Positions 1 through 64,000 of a stretch of DNA of 64,000 nt are shown here, piece by piece (positions within the stretch are counted from its first letter, which is position 1; the number at the start of each line of letters is the position of its first letter). The stretch comes from Escherichia coli (GTDB taxonomy: Bacteria; Pseudomonadota; Gammaproteobacteria; Enterobacterales; Enterobacteriaceae). The DNA is taken from the NCBI RefSeq assembly GCF_016026235.1, contig NZ_CP065613.1; one strand, written 5' to 3'. The position numbers and the translations under genes were made by a program. The notes under the pieces are model-generated. The model ran no database searches. It saw only the letters and a program-made list of their open reading frames with translations, and had not been told where the DNA came from.

Positions 1-15624: not shown

Positions 15625-16274
15625 TACTGCGATTGCGTTCCTAAAGTTTGAATTCCTGGCACCTGTACAGCGGCTTGCTGGGTTTGCGCCTGCTCAAACT
15701 GAAGCTGTTCAGAGTGGAGTCGGCGTTGCAGTTCGTAATCCTGCAACATTGCATTAATGCGACGACGCTGCTCCTGTACCTGCTGCTGTTGACCATTGTT
15801 TGCGGTCGCTTCAGAAGGTACTCCCAGGCTAACCGGGCTGGCTTTACCCATCATCGGCAGTGTATTAAATACCGGCGTTTCGGGCTGCTGGGACGTTTCA
15901 GATTGTCCATTATAGTGCTGGACGCCAACGATAACTGCAAGCGATACGCATGCGGCTACGCCCATTTGGGTAAGCTGTGCCGCCCACGGACGTACTTTCT
16001 GCCAGAATGGCATTTTCTGCCATTGATGCGGCGCAGGCTGGGCTTCCGGGATCAATGTCGCCGGTTGACGTACTGGCTCTTCTTCAATGGCGGCCATCAC
16101 GCGTGAAGAGATATCGAAATGGAGCACCTCGGGAGTATCACCCCGCATTGAGTCACGGATTAAGTGATAGCTTTCCCAGGTTTTCTGCATTTCTGGGTTA
16201 TGAGCCAGTTCGTTAAGCAGCTCACTATCCAGCGTTTCGCCATCCATTAAAGCGGAAAGTTGTTCTTTCTGCAT
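15624..16274 (-). CDS. rseA: Anti-sigma-E factor RseA
   Basis: Track ORF 15624..16310; start set at MQKEQLSALMDGETLD (216 aa). Confidence 0.93.
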   Translation of the reverse strand: MQKEQLSALMDGETLDSELLNELAHNPEMQKTWESYHLIRDSMRGDTPEVLHFDISSRVMAAIEEEPVRQPATLIPEAQPAPHQWQKMPFWQKVRPWAAQLTQMGVAACVSLAVIVGVQHYNGQSETSQQPETPVFNTLPMMGKASPVSLGVPSEATANNGQQQQVQEQRRRINAMLQDYELQRRLHSEQLQFEQAQTQQAAVQVPGIQTLGTQSQ

Positions 16275-16306
16275 GCCTAATACCCTTATCCAGTATCCCG
16301 CTATCG

Positions 16307-16882
16307 TCAACGCCTGATAAGCGGTTGAACTTTGTTATCAATAGCTTCCCTCGCTCGGAAGATACGTGAACGCACCGTACCTACCGGACAATCCATGATA
16401 GCGGCTATCTCTTCATAGCTCAGGCCATCCAGCTCCCGCAAGGTTATTGCCATGCGTAAATCTTCCGGGAGGGACTCAATAGTTCGGAAAACTATCTGTC
16501 TCAGTTCTTCTGACAACATTAAGTTCTCAGGGTTCGAAATTTCTTTCAACGCGCCGCCACTTTCGAAGTTCTCAGCTTCAATGGCATCCACATCACTGGA
16601 AGGTGGACGACGCCCCTGAGCAACCAGGTAATTTTTCGCTGTATTTACAGCAATCCGATACAGCCATGTATAAAAAGCGCTATCTCCCCGGAACGAATCC
16701 AGCGCACGATAGGCTTTAATAAAAGCTTCTTGTACCACATCGGGAACATCACCCGACGGCACATAGCGGGAAACCAGACTCGCCACTTTATGCTGATAGC
16801 GCACTACCAGTAAGTTAAAGGCTTTCTGATCTCCCTTCTGGACCCGTTCAACCAGGACCTGGTCCGTTAACTGCTCGCTCAT
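16307..16882 (-). CDS. rpoE: RNA polymerase sigma-E factor
   Basis: Track ORF 16307..16915; start set at MSEQLTDQVLVERVQKGDQKAF (191 aa); ECF sigma regions 2 and 4. Confidence 0.95.
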   Translation of the reverse strand: MSEQLTDQVLVERVQKGDQKAFNLLVVRYQHKVASLVSRYVPSGDVPDVVQEAFIKAYRALDSFRGDSAFYTWLYRIAVNTAKNYLVAQGRRPPSSDVDAIEAENFESGGALKEISNPENLMLSEELRQIVFRTIESLPEDLRMAITLRELDGLSYEEIAAIMDCPVGTVRSRIFRAREAIDNKVQPLIRR

Positions 16883-16964
16883 CCGAGGTAAAGTCTCCCC
16901 AAACCAAATTTCCACGCGCTATCGAAACGCCACTCCATTAGCTGCAATTTGAGCAAGCAAAGGG

Positions 16965-16992
16965 TTAGAGTGTCTCGTTTTTGTAAAGTTCC
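16965..16992 (-). promoter_or_regulatory. Sigma-E-dependent promoter of rpoE (autoregulated)
   Basis: Minus-strand GGAACTT - 16 nt - TCTAA, a strong match to the sigma-E consensus, ~80 nt upstream of the rpoE ATG. Confidence 0.7.
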
Positions 16993-17265
16993 GTAACGCA
17001 TCTGTTTTTGTTTGTCATGCTGTAGACGGATCATTATCTATCATTATAAGTCTACAGAATCTGAACATCGCATTATCTGTGTAGAAATGCCCATTTAACT
17101 GCCTGAAGAGTAACCCAACGGCCTTTTTATTTCACCACCTAATCCTCCGCCAGCCAGTAACTTCTCTTTTTCTCGCCGCCCTGCGTCAGCGTGTTTAGCC
17201 ACTGTAACAAATATTAAAATAGCAGGTGTTTATTCGCACAACATGATGCTATGCTGACCAAACCG

Positions 17266-17283
17266 TGTTTAGTAAATTAAACA
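17266..17283. promoter_or_regulatory. Putative NadR operator at nadB
   Basis: TGTTTA-GTAAAT-TAAACA 18-bp palindrome a few nt upstream of the nadB start codon; a second TGTTTA half-site at ~17227. Confidence 0.5.
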
Positions 17284-17289
17284 AAGAAA

Positions 17290-18912
17290 ATGAATACTCT
17301 CCCTGAACATTCATGTGACGTGTTGATTATCGGTAGCGGCGCAGCCGGGCTTTCACTGGCGCTACGCCTGGCTGACCAGCATCAGGTCATCGTTCTAAGT
17401 AAAGGCCCGGTAACGGAAGGTTCAACATTTTATGCCCAGGGCGGTATTGCCGCCGTGTTTGATGAAACTGACAGCATTGATTCGCATGTGGAAGACACAT
17501 TGATTGCCGAGGCTGGTATTTGCGATCGCCATGCAGTTGAATTTGTCGCCAGCAATGCACGATCCTGTGTGCAATGGTTAATCGACCAGGGGGTGTTATT
17601 TGATACCCACATTCAACCGAATGGTGAAGAAAGCTACCATCTGACCCGTGAAGGTGGCCATAGTCACCGTCGTATTCTTCATGCCGCCGACGCAACTGGT
17701 AGAGAAGTAGAAACCACGCTGGTGAGCAAGGCGCTGAACCATCCGAATATTCGCGTGCTGGAGCGCAGCAACGCGGTTGATCTGATTATTTCTGACAAAA
17801 TTGGCTTGCCGGGCACGCGACGGGTTGTTGGCGCGTGGGTATGGAACCGAAATAAAGAAACGGTGGAAACCTGCCACGCAAAAGCGGTGGTGCTGGCAAC
17901 CGGCGGTGCGTCGAAGGTTTATCAGTACACCACCAATCCGGATATTTCTTCTGGCGATGGCATTGCTATGGCGTGGCGCGCAGGCTGCCGGGTTGCCAAT
18001 CTCGAATTTAATCAGTTCCACCCTACCGCGCTGTATCACCCACAGGCACGCAATTTCCTGTTAACGGAAGCACTGCGCGGCGAAGGCGCTTATCTCAAGC
18101 GCTCGGATGGCACGCGTTTTATGCCCGATTTTGATGTGCGCGGCGAACTGGCCCCGCGCGATATTGTCGCCCGCGCCATTGACCATGAAATGAAACGCCT
18201 CGGCGCGGATTGTATGTTCCTTGATATCAGCCATAAGCCCGCCGATTTTATTCGCCAGCATTTCCCGATGATTTATGAAAAATTGCTCGGGCTGGGGATT
18301 GATCTCACACAAGAACCGGTACCGATTGTGCCTGCTGCACATTATACCTGCGGTGGTGTAATGGTTGATGATCATGGGCGTACGGACGTCGAGGGCTTGT
18401 ATGCCATTGGCGAGGTGAGTTATACCGGCTTACACGGCGCTAACCGCATGGCCTCGAATTCATTGCTGGAGTGTCTGGTCTATGGCTGGTCGGCGGCAGA
18501 AGATATCACCAGACGTATGCCTTATGCCCACGGCGTCAGTACGTTACCGCCGTGGGATGAAAGCCGCGTTGAGAACCCTGACGAACGGGTAGTAATTCAG
18601 CATAACTGGCACGAGCTACGGCTGTTTATGTGGGATTACGTCGGCATTGTGCGCACAACAAAACGTCTTGAGCGCGCCCTGCGGCGTATCAATATGTTGC
18701 AACAGGAAATAGACGAATATTACGCCCACTTCCGCGTGTCGAATAATTTGCTGGAGCTGCGTAATCTGGTACAGGTTGCCGAGTTGATTGTTCGCTGTGC
18801 GATGATGCGCAAGGAGAGTCGGGGGTTGCATTTCACGCTGGATTATCCAGAACTGCTCACCCATTCCGGTCCATCGATCCTTTCCCTCGGCAATCATTAC
18901 ATAAACAGATAA
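17290..18912 (+). CDS. nadB: L-aspartate oxidase
   Basis: 540-aa ORF; FAD-binding GSGAAG motif; matches NadB. Confidence 0.96.
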
Positions 18913-19634
18913 AAAGCCTGGGTCAGCGCCGTATACGCTTCGGAATAGTTCTGGTCTGGCCCACGAATGACTAAGCGATCGCTAAAGCATTCTCCCGCCT
19001 GCGGGGAGAATGCCAGCAGCACCCGATGCGGCAGTCGCGCTTCGTTTTCCGCCACATCCGTCCGCAAACGTAAATGCCAGCCCATGCTTAATGCCAGTTC
19101 AGTAAAACCATTACCAATCTGCTCTGGCAGCACCACGCAGAAAAATCCCTCTTCGGTAATGCACTCCGCCGCACAGGTCAGCAGCGATGGGTGATCAAGC
19201 GTAGTGGTATAGCGAGCCTGTTCCCGTTGAGGTGTCGCGCACTCTACTCCCTGCTGATAGTAAGGTGGGTTACTGATGATTAAATCGAAGCGTACTGTCT
19301 GCTGTGTGATCCACTGCTGAATATCCGCCGTATGGACGTTAATCCGCTCTGCCCACGGGGACTGGTTGATATTTTCCTGCGCCTGCGCGGCAGCTTCACT
19401 TTCCAGCTCAACGGCATCAATTATCACGCTGTCACTGGTTCGCTGCGCCAGCATCAGTGCCAGCAACCCGCTACCCGCGCCGATATCAAGGCAACGTTTC
19501 ACCCCAGCCACCGGTGCCCATGCGCCCAGCAAAATGCCATCCGTTCCCACTTTCATCGCACAGCGATCGTGAGCAACAAAAAACTGTTTAAAAGTAAATC
19601 CATTACGACGAAGCACGGATGTAGACTGTGACAT
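18897..19634 (-). CDS. yfiC: tRNA1(Val) (adenine37-N6)-methyltransferase
   Basis: Track ORF 18897..19754; start set at [20 protein letters not shown] (245 aa); NPPY methyltransferase motif; 3-prime end overlaps nadB 3-prime end by 16 nt. Confidence 0.9.
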
Positions 19635-19765
19635 GAAAATAAAACCTTGCAGGAAAAACGGCGATAGCACCGGGTGAGAACAATACCCGAGAAGCGATAT
19701 CCATACAAACAGATGAAGATTGCAGCCGTAACGTCTATAATCAGCGCCCCACACAGAGGTAGAAC

Positions 19766-21100
19766 ATGACTGTAACGACTTTTTCCGAACTTGAACTCGA
19801 CGAAAGCCTGCTGGAAGCCCTCCAGGATAAAGGTTTCACTCGCCCGACCGCCATTCAGGCTGCCGCCATTCCGCCTGCGCTCGATGGCCGTGATGTACTC
19901 GGTTCTGCGCCGACAGGCACCGGTAAAACGGCGGCGTATCTGCTGCCAGCGTTGCAGCACCTGCTCGATTTCCCACGTAAGAAATCCGGTCCGCCGCGTA
20001 TTTTGATCCTCACCCCAACTCGCGAGCTGGCGATGCAGGTGGCCGATCATGCCCGCGAACTGGCGAAACATACGCATCTGGATATCGCCACCATCACCGG
20101 CGGCGTAGCCTATATGAACCACGCGGAAGTATTCAGCGAAAATCAGGACATCGTGGTCGCCACGACCGGACGTCTGCTGCAATACATAAAAGAAGAGAAC
20201 TTCGATTGCCGCGCGGTTGAAACGCTGATCCTCGACGAAGCAGACCGTATGCTGGATATGGGCTTCGCTCAGGATATCGAACATATTGCTGGCGAAACGC
20301 GCTGGCGTAAACAGACCCTGCTCTTTTCGGCAACGCTGGAAGGCGATGCGATTCAGGACTTTGCCGAGCGTCTGCTGGAAGATCCGGTGGAGGTTTCTGC
20401 CAATCCGTCCACCCGTGAGCGCAAAAAAATTCATCAGTGGTATTACCGCGCCGATGACCTGGAACATAAAACCGCATTGCTGGTGCATCTGTTAAAACAG
20501 CCGGAAGCGACCCGCTCAATTGTGTTTGTGCGTAAGCGTGAACGTGTGCATGAGCTGGCAAACTGGCTGCGCGAAGCGGGCATCAACAACTGCTATCTCG
20601 AAGGTGAGATGGTACAAGGCAAGCGTAACGAAGCGATCAAGCGTTTGACCGAAGGTCGCGTAAACGTACTGGTTGCAACCGATGTTGCCGCGCGCGGTAT
20701 CGACATTCCTGACGTCAGCCACGTCTTTAACTTCGATATGCCGCGCAGTGGCGATACTTATTTGCACCGTATCGGACGTACCGCGCGCGCCGGTCGTAAA
20801 GGCACCGCAATTTCGCTGGTGGAAGCCCATGACCATTTGCTGCTGGGCAAGGTTGGCCGTTACATTGAAGAGCCGATTAAAGCTCGCGTTATTGATGAGT
20901 TACGCCCGAAAACGCGTGCGCCAAGCGAGAAGCAGACCGGCAAGCCATCGAAGAAAGTACTGGCAAAACGCGCCGAGAAGAAAAAAGCTAAAGAGAAAGA
21001 GAAACCGCGGGTGAAAAAACGCCATCGCGACACCAAAAATATTGGTAAGCGCCGTAAACCAAGCGGAACGGGCGTGCCACCGCAAACGACAGAAGAGTAA
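19766..21100 (+). CDS. srmB: ATP-dependent RNA helicase SrmB (DEAD-box)
   Basis: 444-aa ORF; GTGKT Walker A, DEAD and SAT motifs, basic C-terminal tail. Confidence 0.96.
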
Positions 21101-21104
21101 TCTC

Positions 21105-21118
21105 AATGCCGGGTTTAA
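21105..21118. repeat. 14-bp direct repeat AATGCCGGGTTTAA, left copy flanking the REP cluster
   Basis: Exact match to 21281..21294. Confidence 0.8.
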
Positions 21119-21153
21119 GCCTGGTATTAAAAGTGCTGGCAAACGCAAAACTG

Positions 21154-21250
21154 CCTGATGCGCTACGCTTATCAGGCCTACGTGGCTCATGCAATATATT
21201 GAATTTGCACGATCTTGTAGGCCGGATAAGGCGTTCACGCCGCATCCGGC
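21154..21250. repeat. REP/BIME element (two inverted REP units)
   Basis: GCCTGATGCGCTACGCTTATCAGGCCTAC and GTAGGCCGGATAAGGCGTTCACGCCGCATCCGGC, canonical enterobacterial REP sequences in opposite orientation, between convergent srmB and yfiE. Confidence 0.85.
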
Positions 21251-21280
21251 ATGAATAAAGCGCACTTTGTCGACAAGTTA

Positions 21281-21294
21281 AATGCCGGGTTTAA
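21281..21294. repeat. 14-bp direct repeat AATGCCGGGTTTAA, right copy
   Basis: Exact match to 21105..21118. Confidence 0.8.
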
Positions 21295-21308
21295 TCCCGA
21301 CATTATTT

Positions 21309-22190
21309 TTATCCAGCCACAAAACTCTCTTCAACACACTGAATAAAAGTGTGCATCGCCGGGCTAACCGCTTTTCCAGCATGGTGTGCGCACATGGCCG
21401 TAATGGTCTGCGACTGTTCGCCAAAAGGCAATTCAATTAATTCTCCGCTCTCAAGCTCTTTTTCCACCGCAAAGCGGGGCAAGTAACTGACACCGATATT
21501 CGCCGCGACACAACGTTTGATACTTTCAATGCTTAACAGCTCAATGGTGTTTTCCACCGTGATCCGCCGCTGACGCAGCGTGCTCTCAAATATCTGCCGG
21601 AAGACACATTGCGGTTCGTTGATAATAAAGCTACAGGCGTTATGTCTTCCCGGCTCAGTAAAATCGACATCTGCAATTTGCGGTGAAGCCACCAGCACCA
21701 GCGATTGTTCACCCAACTCTCGTCGGTTCAGGGCATCATCATTCCCTACGCGATAAAAGACGCCGACATCGGCCTCATCATTCAGTAGCGCATCACGGAT
21801 CACGTAACAGTTCAGCGACTGCAACGATAAACGCACTTTTGGTGCGCGTTGCCGAAAACGCTGCAACACCTGCGGCATTCGGTAAGAGAGCAACGTTTCG
21901 CCCGAAACAACGCGTAGTTCCCCGTCCGGATCTGACTCCTTTTTGGCAGCCTCACGAAGCGTATCCATCACTCGGGTAAGTTCATAAATGTGCGGCAGCA
22001 ACTTTTTTCCTTCGCGGGTAAGGCACATCCGTCGGCCAATTTTCTCAAATAACTGGACTGAAAACTCCTGCTCAATCTGCTGAATATGAAAAGTCACCGT
22101 CGATTGTGTACAGCACAATTTTTGCGAAGCTCGCAAAAAGGAACCCTCTTCCACCACGGTTTTAAGCGTAATAAAACGGCGCAGATCCAT
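21309..22190 (-). CDS. yfiE: LysR-family transcriptional regulator
   Basis: Track ORF 21309..22235; start set at MDLRRFITLKTVVEEGSF (293 aa); N-terminal LysR HTH. Confidence 0.88.
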   Translation of the reverse strand: MDLRRFITLKTVVEEGSFLRASQKLCCTQSTVTFHIQQIEQEFSVQLFEKIGRRMCLTREGKKLLPHIYELTRVMDTLREAAKKESDPDGELRVVSGETLLSYRMPQVLQRFRQRAPKVRLSLQSLNCYVIRDALLNDEADVGVFYRVGNDDALNRRELGEQSLVLVASPQIADVDFTEPGRHNACSFIINEPQCVFRQIFESTLRQRRITVENTIELLSIESIKRCVAANIGVSYLPRFAVEKELESGELIELPFGEQSQTITAMCAHHAGKAVSPAMHTFIQCVEESFVAG

Positions 22191-22292
22191 AACCCCAAAC
22201 CTATCGAAAATATCGAATCTAGAATATAAAAACATTCATTTTTTTAAATGTTCCGTGTCGGGTACTGTCTACCAAAACAGAGGAGATAACAA

Positions 22293-22880
22293 GTGACACC
22301 GACCCTTTTAAGTGCTTTTTGGACTTACACCCTGATTACCGCTATGACGCCAGGACCGAACAATATTCTCGCCCTTAGCTCTGCTACGTCGCATGGATTT
22401 CGTCAAAGTACCCGCGTGCTGGCAGGGATGAGTCTGGGATTTTTGATTGTGATGTTACTGTGTGCGGGCATTTCATTTTCACTGGCAGTGATTGACCCGG
22501 CAGCGGTACACCTTTTGAGTTGGGCGGGGGCGGCATATATTGTCTGGCTGGCGTGGAAAATCGCCACCAGCCCAACAAAGGAAGACGGACTTCAGGCAAA
22601 ACCAATCAGCTTTTGGGCCAGCTTTGCTTTGCAGTTTGTGAACGTCAAAATCATTTTGTACGGTGTTACGGCACTGTCGACGTTTGTTCTGCCGCAAACA
22701 CAGGCGCTAAGCTGGGTAGTTGGCGTCAGCGTTTTGCTGGCGATGATTGGGACGTTTGGCAATGTGTGCTGGGCGCTGGCGGGGCATCTGTTTCAGCGAT
22801 TGTTTCGCCAGTATGGTCGCCAGTTAAATATCGTGCTTGCCCTGTTGCTGGTCTATTGCGCGGTACGCATTTTCTATTAA
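22293..22880 (+). CDS. eamB: Cysteine/O-acetylserine exporter (LysE/RhtB family)
   Basis: 195-aa ORF, GTG start preceded by AGGAG; six hydrophobic segments; matches EamB (YfiK). Confidence 0.92.
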   Translation: MTPTLLSAFWTYTLITAMTPGPNNILALSSATSHGFRQSTRVLAGMSLGFLIVMLLCAGISFSLAVIDPAAVHLLSWAGAAYIVWLAWKIATSPTKEDGLQAKPISFWASFALQFVNVKIILYGVTALSTFVLPQTQALSWVVGVSVLLAMIGTFGNVCWALAGHLFQRLFRQYGRQLNIVLALLLVYCAVRIFY

Positions 22881-22882
22881 CG

Positions 22883-22916
22883 AAAAAAAGCGGAAGAGGT
22901 CGCCCTCTTCCGCTTA
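22883..22916. terminator. Bidirectional intrinsic terminator between eamB and grcA
   Basis: AAAAAAAGCGGAAGAGG-TCGCC-CTCTTCCGCTT hairpin with A/T runs on both sides, between convergent genes. Confidence 0.7.
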
Positions 22917-22935
22917 GTAACTTGCTACTTAAGCC

Positions 22936-23319
22936 TTACAGGCTTTCAGTAAAGGTACGAGCGATAACGTCGCGCTGCTGTTCCGGAGTCAGAGAGTTAA
23001 AGCGAACTGCATAACCGGATACACGGATGGTCAGCTGCGGATATTTTTCCGGATGCTTAACTGCATCTTCCAGAGTTTCACGACGCAGAACGTTAACGTT
23101 CAGGTGTTGACCACCTTCAACGCGAACTTCTGGTTTCACTTCTACTGGAACTTCACGGTATTCAATGTCACCCAGTTTGCTTACTGCAACCACTTCATCT
23201 TCTGCATAACCTGCTTTTGCAACGATGCAACGTGCTTCGCCTTTTTCGCTGTCCAGCAGCCAGAAAGAGTTCAGCAGATCGTCGTTAGCGGCTTTAGTAA
23301 TCTGGATACCTGTAATCAT
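22936..23319 (-). CDS. grcA: Autonomous glycyl radical cofactor
   Basis: Track ORF 22936..23337; start set at [19 protein letters not shown] (127 aa); C-terminal RVSGYAV glycyl-radical motif. Confidence 0.95.
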
Positions 23320-23426
23320 GTGATGCCTCCCCGGCAAAATTATTTGATTTGTTCAGCCTGTCGCGGCCAATTGGTAAAACCATTGTTGCTTGAGTGTATA
23401 TATACTCCTCAACCACCCTTGATTCT

Positions 23427-23440
23427 TTGATTTAAATCAA
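23427..23440. promoter_or_regulatory. FNR site I at grcA promoter
   Basis: TTGAT-TTAA-ATCAA, perfect FNR consensus, ~110 bp upstream of the grcA start. Confidence 0.75.
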
Positions 23441-23479
23441 TAAAAACCACACATCGATTGTGGTCGTAAATGGATTTTA

Positions 23480-23493
23480 TTGTTTTACATCAA
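23480..23493. promoter_or_regulatory. FNR site II at grcA promoter
   Basis: TTGTT-TTAC-ATCAA; centre 53 bp from site I. Confidence 0.6.
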
Positions 23494-23623
23494 CTTATGC
23501 GGGTGTGAAATTTTACCAATTTACATTTTTTTGCACTCGTTTAAGTCTAAAAAATGAGCATGATTTTGTTCTGTAGAAAGAAGCAGTTAAGCTAGGCGGA
23601 TTGAAGATTCGCAGGAGAGCGAG

Positions 23624-24313
23624 ATGGCTAACGAATTAACCTGGCATGACGTGCTGGCTGAAGAGAAGCAACAACCTTATTTTCTTAATACCCTTCAGAC
23701 CGTCGCCAGCGAGCGGCAGTCCGGCGTCACTATCTATCCACCACAAAAAGATGTCTTTAACGCGTTCCGCTTTACCGAGTTGGGTGACGTTAAAGTGGTG
23801 ATTCTCGGCCAGGATCCTTATCACGGACCGGGACAGGCGCATGGTCTGGCATTTTCCGTTCGTCCCGGCATTGCCATTCCTCCGTCATTATTGAATATGT
23901 ATAAAGAGCTGGAAAATACTATTCTGGGCTTCACCCGCCCTAATCATGGCTATCTCGAAAGCTGGGCGCGTCAGGGCGTTCTGCTGCTCAATACTGTGTT
24001 GACGGTTCGCGCAGGTCAGGCGCATTCCCACGCCAGCCTCGGTTGGGAGACGTTTACTGATAAAGTCATCAGCCTGATTAACCAGCACCGCGAAGGCGTG
24101 GTGTTTTTGTTGTGGGGATCACATGCGCAAAAGAAAGGGGCGATTATAGATAAGCAACGCCATCATGTACTGAAAGCACCGCATCCGTCGCCGCTTTCGG
24201 CGCATCGTGGATTCTTTGGCTGCAACCATTTTGTGCTGGCAAATCAGTGGCTGGAACAACGTGGCGAGACGCCGATTGACTGGATGCCAGTATTACCGGC
24301 AGAGAGTGAGTAA
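23624..24313 (+). CDS. ung: Uracil-DNA glycosylase
   Basis: 229-aa ORF; GQDPYH and HPSPLS motifs. Confidence 0.97.
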
Positions 24314-24360
24314 ATTTGCGGGGAAATGCCGGATGGCAGAGTTGCCACCCGGCTGATTTA

Positions 24361-25398
24361 TCAGGCTTTATTCTGACGCCACCATTCACCAAGCAAAACG
24401 CCGGTTGCGACAGAGATATTCAGCCCGGCAACGTTGCCCGTACCGTCAATCTTCACGCGCAGATCGTTCGGATCGCGTGCGGCATCCGGTAACCCTTCAT
24501 ATTCCTGACCCAGCACCAGTACCATTTTCGCTGGCAGACTAGTTTTGAACAGCGGTTTACCCTGCTCGCTGGAAGTGGTCACTACGGTGTAACCTGCCTG
24601 ACGGAAATCATCCAGCACGTTAACAATGTTGTCGCCAGTAATCGGCTGAACGTGCTCTGCGCCGCCTTCTGCGGTACGGATAGCCGCCCCCGACTCCAGC
24701 AGTGCCGCATCCTGCACCACGACACCTTTCACGCCGAAGTGCGCGCAGCTGCGCATCATGCCACCCAGGTTATGCGGGTTAGATTCGTTTTCCAGTGCCA
24801 GAACGCAATCCTGCGCGCCTGCCTGGCTTACCCACTGCTGCACGGTTGTACCGTTACGCTTTTTGATCAGGAAGCAAACGCCGCCGTGATGTTCCGTGCC
24901 TGACGCTTTTGTCAATTCAGCTTCATCCACCACATGGTACGCTTTGCGGTTTGCCGCCATCCAGCGCAAGGCTTCTTTAAAACGTGGCGTTACACTCTGG
25001 ATAAACCAGGCGCGAACAATCGCTTCCGGACGGCTCTGGAAAAGTGCCTGACATGCATTTTCGCCGTAGACGCGGGTTTCTTCCGCACGCTGACGACGCA
25101 ACACTTCCGGATCAATAAAACTTTTACCACTGATGCCACCGTGATCGGCCTTTTCCGGCGTCTCATCACCCGGCGCGCGGGAAACCGTGCGCCACGGCGA
25201 ATCTTCCCACTTGCGGTCACGGGGCTGACTCTGTTTGTCATCGCGGGCGGGGCGACGGCCACCGTCAGCACGAGATTTTCCTGGACGCCCGCCCCCTTTC
25301 CCGGTACGCGGGTTGTGGGTACGTTTATCAGAATCATCATCACTGCGGACATACATCACTTTGACCTTGCCGCTTTTACCTTTCATTTCATCGTTCAT
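24361..25398 (-). CDS. yfiF: SpoU/TrmH-family RNA 2-prime-O-methyltransferase with basic low-complexity N-terminal extension
   Basis: Track ORF 24361..25473; start set at [22 protein letters not shown] (345 aa). Confidence 0.88.
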
Positions 25399-25604
25399 GC
25401 TTTTCTCCACCAGCGCTGCGCGAAGCGCGCAGATTACCCGAAGTCCGCGCGGTTCGCCATGATTTCGTACCAAAGCCTGCGACTATCATACCTATTGAAT
25501 AAAACAGATTGTTGTCTGGAACAATGTCCCCGATAATATGTAACATATTAGAAACATACCGGCGTCGTTGCCGATAAGTCTCCTTACTCATCCCGAGGTT
25601 AGTT

Positions 25605-26024
25605 ATGAATACCGTTTGTACCCATTGTCAGGCCATCAATCGCATTCCCGACGATCGGATCGAAGATGCGGCAAAATGCGGACGCTGCGGTCACGACTTG
25701 TTTGACGGAGAGGTGATTAATGCGACCGGTGAAACACTCGACAAATTGCTGAAGGATGATCTACCTGTGGTGATCGACTTCTGGGCACCGTGGTGCGGCC
25801 CCTGCCGTAATTTCGCACCAATTTTTGAAGATGTCGCGCAAGAGCGTAGCGGTAAAGTGCGCTTTGTGAAAGTGAATACCGAAGCTGAACGTGAATTGAG
25901 CAGTCGCTTTGGAATTCGTAGTATACCGACGATCATGATTTTCAAAAACGGTCAGGTTGTCGACATGCTTAATGGCGCAGTACCGAAAGCGCCGTTCGAT
26001 AGCTGGCTGAACGAATCTCTTTAA
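25605..26024 (+). CDS. trxC: Thioredoxin 2
   Basis: 139-aa ORF; N-terminal zinc-binding CxxC pairs plus WCGPC active site. Confidence 0.96.
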
Positions 26025-26092
26025 TCTTACCGGGGCGCATCTTGTGCCCCGTTTTCTCCTCTGCGACAATGGCGTTTTTTCGACGCTCTCTT

Positions 26093-26791
26093 ATGACCGA
26101 AAACGCTGTTCTCCAGTTACGCGCCGAGCGTATTGCGCGCGCAACACGTCCTTTTCTTGCCCGCGGTAATCGCGTTCGTCGCTGCCAACGCTGTCTTTTG
26201 CCAGAGAAATTATGTCTCTGTTCGACAATTACCCCAGCACAAGCAAAAAGTCGCTTCTGTTTGCTGATGTTCGACACCGAGCCAATGAAGCCCAGTAATA
26301 CCGGGCGTCTGATTGCTGATATTTTGCCTGATACCGTTGCGTTTCAATGGTCGCGTACCGAACCCTCGCAGGATTTGCTGGATCTGGTACAAAACCCGGA
26401 TTATCAGCCAATGGTGGTCTTTCCCGCCTCGTATGCTGATGAGCAACGGGAAGTGATCTTCACACCACCTGCCGGTAAGCCACCGCTGTTTATCATGCTC
26501 GATGGTACCTGGCCGGAAGCTCGCAAGATGTTTCGTAAAAGTCCGTATCTGGATAATCTTCCCGTCATTTCCGTCGATCTTTCCCGGCTTTCTGCCTATC
26601 GCCTGCGTGAAGCCCAGGCTGCAGGCCAATATTGTACTGCCGAGGTAGCCATCGCACTGTTAGATATGGCCGGCGATACCGGGGCGGCAGCAGGGTTAGG
26701 CGAGCATTTTACCCGCTTTAAAACACGCTATCTGGCAGGAAAAACGCAACATCTGGGTAGCATCACAGCAGAACAGTTAGAAAGCGTTTAA
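26093..26791 (+). CDS. yfiP: DTW-domain protein (tRNA-uridine aminocarboxypropyltransferase TapT family)
   Basis: Track ORF 26042..26791; start set at MTENAVLQLRAERIARATRPF (232 aa); DGTW motif present. Confidence 0.85.
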   Translation: MTENAVLQLRAERIARATRPFLARGNRVRRCQRCLLPEKLCLCSTITPAQAKSRFCLLMFDTEPMKPSNTGRLIADILPDTVAFQWSRTEPSQDLLDLVQNPDYQPMVVFPASYADEQREVIFTPPAGKPPLFIMLDGTWPEARKMFRKSPYLDNLPVISVDLSRLSAYRLREAQAAGQYCTAEVAIALLDMAGDTGAAAGLGEHFTRFKTRYLAGKTQHLGSITAEQLESV

Positions 26792-26822
26792 AATCATTCG
26801 GTCACTTCTGCGGGAGACCGGT

Positions 26823-29483
26823 ATGAGTCAGCGAGGACTGGAAGCACTACTGCGACCAAAATCGATAGCGGTAATTGGCGCGTCGATGAAACCCAATCGC
26901 GCAGGTTACCTGATGATGCGTAACCTGCTGGCGGGAGGCTTTAACGGACCGGTACTCCCGGTGACGCCAGCCTGGAAAGCGGTGTTGGGTGTGTTGGCCT
27001 GGCCGGATATTGCCAGCTTGCCCTTTACACCCGACCTTGCGGTTTTATGTACCAATGCCAGCCGTAATCTTGCTCTTCTGGAAGAGCTCGGCGAGAAAGG
27101 CTGTAAAACCTGCATTATTCTTTCCGCCCCGGCATCGCAACACGAAGATCTCCGCGCCTGCGCCCTGCGCCATAACATGCGCCTGCTTGGACCAAACAGT
27201 CTGGGTTTACTGGCTCCCTGGCAAGGTCTGAATGCCAGCTTTTCGCCTGTGCCGATTAAACGCGGCAAGCTGGCGTTTATTTCACAATCGGCAGCCGTCT
27301 CCAACACCATCCTCGACTGGGCGCAACAGCGTGAGATGGGCTTTTCCTACTTTATTGCGCTCGGCGACAGCCTGGATATCGACGTTGATGAATTGCTCGA
27401 CTATCTGGCGCGCGACAGTAAAACCAGCGCCATCCTGCTCTATCTCGAACAGTTAAGCGACGCGCGACGCTTTGTTTCGGCAGCCCGTAGTGCCTCGCGT
27501 AATAAACCGATTCTGGTGATTAAAAGCGGACGTAGCCCGGCGGCACAGCGACTGCTCAACACGACGGCAGGAATGGACCCGGCATGGGATGCGGCTATTC
27601 AGCGTGCCGGTTTGTTGCGGGTACAGGATACCCACGAACTGTTTTCGGCGGTGGAAACCCTTAGCCATATGCGCCCGCTGCGTGGCGACCGGTTGATGAT
27701 TATCAGCAACGGTGCTGCGCCTGCCGCGCTGGCGCTGGATGCCTTATGGTCACGCAATGGCAAGCTGGCAACGCTAAGCGAAGAAACCTGCCAGAAATTG
27801 CGCGATGCATTGCCAGAACATGTGGCAGTCTCTAACCCGCTCGATCTGCGCGATGACGCCAGCAGCGAGCATTATGTCAAAACGCTGGACATTCTGCTCC
27901 ACAGCCAGGATTTTGATGCGCTGATGGTTATTCATTCGCCCAGCGCCGCTGCTCCCGCAACAGAAAGCGCGCAAGTATTAATTGAAGCGGTAAAGCATCA
28001 TCCCCGCAGCAAATATGTCTCTTTGCTGACGAACTGGTGCGGCGAGCACTCCTCGCAAGAGGCACGACGTTTATTCAGCGAAGCCGGGCTGCCGACCTAC
28101 CGTACCCCGGAAGGAACCATCACTGCTTTTATGCATATGGTGGAGTACCGGCGTAATCAGAAGCAACTACGCGAAACGCCGGCGTTGCCCAGCAATCTGA
28201 CTTCCAATACCGCAGAAGCGCATCTTCTGTTGCAACAGGCGATTGCCGAAGGGGCTACGTCGCTCGATACCCATGAAGTTCAGCCCATCCTGCAATCGTA
28301 TGGCATGAACACGCTCCCTACCTGGATTGCCAGCGATAGCACCGAAGCGGTGCATATTGCCGAACAGATTGGTTATCCGGTGGCGCTGAAATTGCGTTCG
28401 CCGGATATTCCACATAAATCGGAAGTTCAGGGCGTCATGCTGTACTTGCGTACAGCCAATGAAGTCCAGCAAGCGGCAAACGCCATTTTCGATCGCGTAA
28501 AAACGGCCTGGCCGCAGGCGCGGATCCACGGCCTGTTGGTGCAAAGTATGGCTAACCGTGCTGGCGCTCAGGAGTTGCGGGTTGTGGTTGAGCACGATCC
28601 GGTTTTCGGGCCGTTGATCATGCTGGGTGAAGGCGGTGTGGAGTGGCGTCCTGAAGATCAAGCCGTCGTCGCACTGCCGCCGCTGAACATGAACCTGGCC
28701 CGCTATCTGGTTATTCAGGGGATCAAAAGTAAAAAGATTCGTGCGCGCAGTGCGCTACGCCCATTGGATGTTGCAGGCTTGAGCCAGCTTCTGGTGCAGG
28801 TTTCCAACTTGATTGTCGATTGCCCGGAAATTCAGCGTCTGGATATTCATCCTTTGCTGGCTTCTGGCAGTGAATTTACCGCGCTGGATGTCACGCTGGA
28901 TATCTCGCCGTTTGAAGGCGATAACGAGAGTCGGCTGGCAGTGCGCCCTTATCCGAATCAGCTGGAAGAATGGGTAGAATTGAAAAACGGTGAACGCTGC
29001 TTGTTCCGCCCGATTTTGCCAGAAGATGAGCCACAACTTCAGCAATTCATTTCGCGAGTCACCAAAGAAGATCTTTATTACCGCTACTTTAGCGAGATCA
29101 ACGAATTTACCCATGAAGATTTAGCCAACATGACACAGATCGACTACGATCGGGAAATGGCGTTTGTAGCGGTACGACGTATTGATCAAACGGAAGAGAT
29201 CCTCGGCGTCACGCGTGCGATTTCCGATCCTGATAACATCGATGCCGAATTTGCTGTGCTGGTTCGCTCGGATCTCAAAGGGTTAGGCTTAGGTCGACGC
29301 TTAATGGAAAAGTTGATTACCTATACGCGAGATCACGGACTACAACGTCTGAATGGTATTACGATGCCAAACAATCGTGGCATGGTGGCGCTAGCCCGCA
29401 AGCTCGGGTTTAACGTTGATATCCAGCTCGAAGAGGGGATCGTTGGGCTTACGCTAAATCTTGCCCAACGCGAGGAATCATGA
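26823..29483 (+). CDS. patZ: Protein lysine acetyltransferase (acyl-CoA synthetase-like domain + GNAT)
   Basis: 886-aa ORF; matches PatZ (YfiQ/Pka). Confidence 0.95.
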   Translation: MSQRGLEALLRPKSIAVIGASMKPNRAGYLMMRNLLAGGFNGPVLPVTPAWKAVLGVLAWPDIASLPFTPDLAVLCTNASRNLALLEELGEKGCKTCIILSAPASQHEDLRACALRHNMRLLGPNSLGLLAPWQGLNASFSPVPIKRGKLAFISQSAAVSNTILDWAQQREMGFSYFIALGDSLDIDVDELLDYLARDSKTSAILLYLEQLSDARRFVSAARSASRNKPILVIKSGRSPAAQRLLNTTAGMDPAWDAAIQRAGLLRVQDTHELFSAVETLSHMRPLRGDRLMIISNGAAPAALALDALWSRNGKLATLSEETCQKLRDALPEHVAVSNPLDLRDDASSEHYVKTLDILLHSQDFDALMVIHSPSAAAPATESAQVLIEAVKHHPRSKYVSLLTNWCGEHSSQEARRLFSEAGLPTYRTPEGTITAFMHMVEYRRNQKQLRETPALPSNLTSNTAEAHLLLQQAIAEGATSLDTHEVQPILQSYGMNTLPTWIASDSTEAVHIAEQIGYPVALKLRSPDIPHKSEVQGVMLYLRTANEVQQAANAIFDRVKTAWPQARIHGLLVQSMANRAGAQELRVVVEHDPVFGPLIMLGEGGVEWRPEDQAVVALPPLNMNLARYLVIQGIKSKKIRARSALRPLDVAGLSQLLVQVSNLIVDCPEIQRLDIHPLLASGSEFTALDVTLDISPFEGDNESRLAVRPYPNQLEEWVELKNGERCLFRPILPEDEPQLQQFISRVTKEDLYYRYFSEINEFTHEDLANMTQIDYDREMAFVAVRRIDQTEEILGVTRAISDPDNIDAEFAVLVRSDLKGLGLGRRLMEKLITYTRDHGLQRLNGITMPNNRGMVALARKLGFNVDIQLEEGIVGLTLNLAQREES

Positions 29484-29596
29484 GTAAGGTACTGGAAATG
29501 TTGACCACTTAATCGGGACTGGTGTTATTATTGCCCGCTTATGTCGTCTGCATTGCACAGAGGACCCTTCAATGAACAGAGAAGAAATGCACTGTG

Positions 29597-30952
29597 ATGT
29601 TGTCAAAATTTAAGCGTAATAAACATCAACAACACCTTGCCCAACTACCCAAGATTTCTCAATCAGTTGATGATGTCGATTTCTTTTACGCTCCCGCCGA
29701 CTTCCGGGAGACGCTGCTGGAAAAAATAGCCAGCGCGAAGCAGCGCATTTGCATTGTCGCCCTGTATCTCGAACAGGATGACGGTGGCAAAGGCATTCTG
29801 AACGCGTTGTATGAAGCTAAAAGGCAGCGTCCGGAACTGGATGTGCGGGTGCTGGTCGACTGGCATCGTGCACAACGTGGACGCATTGGCGCTGCGGCAT
29901 CTAACACTAACGCTGACTGGTACTGCCGCATGGCGCAGGAAAATCCGGGCGTAGATGTTCCGGTTTATGGCGTTCCAATCAATACCCGTGAAGCCCTTGG
30001 TGTTCTGCACTTTAAAGGCTTTATCATCGACGATAGCGTACTTTATAGCGGTGCCAGCCTGAACGATGTTTACCTGCATCAGCACGATAAATATCGCTAC
30101 GACCGTTATCATCTTATCCGTAACCGTAAGATGTCAGACATTATGTTTGAATGGGTTACACAGAATATTATGAATGGCCGCGGCGTTAATCGTCTGGATG
30201 ATGTTAATCGGCCAAAAAGCCCGGAAATCAAGAACGATATTCGTCTGTTCCGCCAGGAGCTGCGTGATGCCGCTTATCATTTCCAGGGCGATGCCGACAA
30301 CGATCAGCTTTCCGTAACGCCGCTAGTGGGGCTGGGGAAATCGAGTCTGTTGAACAAGACCATTTTCCATCTTATGCCTTGTGCCGAGCAGAAACTAACC
30401 ATCTGTACGCCATACTTCAACCTGCCAGCAATCCTTGTGCGCAATATTATCCAGTTGCTGCGCGAAGGGAAAAAGGTCGAAATTATTGTTGGTGATAAAA
30501 CCGCGAACGACTTCTACATTCCGGAAGATGAACCTTTCAAGATAATTGGCGCATTGCCTTATCTCTATGAGATCAATCTGCGTCGTTTCCTGAGCCGTTT
30601 GCAGTATTACGTCAATACTGACCAGCTAGTGGTTCGGTTATGGAAAGATGACGACAACACCTATCACCTAAAAGGGATGTGGGTTGATGATAAGTGGATG
30701 TTGATCACCGGTAATAATCTGAACCCGCGCGCCTGGCGTCTGGATCTGGAAAACGCCATTTTGATCCACGATCCACAACTGGAGCTTGCGCCGCAGCGAG
30801 AGAAAGAACTGGAGCTGATCCGCGAGCATACCACCATCGTTAAGCACTATCGCGATCTGCAAAGTATTGCCGATTATCCGGTGAAGGTTCGTAAACTCAT
30901 CCGCCGTTTGCGCCGTATCCGCATCGACCGATTAATTAGCCGCATCCTGTAA
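29597..30952 (+). CDS. pssA: CDP-diacylglycerol--serine O-phosphatidyltransferase
   Basis: Track ORF 29594..30952 begins MM; 451-aa product MLSKFKRNKHQQHLAQLPKI; two PLD-type HKG motifs. Confidence 0.95.
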   Translation: MLSKFKRNKHQQHLAQLPKISQSVDDVDFFYAPADFRETLLEKIASAKQRICIVALYLEQDDGGKGILNALYEAKRQRPELDVRVLVDWHRAQRGRIGAAASNTNADWYCRMAQENPGVDVPVYGVPINTREALGVLHFKGFIIDDSVLYSGASLNDVYLHQHDKYRYDRYHLIRNRKMSDIMFEWVTQNIMNGRGVNRLDDVNRPKSPEIKNDIRLFRQELRDAAYHFQGDADNDQLSVTPLVGLGKSSLLNKTIFHLMPCAEQKLTICTPYFNLPAILVRNIIQLLREGKKVEIIVGDKTANDFYIPEDEPFKIIGALPYLYEINLRRFLSRLQYYVNTDQLVVRLWKDDDNTYHLKGMWVDDKWMLITGNNLNPRAWRLDLENAILIHDPQLELAPQREKELELIREHTTIVKHYRDLQSIADYPVKVRKLIRRLRRIRIDRLISRIL

Positions 30953-30956
30953 TCAC

Positions 30957-30986
30957 AACCCCGTCCTGTACGGGGTTTGTTTTTTG
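30957..30986 (+). terminator. Intrinsic terminator after pssA
   Basis: AACCCCGTCC-TGTA-CGGGGTT hairpin followed by TTGTTTTTT, 5 nt after the pssA stop. Confidence 0.75.
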
Positions 30987-30997
30987 GAGGCCACGTT

Positions 30998-31321
30998 TTG
31001 CGTATTCTTTTTGTCTGTTCGCTATTGTTACTTTCTGGATGCAGCCATATGGCTAACGATAGCTGGAGCGGGCAGGATAAAGCTCAACACTTTATCGCCT
31101 CGGCGATGCTTTCCGCCGCCGGAAATGAATATTCACAGCATCAGGGGATGAGCCGGGATCGCAGTGCCATGTTTGGATTGATGTTCTCTGTCAGTTTGGG
31201 GGCGTCAAAAGAGCTTTGGGATAGCCGCCCCGAAGGGAGCGGCTGGAGCTGGAAGGATTTGGCCTGGGATGTCGCCGGTGCAAGCACCGGCTATACCGTC
31301 TGGCAACTGACCCGTCACTAA
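30998..31321 (+). CDS. yfiM: Lipoprotein YfiM
   Basis: Track ORF 30977..31321; likely TTG start at [15 protein letters not shown] (lipobox LSGC) with GGAGG 8 nt upstream; 107 aa. Confidence 0.8.
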
Positions 31322-32616
31322 AGACGCATCCCCTTCCCTTTGCGATGTAGCATCAAAGAAACCAGAAACGCCACCACGGCCATCAAGGTCACATACCAGA
31401 AGAAGGCTGTTTCCATTCCTATTGATTTCAGCGACAACGCTACGTACTCCGCCGAACCACCAAATATAGCATTAGCGACCGCATATGACAGACCAACGCC
31501 TAATGCGCGAACCTGTGCCGGGAACATCTCAGCCTTCAGTATTCCACTGATTGATGTATAAAAACTCACTATCAGCAGGGCACACATCACCAGACCAAAA
31601 GCGGCATAAGGCGAGGAAACGTTTTGCAATGCTGAGAGAATAGGAACGGTAAAAATGGCTGCCAGCGAACCGAAACATAACATTGAGGTACGGCGACCAA
31701 TCTTATCCGACAGCGCGCCAATGAGTGGTTGAATAAGCATGAATACAAACAATGCGGCAGTCATAATGCCACTCGCCACGTTGGCATGCATTCCCGCAGT
31801 ATTTACCAGATACTTCTGCATATAAGTGGTGAAGGTATAGAAACAAAGGGAGCCCGCAGCGGTAAAACCGAGAACCATGATGAATGCACGGCGATTGCGC
31901 CATAATCCTTTCAGAGATCCAGCTTCTTTTAAAGCGCGCGTTTCTTGTTGCGAAGTTTCATCTAATTGACGACGTAACCACAACGCCACAACAGCTAACA
32001 CAGCTCCTAACGCGAAAGGAATACGCCATCCCCACTCTCTGAGTGCAGCGTCTTCCATGGTGTGTTGTAAAACCACGACAACCAGTAGGGCTAGCAGTTG
32101 TCCGCCGATCAACGTCACATACTGAAATGATGCGTAAAAACCTTTGCGCCCTTCAACGGCAACTTCACTCATATAGGTGGCGCTGGTGCCATATTCTCCG
32201 CCAACGGATAATCCCTGAAATAAACGAGCGAAAAGCAATAATGCCGGAGCCCACGTACCTATAGTTTCATAACCTGGGAGGCAGGCGATAACCAGCGATC
32301 CGAAACACATCATACACACCGATAACAGCATCGATTTTTTGCGACCATGTTTATCGGCTATGCGGCCAAATAGCCAACCGCCTATTGGGCGCATCAGGAA
32401 TCCCGCAGCAAAAACACCTGCTGTTTGTAGTAGTTGAGTCGTCGTGTTCCCGGAAGGGAAGAAAATGTGGGCGAAGTAGAGTGAACAGAACGAGTAGACA
32501 TAGAAATCGAACCACTCGACCAGATTACCTGAAGAGGCCCCCACAATCGCCCAAATGCGGCGACGAGTATCACTACTTGTCAGTTTGCTGTCTGCCGTTA
32601 CAGTACTTTCAGCCAT
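31318..32616 (-). CDS. kgtP: Alpha-ketoglutarate:H+ symporter (MFS)
   Basis: Track ORF 31318..32718; start set at [20 protein letters not shown] (432 aa). Confidence 0.93.
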
Positions 32617-32688
32617 GCCATTATGTCTCCTGCCGTAATCCGATGCTTTTGTTGGTCGCTTTTGTTTATTTCTTTTGGTAAAGAAAAT

Positions 32689-32719
32689 GTTATACATTTG
32701 TTGCGTATCATTATGCAAC
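32689..32719 (-). promoter_or_regulatory. Candidate sigma-70 promoter of kgtP
   Basis: Minus-strand TTGCAT - 18 nt - TATAAC, ~70 nt upstream of the kgtP start. Confidence 0.5.
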
Positions 32720-32795
32720 CTTAACCATGAATTTAGTTAGCAGGAAAATGGTTATTGAGGAGCTTAAGGATAAATTTCTGGTAAGGAGGACACGT

Positions 32796-32858
32796 ATGGA
32801 AGTAGGCAAGTTGGGGAAACCGCATCCGTTGCTGAATCTGGCATATGTGGGAGTATAA
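32796..32858 (+). CDS. Candidate unannotated small ORF (20 aa, MEVGKLGKPHPLLNLAYVGV)
   Basis: ATG preceded at 7-nt spacing by TAAGGAGG (consensus Shine-Dalgarno), in the kgtP-rrfG intergenic region; no homology evidence. Confidence 0.2.
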   Translation: MEVGKLGKPHPLLNLAYVGV

Positions 32859-32894
32859 GACGCGCAGCGTCGCATCAGGCATTTTTTTCTGCGC

Positions 32895-32926
32895 CAATGC
32901 AAAAAGGCCATCCGTCAGGATGGCCT
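32895..32926 (-). terminator. rrnG operon terminator
   Basis: AGGCCATCC-GTCA-GGATGGCCT hairpin followed on the minus strand by a U-run, 14 nt downstream of the 5S 3-prime end. Confidence 0.75.
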
Positions 32927-32939
32927 TCTGCTAAATTTG

Positions 32940-33059
32940 ATGCCTGGCAGTTCCCTACTCTCGCATGGGGAGACCCCACACTATCATCGGCGCTACGGCG
33001 TTTCACTTCTGAGTTCGGCATGGGGTCAGGTGGGACCACCGCGCTAAGGCCGCCAGGCA
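32940..33059 (-). rRNA. rrfG: 5S ribosomal RNA
   Basis: 120-nt reverse-strand match to E. coli 5S rRNA (TGCCTGGCGGC...CAGGCAT). Confidence 0.95.
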
Positions 33060-33151
33060 AATTCTGTTTTATCAGACCGCTTCTGCGTTCTGATTTAATC
33101 TGTATCAGGCTGAAAATCTTCTCTCATCCGCCAAAACATCTTCGGCGTTGT

Positions 33152-36053
<2,902 letters not shown>

Positions 36054-36246
36054 TCACAACCCGAAGATGTTTCTTGCGATTCATCATCGTGTTGCGAAAA
36101 TTTGAGAGACTCACGAACAACTCTCGTTGTTCAGTGTTTCAATTTTCAGCTTGATCCAGATTTTTAAAGAGCAAATATCTCAAACATCACCCGAAGATGA
36201 GTTTTGAGATATCAAGGCAGGTGACTTTCACTCACAAACCAGCAAG

Positions 36247-36322
36247 TGGCGTCCCCTAGGGGATTCGAACCCCTGTTACCGCCGTGAAAGGGCGGTGTCC
36301 TGGGCCTCTAGACGAAGGGGAC
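36247..36322 (-). tRNA. gltW: tRNA-Glu in the 16S-23S spacer
   Basis: 76-nt reverse-strand match to tRNA-Glu(UUC) GTCCCCTTCGTCTAGAGGCCCAGGACACCGCCCTTTCACGGCGGTAACAGGGGTTCGAATCCCCTAGGGGACGCCA. Confidence 0.95.
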
Positions 36323-36407
36323 GTATCAGTCTGCTTCGCAAGACGCCTTGCTTTTCACTTTCTATCAGACAATCTGTGTGAGCACTGCAAAGTACGCTTC
36401 TTTAAGG

Positions 36408-37949
<1,542 letters not shown>

Positions 37950-38073
37950 AAAAGTTTGATGCTCAAAGAATTAAACTTCGTAATGAATTACGTGTTCACT
38001 CTTGAGACTTGGTATTCATTTTTCGTCTTGCGACGTTAAGAATCCGTATCTTCGAGTGCCCACACAGATTGTC

Positions 38074-38093
38074 TGATAAATTGTTAAAGAGCA
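38074..38093 (-). promoter_or_regulatory. rrn leader boxA antitermination element
   Basis: Minus-strand TGCTCTTTAACAATTTATCA between the rrn promoters and 16S. Confidence 0.75.
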
Positions 38094-38130
38094 GTGCCGC
38101 TTCGCTTTTTCTCAGCGGCGCGGGGTGTGC

Positions 38131-38159
38131 ATAATACACTTTCCCGCTACAGAGTCAAG
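38131..38159 (-). promoter_or_regulatory. rrnG promoter P2
   Basis: Minus-strand TTGACT - 17 nt - TATTAT followed by GC-rich discriminator (GCACACCCCGCGCC). Confidence 0.7.
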
Positions 38160-38249
38160 CATTTATTTTTGCCTTCTCTGCCGGAATTCTCAGGAGAACC
38201 CCGCTGACCCGGCGGCGTGTTTGCCGTTGTTCCGTGTCAGTGGTGGCGC

Positions 38250-38277
38250 ATTATAGGGAGTTATTCCGGCCTGACAA
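38250..38277 (-). promoter_or_regulatory. rrnG promoter P1 with upstream A/T-rich UP/Fis region
   Basis: Minus-strand TTGTCA - 16 nt - TATAAT - GCGCCACC discriminator; A/T-rich tract at 38280..38350. Confidence 0.75.
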
Positions 38278-38354
38278 GCGAAAAATATAAAAACTTTATC
38301 GTTCGCTCATTTTTCAGGCAAAACATCTTAAATATAGTCTTTTCCGTCTAACTT

Positions 38355-38387
38355 ATAGACAAAAACGAGCCCCGAAGGGCTCGTTTT
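38355..38387 (-). terminator. clpB intrinsic terminator
   Basis: AAAACGAGCCC-CGAA-GGGCTCGTTTT palindrome with U-run, immediately after the clpB stop. Confidence 0.8.
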
Positions 38388-38392
38388 ATCAT

Positions 38393-40966
38393 TTACTGGA
38401 CGGCGACAATCCGGTCTTCATTAACTTCCAGGCGAATCACTTTACCCGGAACCAATTCACCAGACAGTATTTGCTGTGCCAGCGGGTTTTCGATCTGCTG
38501 CTGAATTGCACGTTTCAGAGGACGTGCACCATAGACCGGATCGTAACCGTTCTCGCTCAGCAGTTTCAGCGCCTCGTCAGAAATGTGGATTTCATAACCA
38601 CGTTCTTCCAGACGTTTATACAGACGTTTCAACTGAATCTGCGCAATCGACGCAATGTGCTGTTCACCCAGCGGATGGAAGACCACCACTTCATCGATAC
38701 GGTTAATGAATTCCGGACGGAAGTTATGGCTAACCACACCGAGCACCAGCTCTTTCATGTGCGCATAATCCAGTTCACCGAAGCGTTCCTGAATCAGATC
38801 GGAACCGAGGTTAGAGGTCATAATGACAACCGTATTACGGAAGTCGACCGTTCTCCCCTGCCCGTCAGTCAGACGCCCATCATCCAGTACCTGCAACAGA
38901 ATATTGAAGACATCCGGATGCGCTTTTTCCACTTCATCCAACAGGATGACGGAATACGGACGACGACGCACAGCTTCGGTCAGGTAGCCACCTTCTTCAT
39001 AACCGACATATCCCGGAGGCGCACCAACCAGACGAGACACCGAGTGTTTCTCCATAAACTCGGACATATCGATACGGACCATCGCCTCGTCGCTATCAAA
39101 CATAAAGTTCGCCAGCGCCTTACAAAGCTCTGTTTTCCCCACACCAGTTGGGCCGAGGAACAGGAATGAACCAATCGGGCGATTTGGATCCGCCAGCCCC
39201 GCACGGCTACGACGAATAGCGTTAGATACCGCATCAACCGCTTCGTTCTGACCAATAACGCGATGGTGCAGTTCTTGCTCCATACGCAGCAGTTTTTCGC
39301 GCTCGCTTTCCATCATGCGAGAAACCGGAATCCCCGTCCAACGCGCCAGCACTTCAGCAATTTCGGCGTCGGTCACTTTATTACGCAACAGACGCATAGT
39401 TTTGCCTTCGAGCTGCGTTGCGGCTTCCAGTTGCTTTTCCAGTTCCGGGATTTTGCCGTATTGCAGTTCAGACATCCGCGCCAGGTCCCCCACACGGCGA
39501 GCCTGTTCAATAGCGATTTTCGCCTGTTCCAGTTCCGCTTTAATGGTCTGCGTACCAGAAAGCGATGCCTTCTCTGCTTTCCACTCTTCTTCTAACTTGG
39601 AGTACTGACGTTCTTTGTCGCTCAGTTCTTCGTTGAGCATATCCAGACGTTTTTTACTGGCTTCATCAGACTCTTTCATTAACGCCTGTTGTTCCAGTTT
39701 GAGCTGGATGATACGGCGATCGAGTCGGTCGAGTTCTTCTGGTTTTGAGTCAATCTGCATACGAATGCTGGATGCTGCTTCATCGATCAGGTCGATGGCT
39801 TTATCCGGCAGCTGACGGTCAGCAATGTAGCGATGAGACAACGTCGCCGCTGCAACAATTGCCGGGTCAGTAATTTGCACATGGTGGTGCAATTCGTAAC
39901 GTTCTTTCAGGCCACGTAGAATCGCAATGGTATCTTCAACAGAAGGCTCGGCAACAAACACTTTCTGGAAACGACGTTCCAGCGCAGCATCTTTTTCGAT
40001 GTACTGGCGATATTCGTCAAGCGTCGTGGCACCTACGCAGTGCAATTCACCACGCGCCAGCGCCGGTTTCAGCATGTTTCCGGCGTCCATTGCGCCATCG
40101 GCTTTACCCGCGCCGACCATGGTATGTAATTCGTCGATAAACAGGATGACGTTGCCTTCCTGTTTGGCAAGATCGTTAAGCACGCCTTTTAAACGTTCTT
40201 CAAACTCACCGCGATATTTCGCCCCAGCCACCAGCGCGCCCATATCCAGCGCCAGTACGCGGCGGCCTTTCAACCCTTCCGGCACTTCGCCGTTGATAAT
40301 ACGCTGCGCCAGACCTTCAACGATGGCAGTTTTACCGACGCCGGGTTCACCAATCAGTACCGGGTTATTTTTAGTACGACGTTGCAGCACCTGAATGGTA
40401 CGGCGAATTTCTTCATCACGACCAATCACCGGATCGAGTTTGCCTTGTTCGGCTCGTTCGGTAAGATCGATGGTATATTTTTTCAAAGCCTGACGTTGGT
40501 CTTCAGCACCTTGATCGTTCACGCTTTCACCTCCACGCATTTGTTCAATCGCTTGAGTAATGTTGGCGGTGGTCGCCCCTGCTGCTTTCAGGATGTCGGC
40601 CAGCGTGCCGCGAGACTCAAGTGCCGCCAGAACGAACAGTTCTGACGAGATAAAGTTATCACCACGTTTTTGCGCCAGCTTGTCGCAAAGATTAAGAACG
40701 CGCACCAGATCCTGTGATGGCTGGACATCACCACCAGTACCTTCAACCTGCGGTAAACGATTTAATGCCTGATTGATATCTGTGCGCAACTGGCCAGCAT
40801 TTATGCCAGCGGATGTTAATAAAGGACTAACCGAACCCCCTTCCTGATTCAGCAGGGCGCTCATTAAATGAAGTGGTTCGATGAATTGGTTGTCGTGCCC
40901 GAGTGCAAGTGATTGGGCATCGGCAAGAGCAAGCTGGAATTTATTAGTAAGACGATCCAGACGCAT
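38393..40966 (-). CDS. clpB: Chaperone/disaggregase ClpB (Hsp100)
   Basis: Track ORF 38393..40978; start set at [18 protein letters not shown] (857 aa); two AAA+ modules with Walker A GEPGVGKT and GPTGVGKT. Confidence 0.97.
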
Positions 40967-41004
40967 AACTCCTCCCATAACGGATCAAAGTTGCTACTGG
41001 AGAT

Positions 41005-41034
41005 TAAATGAGGTCATCCCTCAATTATTCAAGG
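41005..41034 (-). promoter_or_regulatory. Sigma-32 heat-shock promoter of clpB
   Basis: Minus-strand CCTTGAA - 14 nt - CCTCATTTA, matching the sigma-32 consensus (CTTGAA ... CCCCATNT), ~45 nt upstream of the clpB ATG. Confidence 0.65.
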
Positions 41035-41095
41035 TTATTGACCAGATTAATGTGAAAAGAAAATCACGCGTACCGGATCGTCTTGATTCTTTAGG

Positions 41096-41827
41096 TTATA
41101 TCAGCCAAATGAAACTTGCCATACGCCCGGTGGTCTTGTCGCGACGATAAGAGAAGAAAGTCTCATTTTCCGTATATGTACAACGGTCGCCGCCGAAAAT
41201 TTGTTCAACGCCAACGCTCGCCAGACGCTGCCGGGCAAGCAGATAAATATCCGCCAGATACTTATCACCATGCTGAATGAAAGCTGTACTCGCTTTGGCG
41301 TCTGCTGCCATAAACGCCTCGCGAACCTCCGCCCCCACTTCGAACGCGCGTGGACCAATTGCCGGCCCTAACCAGGCGAGAATATTTTCCGGATTATCAG
41401 CAAAACAGGAAACTGTCTCTTCCAGCACGCCTGCGCACAGTCCACGCCAGCCAGCATGAGCGGCGGCGACTTCCGTTCCCGCTCGATTGCAAAACAGCAC
41501 AGGGAGGCAGTCGGCAGTCATCACTGCGCAAACCGTGCCAGGCGTATTGCTATAAGAGGCATCTGCTCGTTTTGAGGCATAAGGTTCGCCAGTAAGCTTA
41601 AGCACATCTTTGCCGTGTACCTGCTCAAGCCAGACCGGTTTAGAAGGCAAATTGCCCGCAGCAAAAAGTCGCTTGCGATTCTCCTCAACGTGATCCGGGT
41701 TATCGCCACAATGGGCAACGAGGTTGAGCGAGTCATACGGGGGCAAGCTCACGCCGCCGATACGAGTAGAGCTACAAGCCGCAACACCTTTTGGCAGCGG
41801 CCACTGCGGGACAATCAGCTTACTCAT
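41096..41827 (-). CDS. yfiH: Purine-nucleoside phosphorylase / peptidoglycan-editing factor, YfiH family (DUF152)
   Basis: 243-aa ORF; matches YfiH (PgeF); 4-nt overlap with rluD. Confidence 0.92.
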   Translation of the reverse strand: MSKLIVPQWPLPKGVAACSSTRIGGVSLPPYDSLNLVAHCGDNPDHVEENRKRLFAAGNLPSKPVWLEQVHGKDVLKLTGEPYASKRADASYSNTPGTVCAVMTADCLPVLFCNRAGTEVAAAHAGWRGLCAGVLEETVSCFADNPENILAWLGPAIGPRAFEVGAEVREAFMAADAKASTAFIQHGDKYLADIYLLARQRLASVGVEQIFGGDRCTYTENETFFSYRRDKTTGRMASFIWLI

Positions 41828-42804
41828 AACCAGTCCACTTCATCCTTATGCTCTTCGAAATCGGCGCGCATCACCTCAATCAGCTCCACCATATCTTGTG
41901 GAATAGGCGCATGCCATTCCATTTCGATGCCGGAGATCGGGTGATAAAGACGCAGCATGGTTGCATGAAGCGCCTGGCGGTCAAACTTACGCAGCGTGGA
42001 GATAAATGCTTCCGAAGCACCTTTTGGCGGACGCGGACGGCCACCATAAACCGGATCGCCCACCAGCGGATGAGTGATATGGGCCATATGCACGCGGATC
42101 TGGTGCGTACGTCCAGTTTCCAGACGCAACCGCAGACGCGTGTGCACACGGAAGTGTTCCATGATGCGATAGTGAGTCACCGCCGGTTTGCCCATCGGAT
42201 GCACCGCCATGTGAGTACGTTTGGTCGGGTGGCGGCTGATGGGTTCATCTACTGTACCGCCAGCGGTCATATGACCAATTGCCACCGCTTCATACTCACG
42301 AGTAATTTCACGCCTTTGCAAAGATTCGACTAAACGCGTCTGAGCCGGAACGGTTTTTGCCACAACCATCAGGCCAGTGGTGTCTTTATCCAGACGATGG
42401 ACGATGCCTGCACGCGGTACATCAGCAATGGGCGGATAGTAATGAAGCAACGCATTCAGTACCGTGCCATCCGGGTTACCCGCGCCAGGATGTACCACCA
42501 GGTCGCGCGGTTTATTAATGACAATGATATCTTCATCTTCATAGACGATATCCAGCGGGATATCCTGCGGTTCAAAACGCGCTTCTTCTTCAATCTCAGC
42601 GTTTATGGCAACCTGCTCGCCACCCAATACTTTTTCTTTCGGCTTATCACAAACTTTGCCGTTTACCAGCACGCGCTGGTCGAGGATCCATTCTTTTATT
42701 CGCGAACGTGAATAATCCGGGAACATTTCGGCCAAAGCCTGATCTAAGCGTTGACCGAGTTGGTTTTCGGACACCGTTGCAGTGAGCTGTACTCGTTGTG
42801 CCAT
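41824..42804 (-). CDS. rluD: 23S rRNA pseudouridine(1911/1915/1917) synthase
   Basis: 326-aa ORF; S4 domain then RluA-family catalytic HRLDKDTTG motif. Confidence 0.96.
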   Translation of the reverse strand: MAQRVQLTATVSENQLGQRLDQALAEMFPDYSRSRIKEWILDQRVLVNGKVCDKPKEKVLGGEQVAINAEIEEEARFEPQDIPLDIVYEDEDIIVINKPRDLVVHPGAGNPDGTVLNALLHYYPPIADVPRAGIVHRLDKDTTGLMVVAKTVPAQTRLVESLQRREITREYEAVAIGHMTAGGTVDEPISRHPTKRTHMAVHPMGKPAVTHYRIMEHFRVHTRLRLRLETGRTHQIRVHMAHITHPLVGDPVYGGRPRPPKGASEAFISTLRKFDRQALHATMLRLYHPISGIEMEWHAPIPQDMVELIEVMRADFEEHKDEVDWL

Positions 42805-42938
42805 ATATACTGCTTCTTCGTTTATCGTTGGGGTTTTACGGCTTTGCCGTTTAATATAGTGTGCTATTGTAGCTGGTCTTAACCGGGAGCAGGAACAGAG
42901 AATCTCCCGTATTACATTTTGAGGAAAGTCAAAACGTC

Positions 42939-43676
42939 ATGACGCGCATGAAATATCTGGTGGCAGCCGCCACACTAAGCCTGTTTTTGGCGGGTTGCTC
43001 GGGGTCAAAGGAAGAAGTACCTGATAATCCGCCAAATGAAATTTACGCGACTGCACAACAAAAGCTGCAGGACGGTAACTGGAGACAGGCAATAACGCAA
43101 CTGGAAGCGTTAGATAATCGCTATCCGTTTGGTCCGTATTCGCAGCAGGTGCAGCTGGATCTCATCTACGCGTACTATAAAAACGCCGATTTGCCGTTAG
43201 CGCAGGCTGCCATCGATCGTTTTATTCGCCTAAACCCGACCCATCCGAATATCGATTATGTCATGTACATGCGTGGCCTGACCAATATGGCGCTGGATGA
43301 CAGTGCGCTGCAAGGGTTCTTTGGCGTTGACCGTAGCGATCGCGATCCTCAACATGCACGAGCTGCGTTTAGTGACTTTTCCAAACTGGTGCGCGGCTAT
43401 CCAAACAGCCAGTACACCACCGATGCCACCAAACGTCTGGTATTCCTGAAAGATCGTCTGGCGAAATATGAATACTCCGTGGCCGAGTACTATACAGAAC
43501 GTGGCGCATGGGTTGCCGTCGTTAACCGCGTAGAAGGCATGTTGCGCGACTACCCGGATACCCAGGCTACGCGTGATGCGCTGCCGCTGATGGAAAATGC
43601 ATACCGTCAGATGCAGATGAATGCGCAAGCTGAAAAAGTAGCGAAAATCATCGCCGCAAACAGCAGCAATACATAA
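42939..43676 (+). CDS. bamD: Outer membrane protein assembly factor BamD
   Basis: 245-aa ORF; lipobox LAGC, TPR-like repeats. Confidence 0.96.
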
Positions 43677-43692
43677 CAGAAACCTGAAACAC

Positions 43693-43722
43693 AAAACGGC
43701 AGCCATTGAGCTGCCGTTTTTT
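43693..43722 (+). terminator. Intrinsic terminator after bamD
   Basis: AAAACGGCAGC-CATTGA-GCTGCCGTTTTTT. Confidence 0.8.
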
Positions 43723-43897
43723 ATTCTGTTAGTTGTGAATGTGAAACTGAAGCGATTTAGTCACTATCGATCTCATCAAATATGGCTCGCTTTGAGATAT
43801 TCCTCAAGTAAAAAAACACCTCTTCCTGCGATTTCTCACAAAAAAGATTCGTTGACAAAAAGTGACAAAATTATGAGATTTCCATCACACATTTTGA

Positions 43898-44293
<396 letters not shown>

Positions 44294-44316
44294 TCCTTTA
44301 TATTGAGTGTATCGCC

Positions 44317-44340
44317 AACGCGCCTTCGGGCGCGTTTTTT
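44317..44340 (+). terminator. Intrinsic terminator after raiA
   Basis: CGCGCCTTCGGGCGCG stem-loop followed by TTTTTT. Confidence 0.8.
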
Positions 44341-44396
44341 GTTGACAGCGTGAAAACAGTACGGGTACTGTACTAAAGTCACTTAAGGAAACAAAC

Positions 44397-44444
44397 ATGA
44401 AACACATACCGTTTTTCTTCGCATTCTTTTTTACCTTCCCCTGA
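44397..44444 (+). CDS. pheL: pheA leader peptide (15 aa, Phe-rich)
   Basis: ATG...TGA encoding [15 protein letters not shown], 7 of 15 residues Phe; TTGACA -35 hexamer at ~44342. Confidence 0.9.
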
Positions 44445-44490
44445 ATGGGAGGCGTTTCGTCGTGTGAAACAGAATGCGAAGACGAACAAT

Positions 44491-44522
44491 AAGGCCTCCC
44501 AAATCGGGGGGCCTTTTTTATT
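44491..44522 (+). terminator. pheA attenuator terminator
   Basis: AAGGCCTCCC-AAAT-CGGGGGGCCTTTTTTATT between pheL and pheA. Confidence 0.85.
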
Positions 44523-44542
44523 GATAACAAAAAGGCAACACT

Positions 44543-45703
44543 ATGACATCGGAAAACCCGTTACTGGCGCTGCGAGAGAAAATCAGCGCGCTGGATGAAA
44601 AATTATTAGCATTACTGGCAGAGCGGCGCGAACTGGCCGTCGAGGTGGGAAAAGCCAAACTGCTCTCGCATCGCCCGGTACGTGATATTGATCGTGAACG
44701 CGATTTACTGGAAAGATTAATTACGCTCGGTAAAGCGCACCATCTGGACGCCCATTACATTACTCGCCTGTTCCAGCTCATCATTGAAGATTCCGTATTA
44801 ACTCAGCAGGCTTTGCTCCAACAACATCTCAATAAAATTAATCCGCACTCAGCACGCATCGCTTTTCTCGGCCCCAAAGGTTCTTATTCCCATCTTGCGG
44901 CGCGCCAGTATGCTGCCCGTCACTTTGAGCAATTCATTGAAAGTGGCTGCGCCAAATTTGCCGATATTTTTAATCAGGTGGAAACCGGCCAGGCCGACTA
45001 TGCCGTCGTACCGATTGAAAATACCAGCTCCGGTGCCATAAATGACGTTTACGATCTGCTGCAACATACCAGCTTGTCGATTGTTGGCGAGATGACGTTA
45101 ACTATCGACCATTGTTTGTTAGTCTCCGGCACGACTGATTTATCCACCATCAATACGGTCTACAGCCATCCGCAGCCATTCCAGCAATGCAGCAAATTCC
45201 TTAATCGTTATCCGCACTGGAAGATTGAATATACCGAAAGTACGTCTGCGGCAATGGAAAAGGTTGCACAGGCAAAATCACCGCATGTTGCTGCGTTGGG
45301 AAGCGAAGCTGGCGGCACTTTGTACGGTTTGCAGGTACTGGAGCGGATTGAAGCGAATCAGCGACAAAACTTCACCCGATTTGTGGTGTTGGCGCGTAAA
45401 GCCATTAACGTGTCTGATCAGGTTCCGGCGAAAACGACGTTGTTAATGGCGACCGGGCAACAAGCCGGTGCGCTGGTTGAAGCGTTGCTGGTACTGCGCA
45501 ACCACAATCTGATTATGACCCGTCTGGAATCACGCCCGATTCACGGTAATCCATGGGAAGAGATGTTTTATCTGGATATTCAGGCCAATCTTGAATCAGC
45601 GGAAATGCAAAAAGCATTGAAAGAGTTAGGGGAAATCACCCGTTCAATGAAGGTATTGGGCTGTTACCCAAGCAAGAACGTAGTGCCTGTTGATCCAACC
45701 TGA
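44543..45703 (+). CDS. pheA: Bifunctional chorismate mutase / prephenate dehydratase
   Basis: 386-aa ORF; matches PheA. Confidence 0.97.
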
Positions 45704-45705
45704 TG

Positions 45706-45740
45706 AAAAAGTGCCGGATGATGTGAATCATCCGGCACTG
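45706..45740. terminator. Bidirectional terminator between convergent pheA and tyrA
   Basis: GTGCCGGATGAT-GTGAA-TCATCCGGCAC perfect palindrome flanked by A-run and T-rich sequence. Confidence 0.8.
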
Positions 45741-45745
45741 GATTA

Positions 45746-46867
45746 TTACTGGCGATTGTCATTCGCCTGACGCAATAACACGCGGCTTTCACTCTGAAAA
45801 CGCTGTGCGTAATCGCCGAACCAGTGCTCCACCTTGCGGAAACTGTCAATAAACGCCTGCTTATCGCCCTGCTCCAGCAACTCAATCGCCTCGCCGAAAC
45901 GCTTATAGTAACGTTTGATTAACGCCAGATTACGCTCTGACGACATAATAATGTCGGCATAAAGCTGCGGATCCTGAGCGAACAGTCGCCCGACCATCGC
46001 CAGCTCAAGGCGGTAAATCGGCGAAGAGAGCGCCAGAAGTTGCTCAAGCTGAACATTTTCTTCTGCCAGGTGCAGGCCATAAGCAAAAGTGGCAAAGTGG
46101 CGCAACGCCTGGATAAACGCCATATTCTGATCATGTTCGACAGCACTAATGCGATGCAGTCGCGCGCCCCAGACCTGAATTTGCTCAAGAAACCATTGGT
46201 ACGCTTCTGGCTGGCGTCCATCACACCAGACCACGACCTGCTTCGCCAGACTGCCGCTATCCGGACCAAACATCGGGTGTAACCCCAGCACCGGGCCATC
46301 ATGCGCCGCCAGCATGGCCTGTAACGGCCCATTTTTCACTGATGCCAGATCGACCAGAATACAGTCTTGCGGTAAAGGCGGTAATTTGCCGATAACTTGC
46401 TCAGTAATGTGGATTGGCACACTAACAATCACCATTCCAGCATCGGCAACAATATCAGCCGCTCGATCCCAGTCATGTTGCTCCAGAATCCGCACCTGAT
46501 AACCCGAGAGTGTCAGCATCTTCTCGAACAGACGTCCCATCTGACCGCCGCCGCCAACGATAACTACCGGGCGTAACGCAGGACAAAGCGTTTTAAATCC
46601 TTTGTCGTTTTCACTGGAGTAAGATTCACGCATCACCCGACGCAAAACATCCTCAATCAGATCTGGCGGTACACCCAGAGCTTCCGCCTCTGCACGACGC
46701 GAGGCCAACATAGATGACTCGCGCTCCGGAACATAAATAGGCAGTCCAAAGCGGCTTTTCACCTCTCCCACTTCAGCAACCAGTTCCAGACGCTTCGCTA
46801 ATAAATTCAGCAGCGCTTTATCGACTTCATCAATTTGATCGCGTAATGCGGTCAATTCAGCAACCAT
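45746..46867 (-). CDS. tyrA: Bifunctional chorismate mutase / prephenate dehydrogenase
   Basis: 373-aa ORF; matches TyrA. Confidence 0.97.
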
Positions 46868-46877
46868 AATAAACCTC

Positions 46878-47948
46878 TTAAGCCACGCGAGCCGTCAGCT
46901 GCCCGTTCAGATCCTGATGAATTTCACGCAGCAAGGCATCGGTCATTTCCCAGCTAATGCAGGCATCGGTTACGGATACACCGTATTTCATTTCACTGCG
47001 CGGTTGCTCGGAAGACTGATTGCCCTCGTGGATATTACTTTCGATCATCAGACCAATAATTGAGCGATTGCCATCTTTGATTTGAGCAACCACGGATTCT
47101 GCCACCGCAGGCTGACGGCGATAATCTTTATTGGAATTACCGTGGCTGCAATCTACCATCAGAGACGGGCGCAGTCCCGCCTGTTCCATCTCTTTTTCAC
47201 ATTGCGCAACATCCGCAGGGCTATAGTTCGGCGCTTTACCACCGCGCAGGATGACATGCCCGTCCGGATTCCCCTGAGTTTGTAGCAACGCAACCTGCCC
47301 TGCCTGGTTAATGCCAACAAAACGATGCGGCTGGGCGGCGGCGCGCATAGCGTTAATTGCTGTTGCCAGACTGCCGTCGGTGCCGTTTTTAAAACCAACC
47401 GGCATGGAAAGCCCGGAGGCCATTTCACGGTGAGTTTGCGATTCCGTTGTACGAGCACCAATGGCTGACCAGCTAAACAGATCGCCCAGGTATTGCGGGC
47501 TATTCGGATCTAACGCTTCCGTCGCCAGTGGCAGTCCCATATTCACCAGCTCAAGCAGCAATTTACGCGCGATCTGCAGCCCGGCTTCTACATCAAAAGA
47601 GCCATCCATATGGGGATCGTTAATTAACCCTTTCCAGCCGACAGTGGTACGGGGTTTTTCAAAATAGACGCGCATTACCAGATAGAGGCTATCGCTGACC
47701 TCTGCGGCAAGGGCTTTAAATCGACGAGCATATTCCAGAGCAGTTTCCGGATCATGAATGGAACAAGGACCACATACTACCAGCAGACGAGGATCGCGCC
47801 CGGCGATAATATCTGAAATGGTTTTACGCGAGTCAGCAATCTGGGCTTCTTGTTGCAGGCTTAATGGAAAAGCGGCCTTCAGTTGTGCCGGAGTCATTAA
47901 AACCTGTTCGTCGGTAATATGTACGTTATTCAGCGCGTCTTTTTGCAT
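46878..47948 (-). CDS. aroF: DAHP synthase, Tyr-sensitive
   Basis: Track ORF 46878..48017; start set at [24 protein letters not shown] (356 aa). Confidence 0.96.
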
Positions 47949-48042
47949 GATGGCGATCCTGTTTATGCTCGTTTGCGATAGTTGATCCTCAGCGAGGATG
48001 ACGTAACGATAACACATAAAGTAAAGTTTTCAATCCATATTT

Positions 48043-48060
48043 CGTACATTTTTCTTTACA
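48043..48060. promoter_or_regulatory. TyrR box upstream of aroF
   Basis: Minus-strand TGTAAA-GAAAAA-TGTACG (consensus TGTAAA-N6-TTTACA). Confidence 0.6.
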
Positions 48061-48094
48061 TAAGCAATTTATTCGCGCTTTAAACCCTTGCTTC

Positions 48095-48112
48095 TGTATA
48101 GATAAATTTACA
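48095..48112. promoter_or_regulatory. TyrR box upstream of aroF (distal)
   Basis: Minus-strand TGTAAA-TTTATC-TATACA. Confidence 0.6.
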
Positions 48113-48157
48113 CCACCTTTGAAAGCAATCCGCTATGCTTTGAAAAAGGAGAAAGAA

Positions 48158-48313
48158 ATGATGAAAAAGTTTATCGCCCCCTTGTTGGCTTTACTGGTTA
48201 GCGGATGCCAGATTGATCCTTATACTCACGCGCCAACCTTGACCAGCACCGACTGGTATGATGTTGGTATGGAAGATGCGATATCGGGCAGCGCCATAAA
48301 AGATGACGATGCA
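48158..48313 (+). pseudogene. yfiL: yfiL lipoprotein gene, 5-prime 52 codons only; interrupted by IS1
   Basis: MMKKFIAPLLALLVSGCQIDPYTHAPTLTSTDWYDVGMEDAISGSAIKDDDA (lipobox LVSGC), then the reading frame runs directly into the IS1 terminal inverted repeat. Confidence 0.8.
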
Positions 48314-48328
48314 GGTAATGACTCCAAC

Positions 48329-48832
48329 TTATTGATAGTGTTTTATGTTCAGATAATGCCCGATGACTTTGTCATGCAGCTCCACCGATTTTGAGAACGA
48401 CAGCGACTTCCGTCCCAGCCGTGCCAGGTGCTGCCTCAGATTCAGGTTATGCCGCTCAATTCGCTGCGTATATCGCTTGCTGATTACGTGCAGCTTTCCC
48501 TTCAGGCGGGATTCATACAGCGGCCAGCCATCCGTCATCCATATCACCACGTCAAAGGGTGACAGCAGGCTCATAAGACGCCCCAGCGTCGCCATAGTGC
48601 GTTCACCGAATACGTGCGCAACAACCGTCTTCCGGAGACTGTCATACGCGTAAAACAGCCAGCGCTGGCGCGATTTAGCCCCGACATAGCCCCACTGTTC
48701 GTCCATTTCCGCGCAGACGATGACGTCACTGCCCGGCTGTATGCGCGAGGTTACCGACTGCGGCCTGAGTTTTTTAAGTGACGTAAAATCGTGTTGAGGC
48801 CAACGCCCATAATGCGGGCAGTTGCCCGGCAT
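48329..48832 (-). CDS. insB: IS1 InsB (transposase C-terminal frame; made as InsAB by -1 frameshift)
   Basis: 167-aa track ORF matching IS1 InsB. Confidence 0.93.
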
Positions 48833-49026
48833 CCAACGCCATTCATGGCCATATCAATGATTTTCTGGTGCGTACCGGGTTGAGAAGCGGTGTAAGTGAA
48901 CTGCAGTTGCCATGTTTTACGGCAGTGAGAGCAGAGATAGCGCTGATGTCCGGCGGTGCTTTTGCCGTTACGCACCACCCCGTCAGTAGCTGAACAGGAG
49001 GGACAGCTGATAGAAACAGAAGCCAC
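48751..49026 (-). CDS. insA: IS1 InsA (transposition inhibitor / DNA-binding protein)
   Basis: 91-aa track [43 protein letters not shown]..., GTG start. Confidence 0.93.
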
Positions 49027-49272
49027 TGGAGCACCTCAAAAACACCATCATACACTAAATCAGTAAGTTGGCAGCATCACCAAAGGGGCTGATGAAAATG
49101 CCAGCACAATACGATTAAATTAATTAAAACCCCACAAATAAATTAAACATAAGATTTTACTCATTATGTTTTATTTCTCACAATGATGACGACTGCATGA
49201 AATAATGATATTTTAATGAGCATTCAGAAAAAATATCGATGCATTTCGAGCGAAGATGGTGGGGATCCCTGA

Positions 49273-49791
49273 ATGCGTTTTTCTCACCGACTGTTCTTAC
49301 TGCTGATTATCCTGCTGACGGGAGCACCAATACTCGCTCAGGAGCCTTCTGACGTTGCGAAAAACGTGCGTATGATGGTTTCCGGTATTGTCAGTTACAC
49401 TCGCTGGCCTGCGCTATCAGGGCCACCAAAGTTATGTATCTTTTCATCTTCACGTTTTAGTACCGCCCTACAAGAGAATGCCGCGACATCTTTGCCTTAT
49501 CTGCCTGTCATCATTCACACTCAACAAGAGGCGATGATTTCAGGCTGCAATGGTTTTTATTTTGGCAACGAGTCACCGACATTCCAGATGGAATTAACCG
49601 AACAATATCCGTCAAAGGCGTTATTATTAATTGCCGAACAAAATACCGAGTGCATTATTGGTAGCGCCTTTTGTCTGATCATCCACAATAATGACGTCAG
49701 ATTTGCCGTAAACCTGGATGCCTTATCGCGTAGCGGTGTAAAGGTCAACCCGGATGTCTTGATGCTCGCACGGAAGAAAAATGATGGATAA
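49273..49791 (+). CDS. yfiR: Periplasmic repressor of diguanylate cyclase DgcN
   Basis: 172-aa ORF with signal peptide; matches YfiR. Confidence 0.93.
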
Positions 49792-51007
49792 CGATAATTC
49801 TCTTAATAAGCGCCCCACGTTTAAAAGAGCATTACGCAACATCAGTATGACCAGCATATTTATCACTATGATGCTGATCTGGTTGCTGCTTTCCGTGACC
49901 TCGGTGCTGACCCTGAAACAGTACGCGCAAAAAAACCTGGCACTGACAGCAGCAACAATGACTTACAGTCTGGAAGCAGCTGTCGTTTTTGCCGATGGCC
50001 CTGCAGCAACTGAAACACTGGCAGCGCTGGGCCAGCAAGGGCAATTTTCAACTGCAGAAGTACGTGATAAGCAGCAAAATATTCTGGCATCCTGGCATTA
50101 CACCCGTAAGGATCCAGGCGATACTTTCAGCAATTTCATAAGCCACTGGCTCTTCCCTGCCCCCATCATTCAGCCGATTCGTCACAATGGTGAAACCATT
50201 GGCGAAGTACGCTTAACCGCTCGCGACAGTTCAATCAGCCATTTTATCTGGTTTTCGCTCGCCGTACTGACCGGTTGTATTCTGCTGGCATCAGGAATCG
50301 CAATTACCCTCACCCGCCATTTGCACAATGGCCTGGTGGAAGCACTGAAAAATATCACCGATGTCGTACATGATGTGCGTTCCAACCGCAATTTTTCCCG
50401 ACGAGTTTCGGAAGAACGTATAGCTGAGTTTCACCGCTTCGCTCTCGACTTCAACAGTCTGCTGGATGAAATGGAAGAGTGGCAGCTTCGTTTACAGGCC
50501 AAAAATGCGCAGCTTCTGCGTACCGCGCTACATGACCCATTAACCGGGCTGGCTAACCGCGCAGCGTTTCGTAGCGGCATCAATACGTTGATGAACAATT
50601 CCGCTGCCCGAAAAACGTCGGCGTTACTATTTCTTGATGGCGATAATTTCAAATATATCAATGATACCTGGGGTCATGCGACGGGCGATAGAGTCTTGAT
50701 TGAAATCGCAAAACGGTTAGCTGAATTTGGCGGGCTACGACATAAAGCATACCGCCTGGGCGGCGATGAATTCGCGATGGTGCTCTATGGTGTACAGTCG
50801 GAATCTGAAGTGCAGCAGATATGCTCAGCACTGACACAAATCTTTAATCTCCCGTTTGATCTTAATAATGGCCATCAGACCACCATGACATTAAGCATTG
50901 GTTACGCAATGACCATTGCGCACGCTTCTGCGGAAAAATTACAAGAGCTGGCCGATCACAATATGTATCAGGCCAAACACCAGCGTGCCGAAAAGCTGGT
51001 GAGATAA
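49781..51007 (+). CDS. dgcN: Diguanylate cyclase (membrane, HAMP + GGDEF)
   Basis: 408-aa ORF; GGDEF motif (YRLGGDEF); overlaps yfiR by 11 nt. Confidence 0.95.
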
Positions 51008-51022
51008 CAAGGATATATCGAT

Positions 51023-51505
51023 ATGATAAAGCACCTGGTAGCACCCCTGATTTTCACCTCACTAATACTGACTGGCTGCCAGTCCCCTCAGGGAAAGTTT
51101 ACTCCTGAGCAAGTCGCCGCTATGCAATCTTATGGATTTACTGAATCCGCCGGCGACTGGTCGCTGGGCTTATCAGATGCCATTCTGTTCGCAAAAAATG
51201 ACTACAAATTGCTCCCGGAAAGCCAGCAACAGATCCAAACCATGGCAGCCAAATTGGCCTCGACAGGGCTAACACATGCCCGTATGGATGGACACACCGA
51301 TAACTATGGTGAAGACAGTTACAACGAAGGCTTATCATTGAAACGGGCGAATGTCGTGGCCGATGCATGGGCTATGGGTGGACAAATTCCACGCAGCAAT
51401 CTCACCACACAGGGTTTAGGAAAAAAATATCCCATAGCCAGTAACAAGACCGCCCAGGGCCGCGCCGAGAACCGCCGCGTCGCAGTGGTGATTACTACCC
51501 CTTAA
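51023..51505 (+). CDS. yfiB: OmpA-family outer membrane lipoprotein YfiB
   Basis: 160-aa ORF; lipobox LTGC; OmpA-like C-terminal peptidoglycan-binding domain. Confidence 0.94.
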   Translation: MIKHLVAPLIFTSLILTGCQSPQGKFTPEQVAAMQSYGFTESAGDWSLGLSDAILFAKNDYKLLPESQQQIQTMAAKLASTGLTHARMDGHTDNYGEDSYNEGLSLKRANVVADAWAMGGQIPRSNLTTQGLGKKYPIASNKTAQGRAENRRVAVVITTP

Positions 51506-51522
51506 AACACGAGCAAACAGAT

Positions 51523-51556
51523 AAAAAAAGGGCCAGCCAATTGGCCAGCCCTTCTT
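51523..51556 (-). terminator. Terminator of the rpsP-rimM-trmD-rplS operon (also end of yfiB transcript)
   Basis: AAGGGCCAGCC-AATT-GGCCAGCCCTT imperfect palindrome with A-run upstream (U-run on minus strand), between convergent yfiB and rplS. Confidence 0.65.
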
Positions 51557-51581
51557 AACAGGATGTCGCTTAAGCGAAATC

Positions 51582-51932
<351 letters not shown>

Positions 51933-51970
51933 TTAATCTCTTATCCTGGGTAAACTGATATCTCGGGGGC

Positions 51971-52738
51971 TTACGCCATCCCATCATGTTTATGTTGCTG
52001 TTGTGCGTGTTCCGTTTTGAACTCCGCCAGCAACCTTGCTTGCTCTTCAGTCAGAGCCAGGTTTTCCAGAAGTTCAGGTCTTCTAAGCCAAGTACGGCCC
52101 AGCGACTGTTTCAAACGCCAGCGACGTATCTCGGCATGGTTGCCCGACAGTAACACTGGCGGAACTTCCATCCCTTCTAACACCTCAGGCCGCGTATAGT
52201 GCGGGCAATCCAGCAATCCTTCAGCAAAGGAATCTTCCGTTGCCGAGGCTTCATGTCCCAGTACTCCCGGAATAAACCGGGAAACGGAGTCAATCAGCGT
52301 CATTGCTGGTAACTCACCACCACTGAGAACGTAATCGCCGATTGACCATTCTTCGTCAATTTCGGTTTGGATCACGCGCTCATCTATACCTTCGTAGCGA
52401 CCGCACACCAGAATCAATTTTTGATTCGTTGCCAGTTCGCTGACGCCCGCTTGATCAAGCTTGCGTCCCTGTGGTGAAAGATAAATCACCTTTGCGCCTT
52501 CACCCGCCGCGGCTTTTGCTGCATGAATGGCGTCCCGCAAGGGTTGCACCATCATTAACATCCCCGGTCCGCCGCCATAAGGACGATCGTCCACGGTACG
52601 GTGCCGGTCATGCGTGAAATCGCGAGGACTCCAGCTCTGGATGCTCAGCAGGCCATTTTTAACTGCCCGGCCAGTTACCCCGTAATCGGTAATTGCGCGG
52701 AACATTTCAGGAAACAGGCTAATTATGCCAATCCACAT
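51971..52738 (-). CDS. trmD: tRNA (guanine37-N1)-methyltransferase
   Basis: 255-aa ORF matches TrmD. Confidence 0.97.
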
Positions 52739-52768
52739 AGCGCCGTCTTTTACCGTTTATCCGGTGGT

Positions 52769-53317
52769 TTAAAAACCAGGATCCCAATCTACTTCGATTG
52801 AACGAGTAGTGAGATCGACTTTCTTGATAACCTGCCCATCGAGGAACGGTACGAGACGTTCCTTGATACCAAACGCATCTTTCAGGTTTGCCTTAATGAC
52901 GAGAACGTCATTGGATCCGGTTTCCATCATATCGACGACTTTACCGAGATCGTAGCCTTCAGTGGTTACTACCTGGCAGCCCATCAGGTCTTTCCAGTAG
53001 TAGTCACCCTCTTCAAGCTGAGGCAGCTGCGATGAATCCACGACAATTTCACAATTCGTCAGCAGGTTCGCCGCATCACGATCGTCAACGCCTTTCAGCT
53101 TGATGATCATGTCCTGATTGTGGTGCTTCCAACTTTCCAGCTGGACTTGCTGCCACTGACCCGCCTTCTGGATAAACCAGGGCTGATAGTCAAAAATGCT
53201 TTCGGCGTCTTCGGTGGAAGAAAACACTCTGAGCCACCCACGAATACCGTAAGACGAACCCATTTTTCCCAAAACGATGGGATCAACAGGTGCTTGCGCG
53301 GTGAGTTGTTTGCTCAT
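52769..53317 (-). CDS. rimM: Ribosome maturation factor RimM
   Basis: Track ORF 52769..53326; start set at [20 protein letters not shown] (182 aa). Confidence 0.95.
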
Positions 53318-53335
53318 CATGACCACCGTGACAGA

Positions 53336-53662
<327 letters not shown>

Positions 53663-53720
53663 TTACTGATTTCTGGAGAAAATGCAATCAGCAGTTAATA
53701 ACTCTGTCGCATAAGGTCAT

Positions 53721-55082
53721 TTAGCGACCAGGAAATCCCGGTGGCATCATCCCTTTCATGCTTCTCATCATCTTCGCCATTCCGCCCTTCTTCATTTTCT
53801 TCATCATGCGCTGCATGTCGTCGAACTGTTTCAGAAGACGGTTAACGTCCTGCACCTGCATACCGCAACCGGCAGCAATACGGCGTTTACGCGAACCTTT
53901 GATGATTTCTGGCTTAGCGCGTTCTTTCATCGTCATCGAGTTGATGATGGCTTCCATACGCACCAGCACTTTATCGTCCATCTGCGACTTGACATTATCC
54001 GGGATCTGCCCCATGCCCGGCAGCTTGCCCATCAGGCTAGCCATGCCGCCCATATTTTTCATCTGGCGCAGCTGCTCAAGAAAGTCGTTGAGATCGAAGC
54101 CGTCGCCTTTTTTTAGCTTGCTGGCTAATTTCTCTGCCTGCGCGCGGTCAACTTTGCTTTCGATATCTTCGATCAGCGACAGTACGTCGCCCATGCCGAG
54201 AATACGCGACGCAATGCGGTCCGGATGGAACGGCTCCAGCGCCTCAGTTTTCTCGCCAACACCGAGGAACTTGATCGGTTTGCCAGTGATGTGACGAATA
54301 GAGAGCGCCGCACCGCCGCGGGCATCGCCGTCCACTTTGGTCAACACTACGCCGGTAAGCGGTAACGCTTCATTGAATGCTTTTGCCGTATTGGCCGCAT
54401 CCTGACCGGTCATGGCGTCAACCACAAACAGGGTTTCAACTGGGTTAATCGACGCATGGACTTGTTTGATCTCGTCCATCATCGCTTCGTCAACGTGCAG
54501 ACGACCAGCGGTATCCACCAGCAGCACGTCGTAGAATTTCAGTTTGGCTTCTTTCAGCGCCGCGTTAACGATATCTACCGGCTTCTGACCAACATCAGAA
54601 GGGAAGAAATCAACGCCCACCTGCTCAGCCAGCGTCTCAAGCTGTTTGATTGCCGCCGGGCGATAGACGTCGGCAGAAACCACCAGCACTTTCTTCTTGT
54701 GCTTCTCGCGCAGGAACTTACCGAGTTTACCAACGCTGGTTGTTTTACCAGCACCTTGCAGGCCCGCCATCAGTACGACCGCAGGCGGTTGCGCAGCCAG
54801 GTTCAGGGTCTGGTTCTCTTCGCCCATCGCCGCAACCAGTTCGTTACGGACGATTTTGACGAACTCCTGCCCCGGCGTCAGGCTCTTATTAACTTCATGA
54901 CCAACCGCTTTCTCTTTTACGCGATTGATAAACTCACGCACTACCGGCAGAGCGACGTCCGCCTCCAGCAGCGCCATGCGCACTTCGCGCAGCGTATCTT
55001 TTACGTTGTCTTCAGTGAGGCGTCCACGGCCACTGATATTGCGCAGCGTGCGCGACAAACGATCGGTTAAATTATCAAACAT
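53721..55082 (-). CDS. ffh: Signal recognition particle protein Ffh
   Basis: 453-aa ORF; SRP54 N and G domains, Met-rich M domain. Confidence 0.97.
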   Translation of the reverse strand: MFDNLTDRLSRTLRNISGRGRLTEDNVKDTLREVRMALLEADVALPVVREFINRVKEKAVGHEVNKSLTPGQEFVKIVRNELVAAMGEENQTLNLAAQPPAVVLMAGLQGAGKTTSVGKLGKFLREKHKKKVLVVSADVYRPAAIKQLETLAEQVGVDFFPSDVGQKPVDIVNAALKEAKLKFYDVLLVDTAGRLHVDEAMMDEIKQVHASINPVETLFVVDAMTGQDAANTAKAFNEALPLTGVVLTKVDGDARGGAALSIRHITGKPIKFLGVGEKTEALEPFHPDRIASRILGMGDVLSLIEDIESKVDRAQAEKLASKLKKGDGFDLNDFLEQLRQMKNMGGMASLMGKLPGMGQIPDNVKSQMDDKVLVRMEAIINSMTMKERAKPEIIKGSRKRRIAAGCGMQVQDVNRLLKQFDDMQRMMKKMKKGGMAKMMRSMKGMMPPGFPGR

Positions 55083-55248
55083 TGTCTCTCGCCTGGGGTG
55101 GAAACGGTTGGCCGCAATCGCGACACATCATCAGTATTTTGCCGCAGTATAACATGAAGGCGTCTTTGTTGTTATGCAACGGTTGGAGCAGCGTTCACCT
55201 GACGCTATACTGCTTCTCTTTCTTATTGCTCAAACTGTCGACATTACT

Positions 55249-56040
55249 ATGCCCGTTTTTGCTCTGCTCGCGCTTGTCGCCTACTCCGTCAGTCTTGCGC
55301 TGATTGTTCCCGGTCTGCTGCAAAAAAACGGCGGCTGGCGGCGCATGGCTATTATTTCTGCGGTCATTGCGCTGGTCTGCCACGCAATCGCTCTGGAAGC
55401 CCGCATCCTGCCCGACGGTGATAGCGGACAAAACCTCAGCCTGCTGAACGTTGGTTCATTGGTCAGTTTGATGATCTGTACGGTAATGACCATTGTGGCT
55501 TCTCGCAATCGTGGCTGGTTGCTGCTACCCATTGTCTATGCCTTTGCGCTTATCAACCTGGCGCTGGCAACCTTCATGCCCAATGAATACATCACCCATC
55601 TGGAAGCTACGCCTGGGATGCTGGTGCACATTGGCTTATCGCTCTTTTCCTATGCCACGCTAATTATCGCCGCCCTGTACGCGCTGCAACTGGCGTGGAT
55701 TGATTACCAACTGAAGAACAAGAAACTGGCGTTTAACCAGGAAATGCCGCCATTGATGAGTATCGAGCGTAAAATGTTCCACATCACGCAGATTGGCGTG
55801 GTGCTGCTAACGCTCACGCTTTGCACTGGCCTGTTCTACATGCACAACTTATTTAGCATGGAAAATATCGACAAGGCTGTGCTCTCTATCGTGGCGTGGT
55901 TTGTCTATATTGTGCTGCTGTGGGGACATTATCATGAAGGATGGCGTGGACGCCGCGTCGTCTGGTTTAACGTTGCGGGTGCAGTCATTCTGACACTGGC
56001 CTACTTCGGCAGCCGAATTGTCCAGCAGTTAATCAGCTAA
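55249..56040 (+). CDS. ypjD: Inner membrane protein, cytochrome c assembly (CcsA/ResC)-like family, function unknown
   Basis: Track ORF 55174..56040; start set at MPVFALLALVAYSVSLALIV (263 aa); multiple TM segments, WGHYHEGW-containing region. Confidence 0.85.
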   Translation: MPVFALLALVAYSVSLALIVPGLLQKNGGWRRMAIISAVIALVCHAIALEARILPDGDSGQNLSLLNVGSLVSLMICTVMTIVASRNRGWLLLPIVYAFALINLALATFMPNEYITHLEATPGMLVHIGLSLFSYATLIIAALYALQLAWIDYQLKNKKLAFNQEMPPLMSIERKMFHITQIGVVLLTLTLCTGLFYMHNLFSMENIDKAVLSIVAWFVYIVLLWGHYHEGWRGRRVVWFNVAGAVILTLAYFGSRIVQQLIS

Positions 56041-56084
56041 ACCCAGAAAAGGAGTTTCCCCTGGAACACATTTCTACTACTACG

Positions 56085-57347
56085 TTGATCATTATTCTGA
56101 TCATCATGGTGGTCATTTCAGCCTATTTTTCCGGGTCCGAAACCGGAATGATGACCCTCAACCGCTATCGTCTTCGACATATGGCGAAACAGGGTAATCG
56201 CTCGGCCAAACGCGTCGAAAAATTGCTGCGTAAGCCAGACCGCCTGATAAGCCTGGTGTTAATCGGCAATAACCTGGTCAATATTCTTGCCTCCGCGCTC
56301 GGCACTATTGTTGGGATGCGTTTGTACGGTGATGCAGGCGTGGCAATTGCGACTGGTGTGCTGACTTTTGTCGTACTGGTATTTGCTGAGGTATTGCCGA
56401 AAACCATTGCCGCGCTGTACCCGGAAAAAGTCGCTTATCCGAGTAGTTTTCTGCTGGCTCCGCTGCAAATTTTGATGATGCCGCTGGTCTGGTTGCTGAA
56501 TGCTATCACCCGTATGCTGATGCGCATGATGGGTATCAAAACCGATATCGTGGTTAGCGGCTCTTTGAGCAAAGAAGAGTTGCGCACTATCGTGCACGAA
56601 TCACGCTCACAAATTTCCCGTCGCAATCAGGATATGCTGCTGTCGGTGCTCGATCTGGAAAAAATGACCGTTGATGACATCATGGTGCCGCGCAGTGAAA
56701 TTATCGGTATTGATATCAACGATGACTGGAAATCTATTCTGCGCCAACTCTCCCACTCACCTCACGGGCGCATCGTGCTCTACCGTGATTCGCTGGACGA
56801 CGCCATCAGTATGCTGCGAGTACGTGAAGCTTGGCGGTTGATGTCGGAGAAAAAAGAGTTCACCAAAGAAACCATGCTGCGCGCCGCGGACGAGATCTAT
56901 TTTGTGCCGGAAGGTACGCCGCTCAGCACGCAGTTGGTAAAGTTTCAGCGCAACAAAAAGAAAGTCGGCCTGGTCGTCAACGAGTATGGAGACATTCAGG
57001 GGCTGGTGACGGTTGAAGATATTCTGGAAGAGATTGTCGGCGATTTCACCACGTCGATGTCGCCAACACTTGCCGAAGAGGTCACGCCGCAAAACGACGG
57101 TTCGGTGATTATCGATGGCACCGCCAACGTGCGGGAAATCAACAAAGCCTTTAACTGGCATCTACCGGAAGATGATGCCCGCACGGTTAATGGCGTCATT
57201 CTTGAGGCACTGGAAGAGATCCCTGTCGCAGGCACCCGCGTGCGTATTGGCGAGTACGATATAGATATTCTCGACGTACAGGACAATATGATTAAGCAGG
57301 TAAAAGTTTTTCCTGTGAAACCGCTGCGCGAGAGTGTGGCGGAGTAA
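56085..57347 (+). CDS. yfjD: CNNM/CorB-family membrane protein (DUF21 + CBS pair + CorC_HlyC)
   Basis: 420-aa track ORF with TTG start; an in-frame upstream start shortly after the AGGAG at ~56050 cannot be excluded. Confidence 0.85.
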   Translation: MIIILIIMVVISAYFSGSETGMMTLNRYRLRHMAKQGNRSAKRVEKLLRKPDRLISLVLIGNNLVNILASALGTIVGMRLYGDAGVAIATGVLTFVVLVFAEVLPKTIAALYPEKVAYPSSFLLAPLQILMMPLVWLLNAITRMLMRMMGIKTDIVVSGSLSKEELRTIVHESRSQISRRNQDMLLSVLDLEKMTVDDIMVPRSEIIGIDINDDWKSILRQLSHSPHGRIVLYRDSLDDAISMLRVREAWRLMSEKKEFTKETMLRAADEIYFVPEGTPLSTQLVKFQRNKKKVGLVVNEYGDIQGLVTVEDILEEIVGDFTTSMSPTLAEEVTPQNDGSVIIDGTANVREINKAFNWHLPEDDARTVNGVILEALEEIPVAGTRVRIGEYDIDILDVQDNMIKQVKVFPVKPLRESVAE

Positions 57348-57401
57348 CGAAAACGGCCCTGCATTCGCATGCAGGGCCGTGAATTATTACGAAAACAGAA
57401 A

Positions 57402-58028
<627 letters not shown>

Positions 58029-58040
58029 CTAACTTCGCTT

Positions 58041-58071
58041 ATTATGGGGATCAGTTTCAGGGTTTCAAGGG
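58041..58071 (-). promoter_or_regulatory. Sigma-32 heat-shock promoter of grpE
   Basis: Minus-strand CCCTTGAAA - 13 nt - CCCCATAAT, near-perfect sigma-32 consensus. Confidence 0.75.
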
Positions 58072-58117
58072 AAGCACTCACATTGTCATCAATCTTCGCA
58101 ACAAGGACCTCGGAAAA

Positions 58118-58996
58118 ATGAATAATCATTTCAAGTGTATTGGCATTGTGGGACACCCACGGCACCCTACTGCACTGACAACACATGAAATGCTCTACCG
58201 CTGGCTGTGCACAAAAGGTTACGAGGTCATCGTTGAGCAACAAATCGCTCACGAATTGCAACTGAAGAATATGAAAACTGGCACGCTCGCGGAGATTGGG
58301 CAACTGGCTGATCTCGCGGTAGTCGTTGGTGGCGACGGTAATATGCTGGGCGCGGCACGCACACTCGCCCGTTACGATATTAAAGTTATTGGAATCAACC
58401 GTGGCAACCTGGGTTTCCTGACTGACCTTGACCCCGATAACGCCCAGCAACAGTTAGCCGATGTGCTGGAAGGCCACTACATCAGCGAGAAACGTTTTTT
58501 GCTGGAAGCGCAAGTCTGTCAGCAAGATTGCCAGAAACGCATCAGCACCGCGATAAATGAAGTGGTGCTTCATCCAGGCAAAGTGGCGCATATGATTGAG
58601 TTCGAAGTGTATATCGACGAGATCTTTGCGTTTTCTCAGCGATCTGATGGACTAATTATTTCGACGCCAACAGGCTCCACCGCCTATTCCCTCTCTGCAG
58701 GCGGTCCTATTCTGACCCCCTCTCTGGATGCGATTACCCTGGTGCCCATGTTCCCGCATACGTTGTCAGCACGACCACTGGTCATAAACAGCAGCAGCAC
58801 GATCCGTCTGCGTTTTTCGCATCGCCGTAACGACCTGGAAATCAGTTGCGACAGCCAGATAGCACTGCCGATTCAGGAAGGTGAAGATGTCCTGATTCGT
58901 CGCTGTGATTACCATCTGAATCTGATTCATCCGAAAGATTACAGTTATTTCAATACATTAAGCACCAAGCTCGGCTGGTCAAAAAAATTATTCTAA
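58118..58996 (+). CDS. nadK: NAD kinase
   Basis: 292-aa ORF; GGDG motif; matches NadK (YfjB). Confidence 0.96.
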
Positions 58997-59013
58997 TTTT
59001 ACGCCAGCCTCTT

Positions 59014-59033
59014 TACTGTATATAAAACCAGTT
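59014..59033. promoter_or_regulatory. LexA (SOS) box 1 at recN promoter
   Basis: TACTGTATATAAAACCAGTT (CTGT-N8-CCAG). Confidence 0.75.
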
Positions 59034-59035
59034 TA

Positions 59036-59055
59036 TACTGTACACAATAACAGTA
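59036..59055. promoter_or_regulatory. LexA (SOS) box 2 at recN promoter
   Basis: TACTGTACACAATAACAGTA, perfect CTGT-N8-ACAG; a weaker third half-site follows at ~59060..59072. Confidence 0.8.
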
Positions 59056-59081
59056 ATGGTTTTTCATACAGGAAAACGACT

Positions 59082-60743
59082 ATGTTGGCACAACTGACCA
59101 TCAGCAACTTTGCTATCGTTCGTGAGCTTGAGATTGATTTTCATAGCGGCATGACCGTAATAACTGGCGAGACCGGCGCGGGTAAATCTATTGCAATAGA
59201 TGCCCTCGGTCTTTGTCTCGGTGGTCGCGCTGAAGCCGACATGGTGCGTACCGGCGCTGCTCGCGCTGACCTGTGCGCCCGTTTTTCTCTGAAAGATACG
59301 CCAGCGGCTCTGCGCTGGCTGGAAGAAAACCAGCTTGAAGACGGGCATGAATGTTTGCTTCGTCGCGTGATCAGCAGCGATGGTCGCTCCCGTGGTTTCA
59401 TCAACGGTACAGCTGTTCCTCTGTCACAACTGCGCGAACTGGGTCAGTTGCTGATTCAGATCCATGGTCAGCACGCTCATCAGTTACTCACCAAACCCGA
59501 GCACCAAAAGTTCCTGCTTGATGGCTATGCCAATGAAACCTCTCTACTCCAGGAAATGACCGCACGTTATCAGTTGTGGCATCAAAGCTGCCGTGACCTC
59601 GCGCATCATCAACAGTTAAGTCAGGAACGCGCTGCCCGTGCGGAACTGCTGCAATACCAATTAAAAGAACTTAACGAATTTAATCCGCAGCCCGGAGAGT
59701 TTGAGCAAATCGACGAAGAGTACAAACGTCTGGCGAACAGCGGTCAATTGCTGACCACCAGCCAGAATGCATTGGCATTAATGGCCGACGGTGAAGACGC
59801 AAACCTGCAAAGTCAGCTTTACACGGCTAAACAACTGGTGAGCGAATTGATTGGCATGGACAGCAAACTGTCCGGCGTACTTGATATGCTGGAAGAAGCT
59901 ACCATCCAGATTGTTGAAGCCAGCGACGAACTGCGCCACTACTGCGATCGTCTGGATCTCGATCCCAACCGACTGTTTGAACTTGAACAGCGCATCTCAA
60001 AACAGATTTCGCTGGCACGTAAACATCACGTCAGCCCTGAGACATTGCCACAGTATTACCAGTCGCTACTGGAAGAACAGCAGCAACTGGACGATCAGGC
60101 CGACTCACAAGAAACGCTCGCGCTGGCGGTAACGAAACATCATCAGCAGGCACTGGAAACGGCGCGCGCATTACACCAGCAACGCCAGCATTATGCAGAA
60201 GAACTTGCACAGCTGATCACCGACAGTATGCATGCGCTCTCAATGCCGCATGGGCAGTTTACGATTGATGTCAAATTTGACGAGCATCACCTGGGCGCTG
60301 ACGGCGCCGATCGTATTGAGTTTCGGGTAACCACCAACCCAGGTCAGCCAATGCAGCCTATTGCCAAAGTCGCATCCGGTGGTGAATTGTCCCGCATCGC
60401 ATTGGCAATTCAGGTCATCACGGCGCGTAAAATGGAAACCCCGGCACTGATTTTTGATGAAGTGGATGTAGGGATTAGCGGTCCAACAGCGGCAGTTGTC
60501 GGCAAACTGCTGCGTCAACTCGGCGAATCAACTCAGGTGATGTGTGTTACCCACCTGCCACAAGTCGCGGGATGTGGTCATCAACACTATTTTGTCAGCA
60601 AAGAAACCGATGGTGCGATGACAGAAACGCATATGCAATCTCTGGATAAAAAAGCGCGGTTACAAGAGCTGGCGCGCCTGCTTGGTGGCAGTGAAGTCAC
60701 ACGTAACACACTGGCGAATGCGAAAGAACTGCTTGCGGCGTAA
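59082..60743 (+). CDS. recN: DNA repair protein RecN (SMC-like)
   Basis: 553-aa ORF; Walker A GETGAGKS; coiled-coil centre. Confidence 0.97.
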
Positions 60744-60891
60744 ACTTTTTCCCTGCTTCACGGTCAGAGTAAACAGCAAAACGCCGTAAGACTGGAAAGC
60801 AAAAGGTTTTAAAGTGATGAAAGGTCTATTATCATCGGCATATTACAGATGAGCCACGTACTGCTCGGGCCCGAAAAGGAATCAAATCACT

Positions 60892-61233
60892 ATGCGCTGT
60901 AAAACGCTGACTGCTGCAGCAGCAGTACTATTGATGTTGACCGCAGGCTGTTCCACTCTGGAGCGAGTGGTTTACCGTCCTGACATCAACCAGGGGAACT
61001 ATCTGACCGCTAACGACGTATCCAAAATACGTGTTGGCATGACGCAACAACAAGTTGCGTACGCATTGGGTACACCGCTGATGTCCGATCCATTTGGTAC
61101 GAATACCTGGTTCTATGTCTTCCGCCAGCAACCAGGTCATGAAGGTGTAACGCAGCAAACGCTGACGCTAACCTTTAACAGTAGCGGTGTGTTGACCAAT
61201 ATTGATAACAAACCTGCGCTGAGTGGTAACTAA
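60892..61233 (+). CDS. bamE: Outer membrane protein assembly factor BamE
   Basis: 113-aa ORF; lipobox LTAGC. Confidence 0.95.
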
Positions 61234-61258
61234 TAATAAAGTTGCTCTCAAAGACGTT

Positions 61259-61287
61259 AAAAAAGGTGCTCAATGAGCACCTTTTTT
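61259..61287. terminator. Bidirectional terminator between convergent bamE and ratB
   Basis: AAAAAGGTGCTC-AAT-GAGCACCTTTTTT. Confidence 0.8.
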
Positions 61288-61294
61288 CTGTCTG

Positions 61295-61585
61295 TTATTT
61301 ATTCGCTGATTTTTCTGCTCGTTGCCTGCGCAGCTCTTTCGGATCGGCAATGAGAGGGCGATAAATCTCCACCCGATCGCCATCATGCACACTATCGCTT
61401 AGTTTTGCCGGACGGCTGTAAATGCCGACTTTGTTTTTAGTTAAATCGATATCGGTACGCAATTCCAGCAAGCCACTGGCGCGAATAGCTTCTTCAACCG
61501 TCGCGCCCTTCTGCAGCGTCACTCGCTGCAGGTACTGCTTCTCAGGTAGCGCATAAGCCACCTCAACGGCAATTTTACCTGGCAC
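61295..61585 (-). CDS. ratB: RatB (UPF0125, ubiquitin-like fold), encoded downstream of toxin RatA
   Basis: Track ORF 61295..61669; 96-aa product from a GTG start at [20 protein letters not shown]; overlaps the ratA 3-prime end. Confidence 0.8.
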
Positions 61586-62051
61586 TGTAAACCTCTTTCG
61601 CACGAACCGTAAAAGCCTGGACCATATTAGACGCCAGCTCTTTAAACACGCGACCAAAGGCGAGTTCAATCAACTTATTGGTAAACTCAAAGTCGAGATG
61701 AAACTCGATACGACACGCCTCCTGGCTCAGCGGCGTAAACTTCCATCCACCAATCAATTTCTTGAACGGCCCATCCACCAGATTCATAAGAATACTTTGG
61801 TTACTGGTCAACTGGTTGCGGGTAGTAAACGTTTTGCTGATCCCAGCCTTAGAGACATCTACCGCCGCAGTCATCTGCCCAGGAGTGGACTCCAGAATCC
61901 GACTTCCGGTACAACCCGGCAAAAACTGAGGATAAGACTGAACGTCATTCACTAACTGATACATTTGCTCCGCGCTGTAGGGTACCAGTGCGGTCCGGCT
62001 AATCTGAGGCATAACAATTTCCATCAACAAAAATCCAACAAATAATATCAT
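61575..62051 (-). CDS. ratA: Ribosome association toxin RatA (SRPBCC family)
   Basis: 158-aa ORF; an internal start at [10 protein letters not shown] is possible. Confidence 0.88.
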
Positions 62052-62182
62052 TTATCCTGCTGTAAAAAAAACGCTATCCCGGCGCTGGGTAACATCGGGT
62101 TCATGCTAAGATAGAGCCTTGTCCCCCGCAGGATTGATATGGGGTGTTTTCGATTTCAGATTACCGATGATTCACGACGCTT

Positions 62183-62665
62183 ATGACGAAGAAAAAAGCA
62201 CATAAACCTGGTTCAGCGACCATCGCGCTTAACAAGCGCGCCCGTCACGAATACTTTATCGAAGAAGAGTTCGAAGCGGGACTTGCCCTGCAAGGCTGGG
62301 AGGTTAAATCCCTGCGCGCAGGAAAAGCCAATATCAGCGACAGCTACGTCCTTCTGCGTGACGGAGAGGCATTTCTGTTTGGCGCTAACATCACGCCAAT
62401 GGCCGTGGCCTCCACGCATGTGGTGTGCGACCCTACCCGTACCCGCAAGTTACTTCTCAACCAGCGCGAACTGGACTCATTGTACGGTCGCGTCAATCGA
62501 GAAGGCTATACCGTAGTGGCGCTCTCCCTGTACTGGAAAAATGCCTGGTGCAAAGTGAAAATCGGCGTCGCCAAAGGTAAGAAACAGCACGATAAACGTT
62601 CAGATATCAAAGAGCGCGAATGGCAGGTGGATAAAGCGCGTATCATGAAAAACGCCCACCGTTAA
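62183..62665 (+). CDS. smpB: SsrA-binding protein SmpB
   Basis: 160-aa ORF matches SmpB. Confidence 0.97.
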
Positions 62666-62880
62666 ACCTGTACTCCAATTATTGACCAGTTCCTCACCGC
62701 GCCTCCCTCTCCGGCGGCGCGAATGAACATCTTATTGGTTATCACATCCGACACAAATGTTGCCATTCCATTGCTTAATCGAATAAAAATCAGGCTACAT
62801 GGGTGCTAAATCTTTAACGATAACGCCATTGAGGCTGGTCATGGCGCTCATAAATCTGGTATACTTACCTTTACACATTG

Positions 62881-63243
62881 GGGCTGATTCTGGATTCGAC
62901 GGGATTTGCGAAACCCAAGGTGCATGCCGAGGGGCGGTTGGCCTCGTAAAAAGCCGCAAAAAATAGTCGCAAACGACGAAAACTACGCTTTAGCAGCTTA
63001 ATAACCTGCTTAGAGCCCTCTCTCCCTAGCCTCCGCTCTTAGGACGGGGATCAAGAGAGGTCAAACCCAAAAGAGATCGCGTGGAAGCCCTGCCTGGGGT
63101 TGAAGCGTTAAAACTTAATCAGGCTAGTTTGTTAGTGGCGTGTCCGTCCGCAGCTGGCAAGCGAATGTAAAGACTGACTAAGCATGTAGTACCGAGGACG
63201 TAGGAATTTCGGACGCGGGTTCAACTCCCGCCAGCTCCACCAA
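62881..63243 (+). ncRNA. ssrA: Transfer-messenger RNA (tmRNA, 10Sa)
   Basis: 363-nt match GGGGCTGATTCTGGATTCGACGGG...GGTTCAACTCCCGCCAGCTCCACCA; internal tag ORF GCA AAC GAC GAA AAC TAC GCT TTA GCA GCT TAA (ANDENYALAA) at ~62970..63002. Confidence 0.95.
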
Positions 63244-63289
63244 AATTCTCCATCGGTGATTACCAGAGTCATCCGATGAAGTCCTAAGA

Positions 63290-63322
63290 GCCCGCACGGC
63301 GCAAGCCCTGCGGGCTTTTTTG
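63290..63322 (+). terminator. ssrA intrinsic terminator
   Basis: AGCCCGCA-CGGCGCAAGCCC-TGCGGGCT stem followed by TTTTTT. Confidence 0.7.
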
Positions 63323-63446
63323 TATCTGCAATTTGTCCCGCGAAGTCCGAAGAGAACTAATTAAATCCGAACCTTTTAGGCCCATTGATAGGCCCAACGA
63401 AAAGCTCTATTGTTTTCGTTGGGCCTAAACGCATGGAGACTCCCCA

Positions 63447-64000
63447 TGGCAAGAAAAACCAAGCCGTTAACCGATACGGAAATCAAAGCCGCCAAACCTA
63501 AAGATGCCGATTACCAGCTGTATGATGGTGACGGGCTTACTCTGTTAATCAAGTCCAGTGGTAGTAAGCTCTGGCAGTTCCGTTACTATCGACCTCTGAC
63601 AAAGCAGCGAACCAAGCAGAGCTTCGGTGCCTACCCTGCCGTCTCACTTTCTGATGCGCGTAAACTCAGAGCCGAATCTCGAGTTTTATTGGCAAAAGAT
63701 ATTGATCCTCAGGAACATCAGAAAGAACAGGTGAGGAATTCTCAAGAGGCCAAAACCAACACCTTCTTGTTAGTTGCCGAGCGTTGGTGGAATGTGAAGA
63801 AAGCCAGCGTGACAGAGGACTATGCCGACGATATCTGGCGCTCGCTTGAGAGAGATGTTTTTCCAGCAATCGGTGATATCAGTGTCACTGAGATTAAGGC
63901 TCATACTCTGGTTAAAGCAGTTCAGCCGGTTCAGGCTAGAGGTGCATTAGAAACTGTTCGCCGTCTTTGTCAGCGTATTAACGAAGTCATGATTTATGCG
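63447..64000 (+). CDS. intA: P4-family tyrosine integrase, N-terminal ~184 codons; continues beyond window end (prophage/island integrated at ssrA)
   Basis: ATG after a GGAGA RBS; translation MARKTKPLTDTEIKAAKPKDADYQLYDGDGLTLLIKSSGSKLWQFRYY... is typical of P4-like integrase N-terminal (DUF4102/arm-binding) domains; ORF runs off the window so it is absent from the ORF track. Confidence 0.85.

Follow-up and report, generated by a model that had tools for sequence, protein, structure and literature searches.

Position and conservation of the NadR operator at Escherichia coli nadB, and a candidate auxiliary box 74 bp upstream

The NadR operator has an 18-bp consensus, TGTTTA-N6-TAAACA, which is bound by a NadR dimer with NAD as the co-repressor, and such sites belong to promoters that drive genes of NAD synthesis and salvage (PMC2330245, PMC2330246). 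The element is the NAD box of the enterobacterial NAD regulon, comprising nadB, nadA-pnuC, and pncB (Penfound and Foster 1999; Gerasimova and Gelfand 2005; both as cited in PMC2330245). The literature lists nadB among the NadR targets (PMC12421817, PMC7221760). In Salmonella, both EMSA and ChIP-qPCR show NadR on the nadB promoter, deletion of nadR raises nadB mRNA 8-10-fold, and ATP and c-di-GMP release the protein from DNA (PMC12421817). The nadB site of E. coli described below is that known site, and nothing about it differs in kind: it has the identical 18-bp consensus, precedes a listed member of the regulon, is conserved in Enterobacteriaceae, and lies at or just downstream of the transcription start.

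The window analysed, a stretch of 64,000 nucleotides from E. coli contig NZ_CP065613.1 (assembly GCF_016026235.1), contains the rseB-rseA-rpoE-rseD / nadB locus. The neighbouring minus-strand ORFs are rseB, rseA, and rpoE. The plus strand carries a 540-aa ORF (17290 to 18912), which is nadB, encoding L-aspartate oxidase, by the ORF list and by the RefSeq annotation of 100%-identical DNA. Pfam FAD_binding_2 and Succ_DH_flav_C were both recognised in its product, whose nearest database relatives carry the name L-aspartate oxidase. By Megablast, the 501-bp region is present in 5425 of 5426 complete E. coli genomes, where RefSeq annotates rpoE, rseD, and nadB. The last-named minus-strand gene, rseD (the rpoE leader peptide of RefSeq), is a 51-aa ORF at 16879 to 17034 that lies 5' of the rpoE start and overlaps it. 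Alignment with MG1655 showed that adding 2693130 to a window coordinate gives the coordinate in NC_000913.3; the two sequences differ by four substitutions over 421 aligned bases, none of them within the main box. The features of the nadB side of the spacer are as follows, with positions relative to the nadB transcription start where these are given.

17192 to 17209, unstranded: distal degenerate NadR-like box, TGTTTAGCCACTGTAACA, with 2 mismatches, centred at -61.5 of nadB and 74 bp upstream of the main box
17215 to 17222, unstranded: A-tract, recognised by its conservation; a candidate UP-like element for nadB (-47 to -40), the rpoEP3 -10, or both
17227 to 17232, plus strand: TGTTTA hexamer at -35 to -30 of the nadB promoter, found only in Escherichia
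17247 to 17255, plus strand: extended -10 of the nadB promoter, TGcTATGCT, with a mean majority frequency of 0.90 over 80 species
17262, plus strand: nadB transcription start (an A) from SMRT-Cappable-seq, accurate to ~1 nt
17262 to 17289, plus strand: nadB leader, 28 nt and A/U-rich, 18 of the 28 nt being operator
17266 to 17283, unstranded: probable primary NadR operator (NAD box), TGTTTA-GTAAAT-TAAACA, centred at +13.5 and spanning +5 to +22 of the nadB transcript

The palindrome TGTTTAGTAAATTAAACA occupies 17266 to 17283 and is followed by AAGAAA (17284 to 17289) and then by the ATG at 17290 to 17292; a sequence-only reading of this DNA had placed a NadR operator close to the nadB start codon, and the box indeed ends 6 nt from it. 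By direct comparison, the main box equals the published 18-bp consensus exactly (consensus from PMC2330245, PMC2330246). The exact motif TGTTTA-N6-TAAACA occurs once in the 64 kb against an expectation of 0.00, and none of 100 dinucleotide shuffles contained any copy; when up to two mismatches were allowed there were eight matches against 2.25 expected, a count reached in 0 of 100 shuffles.

Conservation was judged on 80 nadB loci from about 80 species of Enterobacteriaceae, collected by a genome scan with NadB and having 83-97% protein identity to it; the upstream regions of Salmonella, Yersinia, Serratia, Proteus, and Vibrio lie outside this sample. A homologue search with NadB yielded E. 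coli clusters only, and matching the exact RpoE sequence gave nothing beyond E. coli-like loci. Both half-sites are identical in all 80 loci of the alignment, and wherever upstream DNA was present the box is 20-26 nt 5' of the nadB ATG. The sequence-only assignment of the site to NadR is therefore upheld by an exact consensus in front of a known regulon gene with half-sites that do not vary in 80 species. The six-base spacer is almost as constant, being GTAAAT in 75 of the 80 loci, GTACAT in four, and GCGCAT in one, and the flanks are much less conserved, with mean majority frequencies of 0.59-0.65 adjoining the box and 0.41 further upstream.

The operon table obtained by SMRT-Cappable-seq gives b2574 a single start, at 2710391 on the forward strand (PMC6131387). 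Forward coordinates in that table were taken as 0-based: the bases listed for thrL (147) and nadA (782002) are both C, and in each case the next base is A. The thrL start lies at 148. The nadB start is therefore 2710392, or 17262 in the window, a position given by one high-throughput dataset together with promoter conservation. The extended -10, whose hexamer occupies 17250 to 17255, ends 7 nt upstream of the mapped start, and the promoter geometry predicts a start at the conserved A17262. A sigma-70 promoter and terminator scanner found nothing in 16800 to 17400; the nadB promoter was missed by this simple scanner because its -35 region is poor and the promoter relies on the extended -10. In Escherichia the -35 region is TGTTTA; other genera have TGCGAT or TGCAGT there. 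The A-tract could be an UP-like element for nadB, the rpoEP3 -10 (TATTTT after TGc, on the minus strand), or both.

With the start at 17262, the operator begins 4 nt downstream of it and lies wholly within the 28-nt leader; the sequence-only reading would have been refuted by a start far upstream together with no NadR protection of the box, and the mapping gave no such start. Of the other E. coli NadR boxes, that of nadA (TGTTTAGCATATAAAACA) spans -8 to +10 and that of pncB (TGTTTATTGTACTAAACG) spans +12 to +29, each with one mismatch, as judged from the SMRT-Cappable-seq table and the MG1655 sequence. NadR operators thus generally sit at +1 or shortly after it, and nadB is typical in this; the half-sites and the overlap with the initially transcribed region are common to nadB, nadA-pnuC, and pncB. 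The nadB box differs from the other two in being the only perfect one, in having a second, degenerate box upstream, and in lying 24 nt from the ATG as against 90 and 47, so that it, unlike the other two, also occupies the ribosome-binding region. As the spacers of the three boxes differ, GTAAAT is not demanded by NadR; yet it is strictly conserved at nadB, so these bases may be under some further constraint.

Other repressors also act from just downstream of +1, as LacI does at O1, centred at +11. The nadB operator resembles O1 in being centred at about +13.5, inside the polymerase footprint, and in the possible presence of an auxiliary operator upstream in helical phase. The proteins are unlike: NadR is an HTH_3 domain fused to NMN adenylyltransferase and ribosylnicotinamide kinase, and looping or tetramer formation by NadR is putative. 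The nadR gene itself lies outside the window and is present in 5424 of 5426 complete E. coli genomes; in MG1655 NadR, HTH_3 covers residues 7-59.

We conclude that 17266 to 17283 is very probably the known primary NadR operator of E. coli nadB, acting from +5 to +22 to block initiation or escape. It shows the attributes by which such an operator is recognised, namely an exact inverted repeat, a place in the regulatory region of an NAD gene, an HTH-containing NadR in the species, a conserved position, and overlap with the initially transcribed region. Its sequence, statistical significance, conservation, and promoter geometry were computed here, the start comes from a published dataset, and binding and repression come from the literature on Salmonella and E. 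coli. The nadB promoter is of the sigma-70 type, with an extended -10, and transcription starts at A17262. In the scheme that we favour, when NAD is sufficient, NAD-bound NadR, a protein with an N-terminal HTH domain, would sit on the operator DNA and repress nadB; the operator shares DNA with the downstream end of the RNA polymerase footprint, and open-complex formation or promoter escape would be blocked. Which of these two steps NadR acts on is something that we infer only. When NAD falls, ATP (or c-di-GMP) would occupy NadR, the repressor would leave, and nadB would be transcribed. Occlusion of the initiation region, as had been suggested from the sequence, is reasonable given that an initiating RNA polymerase would cover the box.

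Repression of nadB by NadR via this box is established, so finding the box matters little in itself. Site and function being already known, the refinements offered here are modest and partly speculative: the position relative to the transcription start, the frozen spacer, the distal box, a leader devoid of a Shine-Dalgarno sequence, and the overlap with rpoE promoters. We did not find the +5 to +22 position relative to a capped end, the invariant spacer, or the distal box 74 bp upstream stated in the NadR-operator literature accessible to us. The useful corrections are that the operator is transcribed, that the half-site at 17227 is a lineage-specific feature at -35, and that the conserved element, a candidate auxiliary site, lies further upstream.

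The second TGTTTA that had been reported about 40 bp upstream does exist, at 17227 to 17232 and 39 bp before the box, but it falls at the -35 position, and genera other than Escherichia do not share it. In the alignment only a GTG, at 17226 to 17228, is conserved there across genera, the other sequences reading TGCGAT, TGCAGT, and similar, and no right half-site partner was found for the hexamer. A third TGTTTA, at 17192, had been overlooked. Of 14 plus-strand TGTTTA hexamers in the window, three fall within these 75 bp (17192, 17227, and 17266); the heptamer TGTTTAG is rarer, with four occurrences in 64 kb, two of them here and 74 bp apart. It is the distal box at 17192 to 17209, and not the hexamer at 17227, that is the conserved candidate for an auxiliary element, and it is conserved across genera: all 80 species share GTTTAG, and 70 of the 80 have the first T as well, with a weak right half in which only xxAAC[A] is recognisable. 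The spacing between the distal and main boxes is 73-74 bp in 75 of the 80 species, and 74 bp is about seven helical turns. On the strength of these sequence features, the distal box is a putative auxiliary NadR operator.

Both boxes also overlap starts reported for the divergent rpoE gene. A review gives six rpoE starts relative to the rpoE start codon: -381 (P1), -327 (P2 and P3), -218, -153, and -75 (PMC8103513). With the rpoE ATG at 16882, the -153 and -218 starts reproduce the SMRT-Cappable-seq reverse starts 2710165 and 2710230, and -75 is within 1 nt of 2710088; since the two sources agree, the mapping onto the window is sound. The two most relevant positions are these.

17209, minus strand: reported start shared by rpoEP2 (sigma-54) and rpoEP3 (sigma-70), at -327 (PMC8103513), of which the distal box covers +1 to +18
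17263, minus strand: reported rpoEP1 start, at -381 (PMC8103513), of which the main box covers -3 to -20

The rpoEP1 start is thus back to back with that of nadB and its -10 region is inside the main box, and the rpoEP2/P3 start is the right edge of the distal box. As the boxes overlap rpoE promoter starts, control of the distal rpoE promoters by NadR is conceivable.

Some further details of these minus-strand promoters were recorded. In MG1655, the minus strand has a sigma-54-like GG-N10-GC at -26/-25 and -14/-13 of the reported rpoEP2 start. The window has T at 17234 where K-12 MG1655 has C, which turns the minus-strand GG of this motif into GA; of 5411 E. coli genomes, about 2771 contain the exact 63-mer of the window at that position and about 1031 that of K-12, such that the K-12 sigma-54 element may be a minority allele. 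The minus strand of 17215 to 17225 reads CTGCTATTTTA. This is an extended -10 (TGcTATTTT), placed 7 nt before the start reported for rpoEP3, and it mirrors the TGcTATGCT of nadB; the A-tract may serve both promoters. A CRP-like reading, judged from the sequence alone, was dropped: the G and A of TGTGA, which are critical, are both T in TGTTT, and the centre would fall off-phase, at -65.5 of rpoEP3.

The overlap allows an extended scheme in which NadR on the distal and main boxes cooperates, possibly looping out the nadB promoter, and might also damp the distal rpoE promoters; we regard this as possible but not probable. It is favoured by a two-mismatch match lying in the same 400-bp spacer as the perfect box, where ~0.014 would be expected, by the invariance of GTTTAG and the near-constant spacing, by the rarity of TGTTTAG in the window, by rpoE start positions that could be checked against SMRT-Cappable-seq, and by the tetrameric NadR proposed for Haemophilus influenzae (as cited in PMC7221760). 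Against it, the distal box has a poor right half, in which AAC(A) alone is conserved, the nadA and pncB promoters have single boxes, and the evidence on tetramers is heterogeneous, the NadR of Lactococcus lactis being a monomer. In addition, none of the rpoEP1 to rpoEP3 starts was detected in the SMRT-Cappable-seq dataset, we found no paper linking NadR and rpoE, and an RpoN gSELEX paper is silent on the rpoE-nadB spacer. Conservation of the distal element could also serve the rpoE promoters instead. Occupancy of the distal site by NadR is accordingly put forward only tentatively, and any effect on rpoE is less likely again.

The anti-Shine-Dalgarno duplex of the 22 nt preceding the nadB ATG is worth only -0.9 kcal/mol (80-species median, +0.7), compared with -7.1 for srmB and -8.5 for rpoE. 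The nadB mRNA is without a Shine-Dalgarno sequence but is not leaderless, and the main operator occupies the place in the leader where a ribosome-binding site would be. These observations can be assembled into a compact shared switch, with NadR on two phased boxes that bracket the nadB promoter, NAD status feeding into rpoE, and the main box acting also as a ribosome-loading region devoid of a Shine-Dalgarno sequence. We consider this assembly improbable, although the frozen spacer (75 of 80) would be accounted for, because the main box would then double as the nadB ribosome-loading region. If the side observations hold, they would connect sigma-E expression with NAD homeostasis in a way that can be tested, and a single 18-bp element would be under joint selection as an operator, the core of a divergent promoter, and a ribosome-binding region.

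Very unlikely is an arrangement in which the operator overlaps the core promoter and start, the nadB mRNA is leaderless or has an untranslated region of a few bases, and NadR occludes the start. The very short or absent 5' untranslated region that had been deduced from the sequence belongs to this arrangement, and the nearness of the box to the ATG, the TAAATT inside the spacer that resembles a -10 hexamer, and the missing Shine-Dalgarno sequence, a property of leaderless mRNAs, all agree with it. However, the leader is 28 nt long by the capped-5'-end data, in keeping with the conserved extended -10, and that deduction does not survive; in 77 of 78 species a gap of 10-11 nt separates the end of the -10 from the box downstream of it, and a -10 inside the box would have no acceptable -35 at the proper spacing. 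The distance from box to ATG also varies, from 2 to 8 nt (2 nt in 12 species of the 80-species alignment), whereas that from box to -10 is fixed.

It is likewise hardly credible that the palindrome works chiefly at the RNA level, as a leader hairpin controlling translation or mRNA stability with the NadR consensus secondary: although the entire palindrome is transcribed, the minimum-free-energy structure includes its 6-bp hairpin, and the would-be loop is unusually conserved, the hairpin is worth only -2.0 to -2.8 kcal/mol, the leader folds no better than shuffled sequences (z = -0.78, 42 of 200 shuffles folding as well), the stem never varies and so offers no covariation support, and the same DNA motif with other spacers is present at nadA and pncB, at -90 and -47 relative to the ATG. 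The idea of an RNA switch in the nadB leader was rejected on the same folding result.

At Rfam gathering thresholds, no RNA family was found in the nadB leader. Elsewhere in the window, matches at these thresholds were ohsC (7389 to 7465), rncO (10878 to 11092), AsrC, antisense to rseC (13876 to 14707), ES036/CssrF (21174 to 21216), a complete rRNA operon with one tRNA and StyR-44 (32942 to 37949), RyfD (40947 to 41085), the Phe leader (44396 to 44521), and tmRNA (62880 to 63242).

What the first reader, a model, noticed from the sequence alone, without database searches (positions are those of the whole stretch)
21105..21294. REP/BIME cluster flanked by perfect 14-bp direct repeats, an apparent insertion footprint
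The two inverted REP units between convergent srmB and yfiE sit inside a ~162-bp segment bounded on both sides by AATGCCGGGTTTAA. That geometry is what a target duplication or a recombination event would leave, which suggests the BIME was acquired as a unit at this site rather than evolving in place. REP mobility (RAYT-mediated or otherwise) is still poorly documented at individual loci.
Basis: seen in the sequence. Interest (0 to 1): 0.45.

Follow-up and report, generated by a model that had tools for sequence, protein, structure and literature searches.

The report
BIME-1 insertion that duplicated srmB terminator
A known 151-bp repeat element (BIME-1) sits just after the srmB gene's terminator hairpin, and its insertion copied that 25-bp hairpin onto both sides; the same footprint recurs at other BIME-1 sites, which constrains how these still-unexplained elements move.

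Summary
AATGCCGGGTTTAA occurs exactly twice in the window (21105, 21281), and no shuffle reproduced this. The repeat is really 25 nt long (21/25 identical).

About half of 5,425 complete E. coli genomes carry the filled site. Most of the others sampled are exactly 176 bp shorter, with one perfect hairpin followed by a T-run, which is the srmB intrinsic terminator. E. albertii and seven Citrobacter species also have the single hairpin, so empty is the ancestral state.

The 151 bp between the copies is one complete BIME-1 (z1 REP, IHF-type linker, y REP, plus conserved arms). Family similarity stops exactly at the junctions.

This is not a one-off. Of about 24 BIME-1 loci sampled, 9 are flanked by a locus-specific hairpin duplicated in the same register. 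Four further loci have empty alleles with a single terminator.

[quoted passage not shown] Canonical RAYT/IS200-type transposition makes no duplication.

The enzymatic mechanism remains inferred. I could not read Bachellier et al. 1997, which may already describe this.

The parts
19766..21100 (+). srmB coding sequence (ATP-dependent RNA helicase). Its stop codon lies 4 nt before the left hairpin copy.
   Evidence: ORF listed; RefSeq annotation of identical or near-identical matches.
20954..20967 (+). Unexplained stretch of srmB coding sequence, AAAGTACTGGCAAA. It matches the first 14 nt of the BIME-1 (21130-21143) at 13/14, at the same 176-bp offset as the hairpin duplication.
   Evidence: (repeat family D2). 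It is conserved coding sequence in other genera. No other locus shows such a second in-register match.
21105..21129 (+). H1, the left copy of the duplicated terminator hairpin: AATGCCGGG-TTTAAG-CCTGGTATT(A). The stem is intact through two G-U pairs. It is followed by AAAAG rather than a T-run, so it no longer looks like a terminator.
   Evidence: RNA fold gives -15.9 kcal/mol. No terminator-like site was called here.
21130..21151 (+). BIME-1 left arm, AAAGTGCTGGCAAACGCAAAAC (family consensus GAGACTGATGACAAACGCAAAAC).
   Evidence: Similar arms occur at unrelated loci. Conservation across 19 copies begins exactly here.
21152..21181 (+). z1-type REP in iREP orientation: TGCC|TGATGCG...CTAC.
   Evidence: The type is assigned from Ton-Hoang 2012, where TGCC|TGAT sites are in z iREPs.
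21182..21216 (.). L linker with the conserved core TGCAATATATTGAATTTGCA (21190-21209). On the - strand this reads ATTCAAtataTTG, an IHF-type site.
   Evidence: The core is invariant or nearly so across copies. Rfam family ES036/CssrF matches 21174-21216 (-) at 49.9 bits against a gathering score of 37.6. IHF binding is taken from the literature and was not tested here.
21217..21250 (+). y-type REP in GTAG orientation: GTAGGCCGGATAAGGCGTTCACGCCGCATCCGGC.
   Evidence: (inverted repeats I1 and I2).
21251..21280 (+). BIME-1 right arm, ATGAATAAAGCGCACTTTGTCGACAAGTTA (family consensus ATGAACAAAGCGCACTTTGTCAACAATCTGA). Its end is an imperfect inverted repeat of the left arm's end.
   Evidence: Conservation ends exactly here.
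21281..21305 (+). H2, the right copy of the duplicated hairpin: AATGCCGGG-TTTAAT-CCCGACATT(A). It has one C/A mismatch in the stem.
   Evidence: RNA fold gives -9.3 kcal/mol.
21306..21310 (+). T-run (TTTTT) of the original srmB terminator, now attached only to H2. It overlaps the yfiE stop codon, which is the complement of 21309-21311.
   Evidence: In the empty allele the same T-run directly follows the single hairpin, and the pair is called a terminator.
21309..22235 (-). yfiE coding sequence (LysR-family regulator), convergent with srmB.
   Evidence: annotations.

Best explanation
The ancestral srmB-yfiE spacer held one intrinsic terminator: AATGCCGGG-TTTAAG-CCCGGCATT followed by ATTTTTAT.

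A complete BIME-1 entered as a single unit immediately 3' of that stem, between stem and T-run. BIME-1 is also called RIP or RIB. Here it is 151 bp: left arm, z1 REP, L linker with an IHF-type site, y REP, right arm. The insertion duplicated the whole 25-bp hairpin, giving H1-BIME-H2-TTTTT. This much is shown.

Both copies then drifted by two substitutions each in the window's lineage. The 14-bp perfect repeat is simply the part that has not changed in this lineage.

The same geometry recurs at other BIME-1 loci with different, locus-specific hairpins. The duplication therefore belongs to how BIME-1 integrates, not to this site.

Inferred mechanism: the two strands of the target are joined to the element at opposite feet of the hairpin. 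Those two feet are adjacent if the palindrome is extruded or folded. Gap filling then copies the whole stem-loop. This yields a duplication whose length is set by the structure (18-35 bp) rather than by an enzyme's fixed stagger.

Inferred consequences:
- H1 loses its U-tract, so srmB transcripts should read through the BIME and end at H2.
- Termination is preserved, which makes such insertions nearly neutral.
- The flanking repeats later allow precise loss, and tandem amplification as seen in Escherichia sp. E1V33.
For: Repeat and its extent.

Filled and empty alleles in E. coli:
- 2,524 of 5,425 E. coli genomes carry the filled site in one piece. The sampled remainder are two-piece matches 176 bp shorter.
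- Aligned empty alleles have one perfect hairpin plus T-run: O157:H7, CFT073, STEC388 and MY203L1. It is called a terminator and folds at -19.2 kcal/mol.

Polarity:
- E. albertii and 7 Citrobacter species have the single orthologous hairpin next to yfiE.

Full 25-bp duplication:
- A second filled allele, present in 190 genomes, keeps the other half of the 25-mer identical: AATTCCGGGTTTAAGCCCGGAATTA versus GGTGCCGGGTTTAAGCCCGGCATTA.
- Escherichia sp. E1V33 has three perfect 24-nt copies.

Unit boundaries:
- The arms are shared with BIME-1 copies at cueO-gcd, entD-fepA, yhaC, nagD-asnB, yqjG-yqjF and others.
- Conservation over 19 copies falls off exactly at the junctions.
- The closest other copy aligns over the full 153 nt.

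Recurrence:
- 9 of about 24 loci have flanking direct repeats whose scores were matched by at most ~3% of mismatched-flank pairs (7 of them at or above the null's maximum of 11.5). In eight of them the left copy ends 22-30 nt before the first REP; in all nine the right copy starts 29-32 nt after the second.
- Empty alleles with a single terminator exist at yqjG-yqjF (filled in only 89 of 5,425 genomes), ymdF-rutG (filled in roughly 1,700 or fewer), metE-ysgA and fbaA-mscS.
- Hairpins abut 24 of 48 BIME-1 ends, against 9 of 48 control windows.
- A T-run (at least 5 T in 9 nt) follows 7 of the 9 right-hand hairpins.
Against: - No enzyme or intermediate has been identified, and no TSD-making transposase with matching ends was found. 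The IS30 ends were tested and are not similar.
- All copies are old. The closest pair is about 93% identical, so there is no recent event to dissect.
- Only about 40% of loci show the duplication. The rest have a hairpin on one side or none. This needs either decay of one copy or a second mode of insertion.
- At fbaA-mscS the left junction lies in target sequence that resembles the element's arm, and the element lacks its normal left end. At srmB there is an unexplained second in-register match 176 bp upstream. Both fit homology-guided template switching better than cleavage at fixed ends.
- Within E. coli, filled and empty states both occur on both downstream haplotypes. Losses or recombination have therefore also happened, and the state in any one strain is not simply 'ancestral' or 'derived'.
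Confidence: 0.8

Rival explanations
1. Replication template switching (FoSTeS/MMBIR-like). A nascent strand that has just copied the terminator hairpin switches to a BIME-1 elsewhere and copies it from one flanking hairpin to the other. It then returns to the original template upstream of the hairpin, which is copied a second time. The 'target duplication' is the re-copied segment. The sharp element ends are inherited because donor copies are themselves bracketed by fork-stalling hairpins.
For: - The fbaA-mscS junction lies in a short homology between the target (CGCCAAAAGCAA) and the BIME-1 left arm, with a ~35-bp duplication.
- The sequence just before the srmB hairpin (TAATCTCA) resembles the BIME-1 right-end consensus (CAATCTGA). 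There is weak overall enrichment of such similarity across 9 loci, P about 0.011.
- The srmB in-register match 176 bp upstream.
- 15 of 24 copies have a hairpin directly at the left end.
Against: - In eight of nine duplicated loci the element starts and ends at the same nucleotides. Microhomology-driven switches would be expected to scatter.
- The ends form a 15-nt imperfect inverted repeat (12 of 15 positions match in my own comparison of the consensus; not scored by a tool), which is typical of elements recognised by a protein.
- The microhomology signal is weak and was found post hoc.
Confidence: 0.3
2. Canonical RAYT (TnpA-REP, Y1 HUH) single-strand 'peel and paste' moved the REP pair, as proposed for REPINs. 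On this view the direct repeats are incidental.
For: - Two inverted REPs with GTAG/CTAC feet are the accepted RAYT substrate, and TnpA-REP cleaves at C|T sites including TGCC|TGAT, which is present at 21152-21159 (PMC3333891).
- The consensus left arm contains a similar C|TGATG.
- The fixed orientation relative to the terminator would suit a strand-specific single-strand mechanism.
Against: - IS200/IS605-type transposition does not generate flanking target repeats (PMC3333891; PMC2817692). Here 18-35-bp duplications recur at 9 loci.
- The mobilised unit extends 22 and 30 nt beyond the REPs.
- Empty sites carry no REP. The integration model of Ton-Hoang et al. requires a REP/BIME in the target.
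Confidence: 0.1
3. The polymorphism originated as a deletion. On this view two hairpins plus the BIME are ancestral, and empty sites arose by recombination between the direct repeats.
For: - Such deletions must occur. Filled and empty states are found on both downstream haplotypes, CCAGCCAC and CCCGGCAA.
- E1V33 shows unequal exchange between hairpin copies, giving two tandem 176-bp units.
- Filled alleles also exist in two non-coli Escherichia lineages.
Against: - E. albertii and seven Citrobacter species have the single hairpin at the orthologous position.
- The empty E. coli hairpin is the perfect palindrome. It is not a chimera of the diverged copies in either filled allele.
- At yqjG-yqjF the filled state is in only 89 of 5,425 genomes, and at metE-ysgA in none.
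Confidence: 0.05
4. A 176-bp tandem duplication of the srmB 3' end plus terminator (20954-21129) came first. The interior of the second copy was later replaced by a BIME-1.
For: Two separate segments repeat at exactly the same 176-bp offset: 20954-20967 versus 21130-21143 (13/14), and 21105-21129 versus 21281-21305.
Against: - The intervening 137 nt share no similarity. The local alignment score was 13, against a shuffle mean of 14.4.
- The replacement would have had to preserve length by chance.
- The 14-mer lies inside the family-wide BIME-1 left arm.
- None of the other eight duplicated loci shows a second in-register match.
Confidence: 0.05

Closest known systems
BIME-1 (also called RIP or RIB elements) of E. 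coli: one z1 and one y REP around the L linker with an IHF site
   Same: - The composition, order and size match the family, and the linker core is conserved (description in PMC3333891).
- It lies at the 3' end of a transcription unit.
- It is present in some strains and absent in others, which is documented for BIME-1 in general (PMC1187871, citing Bachellier 1997).
- It is a target of IS1397 and IS621.
   Different: The element itself does not differ from the family. What is added here is the footprint: arms with sharp ends, and a duplicated terminator hairpin at this and eight other loci. I did not find this described in the papers I could read.
REPINs mobilised by RAYTs (IS200/IS605-like Y1 transposases)
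   Same: Two inverted REPs with a spacer form the repeated unit. It is non-autonomous, and its movement is slow and ancient.
   Different: That mechanism leaves no target duplication, whereas this element has one. The unit also includes about 50 nt beyond the REPs.
Bacterial MITEs (e.g. ERIC/IRU and Correia elements)
   Same: The element is small (about 150 bp), has imperfect terminal inverted repeats and flanking direct repeats of target DNA, and shows filled and empty sites.
   Different: MITE duplications are short and of fixed length, set by the transposase (PMC3184786). Here the length varies from 18 to 35 bp and equals the target stem-loop. No parent IS with matching ends is known, and IS30 was rejected.
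Elements that target intrinsic terminators or DNA stem-loops (bacterial class C group II introns; REP dimers found inside palindromes in other phyla, Di Nocera 2013)
   Same: The insertion point is defined by a stem-loop next to a T-run rather than by a sequence. Orientation is fixed relative to the terminator.
   Different: Those elements insert beside or within the palindrome without duplicating it; the word 'duplicat' does not occur in PMC3733652. The group II intron comparison is from my own knowledge and was not tested here.
Templated insertions with flanking duplication from replication template switching (FoSTeS/MMBIR)
   Same: An insert copied from elsewhere is bracketed by a re-copied target segment, with occasional junction microhomology.
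   Different: The element ends here are nearly constant across loci.

Membership tests
BIME-1 / RIP / RIB | One z1-type and one y-type REP in inverted orientation, occurring as a single pair | tested here: met
   TGCCTGATGCG...CTAC lies at 21152-21181 and GTAGGCCGGATAAGG...GGC at 21217-21250. The same pair is found at more than 20 other loci with at most 5-6 mismatches. Type names follow PMC3333891.
BIME-1 / RIP / RIB | Long conserved L linker carrying an IHF site | tested here: met
   The core TGCAATATATTGAATTTGCA at 21190-21209 is conserved across copies. It fits WATCAAnnnnTTR with one mismatch on the - strand, by direct reading of the sequence. Binding itself was not tested.
BIME-1 / RIP / RIB | Extragenic location at the 3' end of a transcription unit | tested here: met
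   It lies between the stop codons of convergent srmB and yfiE.
BIME-1 / RIP / RIB | Whole-element presence/absence polymorphism among strains | tested here: met
   for this locus; for four other loci.
MITE (transposase-mobilised miniature element) | Terminal inverted repeats | tested here: met
   The consensus ends are GAGACTGATGACAAA... and ...TTTGTCAACAATCTGA. By my own comparison of the consensus, 12 of 15 positions are complementary; no tool scored this.
MITE (transposase-mobilised miniature element) | Short target-site duplication of fixed length | tested here: not met
   A duplication is present, but it is 18-35 bp long and follows the size of the target hairpin.
MITE (transposase-mobilised miniature element) | A related autonomous IS with the same ends | tested here: inconclusive
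   Only IS30 was compared, and it is not similar (P = 0.13-0.76). No systematic search of IS ends was possible.
REPIN moved by RAYT (IS200/IS605-type) | Inverted REP doublet with GTAG/CTAC feet | tested here: met
REPIN moved by RAYT (IS200/IS605-type) | Insertion without duplication of target DNA | tested here: not met
   There is a 25-bp duplication here and at eight other loci. The rule itself comes from PMC3333891 and PMC2817692.
REPIN moved by RAYT (IS200/IS605-type) | Dependence on the genome's RAYT gene (tnpA-REP / yafM) | not testable with these tools
   This needs genetics or biochemistry.
Rho-independent terminator | G+C-rich stem-loop immediately followed by a T-run | tested here: met
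   The single hairpin of the empty allele meets it: 10 pairs, 6 G-C, tail ATTTTTAT, -19.2 kcal/mol. In the window, H1 lacks the T-run, H2 has it but a weakened stem (-9.3), and no site passes the scan.

The most novel reading that the evidence does not exclude
BIME-1 is a terminator-seeking, MITE-like element. Its integration joins the element to both feet of an intrinsic-terminator stem-loop and so duplicates the entire hairpin. The result is a structure-defined target duplication of variable length. This signature is incompatible with the textbook RAYT/IS200 mechanism. It would explain why RIP/RIB elements sit at the 3' ends of transcription units, and it has not been reported in the literature I could search.
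Probability: 0.4. Interest if true: 0.7.

Novelty: new variant of a known kind. Interest (0 to 1): 0.55.

Why it matters
How REP/BIME elements spread has been open since 1984. A 2026 preprint still says the in vivo insertion mechanism is not established.

A recurrent, datable footprint gives that question concrete and testable constraints. The footprint has four parts:
- the element has fixed ends;
- it is inserted at the 3' foot of a terminator stem;
- it has a fixed orientation;
- the whole hairpin is duplicated.

The footprint argues against the canonical no-duplication single-strand mechanism. It points either to structure-directed staggered joining or to hairpin-guided template switching.

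It also explains three further observations:
- Insertions are tolerated because the right-hand copy keeps the terminator.
- BIME-1 can be lost precisely, or amplified in tandem, through the flanking repeats.
- The element rewires 3' UTRs. Here srmB gains about 176 nt that carry REP stem-loops and an IHF site.

If the 1997 Genetics paper already reports flanking repeats, the value drops to a genome-scale confirmation.

Tried and rejected
1. Donor search. The two arms were searched against 5,426 E. coli genomes, and the yqjG BIME-1 likewise. No identical or near-identical source copy exists; the best is about 88-93% identical. No donor can be named.

2. A 176-bp tandem duplication of the srmB tail. 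The interior shows no similarity, so I rejected this as the main explanation. The 13/14 in-register match remains unexplained.

3. Other BIMEs in the window. There are none. The only other REP-like hit (16312) is inside coding sequence.

4. IS30 as a parent element. I recalled a resemblance between its ends and the BIME-1 arms. The real IS30A ends were compared and the similarity is not significant.

5. Junction microhomology. There is only a weak signal (P about 0.011 against composition shuffles), so I treat it as a hint.

6. Rfam. It returns only REP-derived sRNA families (ES036 above threshold, naRNA4 below) and nothing else.

Most of its hits were unrelated AT-rich matches; 37 were true BIME-1 copies.

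8. Literature. Bachellier et al. 1997 (PMID 9055066, PMC1207841) is not held. Eight searches found no description of hairpin duplication around BIME-1.

9. fruA-psuK empty site. The locus is rearranged in K-12 and I did not pursue it.

Labelling error: in my early notes and scripts I swapped the y and z1 labels. This is corrected in the report and in notebook entry 7.

Full report
**1. The observation**

The 14-mer AATGCCGGGTTTAA occurs at 21105-21118 and 21281-21294 and nowhere else in the window, even with one mismatch allowed. None of 100 dinucleotide shuffles gave two matches. The interval between the copies is 162 nt and holds two inverted REPs. srmB (+) stops at 21100 and yfiE (-) stops at 21309.

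The repeat is longer than reported. 21105-21129 matches 21281-21305 at 21 of 25 positions. Each 25-mer is a stem-loop.

**2. Empty sites exist and are ancestral**

A 701-bp query across the spacer matched 5,425 of 5,426 complete E. coli genomes. In 2,524 of them it matched in one piece. In an evenly spaced sample, the rest were mostly two-piece matches spanning 523-525 bp instead of 699-701 bp. That is 176 bp shorter, which equals the repeat spacing.

In aligned empty alleles the srmB stop is followed by TCTC and then one perfect palindrome, AATGCCGGG-TTTAAG-CCCGGCATT, then ATTTTTAT, then yfiE. These alleles are O157:H7, CFT073, STEC388 and MY203L1. The scan calls this a terminator with 10 pairs, and it folds at -19.2 kcal/mol.

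The outgroups agree:
- E. albertii has the same single hairpin plus T-run.
- Seven Citrobacter species have the orthologous ATGCCGGGC...GCCCGGCATTTTTT next to yfiE.
- More distant genera lack yfiE at this position and have a simple terminator.

The single terminator is therefore the ancestral state, and the filled state is an insertion.

**3. What was duplicated**

In the window, each copy differs from the ancestral 25-mer at two positions:
- H1 is ...GCCTGGTATTA.
- H2 is ...TCCCGACATTA.

A second filled allele retains the other half. Its H1 is AATTCCGGGTTTAAGCCCGGAATTA and its H2 is GGTGCCGGGTTTAAGCCCGGCATTA. Its left junction is present in 190 genomes.

Escherichia sp. E1V33 has three perfect 24-nt copies separating two tandem 176-bp units.

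Together these show that the original duplication was the whole hairpin, about 25 bp.

H1 keeps full pairing. It has two G-U pairs in the window, a compensating G>A in K-12-like strains, and a G>T/C>A double change in allele 2. Its fold energies range from -15.9 to -20.6 kcal/mol. This suggests, but does not prove, that the stem is still under selection at the RNA level.

**4. What was inserted**

The 151 nt at 21130-21280 are not site-specific. Both 'flanks' of the REP pair recur next to REP pairs at cueO-gcd, entD-fepA, yhaC, nagD-asnB, yqjG-yqjF and many metagenomic E. coli contigs.

An alignment of 19 copies gives this 153-nt consensus:
GAGACTGATGACAAACGCAAAAC - z1 REP - linker with TGCAATATATTGAATTTGCA - y REP - ATGAACAAAGCGCACTTTGTCAACAATCTGA.

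Conservation collapses exactly at both ends. The two ends are imperfect inverted repeats; 12 of 15 positions match in my own comparison of the consensus, which no tool scored.

This is the classical BIME-1 (RIP/RIB) as described in PMC3333891. Presence/absence of BIME-1 among strains is already documented in general (PMC1187871, citing Bachellier 1997).

**5. The footprint is general**

I compared the two flanks of about 24 distinct BIME-1 loci with a null made of mismatched flank pairs. The null had a mean score of 6.0, a 99th percentile of 10 and a maximum of 11.5.

Nine loci score between 9 and 20: seven at or above the null's maximum of 11.5, one at 10.5 (null P 0.004) and one at 9 (null P 0.03). 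In eight of the nine, the left copy ends 22-30 nt before the first REP; at fbaA-mscS it ends 10 nt before it, because the element lacks its normal left end there (section 7). The right copy starts 29-32 nt after the second REP in all nine. Those positions are the element's ends. In each case the repeated segment is a different, locus-specific stem-loop.

I then looked for empty alleles at four of these loci:

| Locus | Genomes with the filled site | Gap in empty allele | Single terminator in the empty allele |
|---|---|---|---|
| yqjG-yqjF | 89 of 5,425 | 178 bp | AAACGAGGAG-cttc-CTCCTCGTTTTTT (K-12) |
| ymdF-rutG | roughly 1,700 or fewer (the ≥80%-coverage count of 1,734 includes some two-piece empty matches) | 174 bp | CACCGCCGG-taat-CCCGGCGGTTTT |
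| metE-ysgA | 0 (filled only in a 94%-identical metagenome contig) | 171 bp | AAACCGGGTGGTAATACCACCCGGTCTTTT |
| fbaA-mscS | most genomes (empty in Nissle 1917) | 167 bp | fbaA terminator |

An objective hairpin finder adds three points:
- It detects a stem of at least 6 pairs at 24 of 48 BIME-1 ends, against 9 of 48 control windows 60 nt further out.
- 18 of 24 loci have a hairpin at one end or both.
- Seven of nine right-hand hairpins are followed by at least 5 T in 9 nt.

The element is therefore inserted between stem and T-run, in a fixed orientation: z1 side towards the gene and y side towards the T-run.

**6. Mechanism**

Three things are shown: insertion as a unit, duplication of the complete stem-loop (plus 0-3 T), and recurrence. 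The mechanism itself is inferred.

A duplication whose length follows the target's secondary structure is what you would expect if the two strand joinings occur at the two feet of the palindrome. Those feet are 20-30 bp apart in B-DNA but adjacent when the hairpin or cruciform is folded. Gap repair would then copy the stem-loop.

The loops of the two copies have the same orientation. This excludes models that go through hairpin-capped ends with inverted loops.

IS200/IS605-type transposition, the model for RAYT and REPINs, makes no target repeats. Its canonical form therefore does not fit.

A serious rival is replication template switching. At fbaA-mscS the duplication is about 35 bp. Its left junction lies in target sequence (CGCCAAAAGCAA) that resembles the element's left arm, and the arm itself is missing. 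Sequences just upstream of target hairpins resemble the element's right end slightly more than shuffles do (P about 0.011).

I put transposase-like structure-directed joining at about 0.35 and template switching at about 0.3. Canonical RAYT gets about 0.1, and the rest is unknown.

**7. Unexplained**

The srmB coding stretch at 20954-20967 (AAAGTACTGGCAAA) matches the first 14 nt of this BIME-1 at 13/14, at exactly the 176-bp offset. In the second E1V33 unit the match is 14/14.

The srmB stretch is ordinary conserved coding sequence. The intervening 137 nt are unrelated. No other duplicated locus shows the effect. I could not build a parsimonious history that explains it, so it is either chance or a clue to homology-assisted junction formation.

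**8. Later history at this locus**

Filled and empty states both occur on both downstream haplotypes, ATCCAGCCAC... and ATCCCGGCAA.... Filled alleles also occur in two non-coli Escherichia lineages. Precise loss through the hairpin repeats, recombination between strains, or both have therefore followed the single original insertion. All filled alleles share the same junctions and the same unusual left arm.

The BIME has since been hit by IS1397 in the y REP and by IS621 in the z1 REP. Both are known REP-targeting IS elements (PMC3184786).

**9. Likely consequence (inferred)**

H1 has lost its U-tract, so srmB transcripts should run through the BIME and end at H2. In the window's allele H2 is weakened (-9.3 kcal/mol), and no site passes the terminator scan.

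The duplication keeps a terminator in place, which would make such insertions nearly neutral. This could bias which insertions survive.

**10. Novelty**

The element, its family and its strain-to-strain presence/absence are known. The hairpin-length duplication and sharp MITE-like ends were not described in any paper I could read:
- Delihas 2011 states that REPs lack MITE signatures.
- Di Nocera 2013 reports REPs inside palindromes but no duplication.
- A 2026 preprint calls the insertion mechanism unestablished.

The key 1997 paper is not held, so prior description cannot be excluded.

Noticed in passing
L013 (E. coli EC23-1020), about 940-2210; equivalent to window about 21178-21180: An IS621 (IS110 family) copy is inserted inside the z1 REP of this same BIME-1. 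The junctions read ...CTTATCAGGCCT|IS621|...ACGTGGCTC.
   Followed up: partly
L012 and L014 (E. coli WP8-S18-ESBL-07 and F374); equivalent to window about 21235: IS1397 is inserted in the loop of the y REP of the second filled allele. The junctions read ...GGATAAGGCGTTC|IS1397|GTTCACGCCGC, with an apparent GTTC duplication. The left junction of this allele is present in 190 genomes.
   Followed up: partly
L018 (Escherichia sp. E1V33), 2840-3215: Two tandem 176-bp units are present, each a hairpin plus BIME-1, bounded by three identical 24-nt hairpins. This looks like unequal exchange, or concerted evolution, between the duplicated terminators.
   Followed up: partly
window 21174-21216 (-): Rfam family ES036 (CssrF sRNA, RF02751) matches the BIME-1 linker above its gathering score (49.9 versus 37.6 bits). 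That 'sRNA family' therefore appears to be the BIME-1 L motif.
   Followed up: no
window 21306-21311; L001 549-582: The yfiE stop codon overlaps the T-run of the srmB terminator. In empty alleles the two convergent genes are only 32 nt apart and share one hairpin.
   Followed up: no
L046, L032, L092, L022 and others, downstream of srmB: In Salmonella, Klebsiella, Enterobacter, Kosakonia and related genera, grcA directly follows srmB. The yfiE-eamB pair is present only in Escherichia and some Citrobacter. One Citrobacter (L078) appears to have a truncated yfiE followed by grcA.
   Followed up: no
L008 (downstream of yhaC), about 380-560: Here the BIME-1 is bracketed by the two arms of one palindrome (GCGGGTTT | element | AAACCCGC) rather than by a duplicated hairpin. 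This looks like insertion into a stem-loop instead of beside it.
   Followed up: no
L006 / L107 (cueO-gcd): This BIME-1 carries an extra direct copy of the y REP plus right arm. It is a locally expanded, 'atypical' BIME.
   Followed up: no

What the first reader, a model, noticed from the sequence alone, without database searches (positions are those of the whole stretch)
21309..22880. Divergent LysR regulator (yfiE) and cysteine/O-acetylserine exporter (eamB)
This is the classic LysR arrangement, with the regulator divergently transcribed from its target across a ~100-bp region. That predicts YfiE controls eamB, possibly in response to a sulfur-amino-acid intermediate, though I am not aware of a defined effector.
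Basis: inference. Interest (0 to 1): 0.3.

Follow-up and report, generated by a model that had tools for sequence, protein, structure and literature searches.

The report
Known E. coli yfiE–eamB regulator–exporter pair
This is the already annotated E. coli gene pair yfiE (a LysR-type regulator) and eamB (a cysteine/O-acetylserine exporter); that the regulator binds between the two genes is published, and comparison of about 50 species adds a conserved candidate operator, but the signal it senses is still unknown.

Summary
Window 21309-22190 (-) is yfiE and 22293-22880 (+) is eamB/yfiK, separated by 102 bp, in a non-K-12 E. coli.

A 2021 ChIP-exo study (PMC8464067) reported a YfiE peak between yfiE and eamB and proposed that YfiE controls the exporter. 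I found no test of eamB expression and no known effector.

What I add:
- All 52 genomes with a YfiE homologue of at least 56% identity, from Escherichia to Vibrio, Aeromonas and Photobacterium, carry an eamB homologue or its remnant divergently upstream. Where both starts could be placed (51), the spacer is 102-113 bp, although the flanking genes differ in most genera.
- The spacer holds two conserved blocks: an ATC-N9-GAA (T-N11-A) box about 66 bp upstream of the predicted eamB start site, and AAAACATTC-N2-TTTTTT with AACATT/AATGTT arms over the -35 region.
- It also holds an invariant TANNNT -10, a GGAG ribosome-binding site and the GTG start.
- The string AAACAT-N11-AATGTTCC recurs exactly at a second published YfiE site (dhaK-dhaR).

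The most likely mechanism is a LysG-LysE-type module: YfiE bound at both blocks activates eamB when induced and represses itself. Direction and effector are inferred. Interest is low.

The parts
21309..22190 (-). yfiE (b2577), LysR-type transcriptional regulator, 293 aa, start ATG at 22190
   Evidence: PF00126 (2.3e-16) and PF03466 (5.8e-46). 99% identical to MG1655 YfiE. No NCBIfam equivalog reaches its cut-off.
22191..22292 (.). 102-bp divergent control region, 33% G+C
   Evidence: Identical to MG1655. The spacer is 102-113 bp in the 51 orthologous loci where both gene starts could be placed.
22203..22217 (.). Block 1: ATCGAAAATATCGAA, an ATC-N9-GAA / T-N11-A box (T22204...A22216), about -66 from the predicted eamB start site and 13-27 bp upstream of the yfiE ATG. 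Candidate LTTR recognition site and autorepression site.
   Evidence: Conserved columns in the alignment of 52 distinct spacers and in information content over 27 non-redundant ones. The position-weight matrix built from the orthologues scores highest here in the whole 64-kb window, which is circular because the window sequence is in the matrix (21.7; next best 17.3).
22229..22252 (.). Block 2: AAAACATTCATTTTTTTAAATGTT. Inverted arms AACATT (22231-22236) and AATGTT (22247-22252) flank a conserved T-tract and overlap the -35 region of the predicted eamB promoter. Candidate YfiE operator (activation site).
   Evidence: It is the most conserved part of the spacer, and the inverted repeat was found. 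The matrix score is 35.6 against a next-best 8.7 in 64 kb. AAACAT-N11-AATGTTCC recurs exactly in the dhaK-dhaR intergenic region, a second published YfiE ChIP-exo site.
22263..22268 (+). Predicted eamB -10 hexamer TACTGT (TANNNT). The predicted start site is about 22275. The hexamer 17 bp upstream is TTTTTT, so there is no usable -35.
   Evidence: TANNNT is present at this alignment position in 27 of 27 non-redundant orthologous spacers. The consensus promoter scan found no canonical sigma-70 promoter in the spacer, as expected for an activator-dependent promoter.
22280..22285 (+). eamB ribosome-binding site GAGGAG, 7 nt before the GTG start
   Evidence: A GGAG core is conserved in nearly all orthologues, followed by GTG, ATG or TTG.
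22293..22880 (+). eamB (yfiK, b2578), LysE/RhtB-family cysteine/O-acetylserine exporter, 195 aa
   Evidence: The export function comes from Franke et al. 2003, read only as summarised in PMC10821248.
22888..22915 (.). 12-bp G+C-rich hairpin between the convergent eamB and grcA genes. The T-run lies on the grcA side and the A-run on the eamB side.

Best explanation
yfiE-eamB is a two-gene regulator-exporter cassette of the LysG-LysE type. YfiE, a LysR-type regulator, sits on the 102-bp shared control region. It probably contacts both the T-N11-A box at 22203-22217 (about -66) and the AACATT-N10-AATGTT / T-tract element at 22229-22252 (about -46 to -24); the two centres are about 31 bp, or three helical turns, apart. 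The eamB promoter has an invariant -10 but no -35, so it should be nearly silent until YfiE changes conformation on binding its inducer and recruits RNA polymerase. The same binding overlaps the yfiE leader/promoter and should repress yfiE. Shown: the gene identities, the layout, YfiE occupancy at the locus in vivo (published), and conservation of the cassette and of the DNA blocks. Inferred: that the blocks are the YfiE sites, that eamB depends on YfiE, that the effect is activation, and that the inducer is an EamB substrate or a related thiol metabolite.
For: Family assignments are secure. ChIP-exo found a YfiE peak at yfiE/eamB with signal/noise 12.5, the strongest of its 4 sites. No RNA polymerase was recorded there in glucose minimal medium, which fits a bound but uninduced activator (PMC8464067). 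All 52 genome loci with a YfiE homologue of at least 56% identity carry an eamB homologue or its remnant divergently upstream; 51 allow the spacer to be measured, at 102-113 bp. The flanking genes srmB, grcA, ung and yfiC are kept only in Escherichia, Citrobacter, Cedecea and two unclassified Enterobacteriaceae isolates. Among the 32 non-syntenic loci clustered, YfiE (32 of 32) and EamB (31 of 32) are the only widely shared proteins. The reciprocal check from EamB homologues in Obesumbacterium and Kosakonia finds a divergent 291-aa LysR gene 112-113 bp away. A 40%-identical homologue in Arcobacter is likewise divergent from a LysE-family gene, with a 112-bp spacer. YfiE and EamB identities to E. 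coli fall in parallel across genomes, r = 0.89. Conserved blocks and an invariant TANNNT are seen. The 14 specified bases AAACAT-N11-AATGTTCC are identical at the dhaK-dhaR YfiE site; chance in a 227-bp region on both strands is roughly 2e-6. A CRISPRi knock-down of yfiE changes dhaK, dhaL and gldA, which independently ties that dyad to YfiE.
Against: I found no experiment showing that eamB mRNA depends on yfiE, and the CRISPRi preprint's main text never mentions eamB. After conversion from NC_000913.2 numbering, the tabulated ChIP-exo interval maps to about window 22169-22203. That is over the yfiE start codon: it abuts block 1 and lies about 50 bp from the centre of block 2, rather than on it. 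The right arm of the block-2 dyad is only moderately conserved outside the Escherichia, Citrobacter, Serratia, Kluyvera and Rahnella groups. I found no conserved -10 for yfiE. The dhaK-dhaR region also gave a peak for an unrelated regulator, YeaM, so it may be ChIP-prone. SdiA has been reported to affect eamB 2.4-fold (PMC11311028), so other inputs exist. A galaxy of ChIP-seq data for YfiE could not be modelled by a sequence motif.
Confidence: 0.65

Rival explanations
1. YfiE represses eamB. Its best-conserved site (block 2) covers the -35/spacer region of the eamB promoter, so bound YfiE blocks RNA polymerase and the inducer releases it.
For: Block 2 spans about -46 to -24 of the predicted promoter. 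In glucose medium YfiE is bound and no RNA polymerase is recorded at the site.
Against: The hexamer 17 bp upstream of the invariant -10 is TTTTTT in essentially all species. A promoter that only needed derepression would be expected to keep a recognisable -35. From established knowledge, most LysR-type regulators of divergent exporter genes (LysG-LysE, ArgP-argO) are activators.
Confidence: 0.15
2. Adjacency without control of eamB. The binding in the spacer only autoregulates yfiE, and YfiE's real targets lie elsewhere (dhaKLM, gldA, mdtL and many others).
For: The tabulated ChIP-exo interval sits on the yfiE start codon rather than on the eamB promoter. CRISPRi of yfiE changed more than 300 genes, with dha and gldA highlighted and eamB absent from the main text.
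Against: The divergent pairing and the spacer length are kept from Escherichia to Vibrio and even Arcobacter while all other neighbours change. That is hard to explain without functional coupling. The most conserved non-coding block lies on the eamB promoter side.
Confidence: 0.12
3. The conserved blocks are sites for a different, widely shared regulator or are purely structural (an A/T-tract bend or UP-like element), not YfiE operators.
For: The most invariant part of block 2 is an asymmetric AAAACATTC-N2-TTTTTT rather than a clean dyad. The ChIP-exo interval does not coincide with it.
Against: The blocks travel with the cassette into unrelated genomic contexts. The dyad recurs exactly at another YfiE ChIP-exo site.
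Confidence: 0.08

Closest known systems
LysG-LysE of Corynebacterium glutamicum (archetype of a LysR-type regulator divergent from a LysE-superfamily amino-acid exporter; from established knowledge)
   Same: A LysR-type regulator of about 290 aa is transcribed divergently from a roughly 200-aa LysE-superfamily exporter across a short shared control region. The regulator is expected to sense the exported compound and switch the exporter on as a safety valve.
   Different: YfiE is not an ArgP/LysG-family member: it scores 61.9 bits against that model's 197-bit cut-off. The effector and the dependence of eamB on YfiE are unknown. EamB belongs to the RhtB branch and exports cysteine/O-acetylserine rather than basic amino acids.
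CefR-CefA of Pantoea ananatis (cysteine-inducible cysteine efflux pump with an adjacent regulator; Takumi and Nonaka 2016, read only as summarised in PMC9231021 and PMC5423876)
   Same: It is a cysteine exporter whose gene lies next to its own regulator and is induced by cysteine.
   Different: Homology could not be tested. The original paper is not held, and no Pantoea sequence appeared among the listed top 120 YfiE or EamB homologues or the 53 genome loci. The parallel is functional only.
PunR(YdhB)-PunC and YnfL-YnfM of E. coli (LysR regulators divergent from transporter genes, characterised or proposed in the same ChIP-exo series, PMC8464067)
   Same: A former y-gene LysR regulator has a ChIP-exo peak in the spacer shared with a divergent transporter gene, and its function was inferred from that neighbour.
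   Different: Those transporters are MFS pumps, not LysE-family. PunR has follow-up expression data; I found none for YfiE.

Membership tests
LysR-type transcriptional regulators (YfiE) | N-terminal winged helix-turn-helix of the LysR type (PF00126) | tested here: met
   residues 3-62, E = 2.3e-16, 59.9 bits against a cut-off of 26.6.
LysR-type transcriptional regulators (YfiE) | C-terminal LysR substrate/effector-binding domain (PF03466), total length about 300 aa | tested here: met
   residues 87-289, E = 5.8e-46; 293 aa. The nearest solved structures are all LysR-family proteins.
LysR-type transcriptional regulators (YfiE) | Divergent transcription from a target gene, with a T-N11-A box near -65 of the target promoter | tested here: met
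   The layout is confirmed. A conserved ATC-N9-GAA box (T22204/A22216) lies about 66 bp upstream of the start site predicted from the invariant -10. Caveats: the bare T-N11-A motif is at chance frequency here, and the start site is predicted rather than measured.
LysR-type transcriptional regulators (YfiE) | Binds its own/target spacer in vivo | not testable with these tools
   Published ChIP-exo peak at yfiE/eamB with signal/noise 12.5 (PMC8464067). I did not re-analyse it.
LysR-type transcriptional regulators (YfiE) | Effector-dependent activation of the target and negative autoregulation | not testable with these tools
   I found no expression data for eamB or yfiE in a yfiE mutant.
Named LysR subfamilies (ArgP/LysG, CysB, YeiE, YafC, CynR and others) | Score above the NCBIfam curated cut-off | tested here: not met
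   the best hit is 135 bits against a cut-off of 250 (selenium-associated LysR). ArgP/LysG scores 61.9 against 197, and CysB 73 against 402. YfiE is its own orthologous group.
LysE superfamily / RhtB family exporter (EamB) | LysE-type translocator domain over the whole roughly 200-aa protein | tested here: met
   PF01810, residues 14-194, 55.5 bits against a cut-off of 25.6.
LysE superfamily / RhtB family exporter (EamB) | Orthology to the characterised cysteine/O-acetylserine exporter YfiK | tested here: met
   equivalog NF007653, 411 bits against a cut-off of 193. The gene is annotated eamB in RefSeq E. coli genomes.
LysE superfamily / RhtB family exporter (EamB) | Demonstrated export of cysteine and O-acetylserine | not testable with these tools
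   Franke et al. 2003, read only as summarised in PMC10821248. Export was seen on overexpression, and the deletion mutant had no phenotype.
LysG-LysE-type regulator-exporter module | Regulator and exporter inherited together as a divergent pair | tested here: met
   52 of 52 loci with at least 56% YfiE identity carry eamB or its remnant, plus the Arcobacter homologue with a LysE-family partner. The context is otherwise variable. The reciprocal check is positive.
LysG-LysE-type regulator-exporter module | The exported substrate is the regulator's inducer | not testable with these tools
   No effector is known for YfiE.

The most novel reading that the evidence does not exclude
YfiE may not be a classical small-ligand LysR regulator. 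It could instead be a thiol-based sensor of cysteine/persulfide overload or of reactive carbonyls such as dihydroxyacetone or methylglyoxal. It carries 9 cysteines (3.1%). C27, C128 and C227 are invariant in 48 of 48 orthologues, C195 and C285 are present in 47, and C267 in 45. C128 aligns with BenM T128, a pocket residue in BenM as far as I recall. Its published and motif-supported targets join a cysteine/O-acetylserine exporter to the dihydroxyacetone kinase operon. On this reading the cassette would link thiol export to carbonyl stress.
Probability: 0.1. Interest if true: 0.5.

Novelty: already known. Interest (0 to 1): 0.15.

Why it matters
EamB is used in industrial cysteine production and is one of several cysteine exporters whose physiological role is unclear. 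Knowing its inducer and operator would explain when E. coli vents cysteine or O-acetylserine, and would give a ready-made biosensor and promoter. The gene pair and the regulatory hypothesis are already in the literature. The value here is limited to a concrete, testable operator (22203-22217 and 22229-22252), a predicted promoter, and evidence that the cassette is ancient and mobile as a unit.

Tried and rejected
- **CefR-CefA homology.** I tried to test whether Pantoea CefR-CefA is homologous to YfiE-EamB. The original papers (PMC4836233, and PMC142868 for YfiK) are not held, and no Pantoea sequence appeared among the listed top 120 homologues of either protein or the 53 genome loci. The question is left open.
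- **Other ChIP-exo sites.** The block-1 and block-2 matrices and a relaxed AACAT/ATGTT dyad search found nothing at the two other published YfiE sites (tnaB-mdtL and upstream of yffQ), so the motif does not explain all four peaks.
- **Canonical promoter.** The consensus sigma-70 scan found no promoter in the spacer.
- **yfiE promoter.** I found no conserved -10 for yfiE on the - strand, so the yfiE promoter remains unplaced.
- **Bare T-N11-A.** The motif occurs at chance frequency, so it was rejected as evidence by itself.
- **308-aa ORF.** The longer ORF from 22235 was rejected as the yfiE start.
- **A third conserved gene.** Clustering of flanking ORFs found none; a MetE-like ORF is present in only 5 of 32 non-syntenic loci.
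- **Solved structures.** The nearest is at E = 6e-23 (a Rubisco-operon regulator) and gives no clue to the ligand.
- **Co-decay.** Both genes appear broken in Providencia, but I did not pursue this because several of those assemblies are low-quality drafts.

Full report
**1. Observation**

- A 293-aa ORF runs on the - strand from the ATG at 22190 to the stop at 21309-21311.
- A 195-aa ORF runs on the + strand from the GTG at 22293 to the stop at 22878-22880.
- The two are separated by 102 bp, at 22191-22292.

Pfam assigns HTH_1 plus LysR_substrate to the first ORF and LysE to the second. The NCBIfam equivalog for the cysteine/O-acetylserine transporter scores 411 bits against a cut-off of 193, while no named LysR subfamily reaches its cut-off for YfiE.

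Most of the stretch is present in 5419 of 5426 complete E. coli genomes, where it is annotated yfiE, eamB and grcA. The window is a non-K-12 strain, but its spacer is identical to MG1655 b2577/b2578. Window coordinate equals NC_000913.3 coordinate minus 2,693,130.

A longer 308-aa ORF from 22235 is not the real start. Spacer lengths in orthologues differ by non-multiples of three, and conservation begins at MDLRRF.

**2. What is already published**

Gao et al. 2021 (PMC8464067) tagged YfiE and found four ChIP-exo sites. The strongest (signal/noise 12.5) was described as a divergent peak between yfiE and eamB, and the authors concluded that YfiE is likely in control of the exporter. No RNA polymerase was recorded at that site in glucose minimal medium.

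The other three sites are:
- the dhaK-dhaR spacer;
- upstream of yffQ;
- the tnaB-mdtL gap.

A 2025 preprint reports that CRISPRi of yfiE changes more than 300 genes, including dhaK, dhaL and gldA. eamB does not appear in its main text. A ChIP-seq compendium could not fit a sequence model for YfiE.

I found no experiment on eamB expression in a yfiE mutant and no known effector. SdiA was reported to change eamB 2.4-fold in an avian strain. EamB/YfiK export activity was seen on overexpression, and the deletion mutant has no phenotype (Franke 2003, as summarised in PMC10821248).

So both the layout and the regulatory hypothesis are already known. What remains open is the dependence of eamB on YfiE, the direction of control and the signal.

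**3. Comparative evidence added here**

*Conserved pairing.* A pattern scan of one genome per species returned 53 loci encoding YfiE homologues.
- All 52 with at least 56% identity carry an eamB homologue, or its remnant, immediately upstream on the opposite strand.
- These span Escherichia, Citrobacter, Klebsiella, Kluyvera, Cedecea, Yersinia, Serratia, Rahnella, Pectobacterium, Aeromonas, Vibrio and Photobacterium.
- In the 51 loci where both gene starts could be placed, the spacer is always 102-113 bp.
- The remaining 40%-identical homologue, from Arcobacter, is also divergent from a LysE-family gene that is 25% identical to EamB. Its spacer is 112 bp.

*Variable surroundings.* The E. coli neighbours srmB, grcA, ung and yfiC are kept only in Escherichia, Citrobacter, Cedecea and two unclassified Enterobacteriaceae isolates. 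Among the 32 non-syntenic loci whose flanking ORFs I clustered, YfiE (32 of 32) and EamB (31 of 32) are the only widely shared proteins.

*Reciprocal check.* Starting from EamB homologues in Obesumbacterium and Kosakonia, the divergent neighbour is again a 291-aa LysR gene 112-113 bp away.

*Parallel divergence.* YfiE and EamB identities to E. coli fall together across genomes, r = 0.89.

The pair therefore behaves as one inherited unit.

**4. Anatomy of the spacer**

An alignment of 52 distinct spacers, with information content computed over 27 non-redundant ones, shows five conserved elements.
- **Block 1, 22203-22217.** ATCGAAAATATCGAA is an ATC-N9-GAA box, with T22204 and A22216 nearly invariant.
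- **Block 2, 22229-22252.** AAAACATTCATTTTTTTAAATGTT is the most conserved stretch.
  - The arms AACATT and AATGTT extend to AACATTC-N8-GAATGTT in Serratia, Kluyvera and Rahnella.
  - The right arm is weaker in Yersinia, Aeromonas and Vibrio.
- **A TANNNT hexamer at 22263-22268.** It is present in 27 of 27 representatives.
- **A GGAG ribosome-binding site.**
- **The GTG start.**

Taking the hexamer as the eamB -10 puts the start site near 22275. Block 1 then lies at about -66 and block 2 at about -46 to -24, with centres about 31 bp apart. The hexamer 17 bp upstream of the -10 is TTTTTT, so there is no -35, and the consensus scan sees no canonical promoter.

This is the standard layout of an activator-dependent LysR target promoter, with a recognition site near -65 and an activation site over -35. 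Block 1 is also only 13-27 bp from the yfiE ATG, which suits autorepression.

The bare T-N11-A motif is at chance frequency in this A+T-rich spacer (8 found, 9.6 expected). Conservation carries the argument, not the motif.

**5. Independent link between block 2 and YfiE**

The dhaK-dhaR spacer of MG1655 is another published YfiE site. It contains AAACAT-N11-AATGTTCC, which matches the eamB element at all 14 specified bases and in spacing. It lies at NC_000913.3 1250967-1250991 and overlaps the converted ChIP-exo interval. Chance for this in a 227-bp region on both strands is roughly 2e-6. The CRISPRi effect on dhaK and dhaL agrees.

The motif does not occur at the yffQ or tnaB-mdtL sites.

**6. 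Caveats**

- The YfiE ChIP-exo coordinates are in NC_000913.2 numbering: its dha site falls in the spacer only in that numbering.
- After conversion, with an offset of about 1976-1979 bp that I estimated from memory of the two IS insertions, the yfiE/eamB interval maps to about window 22169-22203. That is over the yfiE start codon, abutting block 1 but about 50 bp from the centre of block 2.
- A LysR tetramer footprint of 50-70 bp could reconcile the two, but this needs re-mapping of the reads.
- The dha spacer also gave a peak for an unrelated regulator, YeaM, so it may be ChIP-prone.
- I found no conserved yfiE -10.

**7. Mechanism and rivals**

Best explanation (0.65): this is a LysG-LysE-type safety-valve cassette. 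YfiE occupies the spacer constitutively, represses itself, and on binding an inducer activates the -35-less eamB promoter.

| Rival | Confidence | Main argument against |
|---|---|---|
| YfiE represses eamB through block 2 | 0.15 | The missing -35 is universal |
| Adjacency with autoregulation only, real targets elsewhere | 0.12 | The pairing is preserved from Escherichia to Arcobacter |
| The blocks belong to another factor or are structural | 0.08 | The dyad recurs at the dha YfiE site |

The effector is unknown. Cysteine, O-acetylserine or a related thiol is the natural guess, by analogy with LysG-LysE and with cysteine-inducible CefR-CefA of Pantoea. I could not test homology to CefR-CefA.

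**8. A side observation**

YfiE is cysteine-rich, with 9 cysteines (3.1%), and most are conserved.

| Residue | Orthologues with Cys (of 48) |
|---|---|
| C27, C128, C227 | 48 |
| C195, C285 | 47 |
| C267 | 45 |
| C26 | 42 |

C128 aligns with BenM T128, which I recall as an effector-pocket residue. Together with the dha link, this leaves room for a thiol- or electrophile-sensing mechanism. I rate that at about 10%.

**9. Verdict**

Novelty is "already known" and interest is low (0.15). The useful output is a concrete operator and promoter prediction, plus the evidence that the cassette is ancient.

Noticed in passing
L002 2468-2492 (NC_000913.3 1250967-1250991), dhaK-dhaR intergenic region of MG1655: There is an exact AAACAT-N11-AATGTTCC here, identical in arms and spacing to the eamB block 2 (window 22230-22254), at a second published YfiE ChIP-exo site. 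A further ATGTTTC-N5-GAAACAT palindrome lies just upstream. This suggests that YfiE also acts on the dihydroxyacetone kinase operon.
   Followed up: partly
window 14098-14119: A second perfect AACATT-N10-AATGTT dyad lies in the spacer between lepA (12195-13994, -) and rseC (14192-14671, -). That gives two exact copies at this spacing in 64 kb, where about 0.06 are expected. It is not a reported YfiE site.
   Followed up: no
window 21312-22190 (YfiE protein): YfiE has nine cysteines (3.1%). C27, C128 and C227 are invariant in 48 of 48 orthologues, and C195, C285 and C267 are nearly so. C27 lies in the helix-turn-helix signature CTQSTVTF, and C128 aligns with BenM T128. This is unusual for a cytoplasmic LysR regulator.
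   Followed up: partly
window 21130-21300: REP-type palindromic repeats (GCCTGATGCGCTACGCTTATCAGGCCTAC and GGCCGGATAAGGCGTTCACGCCGCATCCGGC) lie between the convergent srmB and yfiE genes. They explain why the BLAST query hit a median of 35 places per E. coli genome.
   Followed up: no
window 21449-21540 (3' part of yfiE): Substitutions relative to MG1655 cluster here (about 17 in about 90 bp, against almost none elsewhere in the gene), although the protein stays 99% identical. It looks like a recombination patch.
   Followed up: no
window 22293-22880 versus NZ_OW968111.1: One complete E. coli genome carries an IS1 insertion inside eamB. Protein databases also hold YfiE length variants of 256-341 aa, so the pair is not under absolute constraint in every strain.
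   Followed up: no
L053 2292-3882 (Arcobacter sp. MAG): A 40%-identical YfiE homologue keeps the CTQSTVTFHIQQLE signature and is divergent from a LysE-family gene across 112 bp. A second LysE-family gene lies just downstream (3919-4551). An ACAATTCGATTTTTTAGAT string resembling block 2 lies next to the regulator's start.
   Followed up: partly
L046, L054, L055 (Providencia alcalifaciens, P. burhodogranariea, Candidatus Symbiopectobacterium): In the two Providencia genomes both genes appear disrupted. In the symbiont, yfiE is frameshifted while eamB aligns end to end. This may be co-decay, but assembly quality was not checked.
   Followed up: no
Supplementary binding-site tables of PMC8464067: The coordinates appear to mix reference versions. 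The YfiE sites fit NC_000913.2 numbering, whereas the YeaM dhaK site fits NC_000913.3 numbering. Anyone reusing these tables should re-map them.
   Followed up: partly

What the first reader, a model, noticed from the sequence alone, without database searches (positions are those of the whole stretch)
30957..31000. yfiM ribosome-binding site embedded in the U-tract of the pssA terminator
The pssA terminator hairpin (AACCCCGTCC...CGGGGTT) runs directly into TTGTTTTTTGGAGG, and the yfiM TTG start follows 8 nt after GGAGG. Expression of the YfiM lipoprotein would therefore depend on terminator read-through from pssA, or on a promoter inside the pssA 3-prime coding region, and its SD may be sequestered or exposed depending on termination.
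Basis: seen in the sequence. Interest (0 to 1): 0.25.

Follow-up and report, generated by a model that had tools for sequence, protein, structure and literature searches.

The report
Leaky terminator between pssA and yfiM
In E. coli the gene pssA is followed by a small transcription stop signal whose U-rich tail runs straight into the ribosome-binding site of the next gene, yfiM. yfiM can therefore be made only from transcripts that read through the stop signal, which is a conserved but ordinary way of giving a downstream gene a lower dose.

Summary
pssA stops at 30950-30952. It is followed by an 8-bp hairpin (30957-30977), a U-tract (to 30985), GGAGG (30986-30990), 7 nt, then the RefSeq-annotated TTG start of yfiM (30998).

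The hairpin folds better than all 200 shuffles. The same layout (stop, hairpin, T-run, SD, start) is present in all 77 Enterobacteriaceae junctions used for the geometry and alignment. The intergenic region is 40-57 nt in every locus with an upstream contig except one (210 nt). Five of 8 stem pairs show compensatory changes.

Published MG1655 DirectRNA-seq puts a coverage breakpoint exactly at window 30986. Downstream/upstream reads are 0.17 untreated and 0.51 with bicyclomycin, so termination is partial.

My reading is a leaky intrinsic terminator inside the trxC-tapT-patZ-pssA-yfiM cluster that lowers yfiM transcription. Terminated RNA lacks the yfiM RBS.

The pssA stop codon lies only 4-6 nt from the hairpin (5-9 nt in 71 of 76 relatives). 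A terminating ribosome probably blocks the hairpin, linking read-through to pssA translation. This step is inferred.

There is no conserved anti-SD helix and no antiterminator.

This is a new example of a well-known kind, of low interest.

The parts
29597..30952 (+). pssA coding sequence (phosphatidylserine synthase); stop TAA at 30950-30952
   Evidence: ORF list; RefSeq annotation mapped to the window
30953..30956 (+). 4-nt spacer between the pssA stop codon and the hairpin (6 nt to the G+C core). It lies within the footprint of a ribosome sitting on the stop codon.
   Evidence: Sequence. The stop-to-core distance is 5-9 nt in 71 of 76 relatives. For the footprint argument see Li et al. 2015, PMC4824070.
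30957..30977 (+). Terminator hairpin AACCCCGT-CCTGT-ACGGGGTT (8 bp, 5-nt loop; G+C core 30959-30975)
   Evidence: dG -12.5, z -3.19. Covariation in the 77-sequence alignment.
30976..30985 (+). U-tract TTTGTTTTTT, 9 of 10 T counted from the end of the G+C core. In read-through RNA it is the U-rich leader directly 5' of the yfiM SD.
   Evidence: Sequence. T-run of 5-8 in most relatives. My d'Aubenton-Carafa-type score is about 11 for E. coli, positive in 73 of 77 sequences.
30982..30986 (+). Expected RNA release zone, 7-9 nt after the stem. The published DirectRNA-seq breakpoint at MG1655 2724116 equals window 30986.
   Evidence: Adams et al. 2021, PMC7815308, supplementary file 2. Coordinate mapping.
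30986..30990 (+). yfiM Shine-Dalgarno sequence GGAGG, starting at the nucleotide after the last U of the tract
   Evidence: Sequence. Duplex with the 16S 3' end is -9.3 kcal/mol. The SD starts within -1..+1 nt of the T-run end in 56 of 77 sequences.
30998..31321 (+). yfiM coding sequence (YfiM/DUF2279 lipoprotein, lipobox LLSGC); TTG start at 30998-31000, stop TAA at 31319-31321
   Evidence: RefSeq start. Homologues carry PF10043. An aligned ATG/GTG/TTG start is present in 77 sequences.
31318..32616 (-). Convergent kgtP, overlapping the yfiM stop by 4 nt. Its mRNA 3' ends (31267, 31236) and its Rho-dependent read-through run antisense through yfiM and the terminator.
   Evidence: Adams supplementary files 1 and 2, located in the window. 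Listed by ExcludonFinder.

Best explanation
The element is a conserved, partially efficient Rho-independent terminator inside the co-directional trxC-tapT-patZ-pssA-yfiM cluster.

RNA polymerase coming from pssA either releases the transcript at about 30982-30986 or reads through. A released pssA mRNA ends in hairpin+U-tract and lacks the yfiM ribosome-binding site. A read-through RNA carries the SD (GGAGG, directly after the U-tract) and the TTG start. This sets yfiM transcription at a fixed fraction of pssA transcription. In E. coli the fraction is roughly 0.2-0.5.

No RNA switch is involved: there is no antiterminator and no conserved SD-masking helix.

The pssA stop codon lies only 4-6 nt from the hairpin. 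A ribosome terminating on pssA close behind the polymerase would cover the 5' arm and suppress termination. The read-through fraction is therefore probably tied to how tightly pssA is being translated. This gating step is inferred.

In read-through RNA the U-tract probably serves as an unstructured U-rich leader for 30S/S1 binding. This is also inferred.

Shown: the anatomy, its conservation and covariation, the obligatory passage through the terminator, and partial coverage loss at this exact point. Inferred: ribosome gating and the dual use of the U-tract.
For: Anatomy and annotation.

Hairpin stability: -12.5 kcal/mol, z = -3.19, 0 of 200 shuffles as good.

Conservation:
- pssA is immediately upstream of yfiM in 79 of 81 loci; the other two lack upstream DNA.
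- The intergenic region is 40-57 nt in all but one locus.
- The RNAalifold consensus is the terminator stem only, with 5 of 8 pairs compensatory.
- 96.2% of stem cells are paired, 0 of 500 shuffles reach the covariation score, and slid controls give 34-53%.

Geometry:
- Core to start codon is 16-24 nt.
- The SD abuts the T-run in 56 of 77 sequences.
- The terminator score is positive in 73 of 77.

In vivo data (Adams et al. 2021, PMC7815308, supplementary file 2):
- The breakpoint is at MG1655 2724116(+), which is window 30986.
- Counts are 179/30 untreated and 90/46 with BCM (the arithmetic reproduces the listed score of 3.05).

No antiterminator: pairing of the 5' arm with upstream RNA is 0.06 against 0.42 in shuffles for E. 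coli, and 0 of 77 sequences are enriched.

Ribosome gating:
- The stop-to-core distance is 6-7 nt in 64 of 76 relatives.
- Li et al. 2015 (PMC4824070) found that efficiency of the tR2 terminator fell from about 90% to below 10% when the stop codon was moved from 28 to 5 bp upstream of the terminator. Efficiency was restored when translation was removed.

Read-through into downstream genes is common in E. coli: 40% of termination sites, including prs-dauA and dapA-bamC (Yan et al. 2018, PMC6131387).

The five-gene neighbourhood with PssA and YfiM-1 has been described as a conserved operon (Burroughs et al. 2025).
Against: - No dominant Term-seq 3' end was called at the pssA terminator in any of three conditions. 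The curated list holds only about 1000 ends and pssA expression is low.
- The in vivo numbers are small (30 and 46 reads) and come from 800-nt windows that also include RNA antisense to kgtP.
- The site was listed as a Rho termination region with score 3.05. Part of the drop is therefore Rho-dependent, most simply from Rho acting on read-through RNA in or after yfiM.
- If ribosome gating were as strong as for tR2 at 5 bp, more than 90% read-through would be expected. That is more than observed.
- No TSS data could be consulted.
- The E. coli terminator is weaker than the family median: core dG -8.8 against -11.5.
Confidence: 0.65

Rival explanations
1. yfiM is transcribed mainly from its own promoter inside the 3' part of pssA. 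The terminator then acts on those transcripts too, or a start site within the 5' arm of the hairpin escapes it. On this view yfiM dosage is not tied to pssA transcription.
For: - One promoter-like site lies in pssA on the + strand (30422-30450, 9 of 12 matches).
- By eye, TCGACC-18-TGTAAT (30924-30953) would place a start inside the 5' arm of the hairpin.
- No TSS data could be examined, so this is not excluded.
Against: - The scan finds no more promoter-like sites than in shuffles: 4 against 4.3.
- TGTAAT lacks the critical -11 A and is not conserved. Many relatives end ...CTC TGA.
- There is no dip in synonymous variability anywhere in the last 660 nt of pssA: range 0.50-0.87, mean 0.71.
- Any start upstream of 30957 still has to cross the terminator.
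Confidence: 0.15
2. Translational coupling by SD masking. In read-through RNA the yfiM SD pairs with sequence around the pssA stop codon, forming an outer helix that encloses the terminator. It is freed only when a ribosome finishes pssA.
For: - The E. coli MFE structure pairs GGAGG with AUCC..GC of the last pssA codons.
- Across the 77 sequences, mean predicted pairing of the SD with the 5' flank is 0.61 against 0.42 for shuffled flanks. Fourteen of 77 rank in the top 2 of 60, mostly some Citrobacter, Enterobacter, Klebsiella and Silvania.
Against: - E. coli itself is indistinguishable from shuffles: 0.62 against 0.57, rank 23 of 60.
- The 91-nt fold has z = -1.4.
- The candidate outer helix is paired in only 60% of cells, and RNAalifold does not retain it.
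- The species are related, so the 14 of 77 are not independent.
Confidence: 0.1
3. The hairpin is chiefly an RNA stability or processing element. It would act as a 3' exonuclease barrier for pssA mRNA, or as a pause or barrier for the antisense kgtP read-through, and would contribute little true termination on the + strand.
For: - The site carries a Rho score of 3.05.
- kgtP read-through crosses the same palindrome in antisense. A minus-strand Rho region lies at window 30612 with score 19.
- 3' ends of Rho-terminated RNAs are known to be trimmed back to hairpins. Adams et al. make this point in their text.
Against: - A T-run of 5-8 directly after the stem is conserved in nearly all relatives, and the terminator score is positive in 73 of 77. 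A mere exonuclease barrier does not need it.
- The minus-strand side has no comparable U-tract (GUGAUUAC).
- The 5' arm is kept free of competing upstream pairing.
Confidence: 0.08
4. The terminator is effectively complete, and yfiM is nearly silent in E. coli under laboratory conditions. A TTG start and antisense kgtP transcription add to the repression.
For: - The start codon is TTG in Escherichia.
- Strong kgtP 3' ends lie inside yfiM on the opposite strand.
- yfiM-kgtP is listed as an excludon.
Against: - Downstream coverage is 17% of upstream, not zero.
- yfiM is conserved at 74-94% protein identity, with its SD and start, in 80 species.
- A yfiM deletion was reported to give small lambda plaques (PMC2900299).
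Confidence: 0.05

Closest known systems
Partial (leaky) intrinsic terminators inside operons, e.g. prs-dauA and dapA-bamC (Yan et al. 2018, PMC6131387). From my own knowledge also the rpsU-dnaG-rpoD T1 terminator and the rplL-rpoB attenuator.
   Same: A G+C hairpin plus U-tract sits between two co-directional genes. The downstream gene is expressed from read-through transcripts at a reduced level. No dedicated RNA sensor is involved.
   Different: This one is unusually compact. The SD begins at the nucleotide after the U-tract and the start codon is 20 nt from the stem, so terminated RNA ends right at the RBS. In the 50 kb around it, only trxC-tapT shows a comparable co-directional case, and there the next start is 41 nt away. 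Read-through here has not been measured directly.
Ribosome-mediated repression of stop-codon-proximal terminators (tR2 constructs, Li et al. 2015, PMC4824070; the pyrBI attenuator as cited there)
   Same: The stop codon is 4-6 nt upstream of the hairpin, inside the distance at which a ribosome at the stop codon prevents hairpin folding.
   Different: The pyrBI case uses a leader peptide and a UTP-sensitive pause as a regulatory sensor. Here the upstream ORF is a full-length enzyme gene and no sensing input is known. Dependence on translation is untested at this locus.
Translational coupling through an RBS-masking helix opened by the upstream ribosome
   Same: The gene spacing is tight and some complementarity between the SD and the end of pssA appears in predicted folds.
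   Different: The defining helix is not conserved (60% paired) and is not better than shuffles in E. coli.
Excludon or convergent-overlap loci (ExcludonFinder, PMC12288877)
   Same: yfiM and kgtP overlap at their 3' ends, and kgtP mRNA extends antisense into yfiM.
   Different: This concerns the other end of yfiM. It is an additional layer, not the feature in the finding.

Membership tests
Intrinsic (Rho-independent) terminator | G+C-rich stem-loop of about 5-12 bp with a short loop | tested here: met
   8 bp with 5 G-C pairs and a 5-nt loop. dG -12.5, z -3.19.
Intrinsic (Rho-independent) terminator | U-tract of about 7-9 nt immediately 3' of the stem | tested here: met
   UUUGUUUUUU after the G+C core. 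T-run of 5-8 in most relatives. Score positive in 73 of 77 sequences.
Intrinsic (Rho-independent) terminator | Structure maintained in evolution (compensatory changes) | tested here: met
   5 of 8 pairs have double changes. 96.2% of cells are paired, against 34-53% in slid controls.
Intrinsic (Rho-independent) terminator | RNA 3' ends at the U-tract in vivo, independent of Rho | tested here: inconclusive
   The DirectRNA-seq breakpoint falls exactly at the end of the U-tract (2724116). However, it is listed with a Rho score of 3.05, and no dominant Term-seq peak was called.
Intra-operon partial terminator (read-through-dependent downstream gene) | Downstream gene co-directional, conserved in synteny, with no room for a promoter after the terminator | tested here: met
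   79 of 79 informative loci have pssA directly upstream. The core-to-start distance is 16-24 nt.
Intra-operon partial terminator (read-through-dependent downstream gene) | A measurable fraction of transcripts crosses the terminator | tested here: met
   Downstream/upstream read ratio is 0.17 untreated and 0.51 with BCM in published data. Counts are low and the windows are 800 nt.
Intra-operon partial terminator (read-through-dependent downstream gene) | No independent transcription start for the downstream gene | not testable with these tools
   No TSS table was reachable. The only indirect evidence is that synonymous sites show no conserved embedded element.
Ribosome-gated terminator (pyrBI-type / stop-proximal) | [quoted passage not shown] | tested here: met
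   4 nt to the stem and 6 nt to the core in E. coli. The distance is 5-9 nt in 71 of 76 relatives.
Ribosome-gated terminator (pyrBI-type / stop-proximal) | Termination efficiency rises when upstream translation is removed or the stop codon is moved away | not testable with these tools
   This needs reporter or qRT-PCR experiments. It has been shown only for the tR2 terminator.
Transcription attenuator / riboswitch with an antiterminator | Conserved alternative structure competing with the terminator stem | tested here: not met
   The 5' arm pairs less with the upstream 90 nt than in shuffles, and 0 of 77 sequences are enriched. There is no Rfam hit in the intergenic region. RNAalifold keeps only the terminator.
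Translational coupling by an SD-masking helix | Conserved helix pairing the downstream SD with sequence covered by the upstream terminating ribosome | tested here: not met
   The outer helix is 60% paired. E. coli ranks 23 of 60 against shuffles.

The most novel reading that the evidence does not exclude
The invariant geometry is selected as a translation-gated valve. The features are a stop codon 5-9 nt before the hairpin, the SD abutting the U-tract, and the start codon 16-24 nt after the stem, held across Enterobacteriaceae.

On this reading, only pssA mRNAs whose lead ribosome is tightly coupled to RNA polymerase extend into yfiM. The predicted phosphatidylserine-head-group-modifying Lipocone enzyme YfiM would then be made strictly in cis and in proportion to active PssA synthesis.

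Convergent, Rho-terminated kgtP transcription running antisense across yfiM and the terminator would give a second, nutrient-linked brake. The stop-proximal terminator after trxC would be a sister valve in the same cluster.
Probability: 0.2. Interest if true: 0.4.

Novelty: new member of a known kind. Interest (0 to 1): 0.17.

Why it matters
The finding explains how a conserved but uncharacterised lipoprotein, YfiM, is expressed next to an essential phospholipid-synthesis gene. YfiM was recently proposed to act on the product of PssA. It is expressed at a reduced, pssA-linked dose through a leaky terminator.

The locus is a clean natural test case for two questions:
- how the distance between stop codon and terminator tunes read-through;
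- how a U-tract can double as the leader of the next gene.

It has practical consequences. The hairpin and U-tract must be kept when making yfiM fusions or pssA deletions. The yfiM-kgtP junction is used as an insertion site, and insertions there sit in a zone of overlapping transcription.

It does not reveal a new mechanism.

Tried and rejected
- **Rfam.** A scan of 29000-33500 found nothing in the intergenic region. It gave only rRNA hits and a chance mir-6 hit at E 0.36.
- **SD sequestration.** The E. coli MFE suggested an SD:pssA-end helix. It failed the shuffle test in E. coli and failed conservation.
- **Antiterminator.** None was found. The 5' arm is less paired with upstream RNA than in shuffles.
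- **Conserved internal promoter or 3'UTR-sRNA seed in pssA.** A synonymous-variability scan of the last 660 nt shows no constrained window.
- **Bidirectional terminator for kgtP.** The minus strand has no U-tract after the stem. The A-runs 5' of the stem in relatives are only 2-5 nt.
- **Literature and data that gave nothing:**
  - Supplements of Dar & Sorek 2018 and Conway 2014 are not held.
  - The TERMITe, SMRT-Cappable-seq and Cappable-seq supplements have no pssA or yfiM entries, and the Cappable-seq GTF is truncated.
  - Thomason 2015 is not held.
  - A full-text search for the hairpin sequence found 0 papers.
  - A search for pssA + terminator found nothing relevant.
- **More distant YfiM homologues**:
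  - One with 60% identity keeps the patZ-pssA-yfiM-kgtP order, with a longer hairpin, U-rich tail and SD.
  - One with 47% identity keeps pssA and a hairpin but has no U-tract (76-nt intergenic region).
  - One with 49% identity is not next to pssA.
  - The layout is therefore not universal outside Enterobacteriaceae.

Full report
**What is there.**
The window is E. coli chromosome. The 1-kb stretch around the finding is 100% identical to several complete genomes and is present in 5425 of 5426.

RefSeq annotation mapped onto the window gives the following:
- patZ 26823-29483
- pssA 29597-30952
- yfiM 30998-31321, all on the + strand
- kgtP 31318-32616 on the - strand
- trxC and tapT upstream on the + strand

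The junction reads ...CTG TAA TCAC AACCCCGT CCTGT ACGGGGTT TGTTTTTT GGAGG CCACGTT TTG CGT.... So:
- The stop codon is 30950-30952.
- The hairpin is 30957-30977, with its G+C core at 30959-30975.
- The U-tract runs to 30985.
- The SD is 30986-30990.
- The annotated TTG start is 30998.

MG1655 is identical here. There are 7 nt, not 8, between GGAGG and TTG.

**Is it more than chance?**
The consensus terminator scan alone is not convincing: 3 sites against 3.1 expected in 3.5 kb. Two other results are:
- The 34-nt hairpin/U-tract folds at -12.5 kcal/mol. Shuffles give -5.8 +/- 2.1, so z = -3.19, and 0 of 200 shuffles fold as well.
- The element is conserved with covariation.

A scan of one genome per species with a YfiM alignment returned 80 Enterobacteriaceae loci with 74-94% YfiM identity. 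pssA lies directly upstream in all 79 loci that have upstream sequence. The stop-to-start intergenic region is 40-57 nt in all but one.

Every junction has the same order: stop codon, a few nt, G+C hairpin, T-run, purine-rich SD, ATG/GTG/TTG.

In the 77-sequence alignment A2:
- RNAalifold predicts only the terminator stem, with 5 of 8 pairs showing compensatory changes. Examples are G-C/A-U at columns 38-58, C-G/U-A at 42-54 and U-A/C-G at 44-52.
- 96.2% of stem cells are paired, against 34-53% when the partner column is slid.
- No shuffle out of 500 reaches the observed covariation score.

**Geometry.**
- The G+C core begins 5-9 nt after the stop codon in 71 of 76 relatives (6-7 nt in 64) and 16-19 nt in the other five.
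- The core ends 16-24 nt before the start codon.
- The SD starts within -1 to +1 nt of the end of the T-run in 56 of 77 sequences, and within 5 nt in 74.
- An SD duplex of -4 kcal/mol or better is present in 59 of 77.
- A d'Aubenton-Carafa-type score that I computed is positive in 73 of 77. E. coli scores about 11 with core dG -8.8, against a family median of about 25 and -11.5. The E. coli version is therefore among the weaker ones.
- Escherichia combines the strongest SD (-9.3) with the weakest start codon (TTG). Citrobacter and Salmonella use GTG, and most others use ATG.

**Experimental data found.**
Adams et al. 2021 (eLife, PMC7815308) list in supplementary file 2 a + strand position, 2724116, classed as 'primary, pssA'. 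The counts are 179, 30, 90 and 46, with Rho score 3.05 and p = 3e-5.

[quoted passage not shown] The arithmetic (46/90)/(30/179) = 3.05 fixes the column order.

Position 2724116 is the first G of GGAGG, which is window 30986 and the nucleotide after the last U. So the sharpest coverage change in the region falls exactly at the predicted release point. Downstream coverage is 17% of upstream in untreated cells and 51% with Rho inhibited.

I read this as partial intrinsic termination, followed by Rho acting on the read-through RNA. That RNA is a poorly initiated yfiM message and then untranslated RNA antisense to kgtP. The caveats:
- The counts are low.
- The windows are wide.
- Their curated Term-seq list (about 1000 dominant ends per condition) has no entry for the pssA terminator.

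**Mechanism.**
Only 20 nt separate the stem from the start codon, and the SD abuts the U-tract. No promoter can fit after the terminator, so every yfiM-coding transcript must cross it. This follows from the sequence. A terminated RNA ends at or before the first G of the SD and cannot express yfiM.

I tested three RNA-based regulatory ideas and none is supported:
1. **Antiterminator.** In nascent RNA lacking the 3' arm, the 5' arm pairs with the upstream 90 nt less than in shuffles. The values are 0.06 against 0.42 for E. coli, and 0.31 against 0.51 on average. None of 77 sequences is enriched.
2. **SD masking by the end of pssA.** The E. coli MFE suggests this. However, E. coli is no different from shuffled flanks (0.62 against 0.57, rank 23 of 60). 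The family-wide excess (0.61 against 0.42; 14 of 77 in the top 2 of 60) is lineage-restricted. The candidate helix is paired in only 60% of cells.
3. **A known RNA family.** Rfam finds none.

What remains is ribosome proximity. With the pssA stop codon in the A site, the ribosome covers the 5' arm of the hairpin, which starts 4-6 nt away.

Li et al. 2015 (NAR, PMC4824070) measured this effect for the tR2 terminator:
- Efficiency fell from about 90% to below 10% when the stop codon was moved from 28 to 5 bp upstream of the terminator.
- The repression disappeared when translation was removed.

I therefore consider it likely that read-through into yfiM depends on how closely the lead ribosome on pssA follows the polymerase. 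This is not shown.

The U-tract directly 5' of the SD would also provide an unstructured U-rich leader. Such leaders are known, from my own knowledge of S1-dependent initiation, to favour 30S binding. This too is inference.

**An internal promoter?**
No TSS table could be reached.
- Promoter-like sites in the region are no more frequent than in shuffles.
- A by-eye candidate (TCGACC-18-TGTAAT, 30924-30953) lacks the -11 A and is not conserved.
- Synonymous variability over the last 660 nt of pssA shows no constrained window: range 0.50-0.87, mean 0.71.

This argues against a conserved embedded promoter or sRNA seed but does not exclude an E. coli-specific start.

**Context.**
Burroughs, Nicastro and Aravind (2025 preprint, doi 10.1101/2025.01.14.632903) describe a conserved five-gene operon: thioredoxin, DTW enzyme, PatZ-like protein, PssA-like synthase and YfiM-1. 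They propose that YfiM acts on the phosphatidylserine made by PssA. The window has exactly this order.

Read-through at terminators that adds downstream genes is widespread in E. coli. It occurs at 40% of termination sites, with prs-dauA and dapA-bamC as examples (Yan et al. 2018, PMC6131387).

In the 50 kb around the locus, 13 genes have a strong terminator-like site within 120 nt of their stop. The stop-to-core distance is 6-82 nt. Among co-directional pairs separated by fewer than 100 nt, two have such a terminator 6 nt after the stop codon: trxC-tapT and pssA-yfiM. pssA-yfiM is the tightest of all, with 22 nt from core to next start.

**Beyond Enterobacteriaceae**:
- A YfiM homologue of 60% identity keeps patZ-pssA-yfiM-kgtP, with a longer hairpin, U-rich tail and SD.
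- One of 47% identity keeps pssA and a hairpin but has no U-tract.
- One of 49% identity is not next to pssA.

**Verdict.**

The element is an ordinary, well-conserved leaky intrinsic terminator used as an intra-operon dosage valve. The stop-proximal position makes ribosome gating plausible.

I found no paper describing this particular terminator. It is therefore a new member of a known kind, with low interest (0.17).

Noticed in passing
window 31236-31321 (- strand ends at 31267 and 31236); also 30612 (-): yfiM and kgtP converge and overlap by 4 nt, including both stop codons, with no terminator between them.

Published Term-seq shows very strong minus-strand 3' ends at MG1655 2724397 and 2724366, which are window 31267 and 31236. 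kgtP mRNA therefore ends 55-85 nt inside yfiM, antisense. The 31267 end lies 7 nt past the hairpin GCCGGUGCUUGCACCGGC.

A minus-strand Rho termination region with score 19 lies at window 30612, inside pssA. kgtP read-through therefore crosses all of yfiM and the pssA terminator in antisense. ExcludonFinder lists yfiM-kgtP as an excludon.
   Followed up: partly
window 26022-26095: trxC (stop TAA at 26022-26024) is followed 6 nt later by a terminator-like hairpin, CGGGGCGCATCTTGTGCCCCG (26031-26051), plus TTTTCTCC. The tapT ATG is at 26093. This is a second stop-proximal terminator between co-directional genes of the same trxC-tapT-patZ-pssA-yfiM cluster.
   Followed up: partly
L059:2290-2501 (Citrobacter freundii M-21): This is the only locus with a long pssA-yfiM spacer (210 nt). 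The terminator is kept right after pssA, but about 186 nt carrying several strong hairpins (e.g. CCACCTCCTGTGGAGGTGG) is inserted before yfiM. It could be a small repeat or mobile element that separates the SD from the U-tract.
   Followed up: no
window 30986-31000 and loci L002-L081: The start codon and SD strength of yfiM vary by lineage. Escherichia has TTG with the strongest SD (GGAGG, -9.3 kcal/mol) and a comparatively weak terminator. Citrobacter and Salmonella have GTG, and most other genera have ATG. The spacing between SD and start differs by 2 nt among Escherichia species.
   Followed up: partly
window 62280-64000: The far end of the window carries ssrA (tmRNA), an IS5-family transposase and the start of an integrase gene (intA). 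This is the usual tmRNA-adjacent island junction, taken from the annotation of the matching strain.
   Followed up: no
window 29575-29649 (-): There is a weak Rfam match to the animal mir-6 family (24.7 bits against a gathering score of 58, E 0.36) at the patZ-pssA junction. It is almost certainly chance.
   Followed up: no

What the first reader, a model, noticed from the sequence alone, without database searches (positions are those of the whole stretch)
32780..32858. Unannotated 20-codon ORF with a consensus Shine-Dalgarno between kgtP and the rrnG terminator
TAAGGAGG lies 7 nt upstream of an ATG that opens a 20-codon frame (MEVGKLGKPHPLLNLAYVGV, stop TAA). A perfect-consensus SD at ideal spacing in an intergenic region is unlikely by chance, and the ORF is divergent from the kgtP promoter. 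I know of no annotated gene here, and many small proteins in E. coli were only found by ribosome profiling.
Basis: seen in the sequence. Interest (0 to 1): 0.45.

Follow-up and report, generated by a model that had tools for sequence, protein, structure and literature searches.

The report
Known small gene yfiS, a yjaB remnant
The 20-codon ORF is real, but it is the already annotated and experimentally detected E. coli small-protein gene yfiS; it turns out to be the leftover 3' end of a decayed copy of the acetyltransferase gene yjaB that gained a start codon and a strong ribosome-binding site.

Summary
TAAGGAGG (32782-32789), a 6-nt spacer, an ATG at 32796 and a 20-codon frame ending in TAA at 32856-32858 are all present. 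The claim that the ORF is unannotated does not hold. The K-12 reference record carries the CDS yfiS (b4783) at exactly this position, and the window peptide differs from it only by Y10H. PGAP-annotated genomes lack yfiS because NCBIfam has no YfiS model.

New here: YfiS aligns codon for codon, in frame and through the stop, with the last 20 residues of the GNAT acetyltransferase YjaB (17/21 identical, E=1e-10). A 13-nt remnant of the yjaB RBS and start codon lies 40 nt upstream. The spacer-REP-terminator-5S flank downstream is shared with the yjaB-rrnE junction. So yfiS is a translated remnant of an internally deleted yjaB paralog. Its SD arose from the Val-Thr-Gly codons and its ATG from a Ser/Ala codon. 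The expressible form (SD + ATG + stop) was intact in all 16 E. coli lineages sampled and was not found outside E. coli. Function is unknown. The apparent coding constraint may be inherited or imported from yjaB. Already known; low interest.

The parts
32796..32858 (+). yfiS coding sequence: 20 codons plus TAA, MEVGKLGKPHPLLNLAYVGV. Ortholog of K-12 b4783 with one substitution (Y10H).
   Evidence: This exact peptide is in public protein collections as 'hypothetical protein [Escherichia coli]'; the K-12 allele is named 'Protein YfiS'.
32782..32789 (+). Shine-Dalgarno TAAGGAGG, 6 nt upstream of the ATG, perfectly complementary to 8 nt of the 16S 3' end.
   Evidence: Unchanged in 13 of 16 sampled E. 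coli lineages and TGAGGAGA in the other 3. It aligns with the yjaB codons GTT ACG GGA and with GTG ACG GGG in the C. amalonaticus relic.
32799..32851 (+). Block homologous to the 3' end of yjaB, in the same reading frame. 46/53 nt identical overall; the 41-nt core (32811-32851) is 95% identical.
   Evidence: (H70). BLASTP gives 17/21 identities, E=1e-10. The NCBIfam YjaB equivalog NF007807 matches at profile positions 129-145 of 147.
32744..32756 (+). GAAAATGGTTATT, a 13-nt exact remnant of the yjaB ribosome-binding region plus ATG-GTT-ATT (Met-Val-Ile). It is collinear with the 3' block.
   Evidence: A 5'-block alignment score this high was reached in 0.2% of 500 shuffles.
32748..32795 (+). 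In-frame upstream extension (MVIEELKDKFLVRRTR) linking the relic start to yfiS. It is the decayed, internally deleted body of the yjaB paralog. It is not conserved in frame and is not the annotated product.
   Evidence: The frame is broken by a 2-nt shorter spacer in the LP26, 82.0311, AVS0578 and 30345 lineages.
32856..32882 (.). REP-like palindromic unit (TAAGACGCGCAGCGTCGCATCAGGCA). Its first three bases are the yfiS stop codon in this lineage.
   Evidence: In other lineages a spacer of about 40 nt separates the stop from the REP. The REP assignment rests on resemblance to the known E. coli REP consensus and was not tested with a model.
32901..32929 (-). rrnG distal terminator hairpin (GGCCATCC / GGATGGCC stem followed by a U-run on the minus strand). 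It probably also ends or stabilises the convergent yfiS transcript; that role is inferred.
   Evidence: the minus-strand RNA 32862-32945 folds at -34.9 kcal/mol, z = -3.87, and 0 of 200 shuffles fold as well.
32942..33057 (-). 5S rRNA gene of rrnG, convergent with yfiS.
   Evidence: RF00001, 90 bits.
31318..32616 (-). kgtP (alpha-ketoglutarate permease), divergent from yfiS.
32617..32781 (.). Spacer that must contain the kgtP promoter and the yfiS promoter. The yfiS transcription start is not mapped.
   Evidence: RNAP-sigma70 holoenzyme binds the K-12 kgtP/rrfG spacer in genomic SELEX, where the peak was assigned to kgtP (PMC3946193). The consensus scan found no strong plus-strand promoter in the spacer.

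Best explanation
The ORF is yfiS, an already annotated E. coli small-protein gene. It is an independently transcribed, SD-led 20-codon cistron lying divergent from kgtP and convergent with rrnG.

Shown: a perfect 8-nt anti-SD complement sits 6 nt upstream of the AUG in a locally unstructured region. In K-12, initiating ribosomes were trapped at this start and a chromosomally SPA-tagged product was detected.

Shown here: the gene is the relic of an internally deleted paralog of yjaB, a GNAT peptidyl-lysine acetyltransferase gene. The frame, the peptide and the stop codon are those of YjaB residues 128-147. A remnant of the yjaB RBS and start codon lies 40 nt upstream. The downstream spacer-REP-terminator-5S flank is the same block that follows yjaB at rrnE in yjaA-negative strains. 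The SD arose by point changes in the Val-Thr-Gly codons, and the ATG arose from a Ser/Ala codon.

Inferred: the promoter lies in the 165-bp spacer, and the transcript ends at the REP or the rrnG terminator hairpin. The 3' half stays yjaB-like through descent and occasional gene conversion between the two rrn-distal flanks. The 20-aa peptide matches only the extreme C-terminus of YjaB (expected to be the last beta-strand of the GNAT fold, not checked against 2KCW), so it cannot be an acetyltransferase. It most likely has no strongly selected function; it is a translated gene remnant.
For: Identity with yfiS: (same position, 19/20 residues). Experimental basis: yfiS is listed among the western-blot-validated sORFs of Weaver 2019, with TIS read count 33; methods: Onc112 plus retapamulin, and SPA tags detected for 36 of 38 candidates. 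SD accessibility: (-2.7 kcal/mol, z=0.88).

yjaB origin: codon-for-codon alignment including the stop; 46/53 nt, plus the collinear 13-nt match at the yjaB start; shuffle p about 0.002 for the 5' block; 17/21 identities, E=1e-10; the only NCBIfam hit is the YjaB equivalog, positions 129-145 of 147; the flank downstream of yjaB in APEC E956 is homologous to the flank downstream of yfiS in ETEC4070/B2-type strains; median of two matching places per genome, of which the yjaB place was inspected in one record, H70.

Intermediate state: the C. amalonaticus relic matches YjaB residues 122-147 at 69% identity, E=3e-8, and has GCA in place of the ATG.

Distribution: SD + ATG + stop are intact in 16 of 16 sampled E. 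coli lineages as 20- or 17-codon alleles. A divergent Escherichia lineage is frameshifted, and E. albertii has lost both SD and stop. The other 77 kgtP loci fetched show no similarity above shuffled controls.
Against: Within E. coli the yfiS frame shows 8 synonymous against 6 non-synonymous variable sites (dN/dS about 0.29, binomial p=0.019), compared with 4:10 and 1:13 in the other two frames. One lineage carries an in-frame 9-nt deletion, and the stop position is kept across three different downstream contexts. This could mean the peptide itself is under selection. I could not separate that from constraint inherited or imported from yjaB, because I could not pair both loci from the same strains.

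The 5' relic match is short (13 nt). No transcription start or 3' end for yfiS was found in the datasets I could search. Translation has been shown in K-12, not in the window's strain. Salmonella, Shigella and E. fergusonii were not examined.
Confidence: 0.8

Rival explanations
1. YfiS is a functional microprotein maintained by selection. One version: it mimics the C-terminal strand of YjaB or other GNATs and modulates their folding, oligomerisation or activity. Another version: it is a soluble regulator of the neighbouring transporter KgtP.
For: There is an excess of synonymous change specific to the yfiS frame. The SD, ATG and stop are kept in all 16 sampled E. coli lineages, including an in-frame 9-nt deletion allele. 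The protein is detectable in K-12. The peptide matches the C-terminal segment of a solved GNAT (2KCW).
Against: The peptide tolerates loss of three residues (LLN) and substitutions at 6 of 20 positions within one species. The expressible ORF is lost or never completed in E. albertii, in a divergent Escherichia lineage and in Citrobacter. The initiation signal is low. The selection signal is confounded by homology with, and likely conversion from, yjaB. No phenotype or partner has been reported in the searchable literature.
Confidence: 0.13
2. The act of transcribing or translating yfiS matters, not the peptide. Divergent promoter competition could tune kgtP, or convergent transcription could buffer kgtP against read-through from the very strong rrnG operon, which lies upstream of kgtP on the same strand.
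For: The geometry fits: rrnG, the antisense of yfiS and kgtP are all on the minus strand in that order. RNAP holoenzyme binds this spacer in vitro. The peptide sequence is only loosely conserved while the SD and ATG are kept.
Against: The rrnG terminator is a very stable hairpin and a REP follows it, so little read-through is expected. No yfiS transcript ends have been mapped. Relatives with the same kgtP-rrnG arrangement lack the ORF. No experimental link exists.
Confidence: 0.05
3. A chance ORF and SD that is not meaningfully translated in this strain.
For: Genome-wide, about one TAAGGAGG-N6-ATG site is expected by chance (extrapolated). No expression data exist for the window's strain.
Against: In the 91 bases from upstream of the SD through the stop, the window differs from K-12 only at three positions inside the ORF (96.7% identity; alignment), so the SD, spacer and ATG are identical. 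Translation and protein were demonstrated in K-12.
Confidence: 0.02

Closest known systems
YfiS (b4783, YP_010051193.1), E. coli K-12 small protein from Weaver, Mohammad, Buskirk and Storz 2019
   Same: Same locus, strand, length, SD, start and stop; 19 of 20 residues identical.
   Different: One substitution (Y10H) plus two synonymous changes. The window's strain is not K-12: the 361-nt region spanning the kgtP-rrfG spacer is 96.4% identical to K-12.
YjaB (b4012), GNAT peptidyl-lysine N-acetyltransferase; NMR structure 2KCW
   Same: YfiS matches YjaB residues 128-147 in frame, with the stop at the same codon. Both genes are convergent with an rRNA operon, and both share the downstream spacer-REP-terminator flank.
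   Different: YfiS lacks residues 1-127, which is essentially all of the Pfam GNAT domain (residues 34-130). It therefore cannot bind acetyl-CoA or catalyse transfer. It has its own SD and ATG, created by mutation inside the former coding sequence.
Other recently discovered, poorly conserved E. coli small proteins without known function (the Weaver 2019 set)
   Same: Found by the same method. No predicted transmembrane helix and no recognised motif reported. Expression is low.
   Different: For yfiS a concrete evolutionary source, a yjaB paralog remnant, can be named. I found no mention of it in the discovery preprint text or in the other papers I could search.
Leader peptides and upstream ORFs that control a downstream gene
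   Same: A very short ORF with a strong SD in an intergenic region.
   Different: No co-directional gene follows it. The next feature is the convergent rrnG terminator and 5S gene.

Membership tests
YfiS (E. coli K-12 b4783) | Located between kgtP and rrfG on the strand opposite to both | tested here: met
YfiS (E. coli K-12 b4783) | 20-codon ORF with the same start, stop and near-identical peptide | tested here: met
   19/20 residues identical. DNA alignment.
YfiS (E. coli K-12 b4783) | Translated: initiation peak and detectable tagged protein | not testable with these tools
   Shown for K-12 in the literature, not for the window's strain. The SD, spacer and ATG are identical to K-12.
GNAT acetyltransferase (YjaB equivalog NF007807; Pfam PF00583, PF13508, PF13673) | Full GNAT domain including the acetyl-CoA-binding core | tested here: not met
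   YfiS scores 12-16 bits against a cutoff of 134 and covers only profile positions 129-145 of 147. The Pfam domains of YjaB span residues 34-130.
Gene remnant (pseudogene-derived smORF) | In-frame homology to the parent gene, including the parent's stop codon | tested here: met
Gene remnant (pseudogene-derived smORF) | Collinear traces of other parts of the parent gene and of its flank | tested here: met
   13-nt RBS + ATG-GTT-ATT match (short, p about 0.002). The shared downstream spacer-REP-terminator flank is shown.
De novo gene born from non-coding DNA | No homology of the ORF to any pre-existing coding sequence | tested here: not met
   The ORF is homologous, in frame, to yjaB. Only the SD and the ATG are new.
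Leader peptide / regulatory upstream ORF | A co-directional downstream gene or attenuator under its control | tested here: not met
   Nothing co-directional follows it; the convergent rrnG comes next.
Single-pass membrane small proteins (AcrZ/KdpF type) | A hydrophobic segment long enough to span the membrane (about 18 residues or more) | tested here: not met
   By inspection of the sequence, the last charged residue is K8, leaving a 12-residue uncharged tail (PHPLLNLAYVGV) that includes His and Asn. Weaver et al. report no predicted TM helix in any of their new proteins.

The most novel reading that the evidence does not exclude
YfiS is not a neutral leftover. It is a selected microprotein that mimics the C-terminal segment of YjaB, and by competing for that segment's place in YjaB or a related GNAT it tunes lysine acetylation. 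In that case a pseudogene fragment has been recruited as a regulator of its parent gene's product. The frame-specific excess of synonymous change and the 16 of 16 intact alleles in E. coli do not exclude this.
Probability: 0.07. Interest if true: 0.5.

Novelty: already known. Interest (0 to 1): 0.18.

Why it matters
The ORF itself adds nothing new.

Three smaller points are useful:
- The gene is missing from the PGAP annotation of every non-reference E. coli record I inspected, although the sequence is present in 5425 of 5426 complete genomes. NCBIfam has no model for it.
- At least one validated E. coli small protein is a translated fragment of a decayed paralog of a normal gene. It is not an invention from non-coding DNA.
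- Conservation and dN/dS signals for short ORFs next to repeated DNA such as rrn operons can be inherited or imported from a paralogous coding gene. They should not be read as selection on the small protein.

Tried and rejected
- Consensus promoter/terminator scan of 32560-32960: no convincing plus-strand promoter in the spacer. The scan also missed the obvious rrnG terminator, probably because stem extension consumes the T-run.
- Transcript ends: the Term-seq supplement of Adams et al. 2021 has no plus-strand ends at K-12 27258xx-272603x. Thomason 2015, the mBio version of Weaver 2019 and the EcoSal small-proteome review are not held. The Weaver preprint has no supplements held and its text does not name yfiS.
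- The supplements of the Enterobacteriaceae microproteome paper contain neither yfiS nor its peptide.
- RNA structure of the yfiS mRNA: not different from shuffles (z=0.41). Rfam finds nothing in the spacer. An sRNA or riboswitch reading was dropped.
- A purely de novo origin was rejected once the yjaB homology appeared.
- The 43- and 36-codon extended ORFs as the real product were rejected, because the register with yfiS is broken in several lineages and the K-12 annotation and initiation data support the 20-codon form.
- A same-strain comparison of yfiS and yjaB alleles, the proper gene-conversion test, could not be done. The search tool lists only the best place per record, and coordinates of the second locus are unknown.
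- The rows for E. albertii and LP26 are mis-registered by 1 nt through my own gap placement and should be ignored.

Full report
**1. Observation**

The sequence is as described, with one small correction. TAAGGAGG occupies 32782-32789 and is followed by ACACGT, which is 6 nt and not 7. The ATG is at 32796 and a 20-codon frame, MEVGKLGKPHPLLNLAYVGV, ends at TAA 32856-32858.

kgtP lies on the minus strand at 31318-32616. The rrnG operon lies on the minus strand to the right: 5S at 32942-33057, 23S at 33152-36053, a tRNA at 36250-36322 and 16S at 36408-37949. The ORF is therefore divergent from kgtP and convergent with rrnG.

TAAGGAGG-N6-ATG occurs once in the window against 0.02 expected. The only other TAAGGAGG is the complement of the 16S 3' end, so the SD is a perfect 8-nt anti-SD complement. 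Extrapolated to a whole genome, roughly one such site is expected by chance, so the motif alone does not prove a gene.

**2. It is an annotated gene**

The reference record NC_000913.3 annotates the CDS yfiS (b4783, YP_010051193.1, 'protein YfiS') at 2725925..2725987 (+), between kgtP and rrfG. Its product is MEVGKLGKPYPLLNLAYVGV. The DNA alignment shows it is the same ORF as the one in the window, with one replacement (Y10H) and two synonymous differences.

[quoted passage not shown] Its source reference is Weaver, Mohammad, Buskirk and Storz 2019. That study trapped initiating ribosomes with Onc112 and retapamulin, required elongating-ribosome density, and SPA-tagged candidates on the chromosome, detecting 36 of 38.

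The K-12 peptide is in public protein collections as 'Protein YfiS', and the window's allele is present as 'hypothetical protein [Escherichia coli]'. PGAP-annotated RefSeq records show only kgtP and rrf at this locus. NCBIfam has no YfiS model, which explains why.

**3. Distribution**

The 91-nt SD-plus-ORF segment matches in 5425 of 5426 complete E. coli genomes, and 5035 of them cover at least 80% of it.

I read the locus in 15 further E. coli strains spread over the identity range. All of them, like the window, have an SD (TAAGGAGG in 13 of the 16 sequences, TGAGGAGA in 3), the ATG, and an open frame of either 20 codons or 17 codons. The 17-codon form carries an in-frame 9-nt deletion and reads MEVGKLGKPYSLAYVEE. 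The stop stays at the same codon although the DNA after it differs between lineages: a REP fused directly to the stop, a spacer of about 40 nt before the REP, or IS3/IS110 insertions.

Outside E. coli the expressible form is absent:
- A divergent Escherichia genome deposited as E. coli (L009) has TAAGGAGA and a 1-nt deletion that gives a 12-codon frame.
- E. albertii (L010) keeps the ATG but has TGAGATGA in place of the SD and no stop within the 55 codons available.
- Of the 80 kgtP loci fetched (mostly Enterobacterales species, plus four Paraburkholderia), only L009, L010 and Citrobacter amalonaticus (L011) score above shuffled controls for similarity to YfiS.

Salmonella, Shigella and E. fergusonii were not among the loci returned and remain untested.

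**4. Where the ORF came from**

The sensitive search of the 91-nt segment returned a median of two places per genome. In one record the match lay under yjaB (H70).

- YjaB ends ...GRSEVDDLGKPYPLLNLAYVGA*. YfiS aligns with those last 20 codons in the same frame, with the stop at the same codon.
- The DNA is 46/53 identical, and the 41-nt core is 95% identical.
- BLASTP gives 17/21 identities, E=1e-10.
- The only NCBIfam model that YfiS touches is the YjaB equivalog NF007807, at positions 129-145 of 147.
- A second, collinear, exact 13-nt match (GAAAATGGTTATT, window 32744-32756) corresponds to the yjaB ribosome-binding region and its first three codons, Met-Val-Ile. A 5'-block score this high was reached in 0.2% of shuffles.

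The spacer therefore holds both ends of a yjaB-like gene that has lost roughly residues 17-117.

The flank agrees with this. In K-12, yjaB (annotated as peptidyl-lysine N-acetyltransferase) faces rrnE with yjaA in between. In the yjaA-negative strain APEC E956, yjaB is directly convergent with the 5S gene. There its downstream sequence (GCTGCCCCCTATC...GCGTAAGCTGGA, then the REP, then the terminator hairpin) is homologous to the sequence downstream of yfiS in ETEC4070/B2-type strains.

The C. amalonaticus relic is an intermediate. It reads ...RVTGRAEVDDPGRPYPLLHLRYQGASF*, which is 69% identical to YjaB residues 122-147 (E=3e-8), and it has GCA where E. coli has ATG. The codon alignment shows GTT ACG GGA in yjaB, GTG ACG GGG in Citrobacter and GTA AGG AGG in E. 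coli, so the SD arose by a few point changes. The ATG replaced TCT/GCA (ignore the two mis-registered rows there). The Pfam GNAT domains of YjaB span residues 34-130, so YfiS retains none of the catalytic core. YjaB has a solved structure, 2KCW.

**5. Is the peptide under selection?**

Among the seven distinct 20-codon alleles there are 8 synonymous and 6 non-synonymous variable sites in the yfiS frame. That gives dN/dS of about 0.29 and a binomial p of 0.019 against Nei-Gojobori site counts. The other two frames give 4:10 and 1:13.

This looks like coding constraint, but the frame is the yjaB frame, and the two loci sit next to near-identical rrn operons. The K-12, O55:H7 and window alleles carry AAA/AAG CCG YAT CCG TTG, which is the yjaB state at three sites clustered within 11 nt. 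Deeper lineages and E. albertii carry TCG/TCA at codon 11. C-terminal variants (A, V, E) recur at both loci. Both patterns suggest patchy gene conversion from yjaB.

I could not pair the two loci strain by strain, so selection on YfiS and imported constraint cannot be separated here. Two things argue against tight constraint: the peptide tolerates a three-residue deletion and changes at 6 of 20 positions within one species, and the ORF has decayed in sister lineages.

**6. How it works (best reading)**

Shown: a strong, accessible SD (local fold -2.7 kcal/mol, not different from shuffles) at a suitable distance from the AUG; and, in K-12, initiation complexes and a tagged product (literature cited above).

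Inferred: a promoter lies in the 165-bp spacer, which binds sigma70 holoenzyme in vitro, although that peak was assigned to kgtP. The transcript likely ends at the REP or at the very stable rrnG terminator hairpin (-34.9 kcal/mol, z=-3.87 on the minus strand). No transcript ends were found in the data I could search.

The product is a 20-residue soluble peptide matching the extreme C-terminus of YjaB. From general knowledge of the GNAT fold this should be the last beta-strand, but I did not check it against the 2KCW structure. The most economical view is a translated gene remnant with little or no selected function. The alternatives are a microprotein acting on YjaB, other GNATs or KgtP, or a cis effect of its transcription on kgtP or on rrnG read-through. 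Neither is excluded, and neither has any direct support.

**7. Novelty and verdict**

The feature is already known and annotated. I found no mention of the yjaB-remnant origin in the searchable literature. The discovery preprint says that only YnfU had an identifiable motif among the new proteins. I could not consult EcoCyc or UniProt commentary. The origin is a modest addition. It does not change the verdict: a correct observation, a correct guess that the ORF is translated, a wrong claim that it is unannotated, and low interest.

Noticed in passing
L101 (APEC E956) 560-770, compared with L098 (K-12 yjaB region): The yjaA presence/absence polymorphism next to rrnE has its breakpoint in the last two codons of yjaB. 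YjaB ends ...VGE* in the yjaA-negative strain, ...VGA* in K-12 and ...VGV* in two other strains. In the yjaA-negative form, yjaB is followed by the same spacer-REP-terminator flank as yfiS.
   Followed up: partly
L004 and L005 (about 1526 onward); L007 (1560-2526): IS3-family (strains Z1002 and 222) and IS110-family (strain 82.0311) elements lie just downstream of yfiS and replace the REP/terminator/5S junction. The yfiS frame and stop remain intact.
   Followed up: partly
window 32683-32700 and 32731-32743: Two blocks upstream of kgtP, AAATGTTATAYAWTTGTT and TTTARTTAGCAGG, are conserved across Escherichia, Citrobacter and Enterobacter. An imperfect palindrome, TTGCGTATCATTATGCAA, lies at 32701-32718. 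These are likely kgtP promoter or operator elements, and the second block may include the relic RBS of the yjaB paralog.
   Followed up: no
K-12 coordinate 2725589 (minus strand), equivalent to about 157 nt inside kgtP (window about 32460): The Term-seq supplement of Adams et al. 2021 lists a strong RNA 3' end inside the 5' part of the kgtP coding sequence, suggesting premature termination or processing of kgtP mRNA.
   Followed up: no
2 nt downstream of rrfG (window about 32940): A Keio-collection resequencing paper (PMC12054083) reports the same T-to-C change 2 nt downstream of rrfG in ten unrelated knock-out strains. This fits gene conversion between rrn-distal flanks, or a read-mapping effect.
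   Followed up: no
NZ_CP074354.1 (strain XJ5.2), hit H70: In one search this record shows only the yjaB place (one place in the record, covering 45% of the query) and no match at the yfiS locus. Its yfiS segment may therefore be deleted or rearranged, although the call gives no genome-level check of this.
   Followed up: no
window 36061-36169 (minus strand): An Rfam StyR-44 match (122.9 bits) lies between the tRNA and the 23S gene of rrnG. This is a routine hit in enterobacterial rrn spacers.
   Followed up: no

Follow-up and report, generated by a model that had tools for sequence, protein, structure and literature searches.

A complete IS1 and an adjoining 168-bp deletion inactivate yfiL upstream of an intact yfiR-dgcN-yfiB module in a sub-lineage of Escherichia coli

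In the Escherichia coli DNA analysed here, a stretch of 64,000 nucleotides from contig NZ_CP065613.1 (assembly GCF_016026235.1; hereafter the window), an insertion sequence interrupts yfiL directly upstream of the c-di-GMP module yfiR-dgcN-yfiB. An earlier interpretation made from the letters alone (hereafter the sequence-only reading) took the interruption to be more than a simple insertion, and held that the native upstream context of the module had been replaced by IS1. The locus raises the questions of how the present junctions arose, and of whether a regulator has been rewired or a single gene has decayed. We consider it likely that an IS1 inserted in yfiL and then mediated a 168-bp deletion, and that yfiRNB is expressed from its own promoter as in related strains. 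The parts of the element are as follows.

48314..49081, minus strand (transposase genes): IS1 (IS1A type), 768 bp, identified by repeats, ORFs, Pfam families and identical annotated copies
48314..48336: IRR, the IS1 right inverted repeat at the insB end, abutting yfiL nt 156
48329..48832, minus strand: insB' reading frame, open (ORF list)
48751..49026, minus strand: insA, 91 aa (ORF list)
49059..49081: IRL, the IS1 left inverted repeat at the insA/promoter end, next to yfiL nt 325 and directed towards yfiR

The sequence-only reading described a complete 768-bp IS1 with intact inverted repeats and both insA and insB, and this is what we found at 48314-49081. The length, as well as the imperfect inverted repeats of ~23 bp beginning GGTGATGCT / GGTAATGAC, are those of the IS1 family. 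The element opens with GGTAATGACTCC (IRR, insB end) and closes with GGCAGCATCACC (IRL, insA end); the two arms of 23 nt each are 78% complementary, which is a normal IS1 pair, and the IRL consensus is matched once within the 64 kb, free of mismatches, where 0 matches would be expected by chance. On the minus strand, TTAAAAAAC at 48777-48769 is the A6C motif for -1 frameshifting, and the conceptual InsAB' fusion extends for 232 aa without a stop, as expected from the frameshifting of the IS1 family; the RefSeq annotation of identical copies carries the remark 'programmed frameshift'. The copy is 100% identical to those annotated as 'IS1-like element IS1A family transposase' in DS26-1, ST361 and VG1046-3E9, and the families DDE_Tnp_IS1, Zn_ribbon_InsA and HTH_Tnp_IS1 (PF03400, PF03811 and PF12759) are recorded for identical ORFs in GCA_900449985.1 (L003). 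The IS1A copy in yfiL is a standard one, and apparently active. The family trait it does not display is the target duplication of 8-9 bp: after exact boundary mapping, the left 9 bp (GACGATGCA) and the right 9 bp (AAAGGGGCT) differ, as the sequence-only reading had noted. The present junctions are therefore not those of a simple insertion, while the assignment to IS1 is unaffected.

What is left of yfiL lies on either side of the element.

48158..48313, plus strand: yfiL 5' remnant, codons 1-52, the same as nt 1-156 of FDAARGOS_943 and MG1655
48158..48394, plus strand: chimeric ORF of 78 aa, YfiL residues 1-52 plus 26 IS1-encoded residues (ORF list)
49082..49123, plus strand: yfiL 3' remnant, codons 109-121 (KGADENASTIRLN) and the stop codon (read from the sequence)

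Mapped on LR-31, MG1655 and FDAARGOS_943, the left flank stops at yfiL nt 156, precisely the position after codon 52 at which IS1 had been placed, and the right flank resumes at nt 325. Alignment to an intact yfiL-yfiR reference, which the sequence-only reading had proposed as a check, defines the missing part as yfiL nt 157-324. Against all three references exactly 168 bp are absent, corresponding to codons 53-108 and to MG1655 positions 2,741,516-2,741,683, in agreement with the earlier view of an IS1-mediated deletion or recombination product. In the intact YfiL of 121 aa, the DUF2799 domain spans residues 32-111 (Pfam); residues 53-108 are deleted here and the frame is broken after residue 52, so that ~70% of the domain is gone and the remainder is split by IS1. 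The 5' remnant encodes the signal peptide, the lipobox LLVSGC and the first 21 residues of DUF2799, and the chimeric ORF would accordingly comprise the signal peptide, the lipobox, 33 mature residues and the 26 residues encoded by IS1. This ORF is on record as STM06357.1, 'putative lipoprotein [Escherichia coli]', and the exact protein was found on 4 contigs only. Direct reading of the 3' remnant revealed no start codon after the in-frame TAA inside IS1. Since most of DUF2799 is lost and a 78-aa chimeric lipoprotein stub is all that could be made, yfiL is here a null allele, and the gene is a pseudogene.

The window is one of a number of E. coli genomes with IS1 at this locus. Approximately 43 of the 5,426 complete genomes carry the element in yfiL, yfiR or the 5' part of dgcN (the counterpart of 48158-49900 in the window), or in the adjacent aroF, with both orientations equally represented. 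The orientation found in the window was seen in 22 genomes, 21 of them with the element in the region from yfiL to the 5' part of dgcN and one (AR_451) with the element in aroF; the opposite orientation was seen in 21 genomes, detected with a query in which IS1 was flipped. An orientation bias, which could have been taken as a sign of selection for outward promoters, was considered and rejected as an artefact of joining BLAST pieces strand by strand, the flipped query having given equal numbers.

We mapped the IS1 sites in 20 genomes and in the window, counting nucleotides from the A of the yfiL ATG as 1. Seventeen are simple insertions with duplications of 8-9 bp; 16 of these lie between yfiL nt 114 and dgcN nt 1094, where they are spread over 15 distinct sites, and the remaining one is in aroF. 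Five are deletions devoid of a duplication, four of which remove yfiR and three of which also clip the start of dgcN. The yfiR-removing deletions, found in DS26-1, FG92-1, AR_0061 and GPEC1352/1354/1356, extend over 632-745 bp and eliminate all or most of yfiR, the gene for the periplasmic inhibitor of DgcN; in three of the four, the first 11-29 nt of dgcN are gone as well. The cyclase may be either derepressed or lost in these strains. The deletions in DS26-1, FG92-1, AR_0061 and GPEC1352 represent four independent events. A different arrangement was noticed in NT1N31 (L010, 2501-3268 and 4016-4783), in which an inverted pair of IS1 copies, one at the 3' end of yfiL and the other at the 5' end of dgcN, brackets yfiR; such a pair could lead to inversion of the yfiR segment.

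In the window, the loss starts exactly from one end of the element, the element is intact, the flanks are colinear and no duplication is present. These are the features of an adjacent deletion, and an IS1-mediated deletion at yfiL is supported by this structure. By the most probable route, IS1 would first have made a simple insertion at AAAGGGGCT (yfiL nt 325-333) and had its insA end (IRL) directed towards yfiR. The insB end (IRR) would then have undergone one-ended intramolecular transposition into the position following yfiL nt 156, and the intervening 168 bp would have been excised along with one of the two copies of the 8-9 bp target duplication. The product would consist of yfiL codons 1-52, IS1 and yfiL codons 109-121, that is, a classical IS1 adjacent deletion.

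We infer the order of these events, as well as the choice of the original junction, from the IS1 sites in other genomes. In DS26-1, AAAGGGGCT is followed by IRR, and in the window IRL is followed by AAAGGGGCT; as the element has the same orientation in both, the two junctions are the halves of one 9-bp duplication at nt 325-333. In addition, E. coli HS possesses an IS1 with a duplication at nt 322-329. The complementary halves and the HS site together suggest that the right junction of the window may be the original one, with the deletion running leftwards from IRR. Coincidences of this kind are found in three of the five mapped deletion variants, one junction of which agrees with a simple-insertion site or with a complementary junction elsewhere. 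For instance, the junction at nt 355 in AR_0061 matches the site at nt 348-356 in NT1N31/cS51a, and the junction at nt 932 in FG92-1 matches the site at nt 932-939 in P276M. The closest correspondence is between GPEC657 (L034, 2751-3518), with a simple IS1 insertion at the start of dgcN flanked by an 8-bp duplication (nt 1035-1042), and GPEC1352 (L014, 1998-2765). These two agree throughout their flanks (1997/1997 and 2200/2200 nt) and share both the IS1 and the right junction, and the left junction of GPEC1352 lies at yfiL nt 289, amounting to a loss of 745 bp (the 3' end of yfiL and all of yfiR). GPEC657 and GPEC1352 are likely to be a natural precursor and product of an IS1 adjacent deletion, judging from this identity. 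For the window itself, a look-up of the 137-aa chimeric protein predicted for an insertion at nt 325-333 detected no duplication-flanked simple-insertion precursor in the lineage; the protein was found only in DS26-1 and in two drafts of the same unrelated lineage.

The junctions could also have been produced by two direct IS1 insertions, at yfiL nt 148-156 and nt 325-333, followed by RecA-dependent recombination that deleted one copy of the element and the 168 bp between them; the left-hand junction would then derive from the first insertion and the right-hand one from the second. We regard this route as rather unlikely. Its product would be identical to that observed, the locus has been targeted repeatedly (15 distinct IS1 sites in ~1 kb), two copies reside at the locus at once in NT1N31, and three large deletions end on the right (nt 1035, 1050 and 1053) near the simple-insertion sites at nt 1035-1042 and 1086-1094. 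Nevertheless, it demands a recombination and two insertions separated by 168 bp, against one insertion and one further event for an adjacent deletion; an IS1 at nt 148-156 was seen in no genome; the element in the window is not mosaic in structure and matches single copies elsewhere with 100% identity; and the GPEC657/GPEC1352 pair is most simply understood as a deletion from a single IS1 copy at the locus. The adjacent deletion is thus favoured because of (i) the smaller number of events, (ii) the GPEC657/GPEC1352 pair, and (iii) the coinciding junctions.

The second question concerns the genes downstream of the element.

49124..49272, plus strand: yfiL-yfiR intergenic spacer, complete and native, 149 bp
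49273..49791, plus strand: yfiR, intact, 172 aa, DUF4154
49781..51007, plus strand: dgcN/yfiN, intact, 408 aa, CHASE8 and GGDEF
51023..51505, plus strand: yfiB, intact, 160 aa, OmpA-like lipoprotein

The three genes are adjacent and intact, as in a YfiBNR module, with their Pfam families on record for the same genes in L003/L025, and the source records name the same proteins YfiR and DgcN. The DgcN protein is identical in the window and FDAARGOS_943. The premature stop of S. flexneri-type dgcN (PMC11327459) is absent from the dgcN of the window. A Shigella origin, which the IS1 and the 4.56-Mb contig had suggested, was set aside in view of this intact dgcN and of the Escherichia coli label on the chimeric protein record. 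The sequence-only reading estimated ~190 bp between the IS1 end and yfiR, and the distance to the yfiR ATG is 191 bp (49082-49272), composed of the last 13 yfiL codons, the stop codon and the 149-bp spacer. The accompanying claim, that IS1 has replaced the native upstream context of yfiRNB, is not supported: these codons, the spacer and a promoter-like site are all retained, which corrects the impression of a replaced control region. The spacer has the same length as in MG1655 and differs from that of FDAARGOS_943 by one base (49226). A consensus scan from the IS1 end to the yfiR ATG found a sole sigma-70-like site on the yfiR strand, CTCACA-18-AATAAT with a TG, at 49177-49206 inside the native spacer, and predicted no outward or hybrid promoter at the IS1 end (the IRL/yfiL junction). 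Between 47500 and 50000 no Rfam family was detected at E <= 1, and the predicted RNA fold of the spacer is ordinary (z = -1.5).

The literature assigns yfiL a transcription unit of its own, the promoter of which lies between aroF and yfiL (PMC3946193), and gives the composition of the yfi operon as yfiR-yfiN-yfiB (PMC4992967). As yfiR, dgcN, yfiB and the entire spacer are untouched, the module would be expected to use its own promoter, as it would in the relatives. Transcription from the yfiL promoter would now run into IS1; if yfiRNB is partly transcribed from that promoter, this part would be lost. The expected effect on yfiRNB is small, amounting at most to the loss of such read-through. 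This lack of a regulatory effect is what the preserved promoter-like site and genes would predict, and the case is one of routine gene decay of yfiL rather than of a rewired regulator.

Upstream of yfiL, a promoter-like TTGAAA-16-TATCGT on the minus strand (48006-48033) matches the aroF promoter listed in PMC3946193. This site and the yfiL promoter region are untouched, and transcription of the IS1 transposase points to aroF, 365 bp away. Within the yfiL-yfiR spacer, all the IS1-bearing assemblies (L003/L025, L026 and L027) show a T-to-A change at 49226, which is 47 nt ahead of the yfiR ATG; relatives that combine the same dgcN allele with an intact yfiL do not have this change, nor do other E. 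coli. Its occurrence is compatible with chance, given 7 SNPs in 14.3 kb.

It is improbable, in our estimate, that IS1 alters the expression of yfiR-dgcN-yfiB, through a new outward or hybrid promoter or through lost upstream control, and thereby affects c-di-GMP, biofilm and colony type. IS1 is polar. The element, only 191 bp upstream of yfiR, would therefore block read-through from the yfiL promoter, and some read-through of this kind is conceivable in the wild type, in which yfiL and yfiR are not separated by any predicted GC-rich terminator. Furthermore, reading of the IRL end reveals a -35-like TTGGCA at 49068-49073, and the SNP at 49226 travels with IS1, so that the spacer and its counterpart in the relatives are not quite the same. 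Against these points, the full 149-bp spacer is kept with its promoter-like site; no usable -10 lies at 16-18 bp from TTGGCA, where GATGAA matches 3/6 positions; the two IS1 orientations are equally frequent at the locus (20-22 versus 21 genomes), which gives no sign of selection for an outward promoter; and yfiL is regarded as a separate transcription unit (PMC3946193).

A broader possibility is that the region from yfiL through yfiR to the 5' part of dgcN is a selected IS1 target, and more than an AT-rich landing pad, in which insertions and deletions retune or switch off YfiR/DgcN quickly and in a partly reversible manner. This proposal, which counts 20 or more independent events among the 5,426 genomes, including four that remove yfiR, is in our view very doubtful. 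Roughly 43 IS1 copies were seen where ~12 per kb would be expected, a rough figure that assumes uniform placement and ignores clonality, essential genes and AT preference. The excess is modest, and we make no claim of selection. If the locus is genuinely a selected target, the event in the window would be a mild member of the series, cutting yfiRNB from yfiL-promoter read-through, and this loss, perhaps together with the SNP at 49226, would change DgcN output. In any event, a recurrent IS1 target with a likely precursor/product pair could feed the study of IS-driven c-di-GMP variation.

The junctions themselves are reproduced in other assemblies. Both are identical in the long-read NCTC assembly GCA_900449985.1, on a contig of 4.56 Mb that is the same as the window over 12.2 kb except for one T in the T-run at 44334-44341. 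This run, located upstream of pheA, differs in length between the two (6 vs 7 T), probably because one of the assemblies contains a homopolymer sequencing error. The Illumina draft GCA_001907535.1 has the left junction on one contig (L005) and the right junction on a second (L026), the latter comprising 240 bp of IS1 plus flank with 0 mismatches. The recurrence of the junctions in independent assemblies excludes misassembly: a collapsed or misjoined IS1 repeat giving a false junction and an apparent deletion is scarcely credible here, for although short-read assemblies break at a multicopy repeat such as IS1, and three contigs (L004, L005 and L027) end in or at IS1, the same junctions are present in a 4.56-Mb long-read contig and in two different Illumina contigs of another assembly.

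The suspicion that the insertion is strain-specific and missing from MG1655 was borne out. MG1655 has an intact yfiL and no IS1 at the locus, and none of the 5,426 complete RefSeq E. coli genomes shares the junction pair of the window; in this search every full-coverage match was in three pieces, spanning at least 1,525 bp. The closest complete genome is E. coli FDAARGOS_943, in which yfiL is intact and the flanks are ~99.9% identical to those of the window: the left flank, compared over 7.8 kb, has 5 mismatches and a single 1-bp gap, and the right flank, compared over 14.3 kb, has 7 mismatches. The gene is likewise intact in ~20 of the 24 contigs that we read with the identical DgcN allele. 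As most relatives with the identical DgcN keep yfiL, the IS1/deletion event is recent, lineage-specific and confined to a small sub-lineage. A search with the right junction among one genome per species gave no exact match, a result that is uninformative because the junction is lineage-specific. We found no published description of this yfiL insertion in the literature on yfiL in Shigella, on yfiR with IS1, or under the assembly accessions. Elsewhere in the two genomes, FDAARGOS_943 carries an IS5-family element of ~915 bp (22279-23193 of its locus L006) between ssrA and intA, which the window does not have (63357-63359), and a copy of IS600 further into the same ssrA/intA island.

By itself, the event adds one more IS-driven pseudogene, in a gene for a lipoprotein of unknown function and in one E. 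coli sub-lineage, and carries little weight. The 78-aa chimeric ORF and the two junctions provide a clean marker of the sub-lineage, and FDAARGOS_943 and the other relatives with the same dgcN allele are near-isogenic comparators with an intact yfiL for work on YfiL function.

The window can finally be compared with systems already described. In Pseudomonas aeruginosa, loss of function of yfiR derepresses YfiN and gives rise to small-colony variants (PMC2837407, PMC3375315). The homologous three-gene module is common to both bacteria; in the window, yfiR is intact, and no sequence feature there would predict derepression of DgcN. The yfiR-removing IS1 deletions of other E. coli resemble that of the window more closely, as they share the locus, the element, the absence of a duplication and one junction at a recurrent insertion site. 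Unlike them, the window deletion spares yfiR, dgcN, yfiB and the spacer. The element agrees with IS1 (IS1A) of E. coli in its 768 bp, 23-bp inverted repeats, insA/insB', A6C site and Pfam families. It differs from all 17 simple IS1 insertions mapped (16 at the locus and one in aroF) in having no 8-9 bp duplication, which is missing because of the adjoining deletion. IS1-promoted adjacent deletions are classical, and the earliest description reportedly concerned the gal region in E. coli K-12. In those deletions, too, an intact element remains in its place, DNA is lost exactly from one end of it onwards, one flank is preserved and there is no duplication; the deletion in the window is distinguished by being very short (168 bp) and inside one gene. 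Both the element (IS1A) and the mechanism (IS1-mediated deletion) are known, and the event at yfiL is of an already known kind.

What the first reader, a model, noticed from the sequence alone, without database searches (positions are those of the whole stretch)
55249..57347. Adjacent uncharacterised membrane proteins: CcsA-like YpjD and CNNM/CorB-family YfjD
YpjD resembles cytochrome c assembly (system II) proteins, but E. coli matures c-type cytochromes with the Ccm system, so its role is unclear. It sits directly upstream of a CNNM/CorB-family protein and the two may be co-transcribed (44-bp gap, AGGAG before yfjD). The true yfjD start (track TTG versus an upstream in-frame codon) is also uncertain.
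Basis: inference. Interest (0 to 1): 0.3.

Follow-up and report, generated by a model that had tools for sequence, protein, structure and literature searches.

The report
Known E. coli ypjD–yfjD(corB) gene pair
These are two long-annotated core E. coli membrane-protein genes: the doubtful yfjD start was already settled as a rare CTG codon, and YpjD resembles the heme-synthesis regulator HemX rather than a cytochrome c assembly enzyme.

Summary
The coordinates hold. ypjD is 55249-56040 (263 aa) and yfjD ends at 57347, in the E. coli ffh | ypjD-yfjD | grpE region found in 5425 of 5426 complete genomes.

The start-codon question is already answered. RefSeq and EcoGene 3.0 (start-codon mutagenesis) start yfjD at CTG 56061, not TTG 56085. 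The gap is therefore 20 bp, and AGGAG lies 6 nt before the CTG. In 79 Enterobacteriaceae that codon is always NTG and never ATG, while codon 9 is often CTC, CTT or CTA.

YfjD is a standard CorB/CNNM cation exporter.

YpjD has the heme-handling fold (PF01578; best structural match CcmF). It lacks the WWD motif, TM-His2 and P-His2, and scores 35.9 bits against the 187.6-bit CcsB cut-off. It is not a cytochrome c synthase.

YpjD aligns over its full length with Bacillus HemX (hhalign 98.3%). Published data fit a role in porphyrin balance:
- ypjD mutants resist N-methyl-mesoporphyrin.
- ypjD mutants are hypersensitive to blue light.
- The gene is absent from heme-auxotrophic Haemophilus haemolyticus.

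A HemX-like role is inferred, not shown. Low-to-moderate interest.

The parts
53721..55082 (-). ffh (SRP54), the divergent neighbour of ypjD. This is context and the most deeply conserved linkage.
   Evidence: ORF and annotation. ffh lies divergently upstream of ypjD homologues in 6 of 7 distant gammaproteobacterial loci, one with a gene in between; the seventh has an unannotated 467-aa upstream gene.
55249..56040 (+). ypjD, 263 aa. An 8-helix inner-membrane protein of the PF01578 heme-handling superfamily, of the HemX-like type that lacks the WWD motif.
   Evidence: RefSeq CDS. Pfam 3.7e-48. AF2 model pLDDT 94.2, 8 helices. Foldseek top hit CcmF 6zmq, TMq 0.64. ATG at the equivalent position in 70 of 71 Enterobacteriaceae; the upstream ATG at 55174 is not conserved.
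55381..55383 (+). Codon for His45 (helix 2, periplasmic half).
   Evidence: His in 90 of 104 family members and Gln in 9. Position in the helix.
55627..55629 (+). Codon for His127 (helix 5, near the periplasmic end). It is the counterpart of CcsA P-His1.
   Evidence: Invariant in 104 of 104. Aligns with the His of CcsB 'HVS' and HemX 'IHIT'.
55831..55884 (+). Residues 195-212, the periplasmic loop and start of helix 7 that correspond to the CcsA WWD domain. The motif is degenerate here: no Trp, and only Lys209 is kept.
   Evidence: The CcsB stretch 'WAEAAWGRFWGWDPKE' aligns with the YpjD family stretch 'FlddlfaqHlahK'. 0 of 104 carry a WWD-like motif, and 88 of 104 have no Trp in this segment.
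56041..56060 (+). The 20-bp ypjD-yfjD spacer, with the Shine-Dalgarno AGGAG at 56050-56054.
   Evidence: Sequence. In all 79 Enterobacteriaceae, the GGA of the Shine-Dalgarno ends 6-8 nt before the NTG start. No terminator-like site lies here.
56061..57347 (+). yfjD (= corB), 428 aa, with a CTG start codon. A CNNM/CorB-family cation exporter: CNNM domain at residues 11-184 (56091-56612), CBS pair at about 201-330 (56661-57050), CorC_HlyC at 344-418 (57090-57314).
   Evidence: RefSeq CDS. EcoGene mutagenesis. Pfam. NCBIfam equivalog NF008604, 866.7 bits against a 475-bit cut-off, aligned 1-427 of 428. Archaeal CorB 7m1u at E 5.7e-44 over residues 10-326.
56085..56087 (+). TTG, the former or 'track' start. 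It is actually codon 9 (Leu).
   Evidence: Across 79 species this codon is CTG 48, TTG 11, CTC 10, CTT 5, CTA 5. Mutating it had no effect on expression (PMC3531124).
57353..57380 (.). A 12-bp GC-rich hairpin between the convergent genes yfjD and grpE. It is the likely end of the ypjD-yfjD transcript.
   Evidence: Terminator-like site. RNA fold -26.3 kcal/mol, z = -5.8.

Best explanation
This is the known core E. coli gene pair ypjD-yfjD.

**Gene structure (shown).** yfjD starts at the rare CTG codon at 56061, 20 bp after the ypjD stop, behind its own AGGAG. The next strong hairpin comes only after yfjD. The two genes are therefore most likely one transcript; this step is inferred.

**YfjD (homology shown, activity inferred).** YfjD is the E. 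coli CorB. It is a CNNM-type membrane exporter of Mg2+-type divalent cations, with a cytoplasmic CBS pair that in homologues binds Mg-ATP. Its ion-site residues are kept.

**YpjD.**
- Shown: it does not mature cytochrome c. It is an eight-helix, N-out/C-out member of the heme-handling fold. It has lost the WWD heme-presenting motif and two of the three CcsA histidines.
- Shown: it keeps an invariant His127 and a conserved His45 and Lys209, all in the periplasmic leaflet.
- Shown: its closest characterised relative is Gram-positive HemX, which lowers the level of glutamyl-tRNA reductase.
- Inferred: YpjD binds a tetrapyrrole in the outer leaflet and restrains porphyrin and heme accumulation, possibly by lowering HemA (GtrR) abundance as HemX does.
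- This single mechanism would explain both published mutant phenotypes. More endogenous porphyrin gives blue-light hypersensitivity. More endogenous porphyrin or heme also competes with N-methyl-mesoporphyrin, giving resistance.
For: **Gene structure**
- RefSeq coordinates and EcoGene start-codon mutagenesis.
- The NTG start is conserved in 79 of 79 Enterobacteriaceae (TTG 34, CTG 31, GTG 14). The Shine-Dalgarno lies 6-8 nt upstream in every case.
- The called start is TTG in 4 of 4 distant homologues.
- The only hairpin follows yfjD.

**YfjD**
- Domain architecture and equivalog score.
- MtCorB match at E 5.7e-44. MtCorB Ser21, Ser25, Glu111 and Pro114 align with YfjD S20, S24, E110 and P113.
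- Background on Salmonella corB.

**YpjD**
- Pfam 3.7e-48, but only 35.9 bits against the 187.6-bit CcsB cut-off.
- AF2 model at pLDDT 94.2 with 8 helices. Foldseek hits CcmF (probability 1.0, TMq 0.64) and CcsBA (probability 0.96).
- No WWD motif in 104 of 104 members. H127 is invariant, H45 is present in 90 of 104 and K209 in 96 of 104.
- The YpjD-family HMM scores HemX at 62-76 bits, CcsB at 38-48 and CcmC/CcmF below 0.
- hhalign gives HemX 98.3% over 251 columns (full length) and CcsB 97.0% over 226 columns.
- Charge distribution fits an N-out/C-out topology, the same as reported for HemX.

**Phenotypes and distribution**
- A tolC ypjD::kan mutant resists NMM but not Braco-19. The authors themselves suggest a role in porphyrin biology (PMC11975287).
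- The Keio ypjD mutant is hypersensitive to blue light, at 2.68 log10, with no marked H2O2 or superoxide defect.
- The YpjD COG is present in all heme-prototrophic Haemophilus HMT-036 genomes and missing in heme-auxotrophic H. haemolyticus.
- B. subtilis HemX lowers GtrR when both are expressed in E. coli.
Against: - No experiment links YpjD to HemA (GtrR). In enterobacteria, HemA turnover is attributed to heme-dependent proteolysis.
- The hallmark of HemX is adjacency to gtrR, seen in 94% of genomes. This is absent here and in all 7 distant loci, where the conserved neighbour is ffh instead.
- HemX scores closer to CcsB than to YpjD with its own HMM: 52-65 bits against 31. YpjD is therefore a separate, more derived branch.
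- Both phenotypes come from kan-insertion alleles upstream of yfjD, so polar effects are not excluded.
- The blue-light screen also picks up many unrelated genes.
- The Haemophilus contrast is a single lineage comparison, with six other COGs showing the same pattern.
- The mode of NMM toxicity is unsettled, so 'competition' is an assumption.
- Co-transcription was not measured.
Confidence: 0.5

Rival explanations
1. YpjD is a tetrapyrrole transporter rather than a regulator. It would move porphyrins across the inner membrane, for example by importing exogenous NMM or porphyrin, and would be a WWD-less remnant of the CcsA heme channel.
For: - The CcsA/CcsBA fold is a heme export channel, and YpjD shares that fold.
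- Loss of an importer explains NMM-specific resistance directly. The NAR authors list import or export as options.
- Conserved polar residues line the periplasmic leaflet.
Against: - An importer does not explain blue-light hypersensitivity.
- An exporter explains that phenotype but predicts NMM hypersensitivity, the opposite of what was observed.
- The TM-His site used for heme transit in CcsA is not conserved: position 225 is W, I or L.
Confidence: 0.25
2. YpjD is a functional partner or accessory subunit of the CorB cation exporter, and the reported phenotypes reflect cation homeostasis or polarity on yfjD.
For: - Tight spacing and the same gene order in 79 of 79 Enterobacteriaceae and 4 of 7 distant loci.
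- The published alleles are insertions upstream of yfjD.
Against: - Two or three of the 7 distant ypjD homologues have no adjacent CNNM gene but keep ffh.
- CNNM/CorB proteins function and crystallise without such a partner.
- Resistance is porphyrin-specific (NMM but not Braco-19).
- A Salmonella corB deletion gave no phenotype in cation-stress assays.
Confidence: 0.1
3. YpjD acts in SRP-linked membrane-protein biogenesis or is growth-rate co-regulated with the ffh and rpsP-rimM-trmD-rplS genes. Its heme-family fold would then be incidental.
For: - The divergent ffh-ypjD arrangement is the most conserved linkage.
- ypjD fell together with rpsP, rimM, trmD and rplS in one array study.
Against: - Conserved gene order beside a highly conserved ribosomal cluster can be inherited without any functional link.
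- Nothing in the sequence suggests a translocation role.
- The phenotypes point to porphyrins.
Confidence: 0.05
4. YpjD is a genuine system II-type cytochrome c or heme-attachment factor that backs up the Ccm system.
For: Strong PF01578 match. P-His1 is retained.
Against: - The WWD motif, TM-His2 and P-His2 are absent.
- The score is far below the CcsB cut-off.
- There is no ResB/CcsB partner gene nearby.
- E. coli has a complete Ccm operon.
Confidence: 0.03

Closest known systems
HemX of Bacillus subtilis / Staphylococcus aureus (PF01578; lowers glutamyl-tRNA reductase abundance)
   Same: - Similar length (263 vs 276 aa) and eight helices with an N-out/C-out topology.
- Full-length colinear alignment: hhalign 98.3%, 251 columns. 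YpjD-family HMM scores of 62-76 bits.
- The P-His1 equivalent is kept, the WWD motif is degenerate, TM-His2 is lost, and the Lys after the WWD position is kept.
- Both occur in organisms where the protein is not needed for cytochrome c maturation.
- NCBI even names some Bacillaceae HemX proteins 'inner membrane protein YpjD'.
   Different: - Only about 18% identity.
- HemX is adjacent to gtrR in 94% of genomes. YpjD is never adjacent to it here and sits beside ffh, often followed by corB.
- HemX keeps two Trp of the WWD stretch ('YWFDAK'); YpjD keeps none.
- YpjD has a conserved His45 where Bacillus HemX has Gln, and a GWRG loop where HemX has 'ELQG'.
- No effect on GtrR has been tested for YpjD.
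- No paper in the searched library links the two.
CcsA/ResC (NCBI 'CcsB', TIGR03144), the system II cytochrome c synthase subunit
   Same: - Same Pfam domain and fold.
- Homologous over about 226 columns (hhalign 97.0%).
- P-His1, the cytoplasmic 'LP...L(E/D)' loop and the GWRG-type loop are conserved.
   Different: - Scores 35.9 bits against a 187.6-bit cut-off.
- WWD, TM-His2 and P-His2 are missing.
- No ResB partner gene.
- Shorter, because it lacks the CcsA N-terminal extension.
CcmF / CcmC (system I heme-handling proteins; CcmF structure 6ZMQ)
   Same: Best structural match is CcmF: Foldseek probability 1.0, TMq 0.64.
   Different: - No detectable sequence similarity to E. coli CcmC or CcmF.
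- No WWD motif.
- Not in the ccm operon.
CorB/CNNM Mg2+ transporters (M. thermophilus CorB 7M1U, T. parvatiensis CorC TM domain 7CFF, S. aureus MpfA, Salmonella CorB)
   Same: - YfjD has the CNNM + CBS-pair + CorC_HlyC architecture.
- E 5.7e-44 to MtCorB over the TM and CBS domains.
- Ion-site residues Ser, Ser, Glu and Pro are conserved.
- The MtCorB authors used it as the E. coli representative alongside Salmonella CorB.
   Different: - MtCorB Ser71 corresponds to Asn70.
- The substrate and direction of transport in E. coli have not been measured.
- A Salmonella corB deletion shows no phenotype in excess-cation assays.
- The start codon is non-ATG (CTG in E. coli).
PaeA (YtfL), the polyamine exporter paralogue
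   Same: Same three-domain architecture. YfjD scores 178 bits against the PaeA model.
   Different: That score is far below the 500-bit PaeA equivalog cut-off. YfjD belongs to a different orthologous group (NF008604).

Membership tests
CcsA/ResC system II cytochrome c synthase (TIGR03144) | PF01578 domain and heme-handling fold | tested here: met
   Pfam 3.7e-48. Foldseek hits CcmF and CcsBA.
CcsA/ResC system II cytochrome c synthase (TIGR03144) | Score at or above the curated equivalog cut-off | tested here: not met
   35.9 bits against 187.6.
CcsA/ResC system II cytochrome c synthase (TIGR03144) | Trp-rich WWD motif (WGxxWxWDPKE) in the periplasmic loop | tested here: not met
   0 of 104 family members have a WWD-like motif. 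The aligned stretch is 'FlddlfaqHlahK'.
CcsA/ResC system II cytochrome c synthase (TIGR03144) | Three conserved histidines (P-His1, TM-His2, P-His2) | tested here: not met
   Only P-His1 (H127) is kept. The TM-His2 position is W, I or L. The protein ends before P-His2.
CcsA/ResC system II cytochrome c synthase (TIGR03144) | Partner ResB/CcsB gene in the genome neighbourhood | tested here: not met
   The neighbours are ffh and yfjD. The plasmid-borne ccsB genes used as references do sit beside resB in 2 of 3 loci.
HemX (Firmicutes-type regulator of GtrR) | Full-length homology and an eight-TM, N-out/C-out architecture | tested here: met
   hhalign 98.3% over 251 columns. 8 helices. Charge bias. 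HemX topology as reported.
HemX (Firmicutes-type regulator of GtrR) | Gene adjacent to gtrR (hemA) | tested here: not met
   No hemA next to ypjD in E. coli or in 7 distant loci.
HemX (Firmicutes-type regulator of GtrR) | Occurs only in genomes able to make heme | tested here: inconclusive
   One literature contrast fits: Haemophilus HMT-036 versus H. haemolyticus. No systematic phyletic profile could be run.
HemX (Firmicutes-type regulator of GtrR) | Loss raises GtrR abundance and heme or porphyrin synthesis | not testable with these tools
   Only indirect phenotypes exist: NMM resistance and blue-light hypersensitivity.
CNNM/CorB cation transporter | CNNM (DUF21) TM domain + CBS pair + CorC_HlyC domain | tested here: met
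   Pfam 8e-54, 9.9e-09 and 2.3e-19.
CNNM/CorB cation transporter | Orthologue-level model (NF008604) | tested here: met
   866.7 bits against 475, aligned 1-427 of 428 with the CTG-start protein.
CNNM/CorB cation transporter | Conserved ion-site residues and the pi-helix Glu/Pro | tested here: met
   MtCorB S21, S25, E111 and P114 align with YfjD S20, S24, E110 and P113. MtCorB S71 aligns with N70 (alignment; residue list).
CNNM/CorB cation transporter | Mg2+ (divalent cation) efflux activity | not testable with these tools
   Inferred from homologues and from Salmonella corB genetics.

The most novel reading that the evidence does not exclude
YpjD is the Gram-negative counterpart of HemX: a membrane tetrapyrrole sensor that uses His45 and His127 in the outer leaflet and sets HemA (glutamyl-tRNA reductase) abundance. 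It would supply the missing membrane input to the heme-dependent control of tetrapyrrole synthesis in enterobacteria. Its conserved pairing with corB and ffh would point to coordinated control of envelope cofactor and cation supply.
Probability: 0.3. Interest if true: 0.6.

Novelty: already known. Interest (0 to 1): 0.3.

Why it matters
Most of the finding is settled annotation.
- Both genes are core E. coli genes.
- The yfjD start is a documented example of a rare CTG initiation codon.
- YfjD belongs to a structurally characterised transporter family.

What remains open is the function of YpjD, one of the conserved E. coli inner-membrane proteins with no assigned role. If it acts like HemX, it would fill a gap in how Gram-negative bacteria limit porphyrin and heme synthesis. 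That bears on blue-light and photodynamic killing, on porphyrin drug sensitivity and on engineered heme production. The hypothesis can be tested with one immunoblot and one porphyrin measurement in an existing Keio mutant.

Tried and rejected
- **PDB sequence searches.** YpjD alone and the 104-sequence family profile found nothing, even at E <= 10.
- **hhalign against E. coli CcmC and CcmF.** The family profile gave no significant alignment to either single sequence. The relationship to system I proteins therefore rests on structure only.
- **The search for related loci with the 104-sequence alignment.** This failed because no stretch was conserved enough.
- **Genome-contig scan with the narrower alignment.** That served the start-codon analysis but not deep synteny. 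Synteny had to come from seven exact-protein look-ups, and one further look-up found nothing.
- **afdb50 fold search.** The library was not available, so HemX could not be compared by structure.
- **Obtaining reference sequences.** I fished HemX and CcsA from databases using sequences recalled from memory. All comparisons used only the real database proteins that came back. These were P0390 (93% identical to my recollection), proteins named 'protein HemX', and RefSeq-annotated ccsB genes.
- **E-values.** They were computed with Z=1, so only the bit scores should be read.
- **Promoter scan.** It found no plus-strand site, not even for ypjD itself. It therefore cannot decide between one promoter and two.
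- **Rfam.** Nothing was found, so no M-box-type Mg2+ riboswitch precedes yfjD.
- **Upstream ATG at 55174.** This gives a 288-aa YpjD and is used by many automated gene calls. I rejected it because it is not conserved, and the frame is closed 3-16 codons upstream in many species.
- **Distance between His45 and His127.** It could not be measured because model coordinates are not exposed.
Full report
**1. What is there**

The window region is the E. coli rimM-rpsP-ffh(-) | ypjD(+) yfjD(+) | grpE(-) nadK(+) recN(+) locus. A 2.6-kb query covering the finding matches 5425 of 5426 complete E. coli genomes at 95% identity or better, so it is core genome.

RefSeq annotates ypjD ('cytochrome C assembly family protein') at window 55249-56040. 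It annotates yfjD ('HlyC/CorC family transporter') at 56061-57347 (window = locus + 53399). The finding's outer coordinates are exact.

**2. The yfjD start codon**

RefSeq instead uses CTG 56061 (428 aa).

This is documented. [quoted passage not shown] My comparative check agrees. I examined 79 Enterobacteriaceae loci from a genome scan:
- The codon aligned with 56061 is always NTG: TTG 34, CTG 31, GTG 14.
- Codon 9 is CTG 48, TTG 11, CTC 10, CTT 5, CTA 5, so it is often not a possible start.
- The GGA of the Shine-Dalgarno ends 6-8 nt before the NTG in all 79.

The NCBIfam orthologue model aligns positions 1-427 of 428 with the CTG-start protein.

In four distant gammaproteobacterial homologues the called start is TTG at the equivalent position. 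ATG is therefore never used in 83 loci. This suggests weak initiation is tolerated or selected; that is my inference.

The real spacer is 20 bp, with AGGAG at 56050-56054.

**3. One transcript or two**

No terminator-like site lies between the genes. The only strong hairpin is at 57353-57380, directly after the yfjD stop. It has a 12-bp stem, -26.3 kcal/mol and z = -5.8, and is shared with the convergent gene grpE.

The ypjD-stop-to-yfjD-start distance is 10-37 nt in 74 of 79 Enterobacteriaceae. Rfam finds no RNA element in the region.

Co-transcription is thus likely but not shown. The promoter scan was too insensitive to exclude an internal promoter.

**4. YfjD**

YfjD has the CNNM + CBS + CorC_HlyC domain set. 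It passes the orthologue model at 866.7 bits against a 475-bit cut-off.

It aligns with the archaeal CorB Mg2+ transporter 7M1U at E 5.7e-44 across the membrane and CBS domains. The ion-coordinating or invariant residues named for MtCorB are Ser21, Ser25, Glu111 and Pro114. They align with YfjD Ser20, Ser24, Glu110 and Pro113. MtCorB Ser71 aligns with Asn70.

The MtCorB authors list Salmonella CorB and E. coli yfjD together in their tree. Salmonella corB was found as a cobalt-resistance locus implicated in Mg2+ efflux. A recent study saw no phenotype for a corB deletion in excess-cation stress (PMC12421838).

YfjD is therefore an ordinary CorB-family member whose physiological role in enterobacteria is still thin.

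**5. YpjD is not a CcsA**

It matches PF01578 strongly (3.7e-48). Against the CcsB/ResC equivalog model it reaches only 35.9 bits, with a cut-off of 187.6.

An exhaustive search found 2292 cluster representatives with E <= 0.001. The full-length members run 250-297 aa and share 24-49% identity with E. coli YpjD. The ones that could be named are all gammaproteobacterial.

An AlphaFold model built on 104 of them is confident (pLDDT 94.2, pTM 0.91) and has eight helices. Its best PDB matches are CcmF (6ZMQ; probability 1.0, TMq 0.64) and CcsBA (7S9Z; probability 0.96). The fold is that of the heme-handling proteins.

I retrieved three RefSeq-annotated ccsB genes from actinobacterial plasmids as references and aligned them with the family profile:
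- CcsB P-His1 ('HVS') aligns with YpjD His127, which is invariant in 104 of 104.
- The WWD stretch 'WAEAAWGRFWGWDPKE' aligns with 'FlddlfaqHlahK'. All Trp are lost, and only the Lys (K209, 96 of 104) is kept.
- TM-His2 ('YLHAR') aligns with position 225 (W, I or L).
- The protein ends before P-His2 ('GLHSYG').

None of the 104 sequences has a WWD-like motif. The neighbours are ffh and yfjD, not resB, and E. coli has the full ccm operon.

**6. What YpjD resembles instead**

Bacillus and Staphylococcus HemX is a PF01578 protein with eight predicted TM helices and extracytoplasmic termini. It keeps glutamyl-tRNA reductase (GtrR/HemA) low. Its loss raises heme synthesis, and its mechanism is unknown (PMC5801465).

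I recovered real HemX proteins with a recalled B. subtilis sequence used only as bait. The top hit was 93% identical. Several hits are named 'protein HemX' or 'Negative effector of the concentration of HemA', and some are named 'inner membrane protein YpjD' by NCBI.

| Comparison | Result |
|---|---|
| YpjD-family HMM vs HemX | 62-76 bits |
| YpjD-family HMM vs CcsB | 38-48 bits |
| YpjD-family HMM vs CcmC/CcmF | below 0 |
| hhalign, YpjD family vs HemX | 98.3%, 251 columns, end to end |
| hhalign, YpjD family vs CcsB | 97.0%, 226 columns |
| hhalign, HemX vs CcsB | 97.9% |

HemX shares the retained P-His1, the degenerate WWD and the lost TM-His2.

In YpjD the Lys/Arg-rich loops are 25-32, 86-92, 156-159 and 231-236. 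The acidic loops are 54-64, 110-121 and 198-206. This gives an N-out/C-out topology. It places His45, His127, residue 208 (His in 86 of 104) and Lys209 all in the periplasmic leaflet.

The differences matter:
- Identity is about 18%.
- HemX's own HMM prefers CcsB over YpjD.
- HemX is adjacent to gtrR in 94% of genomes, and YpjD never is.

**7. Genomic context beyond Enterobacteriaceae**

I examined seven homologues at 30-55% identity: Thioalbus, a Vibrio and four metagenome or MAG contigs.
- ffh lies divergently upstream in six, one with a gene in between. The seventh (L085) has an unannotated 467-aa gene of ffh-like length in that position.
- A CNNM/CBS/CorC gene follows in four.
- A DUF5619 gene follows in two.
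- An unrelated gene follows in one.

The ffh linkage is therefore deeper than the corB linkage. I have no functional explanation for it. It may simply be inherited order beside the conserved rpsP-rimM-trmD-rplS cluster.

**8. Published phenotypes**

- In a Tn-seq study of G-quadruplex ligands, ypjD was a strong hit. The tolC ypjD::kan mutant was resistant to the porphyrin NMM but not to Braco-19. [quoted passage not shown]
- In a Keio screen, the ypjD mutant was one of 64 mutants hypersensitive to antimicrobial blue light. Blue light acts through endogenous flavins and porphyrins. The ypjD value was 2.68 log10, with no marked defect against H2O2 or paraquat.
- In Haemophilus, the YpjD COG is present in all HMT-036 genomes, which have complete HemABCDEGHKNL and CysG. 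It is missing in the heme-auxotrophic H. haemolyticus (PMC10986600).

No paper in the library mentions ypjD together with HemX.

**9. Most likely mechanism**

A HemX-like brake on tetrapyrrole synthesis explains both phenotypes with one assumption: losing it raises endogenous porphyrin or heme. That gives more photosensitiser, and more competitor for NMM at ferrochelatase or on G-quadruplexes.

A pure importer explains only NMM resistance. A pure exporter explains only light sensitivity and predicts the wrong sign for NMM.

Confidence by level:
- Gene structure, the family assignments and 'not a cytochrome c synthase' are well supported, at about 0.9.
- 'Handles or senses a tetrapyrrole and affects porphyrin balance' I put at about 0.6.
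- The specific HemX-like control of HemA I put at about 0.3.

The caveats are possible polarity of the kan alleles on yfjD, the noisy blue-light screen, a single phyletic contrast and the absence of hemA linkage.

**10. Verdict**

The finding describes real, correctly located, already-annotated genes. Its most concrete question, the yfjD start, has a published answer that the comparative data confirm. Its 'CcsA-like' reading should be replaced by 'WWD-less, HemX-type heme-handling homologue'.

The functional hypothesis for YpjD is cheap to test and modestly interesting. The locus itself is ordinary.

Noticed in passing
window 56061-56063, and the equivalent codon in L002-L081, L082, L090-L092: The corB/yfjD start codon is never ATG in the 83 loci examined. 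In 79 Enterobacteriaceae it is TTG 34, CTG 31 and GTG 14, and it is TTG in 4 distant gammaproteobacteria. It switches repeatedly among the weak start codons, which suggests selection for low initiation.
   Followed up: partly
window 53721-55248; L082-L085, L090-L093: The divergent ffh <> ypjD arrangement is conserved from E. coli to Vibrio, Thioalbus and uncultured gammaproteobacteria. It is conserved more deeply than the ypjD-corB pairing. No functional reason is known.
   Followed up: partly
window 55174-55248: An in-frame upstream ATG gives a 288-aa YpjD that many automated gene calls use (JGI, ENA and Logan entries). It is not conserved: 58 of 71 Enterobacteriaceae have no upstream in-frame ATG, and the frame closes 3-16 codons upstream in many.
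   Followed up: yes
window 57353-57380: A perfect 12-bp GC-rich hairpin (-26.3 kcal/mol, z = -5.8) lies between the convergent genes yfjD and grpE. It probably serves as a terminator for both.
   Followed up: partly
proteins P0485, P0493, P0503, P0505, P0507: NCBI names several Bacillaceae HemX proteins 'inner membrane protein YpjD', while UniRef or JGI call the same clusters HemX. The databases thus already merge the two families by name without any functional statement.
   Followed up: no
L084 5804-6148; L093 4821-5162: In two uncultured gammaproteobacterial contigs, a small DUF5619 gene directly follows ypjD (overlapping or 10 bp away) in the place corB occupies elsewhere. Flagellar genes lie next to it.
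   Followed up: no
L087, L088, L089 (actinobacterial plasmids): Plasmid-borne resB-ccsB cytochrome c biogenesis genes sit beside multicopper oxidase, P-type ATPase or CopY-type regulator genes. They look like part of copper-resistance modules.
   Followed up: no
window 55146-55175 (- strand): The only sigma-70-like consensus match in the region (ATAACA, 18-nt spacer, TATACT, with an extended -10 TG) lies in the ffh-ypjD intergenic region and points towards ffh.
   Followed up: no
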